Assembly: GCA_046583315.1 (NCBI GenBank)
Contig: JAYGCN010000343.1
Location: 26,285-90,284 of the forward strand
Length of the DNA: 64,000 bases
Source: Candidatus Hydrogenedentota bacterium
GTDB lineage: Bacteria > Hydrogenedentota > Hydrogenedentia > Hydrogenedentales > GCA-2746185
Direction: 5' to 3'
A model generated the notes under the pieces. The model searched no databases. It worked only from the letters and a program-made list of their open reading frames with translations, and was not told the origin of the DNA. Positions 1-64,000 of this stretch are shown here, one piece after another (position 1 is the first letter of the stretch; each line of letters opens with the position of its first letter). A program made the position numbers and the translations under genes.

Positions 1-60
1 GAGATTCCCGACAAGGAACGAGCGCGACTCGGCGAACATTTTCATCCGGAACTTGCTTAG
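1..60 (+). CDS. Possible 3' end of a CDS entering from the left edge (EIPDKERARLGEHFHPELA*)
   Basis: Frame 1 is open from base 1 to TAG at 58-60 and converges on the stop of the monooxygenase gene; too short to identify. Confidence 0.3.
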   Translation, partial: EIPDKERARLGEHFHPELA

Positions 61-84
61 CGTTCGTCGTTGAGGTCTTGCTCC

Positions 85-1308
85 CTATACATGTTGCGCA
101 AGGAAACGCTGCGTCTCGGCCGGATCTTCTATCCACGGAAAGGTGGATTGCGGATTATTGAACCCCTCCACGAATGCATTCCGTACAGCCTCCGATTGTT
201 GCGCCGCCATGAGAATTTGCACGATGTGAGGTGCCGGCGGCACGCCGAGTTGGACGTTAGTGAAACGAACGCCCCATTGCGCCCAATCCCAGAAATCCTC
301 GAAGGTTTGCTGCATCCAGTCCGAAGAGAATTCATCGTCCGCATGCTCAATAATTCGGCGTAGATATACCGAAGCCGCCATCGCCGCGCCATTGGCCCCG
401 CGACCCGTCACAGGATCGTTCAGCACGACCGCGTCGCCCATGCCGAGAACGTGCGCGCCGGACGGCAGTGTGGCAATGGGTGTTTTGACTGTCGGAGGAA
501 ATCGTCCCGTGAGCAAGGCCTTCGCGTCGGTCGGTTCGATGGCTTTGCATCGCTCGGCTTCCCAGGGCAGGAAGGCTTGCAACGTCGACTGTGCTTTTTC
601 AACATGTTCATCCAGACTCTGCACGCCGCCCCAGTCGTCCATCGGACCGCCCGGGGCTGCTTCAAACAGCATGATGTCGCATTCGCCGGTGGTCGTCAAT
701 GCGCGGAAGCAAAGATACTCACCAATTCCCGGCACCACGCTGAGTCCGCCCGTCGCTTCGTCGTCCCTGGGGGTCATGCCGTTGACAAACAAGAGCGTTA
801 GACCGCGCTGAGGTCTGTCGAAAGGTGAACGGGATGCGTCGCGCTGAAAAAGTTTGCCGAGGTCTCCTTTTCCCGCAGCGACGATAACGAGATCGCTCGT
901 TTCCGCATAGTGTTCCGCATCCTCGATCCCTGCTTCATGAATGATCAGTTTACCGCCGTGTTCCTCGAATTTTTTCATCCACACGGGAAACTTTACGCGC
1001 TGATCCAGAGATTGTGCGGGCTTGTCGAGTTTGGCGCACCAGTCGATAAGCGCAGAGCCGTCCGGGCCGACTCCGGTGACGCTGAGCGCATCCATCCAGG
1101 GGCATTCGTCGTCCCAAAAGTTGAGATCCAGGTCGCGCTCTGATTGTAGGCAGGGGTCGAACATGACCTGGCTCGACATAATGGAGCCATCATGAATATC
1201 TTCCGCCGTGCGATTGGATACAATGGTCACCTCGCAACCTTTATCGAGCAAGCCGAGTCCGAGTTGCAAGCCCGATTGGCCGGCCCCGATTATCGTTATT
1301 TTTCTCAT
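85..1308 (-). CDS. styA: Styrene/indole monooxygenase family flavoprotein (StyA-like epoxidase subunit)
   Basis: Starts MRKITIIGAGQSGLQLGLGL (GxGxxG FAD fold); SSQVMF, DQRVK and GDAVVLNDPVTGRGAN motifs typical of StyA/IifC; ATG at 1308 overlaps the upstream stop (ATGA). The extra N-terminus in the ORF track is read-through of the neighbour. Confidence 0.85.
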   Translation of the reverse strand: MRKITIIGAGQSGLQLGLGLLDKGCEVTIVSNRTAEDIHDGSIMSSQVMFDPCLQSERDLDLNFWDDECPWMDALSVTGVGPDGSALIDWCAKLDKPAQSLDQRVKFPVWMKKFEEHGGKLIIHEAGIEDAEHYAETSDLVIVAAGKGDLGKLFQRDASRSPFDRPQRGLTLLFVNGMTPRDDEATGGLSVVPGIGEYLCFRALTTTGECDIMLFEAAPGGPMDDWGGVQSLDEHVEKAQSTLQAFLPWEAERCKAIEPTDAKALLTGRFPPTVKTPIATLPSGAHVLGMGDAVVLNDPVTGRGANGAAMAASVYLRRIIEHADDEFSSDWMQQTFEDFWDWAQWGVRFTNVQLGVPPAPHIVQILMAAQQSEAVRNAFVEGFNNPQSTFPWIEDPAETQRFLAQHV

Positions 1309-1790
1309 TCGGCATCCTCTTCTTTTTGATTTCGCAAATCCGCGCGCGCGCCACGGAAGACGAAAACCATTGCCGTAATTACCGTGATGATGGCCGCTAC
1401 GAACAGAAGATACATCAGGCTGTTCGAGAGACCGCCTCCAAATTCCAGACCCCTTCCGCCGAATAGTGGACCGATCATCGAAGCGGATATATTGCCCCAC
1501 GACGTGATGATGAGTCCCCATCCGATCCATGCTTCGCCACGCGCAGTGAGCTTTAGCCTCGCGCCCGCCGCGCCAACAGCGATAAGCGTGAGTCCATTCA
1601 GAATCCCCTCGAGATGCGCCATGCGCCAACCCCGAACGTCTCCCGGCGGTGTCCAATCGATCGAGCCGGGAATAGGCCACAGCACCAGTTTTTCGATAAT
1701 GACAAAGGCGTAGGGGAATCCCGCGGCCATGCCCACCAGAAACACCAACGCGCCGTGCGCGATCATGGTCGATTGCATACGTGGACTCAT
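1305..1790 (-). CDS. styC: Styrene-oxide isomerase (StyC)-like membrane protein
   Basis: 161 aa, about 4 TM helices; HGALVFLVG, PGDVRGWRMAHLEGILNG and RGLEFG align by eye with StyC (HGILMIF, PGSPEGWARAHSGPALNG, RGLTFG); coupled to styA-like gene. Confidence 0.7.
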   Translation of the reverse strand: MSPRMQSTMIAHGALVFLVGMAAGFPYAFVIIEKLVLWPIPGSIDWTPPGDVRGWRMAHLEGILNGLTLIAVGAAGARLKLTARGEAWIGWGLIITSWGNISASMIGPLFGGRGLEFGGGLSNSLMYLLFVAAIITVITAMVFVFRGARADLRNQKEEDAE

Positions 1791-2066
1791 CAGGGCCTGC
1801 CTTTCGTTGTACGGTTGGATTAAGTAAGCGTGAAAAAATGCGCCGCATTCATGTCGAGCCAAGCAGTAGACATTCCTGCCAGTATACACATTCGACGAAG
1901 TTGCGCGAATCGCGTTCGATCGGCAGTCGCCACTCGATTGATAGTTTCCGAAACCAGCTTGATATTTGAATTCTCCTATCCACCGCGATTGCCTGCAATG
2001 TGCAGATGCCTATCTCCCGTGTCGTGCTGACAGGTCCCTATGTCTACACTATCGCGATACGAAAGG

Positions 2067-3440
2067 TTAGTCCAGAAGTGCTCTCATGGCGGGCATCAAC
2101 ACATCCTCTACTTCGGGTGCCACTTTTGAGGCGCCCGGACTGTCTTCGTAGCCTCCCTGCGTATAGTGTTCCTTCAGGCAAATGTAACCCGGTGCATATT
2201 CGCCATAGGCCGCCATCGCCACGAACAAGTCCGGACGCATTTCCTGGGCTGCCAACTGGTACTCCACGGCCAATTCGCCCGGCATGTGCAGAATACGTGC
2301 GGGCCCGAGTGTCAAACACGTGAGATCGATTTTGTCTCCCACCTGACTGCGCCGCAACCACACAAGATCTTTCGCAATTTCGTTGCGTTGCGCGGCGGGC
2401 AGGTTCTTGCTGTCCTTGAGTCGTGCCATCAATTCCTCCTCGTTCAGATGCCGCGCGATGGGTAGCGCCACAGGAAGTGTCTCCCAATCGACATCCTCGG
2501 CGGTAAGGGGATATTTCTTTGTTGCTTGATACGCTTCCGCCATACCCTCCGCCAGGCGAACGGCCAGTTTCTGGCGATTTTCGTGCGCGCCGTCGTTGTA
2601 CTTCCCCGCACCGATATTGCCCCCAGCTCCATTAAAATGAACGTGCGTGAGACCATTGTGCGTCGCTTGGCGCAGGAAACGCGCCATGCCCGGAAAATCG
2701 GGATTCGCGATTCCGGTCTGATAATAACTTTGTGGGTGGGTGGCGTAATACGTGAGCACGACCAGCGGTTTGTCCTCGTTCCAGAAACTGATCGACTTGA
2801 GCATCGGATCGATGATTCCCTCTGGCTCTGCACGCACGGCGGGATCGGCGGTTGCGGTGTAACGCACCACCCTCACTTTGCCATCATCCCCGAGAATTCG
2901 ACGATTCGAAGCGACCTTTTGAACCCTCGCCTCCCCAAGCCCCACGTGGGTAGCGACTTGTGCGTTTGCCATCGCCTCCTTCGCGGCATCCGCAACATTG
3001 GCGATCGTCTGTCGCGCGAAATCGACGTCAAACATCGTTCCCTGATATCCCTGTTCATCGAGCAATTCGACGGCACTGAAATCGCATACCGGCGCGTCGT
3101 GCTGATGCAGAGCGTGAACCGAAACACGCTGCGGAGACGTGTTGACCGCTTTGGCAATCGTTTCCCGCCATTCGTCATAGCCACCATTGCTGATGCCAAT
3201 CCAATCTACGGCGCACAAGACGATAGGATCGTCCTTGCCGAGCAGAACAATTCCCCGTGCCGTGAGTGGCATGCCCACCGCGTCGCAACGGTTATACGCC
3301 AAAGGACTGCCAACTGGCGGCGAAGCATCGACAACGAAGGTTCCCACTCGAAGCGGTGATTCACGTTCGACCGCCGACGCGGCAATGGAACAAGAGACAA
3401 CAATCAGCAGGCACAACGCGAGAGTAAGGTTAGATTTCAT
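2067..3440 (-). CDS. Secreted protein, neutral/alkaline ceramidase-like fold
   Basis: Signal peptide; VSVHALHQHDAP, YYATHP, FNGAGGNI, HMPGELAVEY, GYI...GGYE motifs of ceramidase-like metallo-amidohydrolases. Confidence 0.7.
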   Translation of the reverse strand: MKSNLTLALCLLIVVSCSIAASAVERESPLRVGTFVVDASPPVGSPLAYNRCDAVGMPLTARGIVLLGKDDPIVLCAVDWIGISNGGYDEWRETIAKAVNTSPQRVSVHALHQHDAPVCDFSAVELLDEQGYQGTMFDVDFARQTIANVADAAKEAMANAQVATHVGLGEARVQKVASNRRILGDDGKVRVVRYTATADPAVRAEPEGIIDPMLKSISFWNEDKPLVVLTYYATHPQSYYQTGIANPDFPGMARFLRQATHNGLTHVHFNGAGGNIGAGKYNDGAHENRQKLAVRLAEGMAEAYQATKKYPLTAEDVDWETLPVALPIARHLNEEELMARLKDSKNLPAAQRNEIAKDLVWLRRSQVGDKIDLTCLTLGPARILHMPGELAVEYQLAAQEMRPDLFVAMAAYGEYAPGYICLKEHYTQGGYEDSPGASKVAPEVEDVLMPAMRALLD

Positions 3441-3553
3441 CGTAGTTTAAAATTCCTGTAGGGTGTTGAGAGTCGACCGCGCGCTTTAGGCCGCGCATGA
3501 GGGCTACTGGTTTCGAAAATAGCACGCTTTAGCCGGAATTGCAACCGAGACTC

Positions 3554-3582
3554 TTGGACTTGCTAATACCAGACTGTATGAT
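3554..3582 (+). promoter_or_regulatory. Putative sigma70-type promoter of the DHDPS-family gene
   Basis: TTGGAC-N17-TATGAT, 22 nt before ATG 3605; AAGGA RBS follows. Confidence 0.45.
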
Positions 3583-3604
3583 GGCCGTATAAAGGATTTA
3601 AGCC

Positions 3605-4486
3605 ATGCGTGGTATCGTCACAGTTCTAAATACGCCGTTTACAACTACCGGGGACATTGATTTCAATGACCTGCGGCGTACTGTGGACGATGCCTTGGAA
3701 GCGGGCGTCGCGGGATTTCTCGTGGGCGGACTCGCCAGTGAAGTCGGTATGCTTTCGGAAGACGAACGAATTCGCGTGCTTGAGACCATTCTCGAATTGA
3801 ACGACGCGCGTACCCAGGTTATCGGGGGTGGTTTCGGAGAAACACAGGCCGATCGCGTTGCCGTCGCGCGCCGTCTCATCGATTGCGGATGCGAAGGCAT
3901 CATGGCCAGCCTGCCATTCACCGAGACAGCATCATTCGAATCGAATATCCGCGAGTTGGCCGACCTGCACCCGGGATTCTTGATGATTCAGGATTGGGAT
4001 CCCGAGGGTACCGGCATACCCCTTCCCGTGATCAAGCACCTCTTCGAGACGATTCCCGAATTCAAATGGTTGAAAATGGAGATCATCCCCGCCGGCCCGA
4101 AATATACCGAGGTATTGAACGCGACAAAGGGGCAACTGAAGGTCGCGGGAGGCTGGGCAGTCATGCAAATGATCGAGGCCCTCGATCGCGGTGTGCACGT
4201 CTTCATGCCCACGGCCATGTACCGCATCTATTGTTCAATCTACAGCCGTTACGCCGAGGGTGATCGGGAAAGTGCGCAGCATCTCTTCAACGAAATTCTT
4301 CCAGTTCTCGCCTTCAGTAATCAGAATCTCGATATTTCCATTCAATTCTTCAAGCGACTTTTGGCAGCACAAGGCGTATTCCAAACGGATTCGGTGCGCA
4401 TTGAGTGTCCGCCCTTTGACGAGGCGCAACGGCGTATCGCCGACGAACTCATCGCCAGAGTGATCGCCATCGAGGCTGAGTTGTAA
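3605..4486 (+). CDS. Dihydrodipicolinate synthase/N-acetylneuraminate lyase family protein (2-keto-3-deoxy-sugar-acid dehydratase-like)
   Basis: GIVTVLNTPF, Schiff-base Lys in WLKME, MIQD in place of the canonical Tyr, GGLASE in place of GTTGE. Confidence 0.8.
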   Translation: MRGIVTVLNTPFTTTGDIDFNDLRRTVDDALEAGVAGFLVGGLASEVGMLSEDERIRVLETILELNDARTQVIGGGFGETQADRVAVARRLIDCGCEGIMASLPFTETASFESNIRELADLHPGFLMIQDWDPEGTGIPLPVIKHLFETIPEFKWLKMEIIPAGPKYTEVLNATKGQLKVAGGWAVMQMIEALDRGVHVFMPTAMYRIYCSIYSRYAEGDRESAQHLFNEILPVLAFSNQNLDISIQFFKRLLAAQGVFQTDSVRIECPPFDEAQRRIADELIARVIAIEAEL

Positions 4487-4505
4487 GAGCTCCGATGCTT
4501 GACCC

Positions 4506-5435
4506 TTAGCGAAAAAGTGGATTGGAGGTCGCGGGTTGCGCGCCGCCCATCGCCCCGTAGCCTCCGCCATGCCCGACCGGATTCCGCCCGACCCAACGCG
4601 CATCGATGGGCTCGCCTGCAGGCTGGAATCGCGTGTCCACCGACAATCGAACGCGTCCGGCAGGAGACCGGTTGTCCAGGCTTCCATGCAACATGAACAT
4701 CGGGAAAATGACCACGTCACCCGCCCGGAATTCCGCTGTGAGCAGTCGCGAATCCCGTTCGCGCACCAGCGATACCGGATCGAGCGTGATATGACCCTGT
4801 CGGGTTTTGTCTTTGTCCACATCGAAACCGCGATACTCAGAAATCATGTCTTCCCAGAGGTGTGACCCTTCTACCAGTGCCAAAGGTCCGTCGTCCAGCC
4901 CGACATCCCCCAAAGGAGTCCATACCGTCAGGAGTCGCTCCGATCCCCGATTCATGTACACATGATCGAAATGATAGGCGGACGCGCGACCCGGGTGCAT
5001 TGTGCGCATCCACAAGAAATCGAAGGCCCGAATATCGCTATCAAACAGGTCGCGCATGATTGAAACGATCGCCCCAGAATGGCTGACGTCCCGAACTTCA
5101 GGACACTCGCACAACCTTTGCCAAAACGCCCCGAGATCGTCGACTACTTCTCCACGCCGACTCGTTCCGGTCGATATCCCCTCAAGGAACGGTTCTTCGA
5201 TCTCCCCGACCGATGCGAGCCTGGACAACACAACAGCGCGCGCCTCCATCACCCGGTCGCGATCCAGTGCACCTCGCAGGAACAAATATCCATCATCGAG
5301 GAGTCGTCTATTTAGTTCCGTCGCATTTTCGATTGAATCCGCGCTGTTGCGTAGCGGGCCAAGCAGTGTTTCAGAAACGGGCTGCTCATGGGCCGAAAGG
5401 GTATTGGGGATAATCATATTCATCTTCTTTAGCAT
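4506..5435 (-). CDS. Phytanoyl-CoA dioxygenase (PhyH) family Fe(II)/2-oxoglutarate oxygenase
   Basis: DGYLFLRG, HFD facial-triad motif, TVWTPLGD, GDVVIF...HGS...R. Confidence 0.85.
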   Translation of the reverse strand: MLKKMNMIIPNTLSAHEQPVSETLLGPLRNSADSIENATELNRRLLDDGYLFLRGALDRDRVMEARAVVLSRLASVGEIEEPFLEGISTGTSRRGEVVDDLGAFWQRLCECPEVRDVSHSGAIVSIMRDLFDSDIRAFDFLWMRTMHPGRASAYHFDHVYMNRGSERLLTVWTPLGDVGLDDGPLALVEGSHLWEDMISEYRGFDVDKDKTRQGHITLDPVSLVRERDSRLLTAEFRAGDVVIFPMFMLHGSLDNRSPAGRVRLSVDTRFQPAGEPIDARWVGRNPVGHGGGYGAMGGAQPATSNPLFR

Positions 5436-5514
5436 TTGGAGACTATCCCATGTAGAATAACACGATACCGCATCTCATGTAACCACAGAACAACTTCAAT
5501 AAAGGTTTCACTCA

Positions 5515-7851
5515 ATGCGCTTGACCACTCTTCTGATGTTGTTCCTCGTCGCTCTTGATGCCGACGCACAGAAAATTGACCTGAGCAACGCGAGCATTGT
5601 AGTCCGCCCAGGAGATTTGCCGCTGGCAGAACAAGCAGCCGGCGTTGTGTTGCAAGAAGAGATCGAAAAACGAAGCGGGATTCGCCTACCTATTTCCGGG
5701 AGTTGGCCTGACCAGGGATCGGGTATCGCAATCTCCTCCACCGAAAACGTCCCAGCCTGGAACAAAGAACTTCCCGCATTCACTGAACGAAATGCCGAGG
5801 GCTATCGTCTTTATGCGGATGCAGACGACAACATCTGGATACTCGGTGCCGATGCGCGCGGCACGTTGTATGGAGTCGGTGATTTGTTACGGAATCTGGA
5901 GTGGGGGAAAGGCGTCGTTTCGTTATCAGCCCCCATCGACCGCCACACAGCCCCGGCCTACCCGATTCGAGGCCACCAGCTCGGATTTCGCCATCGTGCC
6001 AATTCCTGGGATGCCTGGACACCCGAACAGTTCGACCAATACATGCGCGAGCTCGCATTTTTTGGTGTCAACAGCATCGAGAACATTCCCTTCGAGGATG
6101 AGCGGGAAGGCCCGCTGATGAAGGTGACACGCCGTGAGATGAATCAAAAATTGAGCGAAATCTGCGCACGTTACGGCATGGATTATTGGGTGTGGACACC
6201 CGCGGACTACGACCTCACCGATACGGATGCGCGCGCCGCGGCACTCGACAAACATGAACAACTCTACCAGGATTGCGAAGAATTGACCGGCGTATTTTTT
6301 CCGGGCGGCGATCCTGGTCACAACCCACCGGAGCTCGTGCTCCCCTTTCTGGAGGACATCTCAAAACGACTGAGTCAGTATCACCCGGATGCACGGGTGT
6401 GGTTGTCCCTTCAATGGTTCAACAAGAAGCAAATTGCCTACATCTACGATTTTCTCGAAACGGAATCGCCGGACTGGCTCGGCGGACTCGTTGCCGGGCC
6501 ATCGTCTCCCCGGATTCCAGAGACACGTCGACGCCTTCCCGCAAAGTACAAATATCGCCTCTATCCCGACATCACGCACAACAAGATCTGCCAATATCCC
6601 GTGCCATGGTGGGACCAGGCCTATGCATTGACGCTCGGTCGCGAAGCCATCAATCCGCGTCCGGCACAATACACCCAAATCCACAATTGGTTCGCCCCGC
6701 ACAGCGACGGATTCATTTCCTATTCAGACGGCGTACACGACGACGTGAACAAATCCATCTGGAGCGCGCTCGGCTGGGATCCTTCACGGAAACCACGCGA
6801 GACACTCGTAGAATATTGTCGAGTCTTTTTCGGCCCCGACGTTGCAGAAGCGGCCGCGGACGGAATACTGGCCCTGGAAAACAATTGGCGCGGCTCATTG
6901 ATCGATAACGGTGCCGTCGAGAGTACGCTCCTGCTCTGGCAGAAGCTCGAAGAGGCTCATCCCGAGCTCGACGACAACTGGCGCTGGCAAATGAATCAGG
7001 TGCGCGCGGTTTTCGATGCCTATTTGCGCCACCGACTCATTCATGAAACACGCCTGGAACAAGAAGTGAACGCCATCCTCCGTCGAACTGAGCTGTTCGG
7101 ATCTCAGGCATCCATGCAGGCGGCTCTGGATAAGCTGAACGAAGTCAAAACGCAGCCAGAGAGCGTCGACCTGCGAGACCGCATCTTCGAACTCTGCGAG
7201 AAACTGTTTCAATCGATTCAACTACAGACGAGCGTGCCGAAATATCAGGCGAGCGGTGCCGAGCGTGGGGCATTCCTCGATTTCGTTGATTATCCGATGA
7301 ACAACCGCTGGTGGCTCGAAGATCAATTCGCAAAAATCGCCGAGATGAATACAGAGGCCGAGAAAAATGCACGATTGTTGGTCATCGCCAACTGGGAAAA
7401 CCCTGGACTTGGCAGTTACTACGACGACATCGGAAACACTGCAAAATCGAATCACGTATGGCACAGCGACGTCGTCGTGACACAGCCGGGTGAAGAAGTA
7501 AATCCGGAGCCGACGCTGTGGTGGTGGGACAACGGCATGAGCCGCGAACGTTTGAGTTTTCAATCCAGCATGGGCTGGCCCAAAGCGGTGGTCTACGAAG
7601 GCCTCGACACCAACGCAAACTACATCATACGTACGACCGGTTACGGCCAAGCCCTATTGAAAATGGATGGCCAGCCGGCATCACCCTCGATCAACGGAAC
7701 GGGTATCGGCGAATTCAAAGACTTCCCCGTTCCCACGGAGCTGATTCAGGATCGCGAACTCATTATCACCTGGGATCGCCCCACCAACGAAGGGCACCTA
7801 AACTGGCGGCAGCACTCGCGCGTTTCGGAGATCTGGCTATTGAAGCACTAG
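5515..7851 (+). CDS. Large secreted protein, putative glycoside hydrolase (GH20/GH67-type N-terminal domain)
   Basis: Signal peptide; EGYRL...ILGADARGTLYGV...P.YPIRG pattern of GH20b/GH67N domains followed by a probable barrel domain. Confidence 0.6.
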   Translation: MRLTTLLMLFLVALDADAQKIDLSNASIVVRPGDLPLAEQAAGVVLQEEIEKRSGIRLPISGSWPDQGSGIAISSTENVPAWNKELPAFTERNAEGYRLYADADDNIWILGADARGTLYGVGDLLRNLEWGKGVVSLSAPIDRHTAPAYPIRGHQLGFRHRANSWDAWTPEQFDQYMRELAFFGVNSIENIPFEDEREGPLMKVTRREMNQKLSEICARYGMDYWVWTPADYDLTDTDARAAALDKHEQLYQDCEELTGVFFPGGDPGHNPPELVLPFLEDISKRLSQYHPDARVWLSLQWFNKKQIAYIYDFLETESPDWLGGLVAGPSSPRIPETRRRLPAKYKYRLYPDITHNKICQYPVPWWDQAYALTLGREAINPRPAQYTQIHNWFAPHSDGFISYSDGVHDDVNKSIWSALGWDPSRKPRETLVEYCRVFFGPDVAEAAADGILALENNWRGSLIDNGAVESTLLLWQKLEEAHPELDDNWRWQMNQVRAVFDAYLRHRLIHETRLEQEVNAILRRTELFGSQASMQAALDKLNEVKTQPESVDLRDRIFELCEKLFQSIQLQTSVPKYQASGAERGAFLDFVDYPMNNRWWLEDQFAKIAEMNTEAEKNARLLVIANWENPGLGSYYDDIGNTAKSNHVWHSDVVVTQPGEEVNPEPTLWWWDNGMSRERLSFQSSMGWPKAVVYEGLDTNANYIIRTTGYGQALLKMDGQPASPSINGTGIGEFKDFPVPTELIQDRELIITWDRPTNEGHLNWRQHSRVSEIWLLKH

Positions 7852-8546
7852 CGGAAAAAGTCGACTATCCAGCGGGCCATTCGCTCGTTGTCGACTGCCA
7901 CTTTCAAGGAATTGATACCCTCGTCGACCAGTTGGTCACCCAATTGTTCTCGGCGCAACGAGAAAAGATTTCGCGAATACTCCGGGCTGAATTCTGGATG
8001 TCCCTGAATCGTCAGAATGTGATCCCCAACCCGACACATGGCCACGGGACACTTTTCGCTGCCCGCCAATGTCACACTGCCGATCGCCGGAACCACCACC
8101 TGATCCTGATGGCTGCAGATCACGTCGAATCCTTCGGTCAGACCCGTTAGTGCGAGGCCTTCGTCATTCAGCGCATGACGTTGTACGCCGATCAGCCAGC
8201 CCTCCGATGATTTTTCCGTACGCCCGCCCAAAACATGCGCCACCAATTGATGGCCGAAGCAAATACCAATCAACTTTTTCTTACGTCGATGCAATTTCTG
8301 AACGAATCGTCCCAGACGACGTATCCATTCCTCGTCATCATAAACGCTCGCTTTGCTGCCGGTAATCAGATACGCATCCACTTCATCAACATCATCCGGA
8401 TACTCAAGACGCAGCACATCATATCCCACACATTCGATGGTGGCATCTACTTCGTGCAGTAGCCTGCCAAACATATCCGGATACTCCCCGAAATCATCGA
8501 CCAACGATTCCCGAACATCATCCGTTTTTAGTATTCCAATCTTCAC
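7848..8546 (-). CDS. Class I glutamine amidotransferase (GMP synthase-like, standalone)
   Basis: ITGS, GICFGHQ (catalytic Cys), QGHPEF (His-Glu); GTG start after AGGGG RBS. Confidence 0.85.
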   Translation of the reverse strand: MKIGILKTDDVRESLVDDFGEYPDMFGRLLHEVDATIECVGYDVLRLEYPDDVDEVDAYLITGSKASVYDDEEWIRRLGRFVQKLHRRKKKLIGICFGHQLVAHVLGGRTEKSSEGWLIGVQRHALNDEGLALTGLTEGFDVICSHQDQVVVPAIGSVTLAGSEKCPVAMCRVGDHILTIQGHPEFSPEYSRNLFSLRREQLGDQLVDEGINSLKVAVDNERMARWIVDFFR

Positions 8547-8572
8547 AATATCCCCTGTCGAAAAATCGACCC

Positions 8573-9397
8573 CTAGTAAGGGTGGTCGCCCAAAATAACG
8601 GACCGCTCCAGTTTGCGATGCCCCGGGAAAAAGTCGTTCACCGGTTTGTGCTGCGTCGACCGATTGTCCCAAATCGCTATCGAGTTGGGTTCCCACGAAA
8701 AACGATAGGTGTATTCGTCGGTCGTTACGTGCTTGAACAAAAAGGACAGTATCGCGTCGCTCTCGTTCAGTTCCAAACCAACGATGTTCTTCGTAAACAA
8801 CTCGTTTACAAAAATTACCTTCTTGCCCGTTTCCGGATGCGCCTGAATGACCGGGTGCTCAACCGGAGGATTATCCAGCAAGGCCTGCTTGAGGCGTTCT
8901 TCACCGCCCGGTTCCGCCAGACTTTCCCGAAACCCGTAGCGAAAATCATGGACCGCCGTTAAGGCATCCAGAAACTCCTGCATGACCTCCGATAAACCCT
9001 CATACGCCGCCGTCATGCTCGAGAAAAGCGTGTCGCCGCCTTTGGGAGGCGTGATGCGCGATCGCAGAACCGTTCCCACGGGCGGATGCTGGCGAAAGGT
9101 CATATCCGAATGCCAGGTGTCGATTTTCGAAGGCACTTCAGGCGTACTTTCCAGAATCATGATCTCTGGAAACCCCTCTACCGACGGATAAGCCGGGTGA
9201 AAATCCAGCGGACCAAACAATTCCGCCAACGCTTTATGCTGGGCAGGCTGTAGATCCTGATCCCTGAAAAATATGACCTGATGTTCCAACAACAATGAGC
9301 GGATTTCGTTGCCGATTGATTCCGTGATAAATTGCGTTAGATCAATTCCACGGATCTCCGCACCGATTGTTCCTGCAAGCAACTTTACCTCTGCCAT
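8573..9397 (-). CDS. TauD/TfdA family 2-oxoglutarate-dependent dioxygenase
   Basis: IGAEIRGIDL, VIFFRDQ, WHSDMTF (HxD), GGDTLF, HPETG, WDNRSTQH. Confidence 0.9.
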   Translation of the reverse strand: MAEVKLLAGTIGAEIRGIDLTQFITESIGNEIRSLLLEHQVIFFRDQDLQPAQHKALAELFGPLDFHPAYPSVEGFPEIMILESTPEVPSKIDTWHSDMTFRQHPPVGTVLRSRITPPKGGDTLFSSMTAAYEGLSEVMQEFLDALTAVHDFRYGFRESLAEPGGEERLKQALLDNPPVEHPVIQAHPETGKKVIFVNELFTKNIVGLELNESDAILSFLFKHVTTDEYTYRFSWEPNSIAIWDNRSTQHKPVNDFFPGHRKLERSVILGDHPY

Positions 9398-9775
9398 TTC
9401 GCGATTTCCTGTCATGAATTGTTCGCGCTACTGTTTATTGAATACCGCTTCTCTCTTTTCCAGAAAAGCCTACGCACCTTCTCATACGCCCTCCGGAAAA
9501 TACCCCTTTTGTGAACCTTTCATCCGAAGCGGCACGATGAATCGTATATTCTCGCACTTCCGCACCAGTATATCCTAGCCCTTTTTCGAATTCAGCGCGG
9601 CCCCATCCTGAAATTGCGACACATGTATTCGAGACAAAAGTGCACTGCTGTGCTCTGAACGAACCCAAAATCTCAACAATTACGCGATTTAGCCGGATCG
9701 TGAGCACCCTGAAAGTTGTCACGATCGAGATCTTTAACAGCAGATCAGCTCAGAACGGAATACGTCCAAAAAAAC

Positions 9776-9793
9776 ATTGGACTTTAGTCCAAT
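9776..9793. promoter_or_regulatory. Perfect palindrome, candidate transcription-factor operator
   Basis: ATTGGACT-TT-AGTCCAAT in the ~450-bp intergenic region upstream of the TauD-like gene. Confidence 0.35.
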
Positions 9794-9850
9794 ACGATGA
9801 ATGCCCGATTGGATCCCCGTTTTCGATGCACGACTTCCACACACAACCCA

Positions 9851-12019
9851 CTATAACGACCCAACCGCCTTCTGTGCGACTTCAATTGGGGTGCCGTCGG
9901 ACTCCGTCAGACGAAGCATGAAGCCCCATCCCCCCACAAGCTGAGTCACCTGAACGAGCAGTTGGTTTTCGCCCGCTTTGAGATGTACCGGCACGATATC
10001 CTGGTCCAGCAACATCCCGCGATCTATGTTGTTCTCATGAACGGATTGCCCATTGAGCCAAATACGCACGCCATCGTCACTGCCGACGCGAATTTGCGCT
10101 TCCTTGGACGTCTCCGAAGAAAAAGTCGTGTAAGCAAACATACTGACGTCGTCGTGGGCCCCAAATAACCCGAGTGCATTGATGATCTGTCCCGTCTCAT
10201 GATGAACCCATGAGTGGCTATGCCCATCGACAGGATAGCTCGCTTCAAGATCAATGTCCGGCGCGCCCACAGGATTTGCAGTGAAACCATCCGACGATTT
10301 CCACGCAAACGGCCCGACCAGATACCATCGCGTCAGGAATCCCATCTTACGGATAAACGGTTCCGCAATGCCCTGCTGATGCGCCATGTCGAGAATCGCC
10401 TGCACATTCGCCGTCTCCGTGACCACCTCATTTAAGGCTTCACGAAGCGCGATCGATTCTTCAGGATATTTCACCGAATCAATCATGACATTGAGCGTAA
10501 TCAACAGATTCGTGGAGGCCTCTGAGAGCTTTTCGAGATCCAACTCGCTCAGAATTATTTCGTAGGCTTCCACCGAAGGATAATCCTTGATGCCCTGAAA
10601 CGCGATCTCCCGAAATTCAGCATTGTCCGTCGTTTGGTACAGCGTGAGATAGGCCTTGCCAGCAGCCCCAGTCGCATTCTGATGGCCCAACGCATCCGCG
10701 TAGGCCAGCAACTTATCAATATCGAATTTGCGGTCCTCACTCGGAAGGGACTCGACATAGGAAGTGATGGCATCCACGCCATCGGGCAATTCCGAGCGCG
10801 TCAATCCTTCGTATGCCATCGCCCGAAAGTCCAGGTCGTCACTCTCCGCATTCGCCAGCAGCACGTCCAGGAAAACGGAATCCTGTCTGCGACCCATCAG
10901 ACCCAACAACCCAAGCTGCATATCCCGGCTGGCGGAAGGGTAGGCTTCCAGAAGAACGTCGAAGCTCTCGCGACCACGCACGTCGTCCAGACTCATCAAG
11001 ATGGATGCCTCAAGCTCGTGATTCTCTGCCGTCATGGCCAGCACACCCTTGATGATGTTCGCATCGCCGAAACGGCACAGAGCAGCCAATACCGGGGCCT
11101 GCACACCGATCGAACCGTTGAATGTCAGCGCGTCGGCATAGAGTCCTATGGCGTGATCCCAGTTTCCGCCATTTAGCATGAGGGATTCAATGAAATGGAG
11201 ATATCCATCCATCATATCCGCCGTATTGACCGGGCGCTCGCCTTGATTCGGAAACAGTATCGGGTTTGATTGCATCATGGGTATCATTACAAACTTGGGA
11301 TCGCCGATAGGCCCGATGGCTCGAAGTACTGCACTGGGGATATACGATCTGAATTCCATGCGCTCGTCTCTGGTGCGCATAGGACTCAATCCGTACAGAA
11401 AATTATCATCGAAGGCGTAGTCGTGTTGCAGCGAGATCGTGCGGAGCGCGTCCATACTTTCGAGAAAAGCATCAAACGATTTTTGCTTGTCCGGCACCTT
11501 GTTGATTCCCTTAATGAGCGTAATGATCCGCGAGGAAAGCTGGTCGCAGGCTTCCGGACTTCCAATGAGAATCAATGCGCTGAGTGCCTCGCCATGATAG
11601 TCATTGTGGTCAAGAAAACCTGCAATGGGTGCTACGTCGTACCCTGCTGGGCAAACAATTCCCAGAAGACGTAGCGATTCGATAACCCCATGCTTCGGCG
11701 ATTCAGCTTCCAGCAAACCCGTCAACTGGCTGGTCAGCGCGATGCGTTCTTCTTCGAAGCCCGGTACGGCAACCGTATGACAAATGTCTGAGAGTATATT
11801 GCGCGACGTGCGCCAGACTCGTTGGTCGTCGTGCCGTAGCAATTCGATGAGATCCGGCACGGCGCGCATTCCCTCGCGAGGTAACATGTGCCGAGCTATG
11901 GCGCGACGAGAATCGTTATCCCCGGCGAGGTCTTGAATCCACGTGTCGTAGTCCGATGCAAAACCCGTGGCCGAAAATAAATTAGCGACAATGAATAATG
12001 AAGCAAGAATCGGTTTCAT
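9851..12019 (-). CDS. Secreted HEAT-repeat protein with C-terminal PA14-like carbohydrate-binding domain
   Basis: Signal peptide; helical repeats (AVPDLIELL, RLLGIV..APIAGFL); C-terminal WYLVGPF...VGSDDGVRIWLNG...LKAGENQLLVQV. Confidence 0.7.
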   Translation of the reverse strand: MKPILASLFIVANLFSATGFASDYDTWIQDLAGDNDSRRAIARHMLPREGMRAVPDLIELLRHDDQRVWRTSRNILSDICHTVAVPGFEEERIALTSQLTGLLEAESPKHGVIESLRLLGIVCPAGYDVAPIAGFLDHNDYHGEALSALILIGSPEACDQLSSRIITLIKGINKVPDKQKSFDAFLESMDALRTISLQHDYAFDDNFLYGLSPMRTRDERMEFRSYIPSAVLRAIGPIGDPKFVMIPMMQSNPILFPNQGERPVNTADMMDGYLHFIESLMLNGGNWDHAIGLYADALTFNGSIGVQAPVLAALCRFGDANIIKGVLAMTAENHELEASILMSLDDVRGRESFDVLLEAYPSASRDMQLGLLGLMGRRQDSVFLDVLLANAESDDLDFRAMAYEGLTRSELPDGVDAITSYVESLPSEDRKFDIDKLLAYADALGHQNATGAAGKAYLTLYQTTDNAEFREIAFQGIKDYPSVEAYEIILSELDLEKLSEASTNLLITLNVMIDSVKYPEESIALREALNEVVTETANVQAILDMAHQQGIAEPFIRKMGFLTRWYLVGPFAWKSSDGFTANPVGAPDIDLEASYPVDGHSHSWVHHETGQIINALGLFGAHDDVSMFAYTTFSSETSKEAQIRVGSDDGVRIWLNGQSVHENNIDRGMLLDQDIVPVHLKAGENQLLVQVTQLVGGWGFMLRLTESDGTPIEVAQKAVGSL

Positions 12020-12028
12020 CAAAGCCAC

Positions 12029-13297
12029 CTAGATATGCCACGGCGCGCGATACGCCCGCGTAAGGTGACGATTCGCCGCTTCGTCATTGATAAACCGTTC
12101 CGCCTCGCCATCCCAATGCAACTTCCGCCCTGCCTTGAGCGCGATGCCGGCTAGCAAGGCCGGCGTCGTAGAGCGAAACCCCTGCTCAATGTCGGCCGCT
12201 GGTTTCTGGCGAGTGCGCACGCAGTGAAAAAAGTTATTGTGATGTTCAGGATTCGCCCAGGACGCTTGCGGCGGAAACATCTTCTCGCGAGTGCGTCCAT
12301 CCGCGTACGTCACCGTAAATACGCCGCGATGGCATTCGACGCGTCCATTTTCCCCATGAAATTTCATACCAAAGGTCTTGTTTGAGTACGCATTCACATG
12401 GCGTTGTTCCCAGGTGACCGTGCAGCCCGGATACTCAAACAGCGCCTCGACAAATTCGTAATTGTCCGAGTGCGGTGCGCCGCGATAACTCCCGCCCAGG
12501 GTGACCACGTTGAGCGGACGGTCCTCGCCAATGCCCCAATGCAACACATCCATCAGGTGCACACCCCAATTCGTCAATTCACCGCCTCGCGCATAATCGT
12601 GCCAGCCCATAAATCCGAACTGTCGTTGCGGAGAATACTCCGCCCACGGCGCAGGCCCAAGCCACATATCCCAATCCAGACCCTCCGGCGGAGCTTCCTT
12701 CTTCTCGATGCCCTGTAAACCATTCGTGCCGATCCACGCCGTCGCCGTCGTAATCTGTCCCAATTCCCCTTCACGCACGATGCGCATCGTCTCCTTGAAT
12801 ACGTCCATCGACCGATGCTGCGTGCCCACCTGCACCACGCGACCGTATCGACGGGCCGCCTCGACCATCGCGCGCCCCTCGTGAATCGTCGTGCATACCG
12901 GTTTCTCCACGTAGACATCTTTTCCTGCCTGACATGCCATCACCGTAATCAGAGGATGCCAGTGATCCGGCGTGACGACCCAAACCGCATCGATATCCTC
13001 ACGACCCAGCACCTCTCGAAAATCCTGATAGGTATCCGGCCGTTTTCCGGTAATCGTCTTCACATTTTCGGCCACTTCCTCATAGCGTTTGACGAATACA
13101 TCGCACAGCGCCACGATTTCGCAGTTCGGATTGTACGCCAACGAATACGCATGCGCGCGACCCATACCGCCATTACCGATGATAGCAATGCGAACCTTGT
13201 CGTTGTAGGAAACCCGTGCCGCCTCGGCCAAATTCGGAGACGTCAGCGCGGCAAGCCCCGCCGCTTTTAGAAAAGTTCGGCGAGCGAATGGTTTCAT
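12029..13297 (-). CDS. Tat-exported Gfo/Idh/MocA family oxidoreductase
   Basis: ARRTFLK Tat motif; IGNGGMG, TPDHWH, VYVEKP, QVGTQHRS, DWDMWLGPAP, NWGVH; ATGA overlap with upstream gene. Confidence 0.9.
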   Translation of the reverse strand: MKPFARRTFLKAAGLAALTSPNLAEAARVSYNDKVRIAIIGNGGMGRAHAYSLAYNPNCEIVALCDVFVKRYEEVAENVKTITGKRPDTYQDFREVLGREDIDAVWVVTPDHWHPLITVMACQAGKDVYVEKPVCTTIHEGRAMVEAARRYGRVVQVGTQHRSMDVFKETMRIVREGELGQITTATAWIGTNGLQGIEKKEAPPEGLDWDMWLGPAPWAEYSPQRQFGFMGWHDYARGGELTNWGVHLMDVLHWGIGEDRPLNVVTLGGSYRGAPHSDNYEFVEALFEYPGCTVTWEQRHVNAYSNKTFGMKFHGENGRVECHRGVFTVTYADGRTREKMFPPQASWANPEHHNNFFHCVRTRQKPAADIEQGFRSTTPALLAGIALKAGRKLHWDGEAERFINDEAANRHLTRAYRAPWHI

Positions 13298-14421
13298 CGT
13301 ATGCCTTCTCTCTGGCCAAGGTTTTTGAACAGATACATACCCTCTTTGCCCGGCGCGACGATATCGTTCCAGCCGTTGCCGTCGATATCTGCGACCCACA
13401 GGTAGATGCCCGTGCCGCTGTTGCGATCAGCCGGACCATAATCCAGCGTGTGCCGCTCAAAATCCCCTCCGTTGATCACGTAATAATAGAGTCCGACCGG
13501 ATCGTTTGCGCCGGGATCGCCCCCGGAATGCGCTCGCCATCGTTTTCCCGTAATCAACTCAGGAACGCCGTCCTTGTTCAGATCCGCAAGCACCATTTCA
13601 TGAAATTGCGATCGTTTTCCTTCGATTTCGTGGAAGGTCCAGCCACGTTTTCCTTGAGCATCCTTTGTTTGCTCCCACCAGGCGAGGCCGTAATCATGTC
13701 CCGCGCCCACGATGATGTCAGCAAGGTTGTCGCCGTTGATGTCATGCACCAATATCGGAACACTCGAGCTGCCATAGAGTACCGGTTCCTCGTGAAAGGT
13801 CCATTCGTCGGTCCAGGGAGATTCAGGTGCCTCGAACCAGCCGCCTTGAATCACCAGATCGCCGCGGCCATCACCATTAATATCACCAAACCCCAGGCCA
13901 TGCCCCGTCTTGCGTTCGTTGATGGTGTGCATTTCAAAAGTCGACTTGCCCGGGAGCAGTCGGAAGATGCGTTGCGGGCCGTTCGGCGTATTCGGCACGA
14001 CATCGATCGCGCCGTCACCGTCAATGTCCCAAAAGCAGGGCTTCTCGATATTGCCCACTTCCGCAATATCGTGGACGGTCCATTGCGTGGTCGCGCCCTT
14101 CGGATTCTCGCGCCAGGTTAGTTTTTGTCCAAACCACGCGCCCGACACGATATCCAGATAACCATCTCCATTGACGTCCATCGGGTAGTCCCCAAAGTCA
14201 TCAAAATAATCACCCTCTGGTTTCACGTCGCAGATCTTGTGGCGCGCCGTAAACGCAGGCCCTGAAAACCAGTATTCGCCCGAGACGATATCCAGTTCCC
14301 CGTCCCGATCCACATCAAACACGGAACACGCCTCATAGGTCGTGTCCCCGATTCGGGACCGCTCAAAAATCAATTCAACCGACGGCGCAGAACACATGAA
14401 CGACAGCAGTGCAATTAGCAT
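13294..14421 (-). CDS. FG-GAP/VCBS repeat beta-propeller protein
   Basis: Seven Ca-binding DxDxDG-type repeats (DVDRDGELD, DVNGDGYLD, DIDGDGAID, DINGDGRGD, DINGDNLAD, DLNKDGVPE, DIDGNGWND). Confidence 0.85.
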   Translation of the reverse strand: MLIALLSFMCSAPSVELIFERSRIGDTTYEACSVFDVDRDGELDIVSGEYWFSGPAFTARHKICDVKPEGDYFDDFGDYPMDVNGDGYLDIVSGAWFGQKLTWRENPKGATTQWTVHDIAEVGNIEKPCFWDIDGDGAIDVVPNTPNGPQRIFRLLPGKSTFEMHTINERKTGHGLGFGDINGDGRGDLVIQGGWFEAPESPWTDEWTFHEEPVLYGSSSVPILVHDINGDNLADIIVGAGHDYGLAWWEQTKDAQGKRGWTFHEIEGKRSQFHEMVLADLNKDGVPELITGKRWRAHSGGDPGANDPVGLYYYVINGGDFERHTLDYGPADRNSGTGIYLWVADIDGNGWNDIVAPGKEGMYLFKNLGQREGIR

Positions 14422-14608
14422 GAAAAATTCTCCAAAACAGACACTTCCAAAAATACCTCAACTAGAGTATACGTCTATAAAAGTCAGCATGCAACGCTAT
14501 TTCGAATGCCACGAAGATTCGGGTAAACTAACGCAAGCTACTCGAAAAGCAGAATGTATGTTCATTAAGAACATCGCATCCAAGCACCGCGCACAAGGTA
14601 ACGGGAAC

Positions 14609-15352
14609 ATGATCAGGGTCTTAACATTGAACATCCATAAAGGCTTCACCCTTTTCAATGCACGCTTCATGCTGCATGAATTGCGCGACGCCTTAAGACG
14701 TAGCGAACCCGATATCGTCTTTCTGCAGGAGGTGCAAGGCGTTCACACGGAAAAGGAAGAGAATCACCACGATTGGCCCGACGAAGCGCAGGTTGAATTT
14801 CTGGCCGACGAAGTGTGGAGCGATTTCGCTTACGGAAAAAACGCCGTGTACACCCTGGGACATCATGGTAACGCGATTCTGTCGAAATACCCCATCGAGC
14901 ATTGGGAGCAAGTCGACATTTCCACGAACCGGGTCGAGCAGCGCGGTCACCTGTATTGCCGCTTGCAGTTGCCTGAGGAGAAGAGAACACTCCACTGTCT
15001 GTGTATGCACCTGGGACTATCGGCGCTATCCCGACGCAAACAGCTCCACATGATATCCGACTATATCGCCAAACATGTACCCGACAAAGAGCTGCTCATC
15101 GTCGCGGGAGATTCCAATGACTGGACCGGTCTCCCAACGAAACGTTTCGCGACGAGAGCGAACCTGCACGATGTCGCGCTTGTTTCCAACGGGAAACACC
15201 TCAAGACCTTTCCCGCGAAGCGACCACTGCTGAGCCTGGACCGAATTTATGTGCGGGGATTAAAGGTGCTCTACGCCACAGCGCATGACGACGCAATTTG
15301 GCGAGAGTTGTCCGACCATGTACCACTGACTGCCGAGCTGGAGCTCCTCTAA
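14609..15352 (+). CDS. Endonuclease/exonuclease/phosphatase family protein (YbhP-like)
   Basis: VLTLNIHKG, DIVFLQEV, HGNAILS, AGDSNDW, LDRIY, LSDHVPL. Confidence 0.88.
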   Translation: MIRVLTLNIHKGFTLFNARFMLHELRDALRRSEPDIVFLQEVQGVHTEKEENHHDWPDEAQVEFLADEVWSDFAYGKNAVYTLGHHGNAILSKYPIEHWEQVDISTNRVEQRGHLYCRLQLPEEKRTLHCLCMHLGLSALSRRKQLHMISDYIAKHVPDKELLIVAGDSNDWTGLPTKRFATRANLHDVALVSNGKHLKTFPAKRPLLSLDRIYVRGLKVLYATAHDDAIWRELSDHVPLTAELELL

Positions 15353-15405
15353 AACGCCTACGAAATCGATTCGTTGAACAGCGCTGCCGAGACCGTATCA
15401 CCTCG

Positions 15406-16710
15406 CTATTTTTCAGCGATGCAATACAGGTTTTTCGCGCCTCTAAGATAAAGAACATCACCGATCACCACTGGCGAACCGTCCAGACCATCATCCAGCT
15501 GATTCGAGGCCAGAATTTCAAAGGTGTCCGAATGTTTCACTACAATCGTGAGGCCCTTACGTCCGGGAATGTAGATGCGGTTCGCGACACCCACCGGCGA
15601 CGCATACACCTGCCTGATTCCTTCAAGTTTCCCGCGTTCGTAGATGGCTTCACCCGTGAGGGCGTTGAACGATGAAAGCGATCCGCTCAAACCGCGCGTG
15701 ACATAGATCCGGTCACCCCACAACAGTGGCGACGATACATAAGGCGTGTTCTTGTTGACCTGCCACACGACCGATTCGTCCGTGATTTCACCGGTGACAC
15801 CCAGTTTTACCGCTTTCAATTGAGGACGCTGATAACCAGCAGACAGGTATACATTGCCATGGCCCACTACTGGCATCGGGATGGCCGAATCAAGCAATCC
15901 AGACATTTCCCAAAGCAACTCCCCATTCTTCGCGTTATAACCGCGAATGCCCAATTGACCCGCCGTGATGACCTGAAGCGTGCCATCAATCTCTTCCACC
16001 AACGGGGTTGCCCAGGTACTCTCTTCGTCGCGCGCCTTTTCCCAGAGAATCGAGCCATCGGCCTTGTTGTACGCAACAATTTTCGATTCGCCCTCGTGGT
16101 CCAGCGTTACAACTATCGCGTCGCCCGCCAACACCGCCGAAGCACCTTCGCCGAATTCGTTGCTGATTGTCAATGGCATCGTCGGTTTGTCCCACTGTGA
16201 ATTTCCGTCCATGTCATAACAGTGGATGCCTTGCGAACCAAAACTGATCCACACGAATTCTCCGTCGGTCATTGCGGATTGTGGCGAATATGTGCTCGAT
16301 ACATGATGCCCTTCATGCGGCACCGCTTCGGCCGCCGTACGTTCCCACAAAATTTCGCCCGTGTTACGATCCAGACACATCAGATTGAACTTGTACGCAT
16401 TCGTTGGCTTAGGAGCCGGCTCACCACGCGGGCGGCGTCCTCTAGGTTTTTCAAGAGCCTCGCCAATGCGAACAGCCGTCGTCACGAAAATCTTGTCTCC
16501 CCACACGACCGGCGTTGAGTTGCCTTCGCCAGGAATCGCTACTTTCCAACGAATGTTTTCCGTTTCGCTCCAGGTGAGCGGTGGATTTCCCATTGCCGCC
16601 GCCAATCCATTTTGCGTCGGACCGCGCCATGAAGGCCAGTTCTCCGCATCGGCCATTCCGGTCAAGAACATTGTTATCGTGAGAAACGCTACCACACTAC
16701 ATTTATTCAT
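15406..16710 (-). CDS. Secreted PQQ-binding-like beta-propeller protein
   Basis: Signal peptide; WPSWRGP, W..S(T)PVVWGD, repeated (T/D)GxxLW propeller motifs, SPV.G..LYLRG; AAGGA RBS. Confidence 0.85.
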   Translation of the reverse strand: MNKCSVVAFLTITMFLTGMADAENWPSWRGPTQNGLAAAMGNPPLTWSETENIRWKVAIPGEGNSTPVVWGDKIFVTTAVRIGEALEKPRGRRPRGEPAPKPTNAYKFNLMCLDRNTGEILWERTAAEAVPHEGHHVSSTYSPQSAMTDGEFVWISFGSQGIHCYDMDGNSQWDKPTMPLTISNEFGEGASAVLAGDAIVVTLDHEGESKIVAYNKADGSILWEKARDEESTWATPLVEEIDGTLQVITAGQLGIRGYNAKNGELLWEMSGLLDSAIPMPVVGHGNVYLSAGYQRPQLKAVKLGVTGEITDESVVWQVNKNTPYVSSPLLWGDRIYVTRGLSGSLSSFNALTGEAIYERGKLEGIRQVYASPVGVANRIYIPGRKGLTIVVKHSDTFEILASNQLDDGLDGSPVVIGDVLYLRGAKNLYCIAEK

Positions 16711-16798
16711 GAAAGTTTCCTTCATCGTGATCGCATCTTCAAACCATTGAATATACGAATTTCAAGAGGTACAAGGCAAATCTTCGCGACGTTGAACA

Positions 16799-17224
16799 CT
16801 ACTTCTCCGGGTGGCGTCGAAGCAATTGCGTGGCACACGCCTTCGCCACCAATTTGCCGTTCGCATTGGTAAACGCTGCCTCAACATTCACGCACGACCG
16901 ACCCCGGTGAATCACCGTCGCCTCGACCCGAAGCTTTTCAGATCCTGCTGGCCGGAAATAATCGATCCGGCAATTTGACGTAACAAAAATTTCATGGTCA
17001 TCCAGCACCGTCATCGTCGCCATACCTACCATTTCATCCGCGACCGCCGACAGATAGCCGCCGAACACACTGCCATGCGGTTGAATCATTTTGTCGTCAA
17101 TCGTCCATGAACTCCAGACGCGACCCTTCTCCCAGCCGTCGATATGAGGAATACAAAGGGTTTCGGTGCGCTGCGGGACAGGAGGATTGCCGCTGGCGAT
17201 TCGGTCTAGCAATTCGTTCCACAT
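16799..17224 (-). CDS. PaaI family thioesterase (hotdog fold)
   Basis: PHGSVFGGYLSAVADE, IDYFRP, VIHRGR. Confidence 0.8.
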   Translation of the reverse strand: MWNELLDRIASGNPPVPQRTETLCIPHIDGWEKGRVWSSWTIDDKMIQPHGSVFGGYLSAVADEMVGMATMTVLDDHEIFVTSNCRIDYFRPAGSEKLRVEATVIHRGRSCVNVEAAFTNANGKLVAKACATQLLRRHPEK

Positions 17225-17342
17225 AGACACCGACGCGTTTTCTCCTCTGGATGCAACCTGCCTCACCAGTAACACGGCTCCTCCGTACAATACTCCATCA
17301 GGCACCCATTAACAAGAAGGCCTTCGAAAGCATCGAGAAATC

Positions 17343-18512
17343 CTACAGCGTTGTACTACATGCGCCCGTTGCGGCCGAAGATACGATAATTTCACTTTCG
17401 ATTCCACTCTGCTCGTCATACGCCTCCCTAAGCAACACGCAAAAGGCATCAACACATTCCCGCGCAACGAGATTTATTGTGCAACCCCCGAAACCCGCTC
17501 CCGTCATGCGCGCGCCGTAACATCCTTCCAGCGACCTTGCAATGTCTGTCATGATTCGTAGCTCGTTACAGGAAACCTCATAGTCCGCGACAAGACTGAC
17601 ATCCGAGGCATTCATGAGTTCACCCAACTCGACCAGATTGCCATCGCGTAAAGCTCCACAGGCCTTCGATGTACGTTCGTTTTCAGAAATCACATGCCGG
17701 GCCCGGCGGAATTCGACATCACCCAACGTATCTTTTGCCTCGTCAAGTTCCACTAACGTGAAATCCCGCAAGTGCGTGCCCGACGTGTTTAATGCGCCAT
17801 TCAACCCAGCCACCGCGTGTTGGCACTCTGCGACCCGTTCGTTGTACTTCGAAGCCGTCAATTCTCTGCGCACCCCCGTATCCGCGATCACAAACAGCGC
17901 CTTCCCAAGGTTTGCCGGAATCGGCTGATGCTCCAGCGTGCGGCAATCAACGAATAATGCGTGACCCAATTTCCCCGCGCGAGAGATAAAGGGGTCCATA
18001 ATCCCGCTACTCAACCCCAGATAGTAATTTTCCACCCGCTGACACAACTGCGCGGCAACCCTATCGGGCAACGTGAAATCACCCGTCGCCTCAAATAGAC
18101 ACAGCACGGCCATCTCAAGACTCGCCGAACTGCTCAATCCGCATCCCAGGGGAACGTCGCCGACAACCAGGATGTCAGCTCCGCTCAGTGATCGGCCCGT
18201 TTCTTGAAGCATGAGCGCCACGCCCGAAATATAGTCCAGCCAGGGGTGGTCTTCCGAGCGAGCGAGTCGTTTTAGATTAATCTCGGCACGCTGGTCCAAA
18301 TCAGCTGCAAAAACACTCAATATCGAATCATCCCGCACCGCCGACAGAACAAGCGTATCGCGATCGATCGCCATCGGCAACACAAAACCATGATTGTAGT
18401 CCGTATGTTCCCCGATGATATTGACCCGGCCCGGCGCACGTCCCGCAACCTGTGCGGGGCGGCCGAAGCGTTGTTCGAAATCTTTTTTGGCCTGTTCAAT
18501 ATCAACACTCAT
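17343..18512 (-). CDS. galK: Galactokinase
   Basis: APGRVNIIGEHTDYN signature, PLGCGLSSSA GHMP motif, GIMD, YNERVAEC, GARMTGAGFGGC. Confidence 0.95.
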   Translation of the reverse strand: MSVDIEQAKKDFEQRFGRPAQVAGRAPGRVNIIGEHTDYNHGFVLPMAIDRDTLVLSAVRDDSILSVFAADLDQRAEINLKRLARSEDHPWLDYISGVALMLQETGRSLSGADILVVGDVPLGCGLSSSASLEMAVLCLFEATGDFTLPDRVAAQLCQRVENYYLGLSSGIMDPFISRAGKLGHALFVDCRTLEHQPIPANLGKALFVIADTGVRRELTASKYNERVAECQHAVAGLNGALNTSGTHLRDFTLVELDEAKDTLGDVEFRRARHVISENERTSKACGALRDGNLVELGELMNASDVSLVADYEVSCNELRIMTDIARSLEGCYGARMTGAGFGGCTINLVARECVDAFCVLLREAYDEQSGIESEIIVSSAATGACSTTL

Positions 18513-18643
18513 GCACGTGCCCGACGATTCCCGATTCGTTACCTGAAAATCCGAGTATAGCGTTTTCTGCCGCGGGCTTGCGATTCCCTGTCGGAATTGG
18601 TGTAATGGGAGGTCTGACCAAAACCATGAGGAAAGGAATTATT

Positions 18644-19126
18644 ATGCCAGCCGAAAAATTTCCCATCGAGGCCGGACACATCATGTTGTTCTCCCGTGCC
18701 GTGGGTGATGCGAACCCGATTTACCATGATGCCGATCATGCCGCATCCACCGAAGTCGGCCATCAGATAGCACCGCCTACCTTCGTCCAGGCCAGTGCCC
18801 AATTCGACCCGAGCTATTTTTTGCGCCCGAAAATCGGCGAACCCTGGTTCGGCTCCGGCAAGAATGCCACCGGAATAACCGATCCCGGCGACAAAGACAT
18901 CTCCAGCGGACTGCATGCCGAGCAACACTTCGAATACCATCGCCACATCAAACCCGGCGACGTGCTCAGCGCGACGACGAAAGCGGGGGAGACCTGGGAG
19001 AAACAAGGGCGCCGCGGCGGTAAGCTGATGTTTAGCGAAGGCATCACCGAGTACCGCGATCAGAACGGCGAACTCGTCATCACCGCACGCTCCGTTGGCG
19101 TCAAAACCGAAAAACCCGCATCCTGA
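18644..19126 (+). CDS. MaoC-like dehydratase N-terminal subunit (FAS1-like hotdog)
   Basis: IEAGHIMLFSRAVGDANPIY, APPTF, LHAEQHFEYHR; AAGGA RBS. Confidence 0.85.
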   Translation: MPAEKFPIEAGHIMLFSRAVGDANPIYHDADHAASTEVGHQIAPPTFVQASAQFDPSYFLRPKIGEPWFGSGKNATGITDPGDKDISSGLHAEQHFEYHRHIKPGDVLSATTKAGETWEKQGRRGGKLMFSEGITEYRDQNGELVITARSVGVKTEKPAS

Positions 19127-19149
19127 TTGCGATTCAGAGGAGAACAATT

Positions 19150-19572
19150 ATGCCCTTGCAAGCCAGTTCACTATCCGTCGGCGATACCTACGAAGAAGTC
19201 GTCGTCGACGATTTAACACGGACCCAGCTCGTGCAATATGCCGGCGCGTCAGGAGACTACAATCCCCTGCACACCGACCATAAATACGCCACCGAAGTTG
19301 CCAACTACCCCGGCGTATTCGCACACGGAATGTTATCCATGGGCCTGACCGGAAAAATGCTGACCAACTACGTCGGAGACGGTCGCCTGAAAAAATACGG
19401 TGTCCGATTCTCCAAACAAGTCTGGCCCGGCGATACCTTGACCGCCACGGCTACCGTCGATGCCATTCGTGACGAAGACGGCGGGCCCGTAGTTGATTTA
19501 TCCATCGTGACGGTGAATCAGGATGGCGACACCGTCATCAAAGGCAGCGCCACGGCCCGCATCGACGCTTGA
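19150..19572 (+). CDS. MaoC family dehydratase
   Basis: YAGASGDYNPLHTD hydratase-2 motif, AHGMLSMG, VRF..VWPGD. Confidence 0.9.
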   Translation: MPLQASSLSVGDTYEEVVVDDLTRTQLVQYAGASGDYNPLHTDHKYATEVANYPGVFAHGMLSMGLTGKMLTNYVGDGRLKKYGVRFSKQVWPGDTLTATATVDAIRDEDGGPVVDLSIVTVNQDGDTVIKGSATARIDA

Positions 19573-19589
19573 ACGGTACTACAGCTTGA

Positions 19590-20378
19590 TTAACGTTCCT
19601 GAGCCAGTAACCATTCCACAGCGGCCTCGCTTTTTCCGTATGCCTTGTCCCAGGAGTTATGGTTGACGCCCGGATACTTCGTGAACTTCACCGATCCGCC
19701 TTCTTCGCGGATGGCATTCACCATTTCTTCAGAACGCGCCACTGGTACCACCGAATCCGCTTCGCCATGCAGCACCCACATCGGCTTTGTCGCCAACTGC
19801 GCCGCACCCGCAACATCGCCGCCGCCACAAATCGGCATGAACGCCGAGAAGCGGTCCGCGTGTTGGGCGCCGTACGAGAAGGTGCCAAATCCGCCCATCG
19901 AAAGACCCGTCAACGACACGCGGTCCTCATCAATCGAATAACGGCTCAGGATCTGCTCAATTCCATCCGTAATGTGCGCGTGACCTGATTCGTCCCCGCC
20001 TCGTCCAGGAATGGCGCTCCACCAATCTCCCGCCGGGCATTGTGGCATAAATACAAGACACTGGAAGCGATCAGGATTCTGGCGTATCGCCGTGCCTATA
20101 CCCACTTGCGACTGTCGCACACCATCATCGCCCCGTTCACCGGCGCCGTGCAAGAATACAATTAACGGATACTCTCTTGAGGGATTATAATCGGCAGGAA
20201 CGTACAATACCGCCGGGCGGTTTTCGCCAGCAGCGCGGGTTTCCATATCCAGAAAGCCCGTCGCACGATTAGAGGCATGAATTCTATCGTCCACCTCAAG
20301 ATTATCCACCCGAACGCTGATGCAGCCAGTCAGCAATACGCCGATCAATGCGACACATCCGAAACGCAAAAAAGCCAT
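19590..20378 (-). CDS. Lipoprotein alpha/beta hydrolase (peptidase/esterase, carboxylesterase family)
   Basis: Lipobox LLTGC; FLHGAGERG, GLSMGG nucleophile elbow, HGEAD, HNSW; AGGAG RBS. Confidence 0.85.
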   Translation of the reverse strand: MAFLRFGCVALIGVLLTGCISVRVDNLEVDDRIHASNRATGFLDMETRAAGENRPAVLYVPADYNPSREYPLIVFLHGAGERGDDGVRQSQVGIGTAIRQNPDRFQCLVFMPQCPAGDWWSAIPGRGGDESGHAHITDGIEQILSRYSIDEDRVSLTGLSMGGFGTFSYGAQHADRFSAFMPICGGGDVAGAAQLATKPMWVLHGEADSVVPVARSEEMVNAIREEGGSVKFTKYPGVNHNSWDKAYGKSEAAVEWLLAQER

Positions 20379-20472
20379 GATAGTTCTCCTCATTGAATAT
20401 CGATTATGACAGGGAATCAGTCTACCGTGTTCCTGCAAGCAGACGCAATTTGGTCAGGATTATTCACTCTTT

Positions 20473-21789
20473 CTAAAAGAATGTATCCCCCGAATCGGGC
20501 ATGTCGAGCAACAAACCCATGACATCGTTCTCAGACAGACCCAAAGCGTTCATGCTCGCCATACATTCGGACAGGTTCACTTCGCGGTCTTCACGCCTCG
20601 GATCGGCAGACGCGGCCACAACATCGGCCACATGAATCAGATGCACTGTCATGCGATGATCCTCCGTGGCGAATTCTGGCGAATGATGAAATCGAATCGC
20701 CTCAGCCAGGTTTGTCGGGAAATTCCAGTGCAGCGCGAGCTGATAACCAACTTCCGTATGCGTAATGCCCAGTCTCCCCTCCTCGGCCTGAATTAATTCT
20801 TCACCATTCAGCCCCTGCGGAATCAACGCGTAATGATCCGGAATAATATGGGCCAACGCGATCCGACCGAGATCGTGAAGCAAGCCCGCCGAAACGATTC
20901 CCGATCCACGTACACCGGAAATCTTGGCCAATTCACGCGATATGCCCGCGCAGGTCGTCGCCTGCATCCAGAAGCGGACATAGTCAAAACGTTGACTATG
21001 GCGCAATACATCAATTACGGCCGACGTAACGACAATGGAATAAGTGTCCAGTAAACCCAGTAGCGACACCGCCCGATCCACACTGTCAATCGATTGCACA
21101 AAACCATAAGCCGGACTGTTCGCCACCTTCAACATCTTCGCCGCAATGGCCGGATCCCGTTCAATCACCGCGCCAAGTTCTGCCGCCGTACCTGTGTCAT
21201 CAAAGAGCATCTCCCGAACCCGTTGCACCGTACCCGGGAGTGCCGGCAACGAATCCAGATGCCGCAACATCGTCACCGCCGTCGCCAATTTCATCGTGCC
21301 TGCGAGCTGCTCCGGCGTGGCCGGCGTACCCGGCGTACCGTAATGGCGATGCAAGCACGGAAGCAAGTCATCGGCGCAGCAAATGAACGGATGAATGACC
21401 AGACCCGTTGCAATCTCCAGTGCATCGATCGTAGCCATGTCCAGTGGACACACCATCGCCAACATCAATTCGTTTCCGTCTTTATCGATAGGCACCACTT
21501 CGTGCTGCAACGCGAAATCACGGGATACCAGAGCAATGACCTCAGGCTCGATATCGAATTGCTCCAATTCTTCGATAGAAGGATACGCGCTCGTCGAGGT
21601 GAGAAAATTCACGAACTGTTGTGCATCGATTGCACCCAAGGCCATCAATATATTGACGATTCGTTCCCCGGAATTTTCCTGAAGCTTGAGTGCTTCGTCG
21701 AGTTGATCCACCGTAATCAACCTCGCCTCCCAAAGTAACTGACCTATCAGCAGTTCTGGTTCTTCCGACTCTTCTGGCTCACGCTGCAT
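20473..21789 (-). CDS. HDOD-domain signalling protein with N-terminal MshEN/GspE-N domain
   Basis: N-term IGQLLWEARLITVDQLDEALKLQ...RIVNIL plus GspE_N core (VVPI...LAMVCP.D); C-term LPALP, DPAIAAKMLKVANS, GLLHDLG, HTEVG..LALHWNFP..AIRFHH. Confidence 0.85.
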   Translation of the reverse strand: MQREPEESEEPELLIGQLLWEARLITVDQLDEALKLQENSGERIVNILMALGAIDAQQFVNFLTSTSAYPSIEELEQFDIEPEVIALVSRDFALQHEVVPIDKDGNELMLAMVCPLDMATIDALEIATGLVIHPFICCADDLLPCLHRHYGTPGTPATPEQLAGTMKLATAVTMLRHLDSLPALPGTVQRVREMLFDDTGTAAELGAVIERDPAIAAKMLKVANSPAYGFVQSIDSVDRAVSLLGLLDTYSIVVTSAVIDVLRHSQRFDYVRFWMQATTCAGISRELAKISGVRGSGIVSAGLLHDLGRIALAHIIPDHYALIPQGLNGEELIQAEEGRLGITHTEVGYQLALHWNFPTNLAEAIRFHHSPEFATEDHRMTVHLIHVADVVAASADPRREDREVNLSECMASMNALGLSENDVMGLLLDMPDSGDTFF

Positions 21790-21871
21790 TTGGTACCCCC
21801 CAAAGTCGTTCCGTGACATCAGCTGTTGCGCCGATACACGGAGTATAGCACTTGCGAAGGCCGAATTCCCC

Positions 21872-22693
21872 CTAGCTCAGCCAGCTCCAAAGGCGAGTCA
21901 CCAGTTGAATATTGAACAACAATTGAATCCCCGCCAACAGCGTCAAAACCATAATAACGCGATTGAAAACCGATTCCGACACATGCGTCAACAGCCACTT
22001 CCCCATATACGAACCCACCGGAATCAGCGGGACCAGATACAAATCAAAAAGCAGCACATCGCTGCGCAACATGCCGATAGCACCGTAAAAAGGCAGTTTC
22101 GTAAGATTCAACAACATGAATGTCCAGGCCATCGTGCCCACAAACAAGCGTTTGCCCATGCCCTGCGAAAAAAGATACAGGCTCACGATCGGACCCGCCG
22201 CATGCGCCAGCGTCGTCGTGATGCCACCCATGACTCCCGCAACCAATGCCCACACCGACCCGGCACGATGTTCGGATGCCCACTTCAGCGAAGACTCCCG
22301 CGCGATAATGTACAATCCAAAAACGATGGCGATCACACCCACGAATCGCTTCAGGCCGACCGCATATACCTCGACACCTGCCTGCCCGATACGCCACCAC
22401 ATGAAACTGCCAATCGCAATACCAATGATCGCCGGAAAGTACACCGCGAATACTTGACGCCACACGACATTCAAGCGGTGATGGTAAATCGCGTTGATGT
22501 CGCACAATACCAGCAACGGCAACATCGTCGCCGCGACTTTATCCACCGGCATCACCGTCATCATCAAGGGAAGCGACAAAATCGCCGCGCCCGACATGCC
22601 CGATTTGCTGATACCCAGAATGATGATCGCCAGACCCGTGAACAGCCAGAACAGTGGAACCGGGATGCCTGGCAGGATAAAGGATTCAATCAT
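21872..22693 (-). CDS. Sulfite exporter TauE/SafE family membrane protein
   Basis: Multiple TM helices; GISKSG, LPLLVLCD, TTLAHAAGP, NLTKLPFY. Confidence 0.85.
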   Translation of the reverse strand: MIESFILPGIPVPLFWLFTGLAIIILGISKSGMSGAAILSLPLMMTVMPVDKVAATMLPLLVLCDINAIYHHRLNVVWRQVFAVYFPAIIGIAIGSFMWWRIGQAGVEVYAVGLKRFVGVIAIVFGLYIIARESSLKWASEHRAGSVWALVAGVMGGITTTLAHAAGPIVSLYLFSQGMGKRLFVGTMAWTFMLLNLTKLPFYGAIGMLRSDVLLFDLYLVPLIPVGSYMGKWLLTHVSESVFNRVIMVLTLLAGIQLLFNIQLVTRLWSWLS

Positions 22694-22697
22694 TCGA

Positions 22698-24026
22698 TTA
22701 GGCTTTGTGTATCTTGCCCTGTGGATCGGCGATTCCATGTGTCGCGTTGCGCGTATCCACAATCAAAGGCGCATGTTTGACGATGAGTTCATAATCAAAA
22801 TCCGAGTGATCCGCGGCAATCAATACTGCATCCACAGCCGACAAGGATTCCGGCGTTAATGCAACCGAATCCAACTCCAAATCATATCGGCGTTGCACGG
22901 GAAACGACGGAATCAAGGGATCGCTATACGACACATCGGCACCTTTCGCCAACAAGTTCGCCAACAGTGTGATGCCCGGCGATTCACGCGGGTCCGCCAC
23001 ATCCTTCTTGTAGGCGATGCCCAAAACCACCACCCGCGCACCCGAAAGCGATTTCCCCTGCGTTTCCAGTGCCTCTTCCAGCCCGGCGATCACATAATCC
23101 GGCATTGCCGTATTCACTTCACCCGCCAACTCGATAAAACGACTCGTGACCCCGTGCTGTTTCGCTTTCCAGGTCAAATAAAAGGGATCAATCGGAATGC
23201 AGTGGCCCCCGAGACCCGGTCCCGGATAAAACGGCATAAAACCGAAAGGCTTTGACTTCGCCGCTTCGATTACTTCCCACACATCGATGCCCATTTTCGA
23301 GTACACCATCTTCAATTCATTCACCAACGCGATGTTCACACTGCGAAAAATATTCTCCAGCAGTTTTACCGCCTCCGCCGTCTCTGTGTTCGACACGCGC
23401 ACCGTGCTCACCACGATCTGGCTATACAACGCGTCCGCCGCATCCAGCGATGCCGCATCCGTACCGCCGACGACCTTGGGGATTTTGCTCGTCGAAAATG
23501 TCGGATTACCCGGGTCCTCGCGCTCAGGCGAATACGCCAACAAGAAATCGACCCCGGCTTTCAACCCGCCCGTTTCCAAAATAACGCGCAATACTTCCTT
23601 GGTCGTGCCGGGATAGGTCGTCGATTCCAGGATGATTAACTGCCCCTCGCGAACATGCGGCGCGATGGCCTTCGCGGTAGCCTCGATATAACTCAAATCC
23701 GGCTCGTGATTGTCCGCCAGCGGCGTCGGTACACAAATCAGAATCGCATCCGCCTCGGACGCACGCGAAAAATCACTCGTGGCTTCCAGCAGGCCACCCT
23801 TTGCGATGACACTTACTTCTTCGGAGGGAATGTGGTGGATGTAGCTCTCGCCGCGGTTCAAGCGCTCAATCTTGTCCGTATCAATATCGAAGCCGACCAC
23901 ACGAAAATCATTGCGGCAAAACTCCATCACCAAAGGAAGGCCTACGTAACCAAGCCCGATTACCCCTACAACCGCCTCTTTCGACTTAAATTTCTCTATT
24001 AATTTCTGCGCGTCCAACGAATTCAT
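22698..24026 (-). CDS. Nucleotide-sugar dehydrogenase (UDP-N-acetylhexosamine 6-dehydrogenase type)
   Basis: GLGYVGLP, CVPTP, ESTTYPG, SPEREDPG, KLLENIFR.VNIA, GGHCIPIDP (catalytic Cys), D.RESP. Confidence 0.92.
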   Translation of the reverse strand: MNSLDAQKLIEKFKSKEAVVGVIGLGYVGLPLVMEFCRNDFRVVGFDIDTDKIERLNRGESYIHHIPSEEVSVIAKGGLLEATSDFSRASEADAILICVPTPLADNHEPDLSYIEATAKAIAPHVREGQLIILESTTYPGTTKEVLRVILETGGLKAGVDFLLAYSPEREDPGNPTFSTSKIPKVVGGTDAASLDAADALYSQIVVSTVRVSNTETAEAVKLLENIFRSVNIALVNELKMVYSKMGIDVWEVIEAAKSKPFGFMPFYPGPGLGGHCIPIDPFYLTWKAKQHGVTSRFIELAGEVNTAMPDYVIAGLEEALETQGKSLSGARVVVLGIAYKKDVADPRESPGITLLANLLAKGADVSYSDPLIPSFPVQRRYDLELDSVALTPESLSAVDAVLIAADHSDFDYELIVKHAPLIVDTRNATHGIADPQGKIHKA

Positions 24027-24193
24027 CCCCTGTCTCAAGTTAAGACCGATATGATACCTGTTTCGCCCCGATGATTCCCACAGCCGTATATCCCCAACAT
24101 TGGGAAGTGACATCGGATTCGCGTTCCAGTATACTACTCGTTTTCCAAGAATAACGATCCATAAACTGGACGCAAATAGAAGGAACATGAGCC

Positions 24194-24688
24194 GTGGGCG
24201 ACACAAACGAAATTAAAGTAGTGATGATAATGGGCAGCAAATCCGACTGGGACGTGATGAAAGCCGGTTCAGACATTCTGAACGACTTCGACATTCCCCA
24301 CGAATGCAGAGTGCTCTCCGCCCACCGCACGCCCGGCGAACTCGTCGAATACCTCAAAGATGTCGAAGCCCGTGGCTGTCAAGTGTTTATCGGCGGCGCA
24401 GGCGGTGCCGCACACCTTGCTGGAGTCATTGCTTCGAAAACGGTACGTCCGGTGCTCGGCGTGCCCATGACCAGCGCGCTCAACGGACTCGACTCATTAC
24501 TTTCCACCGCACAGATGCCCGGCGGCATTCCAGTAGGGACTCTCGCAATCGGGAAAGCCGGTGCACAAAACGCCGCGCTGCTCGCCATTTCCATTCTGGG
24601 TACTTCAGACGAAAGCCAACTCGAAAAAATCCGCGCCTACCGGAAGAAGCGCGCCGACGCGATACTCGCAGAAGACCTGCTGACCTAG
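24194..24688 (+). CDS. purE: N5-carboxyaminoimidazole ribonucleotide mutase
   Basis: [38 protein letters not shown]. Confidence 0.96.
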
Positions 24689-26076
24689 TCCGATGGACCA
24701 ATCATCTTCGACGGGTCAACGGCCTCATGGAATTCTTCTTCCGTGAGCAGTCCGGAATTCAGCACTTCTTCCAATAACGTCGTGCCGTTGTTGTACGCCG
24801 TCTTCGCAATTTTCGCGGCGTTGTCATAACCGATTTTACTGTTCAACGCCGTCACCAGCATCAGCGACTTGTGCAGCAACTCGTCGATACGCTCCTGATT
24901 CGGCTCAATGCCCACCGCGCAATGGTCATTAAAACTTTGTGCCGCATCGCCCAGCAGTCGAATCGATTGCAACACGTTATACATGATTACCGGCTTGAAC
25001 ACGTTCAACTCAAAATGGCCCGTAGCCCCCGCGATATTCACGGTCGCGTCATTGCCCATCACCTGCGCCGCCACCATCGTCGTCGCTTCGCACTGGGTCG
25101 GATTGACCTTGCCCGGCATAATCGAAGACCCCGGCTCGTTCGCAGGGATGATGATTTCGCCCAAACCACAACGGGGTCCACTCGCCAGGAAACGGATGTC
25201 GTTCGCGATTTTCATCAGACTCGCCGCGACCGTCTTCAGTGCGCCGTGCGTCATCACCATCGCGTCATGCGCGGCAAGGGCTTCAAATTTATTCGGTGCC
25301 GTCGTGAAGGGAAGCCCAGTCAATTCAGCAATTTTCGCCGCGACCTGCACGTCATAGCCCTTTTTCGTATTCAGTCCCGTGCCCACCGCCGTGCCGCCCA
25401 GCGCCAATTCGCCTAGCTTTTCCAGTGTTGACTCAATGCGTTCGATACCATTCGTCAACTGTTGCGCATAACCTGAGAATTCCTGGCCCAGCGTCAACGG
25501 GGTCGCGTCCATCAGGTGCGTACGCCCGATCTTAATGATGTCCTGAAATGCCTCTGCCTTATCAGCCAAGGTATCTCGCAATAGCGTGAGCTTCGGGATC
25601 AAATGGTGATGAATCTGCTCCACCGCTGCAATACTCATGCCCGTTGGGAAAGTATCGTTCGACGATTGCGACATGTTCACGTGATCGTTCGGATGCACGG
25701 GCGTTTTGCTGCCCAGTTCACCACCCAGAATCTCAATCGCGCGATTCGAAATCACCTCGTTCGAGTTCATGTTCGTCTGCGTGCCGCTACCCGTCTGCCA
25801 CACCACCAACGGAAAATGGTCGTCCAGTTTCCCCTCGATGACTTCATCCGCTGCCTGCACGATTGCGTTTAAAATGTCTTCGTCCATCAGGCCCAGCGCA
25901 TGATTCGTCAGTGCCGCCGACTTCTTCAGAATACCCAACGCCCGAATCGTTTCCCGCGGCATACGCTCTGTGCCAATCTTGAAATTCTCCAGCGAGCGCG
26001 CAGTCTGGCAGCCATAGTATCGATCCGACGGGACCTTCATCTCGCCCATCGTATCGGTTTCAATGCGGTATTCCAT
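24685..26076 (-). CDS. fumC: Class II fumarate hydratase
   Basis: [47 protein letters not shown]. Confidence 0.96.
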
Positions 26077-26111
26077 CAAGTGGTACTCCTGTCGTGCTGT
26101 ATTCGTTTCGT

Positions 26112-26378
26112 TTAGATGCCGAGTCGAGCCAGCGCATCAATGACGCGGCCGATGGATTGAGTCAATTCCGGATGGTCCTCTTCAAAATCCTGCTTGGCTT
26201 CATTGAGGCGGTCAATCAACCCGTGAGGCTCCTCCGCGCTGTCGTCAGATCCGGCAATAGCCTGAATGTCGTCGACGACCGTACCCAATAACGATTTCGC
26301 ATCATCGTCCAGCGATTCCGTTTTCGACAACTCATCGTGGAGCTTCTGTAGCAATTCCTTGAGATGTTCCTGCGTCAT
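26112..26378 (-). CDS. DUF4404 family small helical protein
   Basis: L..LHDEL...FEEDHPEL...I..V.DAL..LGI pattern. Confidence 0.75.
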
Positions 26379-26414
26379 ACTGGTTTCCCTTTTGTTAACC
26401 CGAAGGAGCTGAGA

Positions 26415-26609
26415 TCAGGTCGAATCCGATTCGCATTCCCCGCGTTGGCGCACCGGACACGTCGCGCAATTCAGCAATTCCCCATCGGCATCCCAGATTT
26501 CTTCGCCGCCGCACGATCCGCGCAGGCACTTTCCCTGAAAGATAGCGCCCACAGACATAATCAGCACAACAACGCCGAATACAACCATTGTGAGAACGAG
26601 GATTTCCAT
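26415..26609 (-). CDS. nqrM: NqrM-like single-TM Cys-rich protein
   Basis: N-terminal TM helix followed by K..L.GSCGG and further Cys (CATC, C). Confidence 0.6.
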   Translation of the reverse strand: MEILVLTMVVFGVVVLIMSVGAIFQGKCLRGSCGGEEIWDADGELLNCATCPVRQRGECESDST

Positions 26610-26714
26610 GTGTCTAGTATACCCTTTCTCGTCAAGCCTTTCCCAGCGGGATTGAAATCAGGGACGCCGATACCGTAGCGTGGATATTCCGAAACACACG
26701 AGGAGACCAACACC

Positions 26715-27167
26715 ATGCCAGCCCTGGACCGTAACACCGTAGACGAAATCCTGCAACGGATTGAGTCCATTCCTGACGACGCTGAACCAGCGTGGGGGAC
26801 CCTTCGCAAAGATACCTTGGTCGGACATCTCGTCTGGGTCGTGAAAAGTTCGATGGAATCTTCAACGAATGTGCCCTATCAGGGAAACTTTTTACTGAAG
26901 AATATCGTCGGGCCGTTGTTGCGTGAGGGAATAATCAAGTTTCCAAAGAACGTGAAGTTCAAGGACAATTCGGGCGGGACGCTCAATGTCCTAAGCGAGG
27001 GAACCATGGACGATTTACGCGAAGTGGTGGATACCTTCATTTCAGGAATCGCGGACGGAACACTGGAGACCTCAAGCCATCCTGTATTCGGCGACCTCGG
27101 ATCCAAAAACTGGCCAAAATTTCACTACCGCCACTTCGAACATCACCTCGGACAGTTCGGCGCGTAG
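26715..27167 (+). CDS. DUF1569 / DinB-like protein
   Basis: P.WG.L....LVGHL and C-terminal HPVFG.L....W..FH..HFEHHL.QFG; GAGGAG RBS. Confidence 0.8.
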   Translation: MPALDRNTVDEILQRIESIPDDAEPAWGTLRKDTLVGHLVWVVKSSMESSTNVPYQGNFLLKNIVGPLLREGIIKFPKNVKFKDNSGGTLNVLSEGTMDDLREVVDTFISGIADGTLETSSHPVFGDLGSKNWPKFHYRHFEHHLGQFGA

Positions 27168-27183
27168 CTAACCGGATAAATCG

Positions 27184-27669
27184 CTACCTGTTGAACTTTT
27201 CCTTCATGCGTTCCATCACGATGTCCGGCACAAACTGTGAAGCATCTCCGCCCAACTGAACGATTTCCTTTACCAGCCGCGAGCTCACAAACATATACTC
27301 CTCGCTCGGCATGAAACTGATCGTGTCGCAGGAAGGCAGCATTCGACGATTCGTCGCCGCCATCGTCATCTCGTTTTCAAAGTCAGACACCGCGCGCAAT
27401 CCACGAATCAGCGCAATCGCGTCCAATTCACGCACGAGATCGATAATCAATCCCTTAAACGGACGTACCTCGATACAGCCGATATGTTGCGTCAGCTCTT
27501 CAATCATGCCCACCCGTTCTTCATAGGTAAAGAGATTGTGTTTTTCCGTATTGTTCGCCACCGCCACCACAACTCTGTCAAACAACCTCGCGGCGCGTTC
27601 CATCAAGTCGATGTGCCCCTTTGTCGGCGGGTCAAAACTGCCCGGGTATACGCCTATCCGATCAGCCAT
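27184..27669 (-). CDS. coaD: Pantetheine-phosphate adenylyltransferase
   Basis: YPGSFDPPTKGH, IRGLRAVSDFENE, VSSRLVKE. Confidence 0.96.
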   Translation of the reverse strand: MADRIGVYPGSFDPPTKGHIDLMERAARLFDRVVVAVANNTEKHNLFTYEERVGMIEELTQHIGCIEVRPFKGLIIDLVRELDAIALIRGLRAVSDFENEMTMAATNRRMLPSCDTISFMPSEEYMFVSSRLVKEIVQLGGDASQFVPDIVMERMKEKFNR

Positions 27670-28852
27670 CGATAAATTCTCCTTTTATCGCCGCTGCATA
27701 AGCGGCTTCATAAACTTCCCGCGTCGTGACACCCGCTTCTCGGGCGACCCGCTCGCAATCATCATATTCCGGTGCGGTACTGCTCACCGAACCTTTGTAC
27801 GTTCCAATTTTTATTCTTACAGGGGCCCACGGTGTAGCAACCGATTTCCATTCGCGTTCCAAGGTGATCCGTTCCTCGCGGCGCATACGCAAACCTAGGG
27901 TAGACGAACCGTTAAGCAGCGTATCGGCCGCCACCGAAACGAGCGCTTCATCCACCAGGACCGTGATGAGATGAGCAGGACGGCCCTTCTTGCCCAGAAT
28001 CGGCGTCAGGAATACGTCACGCGCGCCGTTCACCAGTAAATCACTCACCAGGGGAGGAAACAGCTCCGGATTCATGTCGTCAATGTTTGCTTCTATCACA
28101 ACCACCGTTTCATTGGCCGTTTGGCTATCAGAGGTCTCGCCGATCATCGCGCGAATCACGTTCGGACGATCCGGAATATCCTTCGTGCCGCTTCCTACGC
28201 CAACCGATTCAATCGTCATCGTCGGCATCGGACCAAAAGACTCAGCCAATTGCGCCAATAATGCCGCACCGGTAGGCGTTACGAGTTCACCATCAACCTC
28301 GCCGCCATAACTCGGCACACCACGCAACAAAAGAGCCGTCGCCGGAGCCGGAACAGGCATAATGCCGTGGGCACACTTGACCGTGCCACTGCCGACGTGC
28401 AATGCCGAAGACTGAATCACGTCAGGCTTTAACTGATGCAACGCCAGATGCGTCCCGACAATATCAATGATGGAATCCACGGCACCAACTTCATGAAAAT
28501 GTACCTTCTCAATCGTGGTCCCATGCACTTCTGCTTCACATTCCGCCACGCGCCGAAAGGTTTCCAGGCTGGCCTTCTTCACTTCATCCGGCAGATCGCC
28601 CGATTCGATAATCTCCACCACATGGCGCAAATGGCGATGCGGATGGTCATGCTGTTCATCCAGATGCACATCAAATTTCGTGGCCATCGTGCCGTGTTTG
28701 TTTACTTTTTCACAGGACAGCCGATAACCATCCACTTCCAGCGTATTCAGAGACGCCTCAAGTTTCGCAAAGTCTGCCCCGGCATCAATCAGCGCGCCCA
28801 CAATCATGTCGCCGGCCGCGCCGCAGAAACAATCAAAGTAAAGCATCTTCAC
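27662..28852 (-). CDS. larC: Nickel-pincer cofactor biosynthesis nickel insertase (full-length LarC)
   Basis: YFDCFCGAAGDM, His-rich HDHPHRH, HFHEVGAVDSI.DIVG, MPVPAPAT, ELVTPTGAA, EANIDD, KKGRP, PEYDDC. Confidence 0.93.
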   Translation of the reverse strand: MKMLYFDCFCGAAGDMIVGALIDAGADFAKLEASLNTLEVDGYRLSCEKVNKHGTMATKFDVHLDEQHDHPHRHLRHVVEIIESGDLPDEVKKASLETFRRVAECEAEVHGTTIEKVHFHEVGAVDSIIDIVGTHLALHQLKPDVIQSSALHVGSGTVKCAHGIMPVPAPATALLLRGVPSYGGEVDGELVTPTGAALLAQLAESFGPMPTMTIESVGVGSGTKDIPDRPNVIRAMIGETSDSQTANETVVVIEANIDDMNPELFPPLVSDLLVNGARDVFLTPILGKKGRPAHLITVLVDEALVSVAADTLLNGSSTLGLRMRREERITLEREWKSVATPWAPVRIKIGTYKGSVSSTAPEYDDCERVAREAGVTTREVYEAAYAAAIKGEFIDG

Positions 28853-29613
28853 GAGGCTTCTCCATTCGCCAGACGATTAATCAGCGACGCCGTAATCGCC
28901 GCACCAAATCCGTTGTCAATATTTACCACCGTCACGCCTTCCGCGCAGGAATTCAACATGCCCAACAACGCCGCAATGCCGCCAAAACTGGCTCCATAAC
29001 CAACACTCGTCGGAACCGCGATTACAGGCTTATCTACCAATCCCGCCACCGCCGTCGGCAACGCACCTTCCATACCCGCGCAAACCACAATCGCGTTCGC
29101 ACCCGAAAGCGCTTCACGCTGGTCCAATAACCGATGCAATCCCGCCACGCCGATGTCCGTGATGCGTTCTACGCGATTACCCAGCATCTCGCACGTCACA
29201 GAGGCTTCTTCGGCGACAGGCAAATCCGAAGTACCCGCGCACACAATCGCGATATATCCCGTACGAGTCTCAGGCTCAGAAAAGGAAAGCGTCAAGCAGC
29301 GCGCCGTATCATGATACGTCACATCCGGGTGCGCCGCCAGAACATCTTTGGCCATATCCGCATCACAACGCGTCGCCAGAATATTCGAGCCGTGTTCTTT
29401 CATATGCCCGATAATGCCGATGACCTGCTCAGAGGTCTTACCCCCGGCAAAAATAGTTTCCGGCATGCCCTTACGGATCTGGCGATGATGATCAATCTTC
29501 GCAAAACCCAGATCCTCATAAGGAAGATGTTTCAGTCTTTCAGCCGCATCCTCAGAAGACAACGCACCCGTAGCGACATCTTCCAGAAGGGCTTTTAGCT
29601 TGGTTTGGTCCAC
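28849..29613 (-). CDS. larB: Nickel-pincer cofactor biosynthesis NaAD carboxylase/hydrolase
   Basis: FAKIDHHR..RKG.PE, AGTSDLPVAEEA, DIGVAGLHR, AGMEGALP, PTSVGYG, LNSC, VNIDNGFGA. Confidence 0.95.
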   Translation of the reverse strand: MDQTKLKALLEDVATGALSSEDAAERLKHLPYEDLGFAKIDHHRQIRKGMPETIFAGGKTSEQVIGIIGHMKEHGSNILATRCDADMAKDVLAAHPDVTYHDTARCLTLSFSEPETRTGYIAIVCAGTSDLPVAEEASVTCEMLGNRVERITDIGVAGLHRLLDQREALSGANAIVVCAGMEGALPTAVAGLVDKPVIAVPTSVGYGASFGGIAALLGMLNSCAEGVTVVNIDNGFGAAITASLINRLANGEAS

Positions 29614-29679
29614 AATACACCTCGTTCCACTCGACGAAACGGGTAGTTTACGACATAAACAGTGGACATTGAAAGTTTA

Positions 29680-30804
29680 TTACGGATTATTCACACGCTC
29701 ATGTTCCTGCATGATTTTAATCAGCGGTTGCATGAAACCACCCAGATCCGTGTACTCCGAATTACTCATGAAGGTAACCGCCAGTTCCTGTTCAGGAATC
29801 AGCACCAGACTCGTCCGGGTCTTGTTCTGGGAACCCGAATGTTGCGCAACGAAATCGATACCCCCTCCCTGAATGTCAAATCCAAGCCCACGCCCCGTCG
29901 CCTCACCATCGTCCGTCGGTTGTTCCATCCACATCAACGTCAAGGTCTCCGATTTGACGAGCCCGCCGTCCAGAATCTTCTTCGCAAACAACGTTAAATC
30001 TTCAATGTTCGAAATAAATCCGCCGCCGCCCAATTTCCAGTGTACGTCCCGATCACCCGAAGGCCGCGGTCCGCGCCGACTTTTGTAGTATCCCGAAACC
30101 CGATTCGGAATATCCACCCACGGATAATCTGGTTGCATCGTTTCCATGCCGCTCGGCTCAAAAATACGGTCATGCGCCTGTTTCGCGAATGCCTCACCGC
30201 CCGCCCGTTCGACCACCGCGCTCAGCAACATAAAACCATGTGTCGTATACGAAAATTGCGCGCCAGGTTTACCGATGAGCGGCGATTCCTTGAACTTGTC
30301 CAGAGATAAAATTACACTCTCATAAGGATGCTCCACATCATAGTCGATTTTTGTCGGAATGACTTCGCCGTTCGAGTAATGCACGATGCCGCCCTGATGT
30401 CCCATCAACTGTCGAGCTGTAATTTTCACGCCCTTATCCGGAAACTCCGGCACATACTCACGCACATCCGCATCCAGATCCAGCTTGCCCTGTTCCCACA
30501 ACTGCATCGCCGCCAACGCCGTCACCAGCTTCGATATCGATGCCCACCGAAACATCGATTCAGTCGTCACCGGAACATTATCGCGCTGATCCGCCATGCC
30601 ATAACTCTGTAAATAGACAATCTCGCCGTGATGCACAATACCTATCGCCGCACCGACGGTCTCCTGTTTCTCCATCTCCTGCTTCATCATTGATTCGATG
30701 GATACATAGACGGGACGCGGGAGGGTGTTGATGTTCTCCGCAGTCGCGCAGACACACACAACTAGGGTTGCCAACAAAGAAGCTAGAAATGATGTGCGTC
30801 TCAA
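29680..30804 (-). CDS. Secreted serine hydrolase, beta-lactamase (class C-like) family
   Basis: Signal peptide; ASISK (SxxK), LDLD..V..Y.P.FP, PG..FSYT, HSGS. Confidence 0.88.
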   Translation of the reverse strand: MRRTSFLASLLATLVVCVCATAENINTLPRPVYVSIESMMKQEMEKQETVGAAIGIVHHGEIVYLQSYGMADQRDNVPVTTESMFRWASISKLVTALAAMQLWEQGKLDLDADVREYVPEFPDKGVKITARQLMGHQGGIVHYSNGEVIPTKIDYDVEHPYESVILSLDKFKESPLIGKPGAQFSYTTHGFMLLSAVVERAGGEAFAKQAHDRIFEPSGMETMQPDYPWVDIPNRVSGYYKSRRGPRPSGDRDVHWKLGGGGFISNIEDLTLFAKKILDGGLVKSETLTLMWMEQPTDDGEATGRGLGFDIQGGGIDFVAQHSGSQNKTRTSLVLIPEQELAVTFMSNSEYTDLGGFMQPLIKIMQEHERVNNP

Positions 30805-30819
30805 GATGCTTTTCTCCGG

Positions 30820-31428
30820 TTACTCCACGTAAAACTTCGTATTCCCCGACACTGTGGACTGGTCCGTCTGCGCGGTCTGTTCAAGCGTGTATTCGCCCGC
30901 GTCCCAATTTTCAGGAATCCGGAATTGCTGGTTACTGACCCACGTCCCATCATTGCGCGTGAATTTCTGCGAGGAGATCTGCGAGATGACTTCACCGTTG
31001 CGTTTGATGATGCGCGTCTCGGTTACCGTCTTTCCCGCGCCCGTTCCCAGCAATGCGTACTGCATCGAAGCAGTCGTCATCTGGCCGCGCGGAATCGCCG
31101 TAGGTGTCACGCCTGACATTTCAAATATCATGCTTTCGCCCTGCGAAGGCGTGTAGTTGTATTCGATGACGGTTTCCGACGCGCTAAGCCGCTTTTCGGC
31201 ATTCGTCTTCTGCACATCCTTTACGATCGCGCCACCCAAGCCACCGAGAACCGCACCAATCAAGGCTCCTTCGCCAGCGTTACCCGATTGATTGCCGATG
31301 ATGGCCCCGGCCGTCGCGCCGAGGACAGCTCCGAACCCGGCCGATTCGCCAGTAGTCTCACATCCGGTTACTGTTGCGACAAAAACAAGTGCAATCAGCC
31401 CGGTTCCTATACGATTTCGTGTGTTCAT
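30820..31428 (-). CDS. Glycine-zipper lipoprotein
   Basis: Lipobox VTGC; GAVLGATAGAIIG...GALIGAVLGGLGG zipper; beta-rich C-terminal domain. Confidence 0.75.
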   Translation of the reverse strand: MNTRNRIGTGLIALVFVATVTGCETTGESAGFGAVLGATAGAIIGNQSGNAGEGALIGAVLGGLGGAIVKDVQKTNAEKRLSASETVIEYNYTPSQGESMIFEMSGVTPTAIPRGQMTTASMQYALLGTGAGKTVTETRIIKRNGEVISQISSQKFTRNDGTWVSNQQFRIPENWDAGEYTLEQTAQTDQSTVSGNTKFYVE

Positions 31429-31519
31429 GATCGATCCTTTCGACTCAAAGGTACCCTAAATGGTTTGCATGCTATATCAAATGACGCATTTCAGGGACGA
31501 TTTATTCATTTTGCGCCCC

Positions 31520-34500
31520 CTATTTGCGACTATATCCCCCTCCGCCTGGCGTTTCAAGCGTAATTTCGTCGCCTTTTTCCACCGATACCGACGCATGACC
31601 CGGCAATTCAGTCGTTTCCCCCCCCGATTGCAGCGAATTTCGCCCCGGTTGACCCTTTTCAGCCGAGCCAACGGAATAAGGCCGCGTCGTCCGTCTTTCG
31701 GACAAAATCCCCACCTCCATCGCTTCCAGAAACTCGACGCGACGTATCACCCCATCCCCGCCTCGATGTTCGCCGCCGCCGCCGCTACCCCTGCGCATGG
31801 AAAACTCATTCAACAACACCGCGTACCGCCGCTCCAACACCTCTGGGTCCGTGATGCGCGTATTTGTCATGTGAGAATGCACCGCCGACGCGCCATCGAA
31901 ATCTGGACCCGCGCCCGTGCCCCCGCAAATGGTCTCGTAATACCCGAAGTCATCCGTGCCGAAAGTAAAATTATTCATAGTGCCCTGGCTTCCTGCAACC
32001 ACGCCCAGTGCCGCGCCGATAACATCCACTACCCGGTTCGATGTCTCCACATTGCCGCCGACCACCGCCGCGGGTGATTCAGGCGACAACAAGGACCCCT
32101 TCGGAATCGTAATCGTAATCGGATCGAGACATCCTGCGTTCAACGGAATCGCCTTGTCAACCAGACATCGAAAAAAGTACAACACCGCCGCTTTCACGAC
32201 AGCCTCTGGCGCATTCAGATTGCCTTCAAGTTGCGCATCAGTCCCCGTGAAATCCACATGCGCGTTCTCCCCCTCAATCGCGATCGAACACGCAATGCGC
32301 GCGCCACTGTCCAGATAATCAATCGCCTCGCGGCATCCATCCGGCAACGCGGCAATGCACGCACGCATCGCCTCCGCTGCATTCTCACGCACATGCCCCA
32401 TGTACGCCTGCACCGTCCCGGTCGAGTAGGTCTCGCACAACTCCGCCAGCAAGCGTTCGCCCGTCTTGTTCGCCGCGACCTGCGCACGAAGATCGCTCAT
32501 ACGCTCCGGAATATTTCGCGCCGGGTAGGGTCCCGACAACAACAAATCCGTGATTTCCTGCTCGTGAAAAACATCCTCCGAAACCAGCGTGAAATTGTGA
32601 ATGACAACCCCCTCCTCTTCGATAGACGTTGAAAACGGGGGCATCGAACCTGGCGTAATCCCGCCAATATCCGCGTGATGTCCCCGACTCGCCACGAAAA
32701 ATACCGGAGTAGAATCGCCCATAAACACAGGAGATACAACGGTCACATCGGGCAAATGCGATCCCCCGTGAAAAGGGTCATTCGTCACATACACCTCGCC
32801 CGCAGCCATCGTGCCACGCGCCTCAATAATCGCCCGAACACTCTCCGACATCGCCCCCAAATGCACGGGAATATGCGGCGCGTTCGCAATTAGATCGCCG
32901 CCCGCATCAAACACCGCGCACGAAAAATCCAGTCGTTCTTTGATGTTCGCCGAATGACTCACCCGCTCCAGCGTTTCGCCCATCTGCGTCGCGACCGACA
33001 TGAATAGGTTGTTGAACACCTCCAGTAAAACGGGATCACATTCAGATCCCAACGCTGCCCGTTTTGGAGAGGCCGCATGACCCGTCAACACCAGATGCCC
33101 GTATTCATTGTTCGACGCCGACCACCCGTTATCAAGAACAATTGTCGATACCGCTTCAACCACAAGCGCCGGACCCGATAACGTCGCGCCCGGCAACAAA
33201 TCATCCCGGCGATAAACAGGCACGGTCTGCATTGAATCGGATTGCGCACTCCACATATCCACGTGCGCCACGGCATCCAAGTCGTCAACGGGTCCGCCAT
33301 CCAGTTCCAGCGCGAAATCTTTCGGTTTTACCGTATGCCCCACCGACTCCACCCGCGCATTCACGATTTCAATCGCCGTATCCTTCTGCACAAACCCATA
33401 GAGTTGCTGATGGCGCTCCTCAAACGATTCAATCACCTTCGCGGAATCCGTCAACAGCACATTCAGATACGCATCCACACCTGTATAGCGCAGATCCAGC
33501 GACCGCAGATGCTCAATCTGATCCAGAGAATATCCCTCGTCGACGAGATGTCGCGTTCCGTCATCCTCCATCGACGCGAAGACCCCATCCAACATCTCAA
33601 GCGAGTCCTGCGCATAAATTTCCAGCACCGATCGCGATTGACTCACCCGCGAATCCGCCAGCCCCATGCCATACGCACTCAACACGCCCGCGTAGGGATG
33701 AATCAGCACGGCTTTCATGCCCAGTGACTCCGCCAGCGCACACGCATGTTGCGCGCCAGCACCCCCGAACGACACCAGTGCATACCCCTGCACATCGTAG
33801 CCCCGCGCGACGCTGATCTCCTTAATCGGCTTGACCATGTTTTCATTGGCAATGCGGATAAAACCGGCTGCGACCTCTTCAACACTCCACTCCCGACCCG
33901 TACGCTCTCCAATCGCCCGGGCAAGTTCAGCGAGCGCAGCACGCGATGCACCCGCATCAAGACATTCATCCCCGTCCGGCCCGAAACACGCGGGGAAAAA
34001 TTCCGCCTGAACGCGACCCAGCAGCACATTCGCATCCGTCACAGTCGCCGGACCTCCATTGCGATAACACGCCGGACCCGGATAGGCCCCGGCACTTTCC
34101 GGTCCCACCAAAAATCGACCATCTTCAAATCGCAATATCGATCCGCCACCCGCCGCGACCGTTTCAATCGCCATCATCGGAGCCTTCAACCGAACGCCCG
34201 CCACCTTCGTCTCAAACACACGCTCATACTGTCCGTCGAAGCGACTCACATCCGTTGACGTGCCGCCCATATCGAAGCCGATGGTTTTGTCATAACCCGC
34301 CACCTGCCCGACATGCGCAAATGCCACCACGCCGCCCGCCGGCCCCGACAAAATCGCGTTCTTCCCGCTAAACGTCGCCGCGTCGGTAAGTCCGCCGTTC
34401 GACTGCATGAATCGTAATGGAGTATCGGGGTCAAGATACGCGCGCAGTCGACCAATGTACTCGCGAAGAATCGGCGTGAGATACGCATCGACCACCGTCG

Positions 34501-35119
34501 TATCCCCGCGCCCCACCGCCTTGATTTCCGGGGCCACCTCATGACTCAGGCTAATCTGGCCGAATCCCGCCTCTTTCGCCATTGCGCCGATACATTTCTC
34601 ATGTTCCGGATACGCAAAGCCATGAATCAACACCACCGCGAGAGCATCGATCCCTTCACCCTGTAGCGTTGCAAGCGCCGAACGCACCTCGTCCTCATCC
34701 AGCGATTTCCGCACCGTACCGTCCGCCATCACCCGCTCATCAATTTCGATAACGTGGTCCGTGAGCGTCTCCGGCTTCTGAATATTCAACGCAAACAGGT
34801 CGGGCCTGTCCTGATAGCCAATTTGCAATAGATCACGAAACCCCTTCGTCACCAGCATCGCGACCCTGGCACCCTTACGCTCCAACAAGGCATTCGTCGC
34901 CAGCGTTGTCCCCATTTTTATCGAATGAACGGACGCTGCAGGAATCGCAGCGTCCCCCTCAAGCCCAAGCATCGTGCGAATCGCGTGCAACGGCGCGTCC
35001 GCATACCGATCCGGGTTATCACTGAGTAATTTCTCAACCCGAATCGACCCCTCCGGATCGCGTGCCACGACATCCGTAAAGGTACCGCCGCGATCAATCC
35101 AGAATTCCCAACCCGACAC
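31520..35119 (-). CDS. oplA: ATP-dependent 5-oxoprolinase / hydantoinase A+B fusion
   Basis: IDRGGTFTD, GTTLATNALLER, SGPAGG, DMGGTSTDV, AAGGGS, NIKERLDFSCA, HIPVHLG, GSHLPD, GNVETS, HMTNTRITDPE. Confidence 0.93.
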   Translation of the reverse strand: MSGWEFWIDRGGTFTDVVARDPEGSIRVEKLLSDNPDRYADAPLHAIRTMLGLEGDAAIPAASVHSIKMGTTLATNALLERKGARVAMLVTKGFRDLLQIGYQDRPDLFALNIQKPETLTDHVIEIDERVMADGTVRKSLDEDEVRSALATLQGEGIDALAVVLIHGFAYPEHEKCIGAMAKEAGFGQISLSHEVAPEIKAVGRGDTTVVDAYLTPILREYIGRLRAYLDPDTPLRFMQSNGGLTDAATFSGKNAILSGPAGGVVAFAHVGQVAGYDKTIGFDMGGTSTDVSRFDGQYERVFETKVAGVRLKAPMMAIETVAAGGGSILRFEDGRFLVGPESAGAYPGPACYRNGGPATVTDANVLLGRVQAEFFPACFGPDGDECLDAGASRAALAELARAIGERTGREWSVEEVAAGFIRIANENMVKPIKEISVARGYDVQGYALVSFGGAGAQHACALAESLGMKAVLIHPYAGVLSAYGMGLADSRVSQSRSVLEIYAQDSLEMLDGVFASMEDDGTRHLVDEGYSLDQIEHLRSLDLRYTGVDAYLNVLLTDSAKVIESFEERHQQLYGFVQKDTAIEIVNARVESVGHTVKPKDFALELDGGPVDDLDAVAHVDMWSAQSDSMQTVPVYRRDDLLPGATLSGPALVVEAVSTIVLDNGWSASNNEYGHLVLTGHAASPKRAALGSECDPVLLEVFNNLFMSVATQMGETLERVSHSANIKERLDFSCAVFDAGGDLIANAPHIPVHLGAMSESVRAIIEARGTMAAGEVYVTNDPFHGGSHLPDVTVVSPVFMGDSTPVFFVASRGHHADIGGITPGSMPPFSTSIEEEGVVIHNFTLVSEDVFHEQEITDLLLSGPYPARNIPERMSDLRAQVAANKTGERLLAELCETYSTGTVQAYMGHVRENAAEAMRACIAALPDGCREAIDYLDSGARIACSIAIEGENAHVDFTGTDAQLEGNLNAPEAVVKAAVLYFFRCLVDKAIPLNAGCLDPITITIPKGSLLSPESPAAVVGGNVETSNRVVDVIGAALGVVAGSQGTMNNFTFGTDDFGYYETICGGTGAGPDFDGASAVHSHMTNTRITDPEVLERRYAVLLNEFSMRRGSGGGGEHRGGDGVIRRVEFLEAMEVGILSERRTTRPYSVGSAEKGQPGRNSLQSGGETTELPGHASVSVEKGDEITLETPGGGGYSRK

Positions 35120-35274
35120 GATATGGCCCCTTGGTATGTGGAAGTATCTGGGCCTAATAGCCCCTGTTTACAGGGCGAGTATAACATAGCCGCCGACCCC
35201 GTTCGCGTAAATCAAAATCACGTGGTATACTCCGATCACGCCGTAAATTGGCCCCTCAGGAGAACCACAGAACC

Positions 35275-35856
35275 ATGAAAAAAACGTTGCCCACGCTCGT
35301 TCTGCCACTCATTCTCGCGGCATTCAGCATTCCCGCTTTCGCCGATGGCCGTACCGACGACGAACTCAATCAGGCACTGGGAAACTGGGTCGTCAACTCC
35401 ATTCACGCCGGCATGCACGACCCCGAATTGATGGATGCCCTCTGGAACAAAGCCGCCGACCTGCTGGGCAAAGATGACCGAAAAGCCGCCCACATCCCCG
35501 AGACCATCCGACACCGCGAACGCGCCGTCCTCGTGGAACGCGATATGAAGGTTGAGAAAAAAGGCGGGCCTCCCCCCTGGGCACCCGCTCACGGATGGCG
35601 CAACAAATTCGGACACCAGCAAGAACGTGAACTCGGCCACTACATCACCGCCAGAGTCGAAGAAGGCATCTACGGAAGCGTGCTCATCGATCTCGTCCAC
35701 AAACAGATTAAACAAGTGAGCCTCGGCGGAAAAATCGGCGACAACCTCGTCGTTAACGCCACCATACTGGGCGACAGCGACCCCGAAGCTCACGGTTCAA
35801 AAAATAGAGGGAACAGGGGTAAAACACAAGACAAGCAAAGAGGCAAGAAGCACTAA
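35275..35856 (+). CDS. Secreted hypothetical protein with GPPPWAPAHG motif
   Basis: Signal peptide MKKTL...PAFA; AGGAG upstream; basic low-complexity tail. Confidence 0.65.
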   Translation: MKKTLPTLVLPLILAAFSIPAFADGRTDDELNQALGNWVVNSIHAGMHDPELMDALWNKAADLLGKDDRKAAHIPETIRHRERAVLVERDMKVEKKGGPPPWAPAHGWRNKFGHQQERELGHYITARVEEGIYGSVLIDLVHKQIKQVSLGGKIGDNLVVNATILGDSDPEAHGSKNRGNRGKTQDKQRGKKH

Positions 35857-35909
35857 CGCCGGTTGCGGGAAAAATTGCGCGCACGTCAAACGCGTAATGC
35901 AGCGGAATC

Positions 35910-35938
35910 AAGCGGGGGCGACCGAGTCGCCCCCGCTT
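35910..35938. terminator. Hairpin between convergent genes (probable terminator)
   Basis: Perfect 13-bp stem AAGCGGGGGCGAC-CGA-GTCGCCCCCGCTT. Confidence 0.65.
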
Positions 35939-35963
35939 CCGTTTCTAAACCCTAATTAATTCA

Positions 35964-37664
35964 CTACTTCCACGTCTCCACCAGCTCCTCATAACTCATC
36001 GTCATGGGTTGTTGATCGGGGCGTTCGGGTTTGGGTGAGCCGGTCTGGTTGAGCCAGTAGCTGGCTTCTTTTTCTTCGTTGAGTTTCGGCGAGTAGGTCG
36101 CGAGTTTCATTTTGGACATCAAGTTGTCCATCGAAGTCGCGATATTGTCCATGGCCTGTTGCGGCGTTACGTCGCCCGTCACCGCCGGCGCGATGTTCTG
36201 CCACCACTGTTCCGCGAGAAGGGGGTAGTGGGGGACATTTGGGCCTGAATCCGTCCACAACTTCTCGGCTTCCGATTTATAGAAGGTGATCAATCCGCCG
36301 AAATCGCCTTCACGTTCGGCAAGGTAATCGGATTTCACTGTCGACTTGCGAATTGGGGTCTTGCCTTCCATAAACTTTTTCAGGCACACCGTTTTCGATA
36401 CGCAGAACTGAGCCCACAACCACGCCGCATGGCGATCTTTGCCCTTGACGGAGTCCTTTAGAATTGTCCATGACCCCGCGTCCTGATAACCGACCTTCAT
36501 GCCCTCGTCCCAATATTTTCCGTGCGGAGTGGGGGCCACACGCCAAAGCGGTTTCCCGTTGGCATCGGTGACTGGAGAATCCGGCGAGGTAAAGGCATCG
36601 TCCGACAACCACGTGGTGTATTGGAATACCCGTTGCGCAATAATGCCGCGTGACGGAACCGGACCCGCCTCGGACCACGTCATCGAAGCCGCAAAGGGCG
36701 GTGCATAGTCTTTCATCCACTCCACATACTTCGTGAGCGCATACACGCCCGCTGGACCATTCACCGCGCCGCCACGGGTGACCGAAGAACCCACCGGCAC
36801 GCCATCTTCCACGCGAATGCCCCATTCATCCACCGGCAATCCGTTCGGCAGACCCTTATCACCCACGCCAGCGATCGACAGCCATGCGTCCGTGAATCGC
36901 CAACCCAACGACGGCGACTTTTTTCCATAATCCATGTGGCCGTAAACAGTCTTGCCGCCTATGTCCATACCTGTAAAGAATTTTGCGATGTCTTCGTAGG
37001 CCGCCCAGTTCAACGGTACGCCCAGCTCGTAGCCATACTGTGATTTGAATTCCGCTTTCAACGCGGGATCGCTGAACCAGTCATAGCGGAACCAATAGAG
37101 ATTCGCGAACTGCTGATCGGGCAGTTGCAACTGGTTGCCGTCGTAATCCTGACCGAATTCCAGATTCAAGAAGTCATCCAGGTCAAGCGTCGGGTTCGTG
37201 ACATTCGCGCCTTCACCCACCATGTACTCCGAAAGATTCAGCGCCGAATCCAACCGCAGATGCGTGCCAATCATGTCCGCATCATTCACATAAATATCGT
37301 ATAGTTTGCGCTTCGTTTGAATCTGGCGTTGCACCCTATCAACAATTTCGCCTTCCCCGATGATGTCGTGTGTGACCTTGATGCCCGTAATGTCGAAAAA
37401 CGCTTTCGCCAGTATCTCAGACTCCCATTTGTGCGTGCGAATTCCCTCTGCGGCTGATTTGATTTCCATGCCCGCGTACGGCTCTGCGGCTTTTGCGAAC
37501 CATTCCAATTCCGCACGCTGTTCCTCTTTACTCAGCGCAGACGGTTGGAACACGTCAATCCATTCATCGATTGACATGCGCTCGTCTTCATCCCCGCCGC
37601 CACATCCAGCGACAAGCGCACCCAGACCGCACAGGGTCAATCCAAAAGCGAAGGTTTTTTTCAT
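35964..37664 (-). CDS. ABC transporter substrate-binding lipoprotein, glycerol-type (GlpV-like)
   Basis: Lipobox LVAGC; FQPS.LS...Q..EL.WF, QLPDQQFANLYWFRYDWF, HMDYGKK.PSLGWRFTDAWLS.AG, GYQDAGSWT. Confidence 0.8.
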   Translation of the reverse strand: MKKTFAFGLTLCGLGALVAGCGGGDEDERMSIDEWIDVFQPSALSKEEQRAELEWFAKAAEPYAGMEIKSAAEGIRTHKWESEILAKAFFDITGIKVTHDIIGEGEIVDRVQRQIQTKRKLYDIYVNDADMIGTHLRLDSALNLSEYMVGEGANVTNPTLDLDDFLNLEFGQDYDGNQLQLPDQQFANLYWFRYDWFSDPALKAEFKSQYGYELGVPLNWAAYEDIAKFFTGMDIGGKTVYGHMDYGKKSPSLGWRFTDAWLSIAGVGDKGLPNGLPVDEWGIRVEDGVPVGSSVTRGGAVNGPAGVYALTKYVEWMKDYAPPFAASMTWSEAGPVPSRGIIAQRVFQYTTWLSDDAFTSPDSPVTDANGKPLWRVAPTPHGKYWDEGMKVGYQDAGSWTILKDSVKGKDRHAAWLWAQFCVSKTVCLKKFMEGKTPIRKSTVKSDYLAEREGDFGGLITFYKSEAEKLWTDSGPNVPHYPLLAEQWWQNIAPAVTGDVTPQQAMDNIATSMDNLMSKMKLATYSPKLNEEKEASYWLNQTGSPKPERPDQQPMTMSYEELVETWK

Positions 37665-37737
37665 GGTGAGACATCCTTCCACGCAGGTTACCAATCAACA
37701 GGTTTCCCCCCATGGTACCGCCCACACGCGATGATGT

Positions 37738-38268
37738 CTAGTTGGACCTTCCGATCGCGTATTCCACCGTGAGTGGTAACGTTTTGGGAGGCAAGCAATC
37801 GGACGAGTCACAGACCTGATAGGTGAAGGTAATCGTCGCAACATGACGACGTCCCGATGCCGCCCTGCCAGAGACCCGAATTTTTCGCCTGAACTGAATA
37901 TTGCCCGTATACATCGGGCCATCACGACCCGGTTTCGGCGGAGGCATCAGCCATGGGCCATCCGTCGCGAACAAGTCGCCAGAGTCAATCGCAAGTTTCA
38001 TCGGAATTCCGTCACCGTTCACCTCGGTCGGATAAATGTACCAACCCGGCTGAACCCGCACAAATACATCAATGAGCCCTGTCGCTCCCGGCGCAACCAC
38101 CAGCGGATTCATATGCGCTATGGCCGAAACGGGTTCAGCGGGGATTTGTGTCCGGTCCAAAACAGGAGAAACCGTCATTACCGACCGGGTCGACGCAGGG
38201 CGATCAGGCGTACTCGAGCACGAAACACAAAGGCACAAGACAAAGGGAACCAACAATACTTTTTTCAT
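37738..38268 (-). CDS. Standalone DsbD N-terminal (DsbD-alpha)-like lipoprotein
   Basis: Probable lipobox (CVSC); GWYIY and YQVCDSSDCLPP (CxxxxC) motif of DsbD-alpha. Confidence 0.75.
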   Translation of the reverse strand: MKKVLLVPFVLCLCVSCSSTPDRPASTRSVMTVSPVLDRTQIPAEPVSAIAHMNPLVVAPGATGLIDVFVRVQPGWYIYPTEVNGDGIPMKLAIDSGDLFATDGPWLMPPPKPGRDGPMYTGNIQFRRKIRVSGRAASGRRHVATITFTYQVCDSSDCLPPKTLPLTVEYAIGRSN

Positions 38269-38414
38269 GGCAAACAGCATCCCTGCAACCTACTCAGCGG
38301 GCGGTACCCCGTACTTGTCTCAACGCAGTATCGCGCCCAGCCTACTAGACAATCGATCACGAGTAATTACTATACCATGCCCGGGGAATCGTCGAGAGAG
38401 AATTCCTCAGTGCC

Positions 38415-38555
38415 TCAGTCACGAATGACGATTTCCTCTTCCATGCAAATACTCGAAATGTTTGTGAGCTCGGGTTGGCTGAGTTGGCGGCCCAGCGCGT
38501 CAGCACCAATCCCAAGGGCCAATATGAAAATAAGGCTGAATATATTGGGTTTCAT
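38415..38555 (-). CDS. Small (46 aa) putative secreted/membrane peptide, not in ORF track
   Basis: GGAG RBS 6 nt before ATG; MKPNIFSLIFILALGIGADA-LGRQLSQPELTNISSICMEEEIVIRD*; lies in an otherwise empty intergenic gap. Confidence 0.45.
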   Translation of the reverse strand: MKPNIFSLIFILALGIGADALGRQLSQPELTNISSICMEEEIVIRD

Positions 38556-38709
38556 GTTCAGCTCCAATCCATACGTGATTCATTGTTCGCTCCTTTAAGA
38601 CCATCTCGCTTCCAAAAAGGTTGGAATAGACTTGATCTACCCTCAAACAACAGGCAGGATAACGGGATTCACTACAAATCGATCCCAACATGGCACGGAG
38701 AACATACCC

Positions 38710-39789
38710 ATGCGAAGCAAATGGATAATCGCGAGTGTACTCGTCGCGCTGGCAGCAGGTTGCAGCGGCGCAAACGACACAGCACAAGAGGAGGAAGTTG
38801 CAATGGAAGAGGCCCCCGTGGAAGGCGTGACCTTTCGCTATATTGAAACCAACGGCATCAATATGCGCATCGCCGAAGCCGGTCACGAAGATGGTTCCGT
38901 CGTTCTGCTCGTACACGGCTGGCCCGAATCCTGGTATTCCTGGCGCCACCAAATCCCCGCCCTTGCCGAAGCTGGATACCGTGTTGTCATCCCCGAAATG
39001 CGCGGCTACGGAAAAACAGACGCCCCCGAAGACGTCAACTCCTACGACATCGTCAGTCTCGCCGCCGATATGGTTGGTGTGCTGGATGCCATAGGCGCCG
39101 AAACCGCATCCATTATCGGTCACGACTGGGGCGCAATCGTCGCCGCCAACAGCGTACTCCTTCATCCCGATCGATTCTCCAGTCTCGTGCTCATGAGCGT
39201 GCCCTATGGCGGACGCGGAAAACGATCCCTCATGGACACCTGGACCGCACAACACGGCGACAACTTTTTCTATATTCTCTACCACAACGAAGAAGGCGGC
39301 GTGGCCGAAGCGGAATACGACAGCGATCCCCGCGGATTGCTCAGTCGTCTCTATCTGTCACCCGATTCCCCTCGTGAAGATCCCGAAGTCACCGACCGCA
39401 AACGCGTCGCCGGTGGATGGATTCCCAGACTCGGTGCCGCCAAAGGATTGCCCGATTGGTTGGCCCAAGAAGATCTGGACTACTACGTCGCCCAATTCGA
39501 AGCCTCTGGATTTCGTGGCGGCGTGAACTACTACCGTAACTTCGGCCGTAACTGGGAAATCACCGAACACCTTGATGGCGTGAAAATCGAGGCACCCACC
39601 CTGTTCGTGGCTGGACAAAAAGACATCGTGATCGGCGGCGCTACGGCTCCGATGCTTACCGCCATGATGGGCCAGGCCATGTCCGACCTGCGCGATGTCG
39701 TCATCGTTCCCGAAATGGGCCACTGGATTCAACAGGAAGACCCGAAAGCCACTAACGACGCTGTACTGGCATTCCTCAAAGGCCTGTAA
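38710..39789 (+). CDS. Epoxide hydrolase family alpha/beta hydrolase with lipoprotein signal
   Basis: Lipobox LAAGC; HGWPE oxyanion motif, RGYG, GHDWGA (Asp nucleophile), FFYI and NYYRN lid tyrosines, GHWIQQE. Confidence 0.88.
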   Translation: MRSKWIIASVLVALAAGCSGANDTAQEEEVAMEEAPVEGVTFRYIETNGINMRIAEAGHEDGSVVLLVHGWPESWYSWRHQIPALAEAGYRVVIPEMRGYGKTDAPEDVNSYDIVSLAADMVGVLDAIGAETASIIGHDWGAIVAANSVLLHPDRFSSLVLMSVPYGGRGKRSLMDTWTAQHGDNFFYILYHNEEGGVAEAEYDSDPRGLLSRLYLSPDSPREDPEVTDRKRVAGGWIPRLGAAKGLPDWLAQEDLDYYVAQFEASGFRGGVNYYRNFGRNWEITEHLDGVKIEAPTLFVAGQKDIVIGGATAPMLTAMMGQAMSDLRDVVIVPEMGHWIQQEDPKATNDAVLAFLKGL

Positions 39790-39879
39790 ATCGCAATAAA
39801 CACGCCCGAACAGTCAACCAATCACAGGCGAGATTCGTTTGCTAAAGATGTTCAGGTGGATGAGGATTTAGTACAAGTC

Positions 39880-41367
39880 ATGACGATTTTCCATAGAGTT
39901 TGCACATACCTGTCACTCGCTTTCGCTACCGCGATCATGATTCCCGATGCCTGCACCCAAACAGCGGAGGGAATCTCTCCATCTCTGGCCCAAGCCATCG
40001 CAGCCGAAGTGCAAATCGACATCAACGAGCTCGATCTCGACACCCTTGCCGCCATCGATGTGCTCGCTCTGAACAACCTCAGCGGAATCGATTACACAGG
40101 CATTGAGCTGTTGAGCAATTTGACCGAGCTCGAACTAAAAAGCAACAGCCTGAGTGATCTCTCGCCGTTTTCCGAACTCACCCAGCTGAAAAAACTCGAC
40201 CTGCACGACAACCGTATCTCCGATCTGTCCCCATTGTCGAAACTTGTCGCGCTCACCAATTTGGATATCTCACACAATCTCGTCGAGAAGCTGCACCCGC
40301 TCGGCACGCTCACCGGCCTGACGCAATTGCGTGCCCACGACAATGCGATCAGAAATCTCGCACCGCTGACATCCATGACCAACCTCGTTGCGCTCGATCT
40401 CGGCTCCAACCGCATCGAAAACGTTTCCCCATTGGCAAAGCTCACAAAACTCAAGCAGCTGACCCTAAACCGAAACAGCATTACCGAGATTGCCGCGGCA
40501 GGCAAGATGGAACGTCTGGTCTATCTCGATATCAGCGACAACAAGGTCAAGCAGCTAAGGCCCTTGGCAAATCTGAAGGCATTGTTCCTGCTCAACGCAT
40601 CAAACAATCCCCTCCAAAGTCTCCAACCCCTCAGTACGATTGCGTCCCTCGAAATCCTACGGCTTCAGACCTCAACCTTCGGCGGCGACCTCTCACCCCT
40701 CAAATCCCTGACGAAGCTCACCAGACTTGACGCTCCCCACAGCGACATCCGATCCATCGATTCCCTCGCCAATCTCAATGCCCTGCGCCGCCTTGACCTC
40801 TCACACAATCGCATCGTCGACATCGCGCCCCTGGCACCCATCGCCAAAACCCTGGCACAGGTCAATCTCGTAGGCAATCCGCTCGGCATCGAAAGTCGTG
40901 GCACCCATCTTCGCACCTTGCGCGAAAAGGCTCACTTCAAAGGCGACCGACTCGATTCCCCGCGCGCATTGTCCAACAATTTCGGCAAAGTCGATGCCGA
41001 TAAAAACGACGCGTTGTCCTATTCCGAAGCCAAACAGGCCTACCCCTCGCTCACCGTTCTTGAATTCGACGCGCTCGACACCAACAAAAACTGGGAAATA
41101 ACGCTAGCGGAAATTTTCGATCTCGTGCGTGCGCTGCCCGATTCACTGGATGTTGCCTGGCTCGGCCCGAATCGACCTGGAAAAGGATTGGGCAGCCGTC
41201 AAAATCCCTTCCGCTCATTCGCCGAGGCGCAACTCGCACTCAAGCCGAAGGGAAAACTGATGTTGTTACCCGGTGCGCAGCTCGATACAAAGGCACTCAA
41301 GCAATCGTTGCAGATCGTCTCGCCAAAACCCGCTCCAAAAAAGAAAGCCGCCCCGAAGACGCCCTAG
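39880..41367 (+). CDS. Secreted internalin-type leucine-rich repeat protein with EF-hand pair
   Basis: Signal-like N-terminus; about 12 22-aa LRRs (LxxLxLxxNxIxDLSPL); DADKNDALSYSE and DTNKNWEITLAE EF-hands; GSRQNPFRSF.EA motif. Confidence 0.85.
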   Translation: MTIFHRVCTYLSLAFATAIMIPDACTQTAEGISPSLAQAIAAEVQIDINELDLDTLAAIDVLALNNLSGIDYTGIELLSNLTELELKSNSLSDLSPFSELTQLKKLDLHDNRISDLSPLSKLVALTNLDISHNLVEKLHPLGTLTGLTQLRAHDNAIRNLAPLTSMTNLVALDLGSNRIENVSPLAKLTKLKQLTLNRNSITEIAAAGKMERLVYLDISDNKVKQLRPLANLKALFLLNASNNPLQSLQPLSTIASLEILRLQTSTFGGDLSPLKSLTKLTRLDAPHSDIRSIDSLANLNALRRLDLSHNRIVDIAPLAPIAKTLAQVNLVGNPLGIESRGTHLRTLREKAHFKGDRLDSPRALSNNFGKVDADKNDALSYSEAKQAYPSLTVLEFDALDTNKNWEITLAEIFDLVRALPDSLDVAWLGPNRPGKGLGSRQNPFRSFAEAQLALKPKGKLMLLPGAQLDTKALKQSLQIVSPKPAPKKKAAPKTP

Positions 41368-42863
41368 ATTTCGCTTAGCGCCTCATCAAAGCGAGTCCGC
41401 AAGTCCTCGAAATCCTCAAGCCCTATCGACACGCGGATCAGATACGGCGACACGCCCATGGCTTCCACGGTATCCAACTCATCGAAATGCGCCAGCTGTG
41501 TATAAGGGCATGCCAGCGTGTAATTCGTGCCTAGGCTTGGCCCCTTGCACACGCGCAGGTTGTCATAAAACGGTTTCGTATTCGTCGCCGCATCCTTGAC
41601 TACGACCGACATCAAGCCGCCGTACCCACCCTGATCACGCATTACCGCGCTGTAATTCGCCCGATTATTGAACTTGGGATAGAAGACCTGCTTCACTTTG
41701 GGGTGGACGCGCAGATAACCCGCAATTAGCTCAGCCGTCTCGTTTATGCGCGCCATCCGTGACTCAAAATTAAACGAATGCTCCGCCAGCACGATGGCAT
41801 CTTCGCCCCAAAGCAAATCTTCATAGTCATCGCGCAGCAGTGCACGAAAGGTGTCATAAAACGGCGAAGCGTTATTCAAGATCAACGCGCCCGCCATCAC
41901 ATTACTCACGCCGCTGAAATATTTCGTCAGGCTGGTCATGACGATGTCCGCATACGGCAACGAATCAACGTTGTAATACGTACCCACTGTCTCGTCCACA
42001 ACAAGAGGAATGTCCAGCGCTTTCAAAAATCGCGATAATTTAGGAATCGACGCGCAGCCCAACAGCGGGTTGCCCGGTAAATCTGTGAAGACACCAGAAA
42101 TGGTTTCAGCGCCTAAGCAATCACGAAACGCCTCACTGTCCGCAGCATCATTCTCCGGAAAAAAATGATACCCGGTACCAAATTTTTCCTGAATTTTCAT
42201 GAGATCAACATACGGAAAGCCGAGTTGGACGCTCTTCGCATTCGGACGCGCCTTACCCAGAATCCGATGGATCGTCGCCAAAGCGGCCATGCCCGTTGGA
42301 AACAAAAACACGTCCTCTACGTTACCACCGATCAGCTCCGCTATCCGCGTTCGAATCGCTTTCTTCATACGATTCGCCTCCGGGAAGGCCTCCTCATTAT
42401 TCAGATAGGCCTCCGCCATGCGCGAGCTGATTATGTCGCCAGTATGCTGCCAAAACGATTGCGCCGTTTCGATTGCCGCCTCCGGTAGAACAATCACATG
42501 GATGCCCTTAAAGCCCAACGCGTGTAGCGTTCCCTCAACGCCCAACCGGGCAACAACGAAGTCGCGGCACCGTTCCGCCACGCGTTTCGACGGAAAGGCC
42601 AATGCGCGCTGGCCGAATTTCCCAAATCGTTCCGTGCAATCGTCGAACAACTCCTCAACATACGGATGCAGTATGAATCGGGGGTACCCCAATTCCATCG
42701 CATCCCGCACCTCCGGCGTTTTCTCTTCGTAGCCAACCACATGATCCCATGTCGGTAGACACACCGATACCGCATGCGGCGAATGGGGGATGGTTTTGCC
42801 CAAATCGGCCGCTAGCCAAAGCGGGTGATCGAGCAGACTGTCAGAAATGTGCAAGGTCTTCAT
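41364..42863 (-). CDS. PLP-dependent cystathionine gamma-synthase, long (fungal Str2/Met-7-like) form
   Basis: PHAVSVCLPTW..VVGYE, GYPRF..HP, FPTGMAA, FPYVD, VVDET, SLTKYFSG (PLP Lys), KGPSLGTNYTL. Confidence 0.85.
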   Translation of the reverse strand: MKTLHISDSLLDHPLWLAADLGKTIPHSPHAVSVCLPTWDHVVGYEEKTPEVRDAMELGYPRFILHPYVEELFDDCTERFGKFGQRALAFPSKRVAERCRDFVVARLGVEGTLHALGFKGIHVIVLPEAAIETAQSFWQHTGDIISSRMAEAYLNNEEAFPEANRMKKAIRTRIAELIGGNVEDVFLFPTGMAALATIHRILGKARPNAKSVQLGFPYVDLMKIQEKFGTGYHFFPENDAADSEAFRDCLGAETISGVFTDLPGNPLLGCASIPKLSRFLKALDIPLVVDETVGTYYNVDSLPYADIVMTSLTKYFSGVSNVMAGALILNNASPFYDTFRALLRDDYEDLLWGEDAIVLAEHSFNFESRMARINETAELIAGYLRVHPKVKQVFYPKFNNRANYSAVMRDQGGYGGLMSVVVKDAATNTKPFYDNLRVCKGPSLGTNYTLACPYTQLAHFDELDTVEAMGVSPYLIRVSIGLEDFEDLRTRFDEALSEI

Positions 42864-42867
42864 TAAA

Positions 42868-44028
42868 CTATCCCAACGTCTTTTCAACGTCACGAATCAG
42901 GTCATCGATCAATTCTATGCCAACCGAAAAACGAACCAGCGAATCCCTAATGCCCACCGATTCACGCACATCTTTCGGAATGCTCGCATGCGTCATCGAG
43001 GCGGGATGGCAGATGAGCGATTCAACGCCGCCCAGACTCTCTGCCAGTGTGAAATATTCCAAACGATTCAAAAACGCGCGCGTATCCTCTAGATTCATCG
43101 TGAAGTTCGCCGTGACAATGCCCGAACCACCCGTCATCTGGCGTTTTGCCAGCGCGTACTGCGGGTGAGACTCTAAAAACGGATAACGTACCCATTCCAC
43201 CTTCTCGTGGGATTCCAGATAGGTCGCCAGTGCCAGCGCGTTCTTCTGATGCTGTTCCATGCGCACGCCCATCGTCTTTGCACCACGCGAAATCAGCCAA
43301 CAATCAAAAGGCGCAGGCTGCAATCCGAGCGCTTTCTGCGCGAAAGTCATTTTTCCCTGCCAATCGCCGCTGTTCGTGACCACGACTCCACCCAGGCTGT
43401 CCGAATGGCCATTCGTGTATTTCGTCGTACTCGTGAGCGAAACATCCGCCCCCAACGCGATAGGTTTCTGAAAATAACTCGACGCAAAGGTGTTGTCCAC
43501 AACGACCTGCGCATCCACCGCATGCGCGCGTTCCGAAATCGCCTCGATATCAACGATTTTCAGCAACGGATTCGTCGGTGATTCCAGCCAGACCAACGCC
43601 GGACGCGCCGAATCGATCACATCGTAGTTCGAAGGGTCGGTCAGATCGGTGTACTGCACCGTCACGCCGAATTTTTCGAAGACCTGCGCGAACAGGCGAT
43701 ACGTACAGCCGTATATATTCTCTTCCGCGACAACGACATCACCAGATTTCAGCGTGGAAACCACCGCTGTAATGGCCGAAACCCCGCTGCCAAACACCGT
43801 CGCGTGTTCCGCATCCTCCAGACTCGCCAGCATCGCGCCCAGATTGCGGAAATTGGGATTGCCCGAACGCGTGTAATCAAAACCTTCCTCATTGCCATGG
43901 GCGAAGGTCGATGTCAGGTAGGCAGGCGGGATTACGGAACCCGTACCGCCATTAAAGCCCTGCCCCTGATGTATCGCTTTCGTCTCAAAACCCTCAGCAA
44001 AGGGCTGTTCTGTAGGTGTGTCGCTCAT
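42868..44028 (-). CDS. Cys/Met metabolism PLP enzyme (cystathionine gamma-lyase/synthase)
   Basis: YTRSGNP, ESPTNPLL, VVDNTFAS, STTKYTNGHSD, AESLGGVESLI.HPASMTH. Confidence 0.92.
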   Translation of the reverse strand: MSDTPTEQPFAEGFETKAIHQGQGFNGGTGSVIPPAYLTSTFAHGNEEGFDYTRSGNPNFRNLGAMLASLEDAEHATVFGSGVSAITAVVSTLKSGDVVVAEENIYGCTYRLFAQVFEKFGVTVQYTDLTDPSNYDVIDSARPALVWLESPTNPLLKIVDIEAISERAHAVDAQVVVDNTFASSYFQKPIALGADVSLTSTTKYTNGHSDSLGGVVVTNSGDWQGKMTFAQKALGLQPAPFDCWLISRGAKTMGVRMEQHQKNALALATYLESHEKVEWVRYPFLESHPQYALAKRQMTGGSGIVTANFTMNLEDTRAFLNRLEYFTLAESLGGVESLICHPASMTHASIPKDVRESVGIRDSLVRFSVGIELIDDLIRDVEKTLG

Positions 44029-44080
44029 AACTGTCCTGCCTGATACTTCGTTGATTCCACGTAGATACTACCGGTTTCCA

Positions 44081-44136
44081 TGCGCACTTCGAGGCCTGCG
44101 CACTTCAAGCCCTACTCACTTCAAGCTCTACGCACT
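44081..44136. repeat. Degenerate 16-bp tandem repeat, 3.5 copies
   Basis: TGCGCACTTCGAGGCC / TGCGCACTTCAAGCCC / TACTCACTTCAAGCTC / TACGCACT. Confidence 0.8.
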
Positions 44137-44209
44137 CGCGACAGTATACGCCTTCGCCCCGTCGATCTTCTATCCCCCGCTCGCCACGATTCGTCAGAAT
44201 GCGGGGCCG

Positions 44210-44238
44210 TTGACTGTTCGACAAGCGCGTGCTAATGT
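44210..44238 (+). promoter_or_regulatory. Putative sigma70 promoter of cysK
   Basis: TTGACT-N17-TAATGT with extended -10 TG. Confidence 0.45.
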
Positions 44239-44332
44239 AACGGCTGAATAATTCACTGAATTCTTGGGTTCAATTGTAAATTGTAAACGGTTGTACCTGA
44301 ATGAACATAATCACCTGGAAAGGAACGATCAC

Positions 44333-45256
44333 ATGCGCGTGTATGAAGATTCTTCAAAAAGTATCGGGAACACCCCTCTTGTCAATCTGCATAAGCTCAG
44401 CAAGGGACTTAAGGCGAAGGTGTATGCCAAAATCGAAGGCCGTAATCCGGCGTACTCAGTGAAATGCCGTCTTGGTGCTGGAATGATTTGGGATGCGGAA
44501 GAACGCGGCATCCTTTCGCTTGGCAGCAAAATCGTGGAGCCGACATCGGGCAACACAGGTATCGCACTTGCGTTCATTTGTGCGGCACGAGGCTATGACC
44601 TGACGCTGACCATGCCCGAGACGATGAGTATTGAGCGACGCAACATGCTGAAAGCTTTCGGTGCGAAACTGATTCTTACGCCCGGTGAAAAAGGCATGAA
44701 CGGCGCCATCGCCGAAGCGGAAAAAGTTGCCGAAGACCCGGACTTCTTCCTGCCGCAGCAGTTCAAGAATCCCGCCAACCCGGCCATCCATGAAAAAACG
44801 ACAGGGCCCGAGATCTGGAATGACACCGACGGTTCAGTTGACGTCTTTGTCTCTGGTGTAGGCACAGGCGGCACCATCACTGGTGTCGGTCGCTACTTCA
44901 AGGCTCAGGATAAAGATATTGAGATCGTCGCGGTTGAACCGGCCCATTCGGCTGTGCTTTCCGGTGGAGACCCCGGTCCTCACAAGATTCAGGGGATTGG
45001 TGCAGGATTCATCCCAGATGTGCTCGATGTAAGCCTGATTGACAAAATTGAGCAGGTCACGAATGACGAATCCTTCGAGATGGCGCGACGCCTCGCCAAA
45101 GAAGAAGGTCTCATCAGCGGAATCAGCTCCGGCGCGGCGACCGTGGCGGCGTTGCGTCTTGCGGCACAAGATGAGTACGACGGCAAAACCATCGTCGTGG
45201 TGTTACCCGACTCCGGAGAGCGCTACCTGTCCACCGCACTCTTCGAAAGCGCGTAA
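44333..45256 (+). CDS. cysK: Cysteine synthase A
   Basis: [16 protein letters not shown] (PLP Lys), [40 protein letters not shown]. Confidence 0.96.
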
Positions 45257-45285
45257 TTCAATAAAACCACTTTAGGTGATTTTCT

Positions 45286-45325
45286 ACACCGCCTCAGGTC
45301 TTGGACTTGGGGCGGTGTTGTGTTA
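45286..45325 (+). terminator. Putative intrinsic terminator after cysK
   Basis: 15-bp stem ACACCGCCTCAGGTC-TTG-GACTTGGGGCGGTGT (two G.U pairs on +) followed by a T-rich tail. Confidence 0.55.
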
Positions 45326-45375
45326 TGGTGTTTCTTTGCTTTTCCAGCGACCCCTATATCAGTAAGGAACATATT

Positions 45376-47367
45376 ATGACGGTAGTCTCAACCATTCGTA
45401 ATTCTCTAAACGGTGCTCTAGCTCTAATTCTTTTTGTCGCGTCAACGGCTTCCGCGCAGAACGGCGCTCCTAACGGCGAATGGCATCACTACGCCGGCGA
45501 CCACGGCTCCACCAAGTATTCCGCACTCGACCAGATCAACCGCGAGAACTTCGATCAGATCAAACCGGCCTGGCGCTGGGAATCCATCGACATCAACCTT
45601 GATGGCAAAACCCAATTCAAGCCCTTCTTCTTTCGCGGCACGCCCATCTACGTCGACGGCATATTGTATATGTCCACCGGCCTGCATCAGGTCGCAGCCA
45701 TAAACGCGACCGACGGCTCCCTCATCTGGGGCTACGACACCGAAGCCTATGCGAAAGGCAACATCACCCACAGCATGTGGCACCATCGCGGTGTAGAGTA
45801 CTGGACCGACGGCACCGAAGAACGCATCTTCATTTCCACCGGCGGCCGCCAACTCGTTTCCATCGACGCGAAAACAGGCAAACCTGATCCGAACTTCGGC
45901 AACAACGGAAAAGTTGACCACCTCAACGACCTCGGACGTCCCGTCAATGCGCGCAATATCTCCGACAACAAACCACCCATCGTCGTCGGCGATACCGTTG
46001 TCATAGGCTCCATCATCATGGACTTCCCAAGCCTGCAACTCGCGCCTCCCGGACACATTCGCGGCTACGACGTGCGCACGGGAAAACTGAAATGGCGTTT
46101 CAATACCATCCCGCAAGCCGGAGAGGTCGGCAACGAAACCTGGCTCAACGATTCCTGGAAAAAAGCAGGCAACACCAACGTGTGGTCACTCATGACTGCC
46201 GACGATGAACTCGGATACCTCTACCTGCCCATCGGCACACCCACCAACGACTACTACGGCGGCCATCGTCCCGGCGACAACCTCTACGCCGAAAGCCTGC
46301 TCTGCCTTGATGCCGAAACAGGTAAAAAGGTCTGGCATTTTCAGGCCGTACACCACGGTATCTGGGACTACGACTTTCCCTGCGCACCCAACCTCGTCGA
46401 CATCACTGTAGACGGCAAAAAAATCAAAGCCGTCGCCCAAGTCAGCAAACAAGGCTTCACCTACGTATTCAACCGCGTGACCGGAGAACCCATCTGGCCC
46501 ATCGAAGAACGCCTCGTCCCTGCGTCCTGGGTACCCGGCGAACTGCTCTCCAAAACTCAGCCCTTCCCCACAAAACCACCCGCCTTCGAAGTACAAGGTC
46601 TCACAGATGAAACCATCATCGATTTCACCCCTGAACTGCGCGCCGAAGCCATGAAAATCCTCGAAGACTACACCTACGGCCCGCTATTTACACCGAACAC
46701 GGTCGCTGGTGAAGACGGCAAACAAGGCACACTCGTACTGCCCGGCGCATCCGGTGGAGCGAACTGGCCCGGTGCTTCCTTTGACCCCGATACCGGAATC
46801 CTCTACGTGCAATCCGCGTCCAATATCTCCGTCATGGCGCTATCCAAACCTGATGCCGCGCGTTCCGACTTCACTTACTCCATTTCATTCGGCAGAGTTG
46901 AGGGACCCCAAGGCCTGCCGCTCACGAAGCCGCCCTACCGCCGCATCACCGCCATCGACCTCAACAAAGGCGAACACGCCTGGCAAATTCCATTCGGTGA
47001 CGGCCCCCGCAATCACCCCGCGCTCAAGGATCTGAATCTCGGCCCCCTTGGGACAAAATTCCAGGAAGGCGTGATCGCAGAAGGCGGACTGCTCGTCACG
47101 AAAACCCTGCTCATCGGATTCCTGCCGATCCTCGATGAACTCGGTGACCGCGTCGCCACCGGTTCCCTGCTGCAAGCCTTCGACAAAGCCACCGGCGAGC
47201 TGCTCCACAGTCTCGAAATCGACACCGTTTTACACGGCTCGCCCATGACCTACATGCACGGCGGCAAACAGTACATTGTGTTCTCCGCTGGTGGTGGCTC
47301 ACCGCGCGTCGGTGGGGATCCTCTTAAATCTGAACTGCTCGCCTTCGCATTACCCAGCAAACTCTAA
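45376..47367 (+). CDS. Soluble periplasmic PQQ-dependent dehydrogenase, glucose/quinate/shikimate family
   Basis: Signal peptide; W.HYAGD..STKYS.LDQIN, PPGHIRGYDVRTGKL.W, HHGIWDYD, GGANWPG, PMTY...GKQY; lacks the N-terminal TM anchor of Gcd. Confidence 0.88.
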   Translation: MTVVSTIRNSLNGALALILFVASTASAQNGAPNGEWHHYAGDHGSTKYSALDQINRENFDQIKPAWRWESIDINLDGKTQFKPFFFRGTPIYVDGILYMSTGLHQVAAINATDGSLIWGYDTEAYAKGNITHSMWHHRGVEYWTDGTEERIFISTGGRQLVSIDAKTGKPDPNFGNNGKVDHLNDLGRPVNARNISDNKPPIVVGDTVVIGSIIMDFPSLQLAPPGHIRGYDVRTGKLKWRFNTIPQAGEVGNETWLNDSWKKAGNTNVWSLMTADDELGYLYLPIGTPTNDYYGGHRPGDNLYAESLLCLDAETGKKVWHFQAVHHGIWDYDFPCAPNLVDITVDGKKIKAVAQVSKQGFTYVFNRVTGEPIWPIEERLVPASWVPGELLSKTQPFPTKPPAFEVQGLTDETIIDFTPELRAEAMKILEDYTYGPLFTPNTVAGEDGKQGTLVLPGASGGANWPGASFDPDTGILYVQSASNISVMALSKPDAARSDFTYSISFGRVEGPQGLPLTKPPYRRITAIDLNKGEHAWQIPFGDGPRNHPALKDLNLGPLGTKFQEGVIAEGGLLVTKTLLIGFLPILDELGDRVATGSLLQAFDKATGELLHSLEIDTVLHGSPMTYMHGGKQYIVFSAGGGSPRVGGDPLKSELLAFALPSKL

Positions 47368-47382
47368 AAAAGGAAACCACTC

Positions 47383-48288
47383 ATGAAACTATCGAAAATC
47401 ATTACCGGACTCAGCCTTGGCCTTTTCGCCATCACGGCAAACGCTCAACCCAAAGTCGAACCCGCACATTTTCATCACGTGCACCTCAACGTCACCAACC
47501 CGGCAAACACACTGAAATTCTATACCAAGAATCTCGGCGCCGTAGAGGTCAATTATCGCGGAAAATCCAAAGCCCTCTTCTCCGAAAGCTCCTTTTTCCT
47601 GCTCAATAAAGTCGATAAAGCCCCCGAATGGCGTCCTCACACCGCGTTGTCCCATATCGGCTGGTCCACCACCGACGGCCCCGCTACATTCGAATGGCTC
47701 ACGAAACAAAATGTCAAATGGGAGACTGAAATCGCCAGCCTCGGCGCGAATCAGGGCATGTATTTTTACGGCCCCGATAAAGAACTCGTCGAAGTCTGGA
47801 CAGGCAGCCGTAACCACCGCTTCGAACACCTCCACTTCTGGGCCACCGACGCCGAAGTAACCGGAGCCTGGTTCAACGATCACCTAGGCGTACCCGGACG
47901 CGTTGGTCCCAAACCCACGCTCAAAGACTACGACAACATCGCCGCCCTGCGCATGGGATTTCTGCAATGCGGTAACGTCAACCTCATCATCTTCGAGCGC
48001 CCTGATTTCGATAGCCGTTGGTTTCCCGGCGGTAGCTACAAAAAAGAAGAAGGCCCCGGCGAAGAGTTTGCCCCCACCAAAGACACCGCCATCGACCACC
48101 TCGCCTTTTCCTATCGCGAGATCAAACCCGTCTACGATCGCATGAAAGCCGCCGGAGTGGAAATCGTGGAGGACATCAAAGTCAGTGAGCAATATGGGCA
48201 TACCAGCTTTTTCGTGATGGCGCCCGACAACTTGCTCGTCGAAGTCGTGCAAGAAAAACCCATACCCGAAGGCATCTGGGAAGATTAA
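47383..48288 (+). CDS. Secreted two-domain VOC (glyoxalase/extradiol dioxygenase) family protein
   Basis: Signal peptide; FHHVHLN, LSHIGW, GPDKELVEV, FEHLHF, IDHLAF, APDNLLVEV. Confidence 0.8.
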   Translation: MKLSKIITGLSLGLFAITANAQPKVEPAHFHHVHLNVTNPANTLKFYTKNLGAVEVNYRGKSKALFSESSFFLLNKVDKAPEWRPHTALSHIGWSTTDGPATFEWLTKQNVKWETEIASLGANQGMYFYGPDKELVEVWTGSRNHRFEHLHFWATDAEVTGAWFNDHLGVPGRVGPKPTLKDYDNIAALRMGFLQCGNVNLIIFERPDFDSRWFPGGSYKKEEGPGEEFAPTKDTAIDHLAFSYREIKPVYDRMKAAGVEIVEDIKVSEQYGHTSFFVMAPDNLLVEVVQEKPIPEGIWED

Positions 48289-48312
48289 CGTTCCACCCGC
48301 AGGAGTATGAAA

Positions 48313-49680
48313 ATGCACCGAGTGTTACCCATCGTATTATCGTTATTACTAGTCAACCTTGTCGCATCCGCCGACTTCAAAGCCGGAGCCGCCAAGGTAG
48401 ACATCACACCCGAACCCGGACTCACCAGTTGGGGCTACTCCCCGCCACCCACCATGACCGGCACCCTCGATCAGTTGTACGCCAAGGCCCTCGTTGTGCA
48501 GGCGAATGATTCCACCATCGCGATTGTCACGATGGATCTCGGTCGCGTGCTCATTCCGTCCTTGCTCGACGAAATTCGCGCGCGCGTCGCCAAAGCCGGC
48601 ATCGACCACGTCATGTTCACCGCGTCCCACACCCACCAGGCACCGCCCGTCGACATTGATGCCGATTACACGCGCAAAATGGCCAAACAGATGGGGGACT
48701 GCATTCTCGAAGCGCACGGAAAACTGGCATCCGCAATAATCGGCGTGGGACGCACCACCATCGACATCGCCTCGAACCGAAGAAAGACCCTGTCCAACGG
48801 CCAATGCATGATGGTCTGGCGCAATGACGAACAAATACCCCTCGGCCCCATCGACAAAGAAGCCGGCATCATCCGAATCGACTCCGCATCGGGCGATCCA
48901 ATCGCGGTATTGACCAACTACGCCTGCCATCCCGTCGTGCTCAGCTGGGACAACACTAAATATTCCGCCGACTGGGTGGGCGAGATGAACCGCGTCATCG
49001 AAGACGCCACCGGAGCCGTCAGCCTCTTCTTGCAAGGCGGTTCAGGCGACATCAATCCCTACCTCGACAAAACGGCCATCAAAGACGGCGGCATCGAAGC
49101 CATGCGCGGCGTCGGACGTGCCGCCGGAAACGCCGTACTCACCGCGTTGCCCGGAATCAAGCCCGTCGCACCCGAATCCCCCTCCGTAAAAGTCGCCACC
49201 CAACGCGTTGAAGTTGGCATCCGCTGGGATCTCTCCAAAGAGAAAAATCGCGCGACACTCCGGGAAGTCTACGGCGACTACATGTTCGATAAATACCTGT
49301 CCCAACTGCCCGCTGACCTTTCAGTTCCCATTTCCGTCATCATGCTCAACGAAGACCTCGCCATCGCTGCCATGCCCGGTGAACCCTTTGTGCAATACCA
49401 GCTCAGCCTCAAAGATCTAAGCCCCGTCAAAGACACCTTCATGGTCGCCTACACCGACGAATTCCACATCTACATCCCCAGCATCAAGGGTTCCGCCGCA
49501 CGCGGATACGGTGCCGCAGCCAACACCTACGTCGGCGTCGGAGCCGGAGACCGCATGCTGACGGAGTTATTGCTGGACATCGGTCGCCTATCCGGAAAAA
49601 TATCGACTGATCCGACAGTAGAAGACTTCCAACTCCTGGAAGGCGGCCCAAATGACACGTTGGAAACGGTCGGGCAGTAG
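48313..49680 (+). CDS. Secreted neutral/alkaline ceramidase-like protein
   Basis: Signal peptide; AGAAKVDITP, ASHTHQAP, NYACHP, SADW.G, LQGGSGDINP, MPGEPF; alternative ATG at 48307. Confidence 0.78.
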   Translation: MHRVLPIVLSLLLVNLVASADFKAGAAKVDITPEPGLTSWGYSPPPTMTGTLDQLYAKALVVQANDSTIAIVTMDLGRVLIPSLLDEIRARVAKAGIDHVMFTASHTHQAPPVDIDADYTRKMAKQMGDCILEAHGKLASAIIGVGRTTIDIASNRRKTLSNGQCMMVWRNDEQIPLGPIDKEAGIIRIDSASGDPIAVLTNYACHPVVLSWDNTKYSADWVGEMNRVIEDATGAVSLFLQGGSGDINPYLDKTAIKDGGIEAMRGVGRAAGNAVLTALPGIKPVAPESPSVKVATQRVEVGIRWDLSKEKNRATLREVYGDYMFDKYLSQLPADLSVPISVIMLNEDLAIAAMPGEPFVQYQLSLKDLSPVKDTFMVAYTDEFHIYIPSIKGSAARGYGAAANTYVGVGAGDRMLTELLLDIGRLSGKISTDPTVEDFQLLEGGPNDTLETVGQ

Positions 49681-49700
49681 TACCAATCTATTCTTCTTCG

Positions 49701-49730
49701 GTTCTTTCTTCTTTTCCAAGAAGAAAGAAC
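49701..49730. repeat. Perfect 13-bp inverted repeat (pyrimidine arm/purine arm) between co-directional genes
   Basis: GTTCTTTCTTCTT-TTCC-AAGAAGAAAGAAC. Confidence 0.7.
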
Positions 49731-49762
49731 GCGGCTAAATGTTCTTATCAACAGGAGCTAAC

Positions 49763-51124
49763 ATGAAACACCTCATACTCGCCCTCTTACTCTTCCTGCC
49801 CATTACAGCCTACGCCGCGGATCGCCCACCCAACGTCGTCATCATATTCCTCGATGATTCCGGCTGGTCGGATTTTCAACCTTTCGGCGATCCGGGTTAT
49901 CCCACACCGAATGTGAAACGTCTCACTGACGAAGGTCTGCGCCTCAACCGATTCTATGTGCCCCAGGCGATTTGTTCGGCATCCCGCGCGGCCTTGATGA
50001 CGGGGTGTTATCCCGGACGCACGAAGGTATTTGGTGCGCACGGGCCGAACAAGCGTAGCCTCGATCCCAAGTTCGACACGATGGGCACGGTGCTGAAACG
50101 TGCCGGATATGCCACGGCGATATTCGGCAAATGGCACATCGGCGATCAGTCCGAGACGCGTCCCTTCAATCGCGGCTTCGATGAGAATGCCGGACTCATG
50201 TATTCCAACGACATGTGGCTACACCACCCCGAGAGGCCCGAGTATTGGGGGCAGCACCCCCTGCAATACTGGGAGAACGACAAGGTCACGATTCCGGAAG
50301 TCGACCATGAACATCAGGAACAACTCACGACTTGGTACACGGAAAAAGCCGTGGACTTCATTCATCGCAAAAAAGATCAACCCTTCCTCGTGTATCTGCC
50401 CCATTCCATGCCGCACGTGCCGTTGTACGTGAGCAAGAAGTTCGCGGGCAAATCCGGACAGGGACTCTACGGCGACGTGATGATGGAAATTGACTGGTCC
50501 GTCGGCGAAGTCATGAAGGCCCTGCGCGATACCGGTGTGGAAGACAACACGCTCGTCATATTCACTTCCGACAACGGCCCCTGGATCACCTACGGCAACC
50601 ACGCCGGTGTCACGCCCTACCGCGAATCCAAAGGCACCACTTTTGACGGCGGAATCCGCAGCGCGTGCATCATCAAGCTGCCCGGAGTCGTGCCCGCAGG
50701 CGAAACGACCGAGACGATGTTGTGCTCCATTGACATCCTGCCGATGGTTGCCGATTTGGCCGGAGCCGAATTGCCCGCGCACCCCATCGACGGCAAGAAT
50801 CTCTGGGACCACGTGCTCGGCAAAACCGACGCACCCACGCCGCAGGATTATTACCCCATGTCCAACGGCAGCGATTTCCAGGGCGTGATCAGCGGCGACG
50901 GTCGATGGAAGTTACACATTCCCCACGCTTACCGAACCCTCGATTACGACGACCACGACGGAGCCGCAGGTAAATACAAGCAGACACGCATCGAATTCGC
51001 CCTATACGACATGGCGAACGATCCGATGGAGACGAAAAATCTCGTTGACGAGGAACGTGAAGTCGCCCTGAAACTAATCGGATACGCCGACCAGCACTTT
51101 CAGGCCTTCTACGCGAAGAACTAG
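49763..51124 (+). CDS. Secreted Cys-type (formylglycine) sulfatase
   Basis: PNVVIIFLDD, TPN, CSASRAALMTG, GKWHIG, PHVP, FTSDNG, LYD...DP.E..NL; AGGAG RBS. Confidence 0.93.
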   Translation: MKHLILALLLFLPITAYAADRPPNVVIIFLDDSGWSDFQPFGDPGYPTPNVKRLTDEGLRLNRFYVPQAICSASRAALMTGCYPGRTKVFGAHGPNKRSLDPKFDTMGTVLKRAGYATAIFGKWHIGDQSETRPFNRGFDENAGLMYSNDMWLHHPERPEYWGQHPLQYWENDKVTIPEVDHEHQEQLTTWYTEKAVDFIHRKKDQPFLVYLPHSMPHVPLYVSKKFAGKSGQGLYGDVMMEIDWSVGEVMKALRDTGVEDNTLVIFTSDNGPWITYGNHAGVTPYRESKGTTFDGGIRSACIIKLPGVVPAGETTETMLCSIDILPMVADLAGAELPAHPIDGKNLWDHVLGKTDAPTPQDYYPMSNGSDFQGVISGDGRWKLHIPHAYRTLDYDDHDGAAGKYKQTRIEFALYDMANDPMETKNLVDEEREVALKLIGYADQHFQAFYAKN

Positions 51125-51468
51125 CGCTTCTCGCGCATACGGGCCCACTCGGTGAACCACTCGGTATCTTTCACGCCGCCAAAGTGGGGGTGTTCGCGTA
51201 TGGTTTCGACATCCGGCAACATCCGCGCGCCCAACGCCCGCTCCAGCCATTGCAGACACATGTCGCGATTCTGCCGCCGCGCGTGCATGCACGACATCAG
51301 CCAGGCCCCGCTGCCCTTCACTAATTTTTCTGAGCGAATCAGCAGGTCGGTTGCATCCTGATAGAGCTTATCCCGTTCTTCAGCAGCAACCAGTTCCGCC
51401 TGCATCATATGCGCCTCGGCATGCTGCAGAAATCCTTCGACTTTCTTGATGGTGGTCTTGTCGGACAT
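51121..51468 (-). CDS. Small TPR-like (TPR end-of-group) protein
   Basis: AWLMSCMHAR...CLQWLERAL...HPHF..V...WF resembles the YNLAC..A....WL..A...DPDF cap. Confidence 0.6.
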   Translation of the reverse strand: MSDKTTIKKVEGFLQHAEAHMMQAELVAAEERDKLYQDATDLLIRSEKLVKGSGAWLMSCMHARRQNRDMCLQWLERALGARMLPDVETIREHPHFGGVKDTEWFTEWARMREKR

Positions 51469-51481
51469 CTGTTTTCCCGAT

Positions 51482-51519
51482 AAAAAAACGCCGCCTCAGT
51501 GTATTCTACTGAGGCGGCG
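51482..51519 (-). terminator. Intrinsic terminator of the aldehyde dehydrogenase gene
   Basis: 12-bp perfect stem CGCCGCCTCAGT / ACTGAGGCGGCG followed by T7 on the minus strand. Confidence 0.85.
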
Positions 51520-51530
51520 CAACGAATGAG

Positions 51531-52979
51531 CTATTTACCAATAAGAACTTTGATGACCGTGTCGAACAGCTTGCCATACGGCGCGCGAAACATGCCCGTG
51601 GAGTTGAAACGGCTCTGGTAGAACACGCTTTTCTCGTGCGAGAAGGTCTGGAATCCACGCAGTCCGTGATAGGAGCCAATGCCGCTGGGTCCGACGCCAC
51701 CAAAGGGCAATTCTTCCTGAGCGAGATGAAAGAGCGTTTCATTTATGCAAACACCGCCGGATGTTGTGCTGTTAATGACCTTGTCACGGGCACCACCATC
51801 ATCGCCGAAATAATATAACGCCAGCGGACGCTCATGGTCGTTCACGTATTTGATAGCTTCATCCAGTGAGTCATAACTCATCACCGGCATGACCGGTCCG
51901 AAAATTTCCTCATGCATAATCGCCATATCTTCCGTCACATCCAGCACCAGCGTTGGCGGAATCTTCCGTGCAGATGCCACGTCCTCATCCTTTGGATTCA
52001 CCTCAACGATACGCGCACCCTTCGACCGAGCATCGCCCAGCAGATGTTGGATACGCTCATAATGGCCATCCGATACGATGCTCGTGTATTGCGCATTGTC
52101 CGCGATGCTCGGATACATGATCGCCGCCTGCTTCTCGAAGCCCGCCACGAACCCGTCCAGTTTCCCTTTCGGCACAAGCGCATAATCCGGGGCCACGCAG
52201 GTTTGTCCCGCATTTAGTAGTTTCCCACTCGTGATGCTCGGCACCGCGCGGTCAAGGTTGCAGTCTTCGCCCACGATACACGGCGATTTACCGCCCAGTT
52301 CCAGCGTCACCGGAACAAGATTCTTCGCGGCCGCCTGCATGACGAGACGACCGATTTTCGTGGAGCCCGTGTAGAAGAGATGGTCGAAAGGCAGTCCGCT
52401 GAATTCCGCGCCCACTTCAGGTCCGCCCGTAGTGACAGCGACTTCCTCGTCCGAAAAATTTTCGCCGAGTGTCTTTGCAAGGAGGGCCGAAGTTGCAGGT
52501 GTTAACTCAGAAGGCTTCAGCATGACTCGGTTGCCCGCGGCGAGTGCCTGCACGACCGGCACGATGGCCAATTGAAGGGGATAATTCCAGGGGCTGATGA
52601 TGCCGACCACACCGAGGGGTTGATAGTGAACCTTGCCGCGTCCCGGTTTGAATTGAATGGAAATGGGAGCCTTCTTCGGCTTCATCCACTTGCCGACTTT
52701 CGCTTTGCAATGTTTGATGGAATTGATGGTGATGAATACCTCCGCCATCAGCGATTCGTGATGCGAACGGTTGCCGAAGTCTTGAGAGATCGCCTCGACA
52801 AAATCCTGCTTATGCTCCACCATGATGCGATGCAGCTTGTCAATGGCCGATTTGCGGTGTTCCAGGCTCGGTGTACCATCGCGCAAGAACGCCGCACGCT
52901 GTTTTTCCAGAATATCCATCAGGCCTTCAGTGGTGGCTGGGGCTTGGGGTTTGGAGGTATTTTCTTCAACAACTGCCAT
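51531..52979 (-). CDS. calB: Coniferyl-aldehyde dehydrogenase-like ALDH
   Basis: DFGNRS, PLGVVGIISPWNYP, KPSE, FDHLFYTGS, LELGGKSP, NAGQTCVAPDY, EEIFGP, LPFGGVG.SG.G.YHG. Confidence 0.85.
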   Translation of the reverse strand: MAVVEENTSKPQAPATTEGLMDILEKQRAAFLRDGTPSLEHRKSAIDKLHRIMVEHKQDFVEAISQDFGNRSHHESLMAEVFITINSIKHCKAKVGKWMKPKKAPISIQFKPGRGKVHYQPLGVVGIISPWNYPLQLAIVPVVQALAAGNRVMLKPSELTPATSALLAKTLGENFSDEEVAVTTGGPEVGAEFSGLPFDHLFYTGSTKIGRLVMQAAAKNLVPVTLELGGKSPCIVGEDCNLDRAVPSITSGKLLNAGQTCVAPDYALVPKGKLDGFVAGFEKQAAIMYPSIADNAQYTSIVSDGHYERIQHLLGDARSKGARIVEVNPKDEDVASARKIPPTLVLDVTEDMAIMHEEIFGPVMPVMSYDSLDEAIKYVNDHERPLALYYFGDDGGARDKVINSTTSGGVCINETLFHLAQEELPFGGVGPSGIGSYHGLRGFQTFSHEKSVFYQSRFNSTGMFRAPYGKLFDTVIKVLIGK

Positions 52980-53054
52980 GAGTTTCTCCTCGATTGGGGT
53001 GATCTGAACAGTGTAACACAATTTCCGCCATCGTATCTCAAGTCGGGGGACATG

Positions 53055-53087
53055 AAAAACCGCCCATCGAACGGTCGACAGGCGGTT
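53055..53087 (-). terminator. Intrinsic terminator of the desaturase gene
   Basis: Minus-strand stem AACCGCCTGTCGA-CCGT-TCGATGGGCGGTT (G.U pairs) plus T run. Confidence 0.65.
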
Positions 53088-53115
53088 CGATTCGGTCCGA
53101 TCTTGGCGCGGGGAA

Positions 53116-54132
53116 TTAGATACTTACCAGCGGCTTGGGTTCCGCCTCAACCATTTCCAGCCACGAGAATTTGTAGTCCGCTTCCTGGATGCGGTTGCCG
53201 AAACGCTCGGCCACCTTGCGATAGCGATCGGGTAGCGAGCAAAGATACTGCTGGGCCGCTTCGGCTTTATCACCCAGACCCGTCAGGTTTGCAATATCCC
53301 ATGTCTTGAGTAGGTGATCCATAATATCTGTGTAATCCGCGGGTGTATAGACACCATTTTTCTCGGCGACCTGCGCAAACTTCTCAAAGGTCTCGCCAAT
53401 CTTCACGCCTTGTTCGCGCATGTACATCGCCGGCATGGTAATCTGGCGACGCATCATGTCGTAGAACGCAAGTATCGCTTCATCGGGATCCACATCCAGT
53501 ACTTTTTGGAAGAAGCCTTTGTAGGCACCCGCATGGCGATTTTCATCGACGGCGATCACGCCGCATATTTTTGCCAACACACGATCACCAACACGATGCG
53601 CATGCCTTGCGACGTTCTTGTGGGAGATACGTGTGGCGATTTCCTGAAAGCTGGTGTATACGAAAGTTTTGTATGCGTCCGTCCCCACGCCGATGTCCGC
53701 GCCGTCCGCGAGCAGGTTGTGAATCGTTACTTCTACCGCTCGCATGTTTACACGACCGGTAAGATAGAGATACTTGTTCAGGATATCGCCATGGCGATTT
53801 TCCTCGGCAGTCCACTTGCGCAACCATTCGCCCCAACCATTCTTGGGCTCACCACTGCGGTCCATACCGTCAATCTCTTGAATCCACATGCAATACGAGG
53901 GCAGCGCTTCTTCGGTGATCATGTCTCCGATGAGGCAGACCATCACATCATCGCTAAGGCCGGACGCGCGCTGTTGCAGGTCACTGATTTGCTCGAGGGC
54001 GTCGGGCTGACTCATCTCGGGAAGCATATCGGCCGGTTGCCAATAATTTTCCGCTTCCGTCGTCAGGGTCGAGACGGTCTCTGCGGCAAAATTTTCGAGG
54101 TGTTTCATGACTTCAAGACGTGAACCGTTCAC
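53116..54132 (-). CDS. Soluble acyl-ACP desaturase (di-iron, plant stearoyl-ACP/DesA type)
   Basis: WQP.D.LP, GDMITEEALP.Y, WTAEENRHG, YTSFQE.AT.ISH, DENRH, I.MPA; GTG start after GGAG (alt. TTG 54147). Confidence 0.92.
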   Translation of the reverse strand: MNGSRLEVMKHLENFAAETVSTLTTEAENYWQPADMLPEMSQPDALEQISDLQQRASGLSDDVMVCLIGDMITEEALPSYCMWIQEIDGMDRSGEPKNGWGEWLRKWTAEENRHGDILNKYLYLTGRVNMRAVEVTIHNLLADGADIGVGTDAYKTFVYTSFQEIATRISHKNVARHAHRVGDRVLAKICGVIAVDENRHAGAYKGFFQKVLDVDPDEAILAFYDMMRRQITMPAMYMREQGVKIGETFEKFAQVAEKNGVYTPADYTDIMDHLLKTWDIANLTGLGDKAEAAQQYLCSLPDRYRKVAERFGNRIQEADYKFSWLEMVEAEPKPLVSI

Positions 54133-54319
54133 AAGCAAGTTCTCCAATAGTCGGTGGTGGTATTGTAGCAGTCATTGTACGGTCGTGCAGGACAGACGTA
54201 TGCATTCGTAACTGCTAGAAATTATACAGTAAGACTACTGCATATCCAGTGGCAGTTCAAATTTTTTCTTTGTAAAAGAGCGAATTATCGAGTCAATTAT
54301 ACAATCAAACAGGAATATG

Positions 54320-54348
54320 TTGCATATGATTATATTTTATGCTAGTTT
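54320..54348 (+). promoter_or_regulatory. Putative sigma70 promoter in AT-rich divergent region
   Basis: TTGCAT-N17-TAGTTT with extended -10 TG. Confidence 0.35.
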
Positions 54349-54408
54349 GAATGAAAATTAAGCATTCTAACGTAGTATTCCGCAATAACCGACATATAGA
54401 GGCAAAAT

Positions 54409-55056
54409 ATGGAAGACCACGACATTCTAACCATCGAAGAAATCGCACAATACCTACGGGTCTCGGAACGTACCGTCTATGATTGGGCGAATAAAGGAAG
54501 CATCCCTTGCGGTAAGTTGGGGACCACCTGGCGCTTCAAACGCTCGGAAGTCGAAAAGTGGATCGACGAAAAGCTTTCCGGCAACGTCAAAAGTAATTCC
54601 TCCGAAGACTTGTCGATAGCGGAAGTGCTCACTCCCGAACGAATCGTGCTGCTCGACACCACCTCAAAAGAAGACGCGTTGAACGCGCTCATCGAACGAC
54701 TCGGTGAGGCAGACGAAATTCAGGATTGCAATGCGCTCGCCAAAGAAATTTTCATCCGCGAGGAACTCATGAGCACGGGTATCGGTTTTAATGTCGCCGT
54801 ACCACATGTGCGACTCGACTCAGTGAAGAATCTTGTGATGGCGGTCGGAATCAGCAAAGAACCTCTGAGCGACTACGCGTCGCTGGACGAGCAACCCGTC
54901 CGCATTGTGTGCATGGTCGCCGCACGTAGCGATCAGCACGCACAATATCTCCGAACGCTAGCCTTGGTTAGTTCGGTACTGAAAGATCTCGATGTACGCC
55001 AGGCTTTGCAGAACGCCGGTGACGAAAAGTCAGCCTATCTCATTTTGACTCAATAG
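54409..55056 (+). CDS. Excisionase-type HTH fused to PTS EIIA (PtsN/fructose-type) domain
   Basis: LTIEEIAQYLRVSERTVY.W...G.IP..K.G..WRF; RE..MSTGIG..VAVPH (phospho-His). Confidence 0.9.
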   Translation: MEDHDILTIEEIAQYLRVSERTVYDWANKGSIPCGKLGTTWRFKRSEVEKWIDEKLSGNVKSNSSEDLSIAEVLTPERIVLLDTTSKEDALNALIERLGEADEIQDCNALAKEIFIREELMSTGIGFNVAVPHVRLDSVKNLVMAVGISKEPLSDYASLDEQPVRIVCMVAARSDQHAQYLRTLALVSSVLKDLDVRQALQNAGDEKSAYLILTQ

Positions 55057-55080
55057 CACCTAATCTGGACACCCTTCGAC

Positions 55081-56754
55081 ATGGACGTACTCAACAGCGG
55101 AATACTTGCCATCCTCGGTATTGGTGTGTTCGGCGGCATCGTCGGAGCGTATCTTTTCCAGCGACTCCATGTTCCGCAGGTGGTTGGTTATATTATGATG
55201 GGGCTGTTGATTGGTGATGTCGGCTTTGGTCTTGTCGACGCGAAAGCCATTGAGGGTCTCGAATCACTCAACCTGTTTGCGCTCGGAATCATTGGGTTCC
55301 TCGTCGGTGGCGAATTACACATCGACATCTTTCGTAAACAAGGCAAGCAGCTGTTTGCAATCTTGCTATTTGAAGGCGTAGGCGCTTTTTTGCTCGTGGG
55401 AATTCCTGTTACCGGAGTTCTTTTCTGGTTGACCGACAATTTCTCCGTGTCACTCGCTGCGGGTGTCGTATTTGGTGCTATCGCATCCGCCACCGATCCC
55501 GCTTCCACACTTAATGTGCTGTGGGAATACCGTTCGCGCGGGGTGCTGACCACCACACTGGTCGCCATTGTAGCGTTGGATGACGCGCTGGCCATGACGC
55601 TCTACGGCATAGGTACCACCGCCGCACAGATCCTGACCGGTTCCTCCGCTTCGTTCAGCGAAGAGCTTCTCCGCACTGGCATGGAGCTAGGTGGCGCCAT
55701 CTTGATGGGACTGATCGCCGGTTTCGTGCTGCGTTCCATGATGCGCTGGATAACCTCTCCCGAAAAATTGTTTACCGGTGCTATCGGTCTGATTCTACTT
55801 ATCATCGGAATTGCAGCGTCGCTCAATATGGATGTCATCCTCGCGGCCATGACCATGGGTGTCACGCTCGTCAACATTTCCACCAAACGCAGTCTGAAAA
55901 TTTTCAGCACGGTCCGCTCATTTGCGGACCCCATCTACGTGATCTTCTTTGTTTTGGTCGGTGCGCGACTTAATCTCTCCGCGATGCCCGGCTGGTTGTG
56001 GGGCGTTGTTGCAATCTACGTCGCTGGCCGTAGTGTCGGGAAAATCGCCGGGGCTTATGCCGGAGGCCGACTAACCGGGGCCGATCCCGTTGTTTACAAA
56101 TATGCCGGCATGGGGCTCTTTGCGCAAGGCGGCATCGCGGTCGGTCTATCAATCATGGCCGCGCATCATCTTGGCGATGTACAAGTGAACGAAACGCTTT
56201 CGCTGGGCGACATGATTATTTTCTCCGTCACCGCCTCAACCTTCGTGCTACAACTGACCGGACCGCCTCTCATCAAGTTGGCGAGTAAACTCTCTGGCGA
56301 AATTGGTCGCGACGTGACCGAGGTGGACGTGATTGCAACGTGGACTGTTGAAGATGTCATGAAAACGACTGTTCCTCCGATTACTCAAGGCACGCCACTC
56401 ACCCATATCTTCCAGATTTTCTCGGTACACGACTACGTCATGTACCCGGTGGTCGGCGATGACAATGAACTCAAGGGTGTGCTCTCGCTAGACGGACTGA
56501 AAGGCATCGTGGTGAGTCCGGAGACCTGGGATTGGGTACTCGCGGCCGATGTGATGACTCACACGGAGCACACCGTAGGCAAAGACATGCCGTTGCAAGA
56601 GGCGCTGGACTTCATGCGGGACCGAAATTTCGAAGAAGTCCCGGTCGTGGATCAAGACAATCGCATTCTCGGCATGCTGGATGAGCGAGCCGTGCGTATC
56701 CGGGTCAATGAAGAGGTTATCCGTCGTCGTGAGACCGTCATCGTGACATCGTAG
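55081..56754 (+). CDS. Cation:proton antiporter (CPA) with C-terminal CBS pair
   Basis: P.VVGYI..G, ATDPA, IVALDD, FFVLVGA.L, R..GK..G; C-term V.DVM...YPVV...L.G.L...A.DVM...VPVVD. Confidence 0.88.
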   Translation: MDVLNSGILAILGIGVFGGIVGAYLFQRLHVPQVVGYIMMGLLIGDVGFGLVDAKAIEGLESLNLFALGIIGFLVGGELHIDIFRKQGKQLFAILLFEGVGAFLLVGIPVTGVLFWLTDNFSVSLAAGVVFGAIASATDPASTLNVLWEYRSRGVLTTTLVAIVALDDALAMTLYGIGTTAAQILTGSSASFSEELLRTGMELGGAILMGLIAGFVLRSMMRWITSPEKLFTGAIGLILLIIGIAASLNMDVILAAMTMGVTLVNISTKRSLKIFSTVRSFADPIYVIFFVLVGARLNLSAMPGWLWGVVAIYVAGRSVGKIAGAYAGGRLTGADPVVYKYAGMGLFAQGGIAVGLSIMAAHHLGDVQVNETLSLGDMIIFSVTASTFVLQLTGPPLIKLASKLSGEIGRDVTEVDVIATWTVEDVMKTTVPPITQGTPLTHIFQIFSVHDYVMYPVVGDDNELKGVLSLDGLKGIVVSPETWDWVLAADVMTHTEHTVGKDMPLQEALDFMRDRNFEEVPVVDQDNRILGMLDERAVRIRVNEEVIRRRETVIVTS

Positions 56755-56812
56755 CACCCTTGTTTTGAATACACCTGGTGATGAGCATTCGGATGAGCAG
56801 GAGAGAATCGAT

Positions 56813-57385
56813 ATGAAGGAACAGCTTCGCCGCGCACTTCCTTATATCGGAATAATCACCTTCGCATCGCTCTTTGCCATCGTACCCGCGCTCAACCGCA
56901 CCAAAATTGAAGGGGATCACCTCACCTTTCGTCTACCTAATCTGGATGGCATCGAAATGGCGCAGGATGATCCGGAATTTTCGGACACAGTCCTTTTGGT
57001 CAACATCTGGGGAACCTGGTGTCCGCCGTGTCGCGTGGAAATACCTTATCTATCGGCACTGAAAGAAAAATATGGTGATCGCGGATTCGAGATCATCGGC
57101 ATCGAATACCCGGCCTATTCATGGAACTCCGAGAAAGAACGCCGACAGCTGCTCCAGGGATTTTCCGACGAGGTCGGAATCAATTATAGGATTCTGTTGG
57201 GCACGCACCCCGAGTCTGTCATGGACGATCTGCCGAACCTGAGAAACTTCAAAGGTTTTCCTACCAGCATCTTCGTTGATCGGAACGGCAAGGTCGTGCA
57301 CACGCAACAAGGATTTTACGAAGGAGATATTCCGCGGTATGAAGCGCTGATCGAATCGTTACTCGAAGAGGCACCAACCAATTAA
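56813..57385 (+). CDS. TlpA/ResA family thiol-disulfide oxidoreductase
   Basis: N-terminal TM; VNIWGTWCPPCRVEIP, FPTSIFVDRNG; AGGAG RBS. Confidence 0.9.
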   Translation: MKEQLRRALPYIGIITFASLFAIVPALNRTKIEGDHLTFRLPNLDGIEMAQDDPEFSDTVLLVNIWGTWCPPCRVEIPYLSALKEKYGDRGFEIIGIEYPAYSWNSEKERRQLLQGFSDEVGINYRILLGTHPESVMDDLPNLRNFKGFPTSIFVDRNGKVVHTQQGFYEGDIPRYEALIESLLEEAPTN

Positions 57386-57744
57386 TTTGATGCGCCTGTT
57401 CCAACGTGTGCTTGAATGGCCGAGTAATAGAGTTCGTTTACCCGGGGAAGTGTCAGACGCTCACCATGAACCCAAGAGAGACCCGACGAAAATGTGCTTC
57501 GGTTTTTGTCCGGCTTCGTCCAACTCACCACCGCGCGAAGTTGAACGGGCTCGCCTTCGTATTCCAAACCATCAAATGCAACCGTGATCATCGGACCCGG
57601 ACGCAGATAGGCGGAGGATTCAATGCGTACGCCACCTCGGCCGACATCGCACACGGCGCCGATACCCTCGTTGCCACGTCCATCGAACCACCGCAGGGGG
57701 CGCACAAACGGGATACGAGTGAACACGCGTTGATCGCTCGTCAT
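57382..57744 (-). CDS. PilZ domain protein
   Basis: QRVFTR (RxxxR) and DVGRGG (DxSxxG-like), A.VSW; GAGGAG RBS. Confidence 0.8.
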   Translation of the reverse strand: MTSDQRVFTRIPFVRPLRWFDGRGNEGIGAVCDVGRGGVRIESSAYLRPGPMITVAFDGLEYEGEPVQLRAVVSWTKPDKNRSTFSSGLSWVHGERLTLPRVNELYYSAIQAHVGTGASN

Positions 57745-57965
57745 GTGCCATCGCTCCTCTAGTTGTTTACACGCCATTGTTGCCACCTTGTAGTCCCGTG
57801 ATGGGTCAAATCTGGTTCGCTCTAAGTTTGTACCAAGTTAGACTCATCACAGGTGGAATTGGTTTGATTCCGGGGAAAGGGCTCGCTCCTGTCAGTACCG
57901 AAGTCCATGCATACTTATAAAACATGGGTGATCGGCTACTTTTCGGGATTCCGGTGGGCAAATCC

Positions 57966-58457
57966 CTACAGACCGTCGGGATCCAGATTGAAGGTCTCTA
58001 CAAGGTAGTCGTAATTGCGCCCGCCCATCAGGAAGTCCATGTAAATTTCGTGGACCAGATGCACAAGCTTACGCGTACCGTAGTCGAAATCTCCGTCCAG
58101 TACCGTGGCTGTGAGTGAAACATTTCCTGCTCGGTTAAACACCTTGATGCCCACTTTTGTTTCATCTATTTTTCGATGATCGGGCAAGTCCTGATTTTTG
58201 CGGCGTTTCACATATTCTTTGAACGCGGCATACATTTCTGAATCGGCTGGTACGTTTGGAAGCACCACTGGAATGCGCAGCGTGTTCTTTGCGGTATCGA
58301 CGATAAACTCGAATCCCTGATCGCGGTGCCACACCATGCGGTATGTGGTCTGGTGATTCTTTTCGCGGACGGGACTGAAGCCGCGGAAGATGCCGCGCGT
58401 AGCGTAATGCTCAAGCACGGCGGTTACCACTTCGACGGATCGTTCGGATGAACTCAT
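57966..58457 (-). CDS. Hypothetical protein (163 aa)
   Basis: Protein-like ORF filling the gap; no motif recognised. Confidence 0.65.
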   Translation of the reverse strand: MSSSERSVEVVTAVLEHYATRGIFRGFSPVREKNHQTTYRMVWHRDQGFEFIVDTAKNTLRIPVVLPNVPADSEMYAAFKEYVKRRKNQDLPDHRKIDETKVGIKVFNRAGNVSLTATVLDGDFDYGTRKLVHLVHEIYMDFLMGGRNYDYLVETFNLDPDGL

Positions 58458-58482
58458 GGCAAATCTATTTCCAATGGGTATT

Positions 58483-58519
58483 AAAAGAGTCCGCCCCCGA
58501 TTCGTTCAGGAGCGGACTC
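58483..58519 (-). terminator. Putative intrinsic terminator after the ThDP enzyme gene
   Basis: Minus strand GAGTCCGCTCCTGA-ACGAA-TCGGGGGCGGACTC-TTTT. Confidence 0.65.
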
Positions 58520-58538
58520 GTTTGATGCTTCGATGGAC

Positions 58539-60542
58539 TTAGTGAGCGACGGCGCCGATGCCGGGCTCGGGGTTCATGGATACGCCGGGCGGATAATCCC
58601 GTGCCGAGGTGAACTCTTTGATGGCCTGACAGTTGATCACCGTCGAAACGTTCTCATTCGCGGCGAGTTTGTAACTCGTGGCCAGTGCCGTCTTGAATTG
58701 TTCGGGTGTCGTCACATATTCACCATTGACGCCCAGACCTTCGGCGATTTTATCGTAGCGCAGATTTTCCTGGAAGATGTACATGTGCATGGAGCGCGGT
58801 GAACGCGCGGCTGCTGGCCACATACCCCAGGCATCGTTGTTGTAGATGATACAAATGATCGGGATTCCGTATTTATTCGCGGTATCCAGCTCGAACATAC
58901 TGTAAGCTGCACCCGCGTCACTGGTGATGCACAAAGCAGGCGCGCCTTTGTACGGAGCCTGGGGGCCGACCCCTTCTTTGACCGCCGCACTCGCACCGAT
59001 CATCATCGCAAGGTCAGGTCCGATAGCGGCATATTGGTAAGCAGGGACAATCGTCTGCGCAGGACGATTCGCGCGCAACCAGCGTCCGCCATAGAGGCCA
59101 GCCGTCCAACCGCCAGCACCGGACACCGTCTGCTTGGGGTCAATGTCACCGTGGTAGAAAAAGTCGTACGTGAGTTTACCCATAACCGCCGGGTGAATCG
59201 CACCGGAGTCTTTGGAGTACTTGACGCCGAGCGTGTATTGTTCATTGATTTCATCTTCGTAGGATTTACGGCCTGCGGTGATTTCTGCCACCCAGGAATC
59301 GCGTTTCTTTTTCGGGATGCCATCTGCCAGCATTTCCATGAAGACTTTCTCGTCGCTGACGATACCGAGGTCGATCGGCCAGTTTCGACCCATGTCTTCT
59401 TGTACGGGATGGATGCGAATGGTTTTGACGTCAGGATTGAATCGATACTCGCCTGGACTTGGCATGCAGTATTGGCCAACAAATACGACCAGATCCGCAC
59501 TCATCAGCGTGTCAGGTGCCAAGGTCGCAGAAAGACGATGGTCATCCGGGAAACAACCCCGTGTTGGACCCGAACCCACGACACAGATGTCGTTCTTCTC
59601 TGCGGCGACCAAGAGCTCATTCCAAGCCTTGCGTTGGAAGATACCCTGACCCGCCACAATTACCGGGCGCTCAGCTTTGTTGATCATGGTGATGGTCTGT
59701 TCCACTTCCTTCGGAGAAGGGAACGCCCGCGACTCGGTGCGATACTGTTCTTTGCCATAGTAATCGACCAGTTCGGAGGAGTCTGTAAACTGTGCGCGAG
59801 CGACTTCAGCGGGGAAATCGAGATGAACCGGACCCGGAATGCCGGATTTCAGATGACGAAAAGCGTAGGCACCATATTCGTGTACACGACTCGGGTCGAT
59901 GAGGCGTTTACCGTATTTCTTCATACCCGTCGTCGTGGGTTGCTGATAGCCGGTCTGGATGAACTGTTCGCGGTCATCGCCGGCGATGCGCATGTTGCTC
60001 GCCAAAACCAGAAGTGGCGTGCGCGCCGCGTTGGCAGCCGCAATATTCATGATCATGTTGGTGAATCCGGGGCCTTCCGTACCGGAGGTCGCGGTCACTT
60101 CACCAGTAGCGCGGGAAAATCCGTCTGCTGCGGCGCACATGGAGCCTTCACAACGTCCGCCGTATGCCGGGATGCCGACCGCTGCGAGCGCATTGATGAC
60201 CGTGTAATTACCGGGGCAGCAGAACATGGCTGCGAGGTTCTCATTCTTACACACCTGAGCGAAAACTTCTGCGCCGCTCATGCCGTTGCCGTCAAACGTG
60301 GAAACTTTCGGGTCTTCCGCAAGCGTGGTCAGCAGGTCATCGGGAATTCTGATGGATGGGATATCGGCTTCGGAAATGGTGGATGCCAACGTTTCCTTTG
60401 CCATGCCCGCGGTCGCTGCAGCAGCACCGGCACCTACGGCCGACGTTCGCAGAAAATCGCGACGGGAGAATCCATTGGTTTCTGGCGTTTCTTTGCTAGG
60501 CGCTTCGGTGGGTGCATCAGTCGTTTCGGTTTCTTCACTCAT
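58539..60542 (-). CDS. Thiamine-diphosphate-dependent enzyme (ALS/oxalyl-CoA decarboxylase/HACL superfamily) with Tat signal
   Basis: SRRDFLR+hydrophobic h-region; RCE...AADGFSRATG (catalytic Glu), GPGFTN, PGPVHLDFP, AERPVIVAG.G, SDAGAAY..FELDT..KY.IPI..IIYNN ThDP/Mg motif; AAGGGG RBS. Confidence 0.88.
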   Translation of the reverse strand: MSEETETTDAPTEAPSKETPETNGFSRRDFLRTSAVGAGAAAATAGMAKETLASTISEADIPSIRIPDDLLTTLAEDPKVSTFDGNGMSGAEVFAQVCKNENLAAMFCCPGNYTVINALAAVGIPAYGGRCEGSMCAAADGFSRATGEVTATSGTEGPGFTNMIMNIAAANAARTPLLVLASNMRIAGDDREQFIQTGYQQPTTTGMKKYGKRLIDPSRVHEYGAYAFRHLKSGIPGPVHLDFPAEVARAQFTDSSELVDYYGKEQYRTESRAFPSPKEVEQTITMINKAERPVIVAGQGIFQRKAWNELLVAAEKNDICVVGSGPTRGCFPDDHRLSATLAPDTLMSADLVVFVGQYCMPSPGEYRFNPDVKTIRIHPVQEDMGRNWPIDLGIVSDEKVFMEMLADGIPKKKRDSWVAEITAGRKSYEDEINEQYTLGVKYSKDSGAIHPAVMGKLTYDFFYHGDIDPKQTVSGAGGWTAGLYGGRWLRANRPAQTIVPAYQYAAIGPDLAMMIGASAAVKEGVGPQAPYKGAPALCITSDAGAAYSMFELDTANKYGIPIICIIYNNDAWGMWPAAARSPRSMHMYIFQENLRYDKIAEGLGVNGEYVTTPEQFKTALATSYKLAANENVSTVINCQAIKEFTSARDYPPGVSMNPEPGIGAVAH

Positions 60543-61033
60543 TGCTGTCCCCTTCTGCCGTGGAGCCTGCTCCATCAGCGTCCGTTTCTTTGGGATTTTC
60601 TTCGACCAACTCCGGGCGTTGATCTTTCGGCCACAAGCTGCGTATAAAATTCACAAGATGCCACAGGTCGTCATCTTTTTTTATCTTCGCTTTGTAGGGA
60701 GGCATCGCGATTCCGGCACCATCACGAATACTCCGGTAAATCTCACCCTCGGTCGAACCGCTGTACCAACGTTTCGTGTTCGTCAGGTCCGTCGCGTCGG
60801 CGATGATGTCAATTTGGGCCTTGCCAGCCGGGCCATGGCATGCGGCACACTCGCGCACGAACCAGAGCCGACCGCGCTTGATGGATTCTTTGGTGTAGGG
60901 CATAGGACTCTTCAGCGTCTTGAAGTCTAGCGCTTTGGCGTCTTCCCCTGCTGGTGCCTTTTCGTCCGCATTAGATAACGCAGCTTGTTAAAACGAGGAC
61001 GAGTATCAGCCCTTTTTCAATACTCAGATACAT
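60535..61033 (-). CDS. Monoheme c-type cytochrome; signal peptide interrupted by a 1-nt frameshift (~60985) as sequenced
   Basis: CAACHG heme motif, distal AMP; ORF 60535..60903 extends open to 60987 without a start; GAGGT RBS + ATG 61033 give MYLSIEKGLILVLVLT in an adjacent frame. Confidence 0.8.
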
Positions 61034-61214
61034 TTGAACCTCTAACTGGTTACGCGTCCACTGACAGGTACTTCACAAAACGGCTATTCAATGTCATTTA
61101 TAACACTGAATTCGGGCGAATGGCCTTCAAAACAAGCTTCTACGGTAGCATATCGTCGCCGATTCATCAAAAGCATAACTCAACCGCCAAGTTCTGTAGA
61201 AAATGCCTGCAATT

Positions 61215-61238
61215 ATTAGATTATAGGTATAATCTAAT
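61215..61238. promoter_or_regulatory. Perfect palindromic operator overlapping a TATAAT -10 box (probable TetR site)
   Basis: ATTAGATTATA-GG-TATAATCTAAT, 43 nt upstream of ATG 61282. Confidence 0.7.
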
Positions 61239-61281
61239 TGTATATCGAGGTGAATTCATACCTATAAGAGGGAGACATCCA

Positions 61282-63570
61282 ATGGCAACCAGCGGCGTAT
61301 GGAAACAAACGGCCTGCATACTGTGCGGTCAGAACTGCGGACTCGAAGTGCTCGTAGAAGGCAGGGAAATCAAGAAGGTCAAGGGCGATAAGTCGCATCC
61401 TATCTCACAAGGCTATGCCTGCCAAAAAGCTCAGCAGATTAACTACTACCAAAATGACAAACACCGTCTGAATTCCCCGCTGCGCAAAAAGGAGGACGGT
61501 ACCTTTGAGGAGATCTCATGGGACACGGCCATTCAAGAGATTGCAGATAAATTCGTCGGGATACGCGACGAACATAACGGCACGTCGATAGCGTACTTCG
61601 GTGGCGGTGGACAGGGCAATCACTTAAACGGCGCCTACAGTGGATCGTTTCGTGCCGCGCTCGGCACTCCCTATCTCTATACCTCCCTCGCGCAGGAAAA
61701 GACCGGCGGGTTCTGGGTGGACGGCAAAATGTTTGGTAGGCAGAATGTGCATCCGGTAGAAGACACCCATAAAGCGGACTTCCTGTTGCTCATTGGTACC
61801 AACCCCTGGCAATCGCATGGCATTCAACAGGCGCGCACGTTACTCCAGGCCTTCGCCAAAGATCCTGATCGCACGCTCGTGGTCGTTGATCCCGTTCGCA
61901 CCGAGAGCGCCGACCGTGCCGATGTTCATTTACAAGTCAAACCCGGCGGCGATGCGCACATGATGCTCGCAATGCTCGGCACGATAGTTCAAGAAGGGTT
62001 GCAAAATCAGAAATTCATCGACGAATACACAACCGATTTTGACAAGATTGAGAAGCTCGCGCGCAATATCGATGTCGATGCGTATTGCACCGAAGCCGGA
62101 CTCGATCCCGAGACGGTAAAACAGGTTGCGCGACAGTATGCGACAACCAAGAAGGCGTGTATGCGTACGGACCTCGGACTCGAACATTCACTGCACAGCA
62201 CGTTGAACAATTATCTGGTGCGTCTCCTCTATATCGTAACTGGCCACTTGGGTGTGGAAGGCGGACAAGTTTTCCATACTTCACTGTTACCGCTTATCGG
62301 CCACTCGAAAGATCCGGAAGACGGCGGCATGACCACCAAAGTCACAGGCGTACGCGAAATCGGTAAGTTGTATCCACCAAACGCTTTACCATTGGAGATC
62401 GACAACGACCATCCCGATCGAATCCGGGCCGTATTTGTGGACAGCGGCAATCCCGTGTTGACCGGTGCGGACTCGCGCGCGTATTACGCGGCCTTTAAGA
62501 AATTGGAGTTGCTCGTCGTCGTGGACGTTGCCATGACCGAGACGGCGCGCCTCGCCGACTACGTGCTGCCGGCAAGTTCACAATACGAGAAGGCCGAGGC
62601 GACCTTCTTCAATTTCGAGTTCCCGGAAAACTTTTTCCATTTACGCAAGCCGCTCTTCGAGCCGCTTGAAGGCACCTTAGCCGAAGCGGAAATCTACCGA
62701 CGTCTGGTTACCGCGATGACCGATTTGCCCGACGACGTGGAAGACCTTGAAACGGCCGCCAAGGAAGACCGTGCTAATCCCGGCAGCTATACCTTTGCAA
62801 CGGCGTTGCAGAAAGCGAGCCAAGATAATCCCGAGCTGCAAGCCTATGCGCCGCTTGTGTTGTTGAACTCCATGGGCAAGGCCTTACCCAAAGGCATGGA
62901 GCCTGCCGCAATACTCTGGTATTCAACTCAGATGTCTGCTGTGAAGTACGCGACGGAACTGGCAAGCGCGGGCATCGAAGACGAGGGCGCCGGGGTGGCC
63001 GATGCATTATTTAATCGAATCTTGGATACGGATACCGCGGTCATCGTGAGCAAAGGTAAATACGAAGATCTGATGACCAACCTGAAGCACAAGGATGGAA
63101 AGATTCACCTGCATATTCAGGAAATGTTCGATGAGATAGAGGCGTTGGATGACGTGCCGGACGATGCTGAATTTCCATTTGTGTTGCAGGCCGGCGAACG
63201 ACGCTCGTACAACGCGAATCAGATTATCCGGAGCGGTGATTGGCGCAAAAAAGATCCTGACGGCTCGCTGCGCATGAATCCGCTTGATGCAAAATCCCTC
63301 GGCGTAGAAACCGGCGATGAGGTTGAAGTGGAATCGGCTCGCGCGAAAATCTCGGTCGTCGTCGAAGTATCGGACATGTATCGACCCGGGTTCGTTTCGC
63401 TTCCTCATGGCTATGGCATGCTCGAGAAGCAGGGCGATTCCTGGGACGACGTGCAACAGATGGGACCGAGCATCAATGAGCTTTCCGAAGCCGACCACTG
63501 TGACGACATCGCCAGAACGCCATTTCATAAATTCATTCCCGTTCGCGTTAATGCGTTGGTAAAGGCATAG
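61282..63570 (+). CDS. Molybdopterin (bis-MGD) oxidoreductase, cytoplasmic, N-terminal 4Fe-4S
   Basis: CILCGQNCG...GYAC.K, RL.SPL, ISWD.A, IGTNPW.SHG, VVVDP.RTE, TARLADYVLP, C-terminal MNP.DA..LG...GD.V...G.V.LPHGYG; GGAG RBS. Confidence 0.92.
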   Translation: MATSGVWKQTACILCGQNCGLEVLVEGREIKKVKGDKSHPISQGYACQKAQQINYYQNDKHRLNSPLRKKEDGTFEEISWDTAIQEIADKFVGIRDEHNGTSIAYFGGGGQGNHLNGAYSGSFRAALGTPYLYTSLAQEKTGGFWVDGKMFGRQNVHPVEDTHKADFLLLIGTNPWQSHGIQQARTLLQAFAKDPDRTLVVVDPVRTESADRADVHLQVKPGGDAHMMLAMLGTIVQEGLQNQKFIDEYTTDFDKIEKLARNIDVDAYCTEAGLDPETVKQVARQYATTKKACMRTDLGLEHSLHSTLNNYLVRLLYIVTGHLGVEGGQVFHTSLLPLIGHSKDPEDGGMTTKVTGVREIGKLYPPNALPLEIDNDHPDRIRAVFVDSGNPVLTGADSRAYYAAFKKLELLVVVDVAMTETARLADYVLPASSQYEKAEATFFNFEFPENFFHLRKPLFEPLEGTLAEAEIYRRLVTAMTDLPDDVEDLETAAKEDRANPGSYTFATALQKASQDNPELQAYAPLVLLNSMGKALPKGMEPAAILWYSTQMSAVKYATELASAGIEDEGAGVADALFNRILDTDTAVIVSKGKYEDLMTNLKHKDGKIHLHIQEMFDEIEALDDVPDDAEFPFVLQAGERRSYNANQIIRSGDWRKKDPDGSLRMNPLDAKSLGVETGDEVEVESARAKISVVVEVSDMYRPGFVSLPHGYGMLEKQGDSWDDVQQMGPSINELSEADHCDDIARTPFHKFIPVRVNALVKA

Positions 63571-63573
63571 ATT

Positions 63574-64000
63574 ATGGCCCGATATAAACCTGGTACGAAG
63601 GAAGAGACACACAAACGGATCGTGGATGAGGCGTCCCGGCAGTTTCGTGCGAAAGGCATCGAGGCGACCAGTATTGCCGATGTCATGGGTGCGCTGGATT
63701 TGACGGTCGGTGGTTTTTATAAACATTTTTCCTCCAAGGCGGCGTTGCTGAATGAAGCCATGGGCGGTGCGTTGGCCCAGTCGGCGCGACGGTTGAGTCG
63801 CGCGACACCTGCGGAAGGTGAAACAGACCGGCGGGCTGCATTGGCGCGCATGTACCTCACCCAAGAACACCGCATGAATATTGCATCGGGCTGTCCCATT
63901 GCGGCCTTGGGCAATGATATCTCTCGTGCCGATGACGCGACACGGAAGGGGTTTGAAGAGCAATTGCTGGCCTACATGGATACGGTGGCAGACGGTGATT
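63574..64000 (+). CDS. TetR/AcrR family transcriptional regulator (3'-truncated by window edge)
   Basis: MARYKPGTKEETHKRIVDEASRQFRAKGIEATSIADVMGALDLTVGGFYKHFSSK... then GCPIAAL; open to window end. Confidence 0.9.
   Translation, partial: MARYKPGTKEETHKRIVDEASRQFRAKGIEATSIADVMGALDLTVGGFYKHFSSKAALLNEAMGGALAQSARRLSRATPAEGETDRRAALARMYLTQEHRMNIASGCPIAALGNDISRADDATRKGFEEQLLAYMDTVADGD

Follow-up and report, generated by a model that had tools for sequence, protein, structure and literature searches.

The window, a stretch of 64,000 nucleotides from a Candidatus Hydrogenedentota genome, carries on its minus strand one copy of a conserved module made of a cytochrome c gene, a gene for a thiamine-diphosphate (ThDP) enzyme and a third gene. 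On balance, we lean towards the view that the enzyme is a Tat-exported, flavin-free periplasmic ThDP dehydrogenase, which would convert a small 2-oxo acid or an aldehyde into the carboxylic acid, with a cytochrome c of its own as the electron acceptor. At the level of sequence, the enzyme has a catalytic Glu, a Mg/diphosphate motif and a Tat signal, the cytochromes of its relatives have a Sec-type signal, and the third protein has no signal. A dehydrogenase is the likely reading of the conserved Tat signal, the cytochrome linkage, the co-inheritance of the third gene, the contrast with Tat-less members, the convergence with a second family and the absence of a flavin loop. With slightly less than even confidence, we further propose that the module represents a new class, carbonyl:cytochrome c oxidoreductase, in which ThDP would be the sole organic cofactor and a ThDP radical would pass single electrons to haem outside the cytoplasm; the class would have had two or more origins in different ThDP lineages, and many uncultured bacteria of soil and sea would use it, so far unnoticed, to feed small 2-oxo acids or aldehydes into respiration. 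The features of the locus are as follows.

60971..61033, minus strand: 5' part of the cytochrome c gene, with the ATG and a hydrophobic Sec-type signal peptide 20 codons long (hydropathy 3.1), cut short by a TAA that a 1-nt insertion near 60971 creates
60535..60987, minus strand: class I monohaem cytochrome c domain (PF13442, E 3e-10; PF00034), out of frame with the signal peptide
58539..60542, minus strand: ThDP-dependent enzyme precursor, 667 aa, assigned to the decarboxylase/POX-fold superfamily by homology and trees
60384..60467, minus strand: predicted Tat signal core (SRRDFLR, aa 26-32; Ala/Gly h-region; c-region Lys; predicted T-x-A cleavage after Ala53)
60204..60224, minus strand: family-specific active-site loop FCCPGNY (aa 107-113), replacing the GxPG loop
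60147..60149, minus strand: catalytic Glu132 (ThDP activation), present in 87/88 close and 70/70 distant members and aligned with the HACL/S catalytic Glu
58836..58919, minus strand: ThDP/Mg-binding motif Asp542...Asn568-Asn569 (D542 88/88, N568 86/88, N569 87/88)
58487..58519, minus strand: 14-bp hairpin with U-run, separating the enzyme gene from the third gene (folding z = -4.1)
57966..58457, minus strand: third gene, 163 aa, signal-less, beyond the hairpin

Predicted export signal and cofactor pockets of the enzyme

The PYR, central and PP domains of the enzyme all score above the Pfam cut-offs (PF02776, PF00205 and PF02775). Its scores against NCBIfam profiles are all far under the cut-offs: 153 bits against 538 for the best one, TIGR00118, 123 against 557 and 106 against 600 for the HACL/S-OXC equivalogs NF006721 and NF058623, and 106 against 742 for NF006377 (Pyruvate oxidase / ALS / Gcl group). 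In trees built with FastTree, and in a smaller one built with IQ-TREE, the enzyme falls in a distinct clade inside the OXC/HACL-like radiation, away from PoxB, Gcl and ALS, although its exact sister group is unsure because of the family's long stem. A different gene of the source genome is acetolactate synthase-like and groups with IlvB/IlvI.

The preliminary description, made from the letters of the window, had read an acidic leader, a twin-arginine motif (FSRRDFLR), an Ala/Gly h-region and a cleavage site at the N-terminus of the enzyme. All of these are borne out by the translated open reading frame, in which the acidic leader and the motif are followed by an uncharged stretch and then by ETLA/S at aa 50-54. 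Judged by the Tat consensus as defined in an excerpt of PMC7317946, the enzyme is a predicted Tat substrate, with S/T-R-R-x-F-L, at least 12 uncharged h-region residues and an AxA-type site. The motif is found in 113 of 120 close homologues by a strict rule and in 117 by a relaxed one, as well as in 66 of 68 distant homologues; its absence from homologues, named beforehand as a reason to abandon export, did not occur. Moreover, S/T-R-R-x-F-L is the sole conserved element of the family's otherwise divergent N-terminus. Three of 59 comparison proteins were flagged by the rule, one being a frameshifted family member and two having an internal RR, and a true Tat signal was found in none of 58 non-family ThDP proteins and none of five E. 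coli enzymes. A TatC gene and cytochrome c assembly genes are present in the source genome.

Within the active site, Gln196 is nearly invariant, as are Glu132 and the Mg motif. The FCCPGNY loop is similarly constrained (C108 in 87/88 members, C109 in 78/88 and in 69/70 distant members, N112 and Y113 in 88/88), and a disulfide C98-C108 or C108-C109 is possible. Further family-specific elements are GQYCMP, YQY and a conserved C-terminal tail. SDAG and RCE, previously singled out as variants of the ThDP motifs, are rejected as marks of new chemistry, since both positions vary within the family: SDAG is clade-specific, with G at that position in 69 of 70 distant members, and the position preceding the catalytic Glu holds S in 42, T in 21, C in 7 and M in 7 of the 88 members (HACL has Asn there).

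The H335-D350 loop is 15 residues long in all 88 members, as against 16 in Oxc and 23-24 in PoxB, Gcl, IlvB and IlvI. With a loop eight residues shorter than in all four of these E. coli FAD enzymes, the family lacks the long form of this central-domain loop, which we take to contact the flavin (isoalloxazine) in FAD enzymes. For ApbHACL/S, an excerpt of the HACL/S paper names R156 and R276 as ADP-binding arginines and R260 and R400 as acyl-CoA-binding ones. Aligned to these, both ADP arginines are replaced in the family (I/V235, and Y358 in 88/88), R260 has no counterpart and R400 matches R487 (86/88). The doubt raised earlier about a CoA-thioester substrate thus gains from the loss of R260 and from the lack of a conserved CoA-transferase neighbour, while the retention of R400 as R487 speaks the other way. 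The ribose-binding Asp is H/N/D/E-variable within the main clade; distant members keep both the nucleotide-site Asp (position 378, 70/70) and an S-G-x-x-R/K-G motif, and therefore a bound nucleotide may remain.

The linked cytochrome, the third gene and the extent of the module

The cytochrome neighbour, whose lack of conservation had been named as a ground for refutation, is conserved: in 82 of 85 loci, the gene immediately upstream encodes a cytochrome c. This and the following locus counts cover loci with sufficient flank (85 or 76 of 92; distant, 49 of 80) other than the window's own, and they include related genomes, which are not independent samples. Among the distant loci, 45 of 49 have a same-strand CxxCH within 1.6 kb, compared with a background of 51/585, and one further locus (L183) has a haem motif on the opposite strand only. 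The linkage holds through three gene orders, even as the cytochrome itself varies between monohaem, dihaem and one type without a profile match. A hydrophobic N-terminal stretch is present in 76 of 80 family cytochromes. The family has a dedicated, co-inherited cytochrome with a Sec-type signal, which is frameshifted in the source genome.

The third gene is present in 71 of 76 loci and in 46 of 49 distant ones, and its copy number equals that of the enzyme gene in all 41 genomes (15 and 15). Neither partner is close by in some members that do bear a Tat signal (L023, L032, L114 and L132, the last with only 1.3 kb of downstream sequence); the genomes of L023 and L032 carry other enzyme copies with the third gene adjoining. 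The family ranges over Acidobacteriota, Planctomycetota, Hydrogenedentota and marine Gammaproteobacteria. In a census of neighbours, no cluster found in at least three loci was consistent across phyla besides the three genes, so that the surroundings gave no clue to the substrate; neither another dehydrogenase gene, nor a transporter, receptor or thiamine gene was a conserved neighbour, and no pathway genes accompanied the module.

In three independent Tat-less members of the family, neither the cytochrome nor the third gene is found in the locus. A Rhizobium NRPS cluster contains a Tat-less member but no cytochrome, which suggests that the scaffold can work alone, presumably non-oxidatively. 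A second Tat-ThDP family shows the same contrast, with a cytochrome in 9 of 9 Tat-bearing loci versus 0 of 6 loci of Tat-less relatives. A single clade for both Tat-ThDP families is rejected (p-AU 6e-70, IQ-TREE); by this analysis, the pairing of a Tat-ThDP enzyme with a cytochrome arose separately in two ThDP families.

For the window's own cytochrome, the claim of a monohaem protein stands as far as the domain goes, with CAACH at 60849-60835 and a distal Met at 60705-60703 (C, C, H and M are invariant among 55 aligned homologues, and the closest solved structures are CcoP and c552-type domains). The gene, however, is not intact, a frameshift that the preliminary description overlooked. Signal peptide and haem domain lie in different frames (499 nt, 1 mod 3), and the first in-frame ATG of the haem frame, at 60903, comes without a signal. 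The overlap of 8 nt described between the cytochrome stop and the enzyme ATG is indeed there (60535-60542). The identical frame break, with no gap, recurs in contigs of two runs (X1 and X2), both from one study, and a relative of about 90% identity from another study (X5) has one base fewer at 60971; we conclude that a real insertion of 1 nt occurred in the source lineage. An assembly error is unlikely given the agreement of the two contig sets, which come from one study and one of which may be the source sample. Programmed frameshifting is rejected, as the site offers neither a slippery run nor cognate re-pairing and the relative lacks the base. Hence the frameshift probably disables the cytochrome of this copy, and the module here is probably either impaired or dependent on the cytochrome of a paralogue.

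The hairpin that had been taken as a terminator closing a two-gene unit is real (0 of 200 shuffles fold as well), but the unit has three genes and the hairpin lies inside it. A two-gene unit is rejected, as the third gene beyond the hairpin (58457-57966) belongs to the module. Similar hairpins precede the third gene in seven related loci of the same clade, and the region as a whole shows no excess of terminator patterns (6, against 8.3 expected by chance). The hairpin at 58519-58487 is an internal, probably leaky terminator and not the module's end. The third protein has no Pfam match and no sequence relative in the PDB, and no longer or fused forms came up in our search, which is weak evidence. 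Its predicted fold resembles that of YbjN/CesT clusters in the Atlas; the TM scores of 0.55-0.57 compare one predicted model with another and fall short of the level at which the Atlas would name a family. The likeness to YbjN/AmyR and to class I type III secretion chaperones is thus one of predicted fold, and unlike the type III chaperones the protein is tied to a Tat enzyme and not to type III secretion. YbjN proteins are described in an excerpt of PMC5398634 as working through protein contacts, with no catalysis.

Proposed electron transfer and competing explanations

In the mechanism that we propose, the third protein, with its predicted chaperone-like fold, would assist the enzyme in folding, oligomerising and taking up ThDP-Mg while it is still in the cytoplasm, and export would follow. 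The ThDP ylide would attack the carbonyl of the substrate, and decarboxylation or deprotonation would give the enamine. In what would be the new step, ferricytochrome c would oxidize the enamine in two one-electron steps, possibly by way of the conserved residues C108-C109, Y113, Y358 and Y502. The acyl-ThDP would then be hydrolysed, and the cytochrome would pass its electrons to a terminal oxidase, with the protons released outside. We know of no case of flavin-free transfer from ThDP to haem. The ThDP site is buried, which counts against direct transfer.

We judge it unlikely that the enzyme is instead a non-redox periplasmic lyase, decarboxylase or carboligase (C-C cleavage or acyloin formation as in BAL, HACL or BbmA), with the cytochrome serving a different periplasmic dehydrogenase, one that supplies the substrate or disposes of the product, or setting the redox state of the enzyme's cysteines. 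Such an enzyme would agree with its closest solved relatives, HACL/S, OXC, BbmA and BAL/formolase, which are all non-redox, with the absent flavin loop and with the Tat-less member in a cytoplasmic NRPS cluster. PQQ-type proteins within 28 of the 95 loci of at least 8 kb could use the cytochrome, which counts against the dehydrogenase reading; genomes of this kind, however, have many PQQ-like genes in any case (the source genome at about 21 places), and the module is without any conserved dehydrogenase. Furthermore, the cytochrome stays with the ThDP gene when gene order changes and is absent where the enzyme has no Tat signal, and an unrelated ThDP family acquired a cytochrome likewise. We give still less credence to a periplasmic ThDP/FAD flavoenzyme like pyruvate oxidase, in which FAD would relay the enamine electrons to the cytochrome in a flavocytochrome c design. 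FAD is the known two-to-one-electron relay of the POX fold, E. coli PoxB binds it without the GxR arginine, and flavin loading in the cytoplasm would account for the use of Tat; against this stand the shortened loop of all 88 members, the variable ribose-binding Asp in the main clade, and the grouping of the family with OXC/HACL-like proteins.

In our view it is quite improbable that thiamine or a related heterocycle is the target of the system, which would scavenge, oxidize or sense thiamine or ThDP in the periplasm instead of using ThDP for catalysis: the unusual family-specific loops and C-terminal tail and the lack of pathway genes would allow it, while the near-invariance of Glu132, Gln196 and the Mg motif and the absence of conserved transporter, receptor or thiamine genes speak against it. 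Hardly credible is an ordinary cytoplasmic ALS/OXC-like protein with an RR motif that is not a working export signal and a linkage that is merely historical. Databases do label family proteins 'acetolactate synthase-like', but the motif alone is conserved in a divergent N-terminus, the partners are absent where it is absent, the family HMM cut-offs are all missed widely, and the genome has its separate IlvB/IlvI-grouping gene.

The best solved-structure matches of the enzyme are HACL/S and OXC (PDB 8VZA-8VZK, 6XN8, 7PT1-4, 2Q27, 7AYG; E 8e-36 and below), with which it shares the three-domain ThDP fold, the catalytic Glu, the short flavin-free loop and the R487 position. It differs from them in its Tat signal, FCCPGNY loop and linked cytochrome and helper, in the loss of both ADP arginines and one CoA arginine, in having no CoA-transferase neighbour and in its scores far under their cut-offs. 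Benzaldehyde lyase/formolase and BbmA/CsmA (PDB 2AG0, 4QQ8, 8X3X; E 5e-33 to 2e-27) are flavin-free ThDP enzymes that act on aldehydes or 2-oxo acids without CoA, but they are cytoplasmic, non-redox and without partner proteins. E. coli PoxB and Lactobacillus POX are cytoplasmic or at the inner face, contain FAD and reduce quinone or O2; our enzyme lacks the FAD loop, is distant in the tree, is predicted to be periplasmic and has cytochrome c as its proposed acceptor. In SorAB sulfite dehydrogenase, FccAB, PchCF and methanol dehydrogenase-cytochrome cL, the catalytic subunit is exported with its cofactor loaded and has a small c-type cytochrome dedicated to it. The module resembles these in genetic design, whereas they use Mo, FAD or PQQ, none of them ThDP, and their catalytic subunits are unrelated in sequence. 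One-electron oxidation of a ThDP enamine has a precedent in pyruvate oxidase, with FAD as the acceptor, according to an excerpt of PMC12046553.

ThDP catalysis is, to our knowledge, regarded as cytoplasmic or organellar only, and all oxidative ThDP enzymes that we know of need FAD, lipoamide or Fe-S clusters. No description of an exported ThDP enzyme was found in the literature covered, which lay mostly outside subscription journals. If the proposal holds, ThDP chemistry would extend to a further compartment and gain cytochrome c as a new acceptor of electrons; the 'acetolactate synthase-like' proteins of the four bacterial groups named above would be reassigned; and an oxidative biocatalyst independent of CoA, NAD and possibly flavin would become available for coupling to electrodes. 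With its broken cytochrome, the copy in the source genome is ill suited to testing. The proposal is nevertheless directly testable through the intact module of the cultured Pseudohalioglobus lutimaris HF004 (locus L012) and through the second family, which is borne on plasmids of Caballeronia, Burkholderia and Novosphingobium.

The enzyme, its signal and its active site

The module is encoded on the minus strand of the window, where the enzyme and the third gene occupy the following positions:

60542-58539, minus strand: ThDP enzyme, open reading frame of 667 aa with three TPP domains
58457-57966, minus strand: third gene, protein of 163 aa

The enzyme begins with an acidic leader, followed by SRRDFLR (aa 26-32) and an Ala/Gly stretch free of charged residues; next come a Lys and a T-x-A site with predicted cleavage after Ala53. 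By sequence, this N-terminus matches the features of Tat signals given in PMC7317946, namely the consensus S-R-R-x-F-L-K, an h-region of low hydrophobicity and a basic Sec-avoidance residue. The twin-arginine motif noted in the preliminary description is real, and it is kept in homologues: among the best 120 relatives, it is found in 113 by a strict rule and in 117 by a relaxed one (N-truncation accounts for two of the three relaxed-rule misses), and 66 of 68 distant members have it. The strict rule also detects it in 81 of 90 locus ORFs; the nine misses are six ORFs with RRxF on inspection, two truncated ORFs and one true loss, at locus L019. As for specificity, 3 of 59 other ThDP proteins were flagged, one being a frameshifted family member and two having internal RR pairs, together with 0 of 5 E. 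coli enzymes. TatC and cytochrome c assembly proteins are encoded in the window's genome.

Relatives of the enzyme are numerous (68-84% identity for the best 120) and occur in Hydrogenedentota, Acidobacteriota, Planctomycetota and Gammaproteobacteria. The closest named relative, L001 from Ca. Hydrogenedentota, is 74% identical, and the runs that match best are marine. In trees, the family branches off on a long stem within the OXC/HACL-like radiation, as a clade with full support, apart from PoxB, Gcl and ALS. Every NCBIfam cut-off is missed by a wide margin, and database entries for family members read 'thiamine pyrophosphate-binding' or 'acetolactate synthase-like'. No description of an exported ThDP enzyme was found in the literature searched, which lies mostly outside subscription journals.

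Because Glu132, Gln196, Asp542 and Asn568/569 are conserved in the family, the enzyme is, judged by these residues, a ThDP catalyst. The variant motifs RCE and SDAG, previously singled out, lose their special status, as the residue ahead of the catalytic Glu varies in RCE, and GDA stands in distant members in place of SDAG. A central-domain loop, which we take to be the one touching the flavin ring in FAD enzymes, has 15 residues in 88/88 members, close to the 16 of Oxc and shorter than the 23-24 of PoxB, Gcl, IlvB and IlvI. Residues conserved in this family as its own are C98, C108, C109, N112, Y113, Y358, M360 and Y502, and a C-terminal PPG...EP tail with terminal His is present in 86/88 members and 48/70 distant ones. 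When the ADP- and CoA-binding residues of ApbHACL/S named in PMC11271303 are mapped by alignment, both ADP arginines are replaced in the family; of the CoA arginines, R260 is without counterpart and R400 is retained as R487.

Linkage with a cytochrome c and a third gene

A class I cytochrome c domain with CAACH and a distal Met lies upstream of the enzyme, and its stop overlaps the enzyme ATG by 8 nt. This much of the proposed cytochrome partner stands; the gene itself, however, is broken. From the ATG at 61033, a hydrophobic peptide of 20 codons runs to a TAA, while the haem domain lies in a different frame, and its first ATG (60903) has no signal. Contigs of runs X1 and X2, both of one study, span the insertion site gap-free, a contig of run X5 (~90% identical) has one base fewer at 60971, and 76/80 cytochromes of relatives have a hydrophobic N-terminal stretch. 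Thus, the break is a genuine 1-nt insertion in the window's lineage. A Gly508Arg change in contigs of X2 and X4, runs of different studies (window 59021), affects a ThDP-site Gly invariant in 88/88 members and hints that the window's copy of the module may be decaying in the population, although 25 of 29 enzyme-gene differences classified, from 40 of 144 rows of the contig comparison, are synonymous.

Apart from this gene, the genome has just one similar cytochrome. It is part of a paralogous module (L080, G000:C307:1-3844) with an enzyme of ~53% identity, a Tat signal and a third gene, and is cut by the contig start. The paralogous clade of L080 relatives uses a dihaem cytochrome. At locus L060 (about 5450-5910) the module cytochrome gene is also split across two frames, and enzyme genes are split in L045, L055, L062 and L073, by assembly error or decay.

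A strong hairpin with a U-run (z -4.1) directly 3' of the enzyme had been read as the terminator of a two-gene unit. The third gene beyond it belongs to the unit, so the module has three genes. In 7 related loci of the Hydrogenedentota-like group the hairpin likewise separates these two genes, so it is an element internal to the module and may reduce helper levels; in many other loci enzyme and third gene overlap. The third protein has no Pfam match, no signal and no RR motif (0/85). Its predicted fold resembles YbjN/CesT with a TM of 0.55-0.57, below the bar for naming a family, and YbjN-type proteins work by partner binding according to PMC5398634. A chaperone is our preferred reading and the more likely one; the alternative is a co-exported subunit.

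Counting only close loci with enough flank, and leaving out the window's own, the homologous cytochrome is directly upstream of the enzyme in 82/85, a conserved neighbour, and the third gene is at most 1.5 kb away in 71/76 (61 downstream of the enzyme, 10 upstream of the cytochrome). Distant metagenome loci have the third gene in 46/49 and a same-strand CxxCH in 45/49, the background for the latter in the window's genome being 51/585 genes. The genes of these loci often stand in yet another arrangement (enzyme, helper, cytochrome), and some loci have a cytochrome that the profile misses. Of 41 related genomes, 11 have the enzyme, and it is these 11 that have the third gene, with identical copy numbers; the neighbour census yielded no other gene consistent across phyla. 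Three members without a Tat signal, each on a branch of its own (L019, L184 and a Rhizobium leguminosarum plasmid gene), have neither cytochrome nor third gene in their loci. Counting against strict linkage, L023, L032, L114 and L132 keep the signal with no partners nearby; the genomes of L023 and L032 hold further enzyme copies with an adjacent third gene.

A second Tat-ThDP family and the proposed reaction

Beside some modules lies an enzyme of a second ThDP family, which likewise has a Tat signal and a cytochrome of its own. Members of this family have NPGS and HEE motifs, with a mono- or dihaem cytochrome c after each, and are found at these loci:

L035, 3166-5416: second-family enzyme immediately ahead of the three-gene module
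L031, 3821-5321: same arrangement
L024, L103-L105, L195, L196, L198: further second-family loci

Cultured hosts are Caballeronia zhejiangensis, Burkholderia sp. SFA1 and Novosphingobium. Over 18 loci, 3 of them not scorable for Tat, a c-type cytochrome is found at most 900 nt downstream in 9/9 Tat-bearing versus 0/6 Tat-less relatives, although each group clusters on the tree, so that the 15 loci are not independent tests. Because a single grouping of the two Tat families is rejected (p-AU 6e-70) and each has a cytochrome c, the pairing with exported (predicted) ThDP enzymes arose twice. Among the indirect arguments for a part of the haem in the reaction, it is the strongest.

What the sequences show are the motifs and their conservation, the linkage, the joint absence of partners and signal, the convergence and the missing flavin loop; that the enzyme is exported, what the helper does, electron transfer to the cytochrome and the class of substrate are inferences. 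The best explanation, which we hold to be somewhat probable, is that the enzyme is a flavin-free periplasmic ThDP dehydrogenase. A substrate carbonyl would add to ThDP and the adduct would yield an enamine, to be oxidised by cytochrome c in two one-electron steps; hydrolysis of the acyl-ThDP would give the acid. We know of no precedent for electron transfer from a ThDP enamine to haem. In pyruvate oxidase, according to PMC12046553, the enamine gives up two single electrons, and the acceptor is FAD.

An FAD relay between ThDP and cytochrome would follow that known acceptor, but the flavin loop is absent, and we consider the relay quite unlikely. Less doubtful, though still unlikely, is a non-redox lyase or ligase whose neighbouring cytochrome serves another enzyme; the twofold pairing speaks against it. 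That the enzyme acts on thiamine itself appears improbable, and a cytoplasmic enzyme is highly improbable. We regard the module as a real and widespread system, new in its predicted compartment and likely electron acceptor.

Neighbouring genes

The Tat-less member L194:9980-11821 (Rhizobium leguminosarum GLR17 plasmid p3, 54% identical) lies within an NRPS biosynthetic cluster. Two NRPS proteins that end in a reductase are encoded there, along with a TauD dioxygenase, two SDRs, a glycosyltransferase, a PPTase and an extra seryl-tRNA synthetase. The cluster is possibly a tRNA-synthetase-inhibitor pathway, and it may give access to the chemistry that is intrinsic to the family. In L112, L113, L114, L116, L140 and L170, genes unrelated to the module are inserted directly 3' of the enzyme and push helper and cytochrome downstream; from a look at their sequences rather than a family scan, they are LLM-flavin oxidoreductase-like, Fic/Doc-like and HigBA-like toxin-antitoxin genes.

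Divergently transcribed from the module is a molybdopterin oxidoreductase (61282-63570) that has an Fe4S4 domain and lacks an export signal. A TetR regulator (63574-64000) follows it; in relatives the pair is not a conserved neighbour of the module. A secreted two-domain glyoxalase/VOC protein (47383-48288) has an HHxHxN motif, and in 8 distant loci the module has proteins with the same motif nearby, a possible link to dicarbonyl metabolism. The window further encodes a soluble plant-type acyl-ACP fatty acid desaturase (53116-54147; PF03405 at E 1e-129) and, in one plus-strand run (54409-57385), an HTH-PTS IIA fusion, a cation/H+ antiporter with CBS domains and a TlpA-like thioredoxin.
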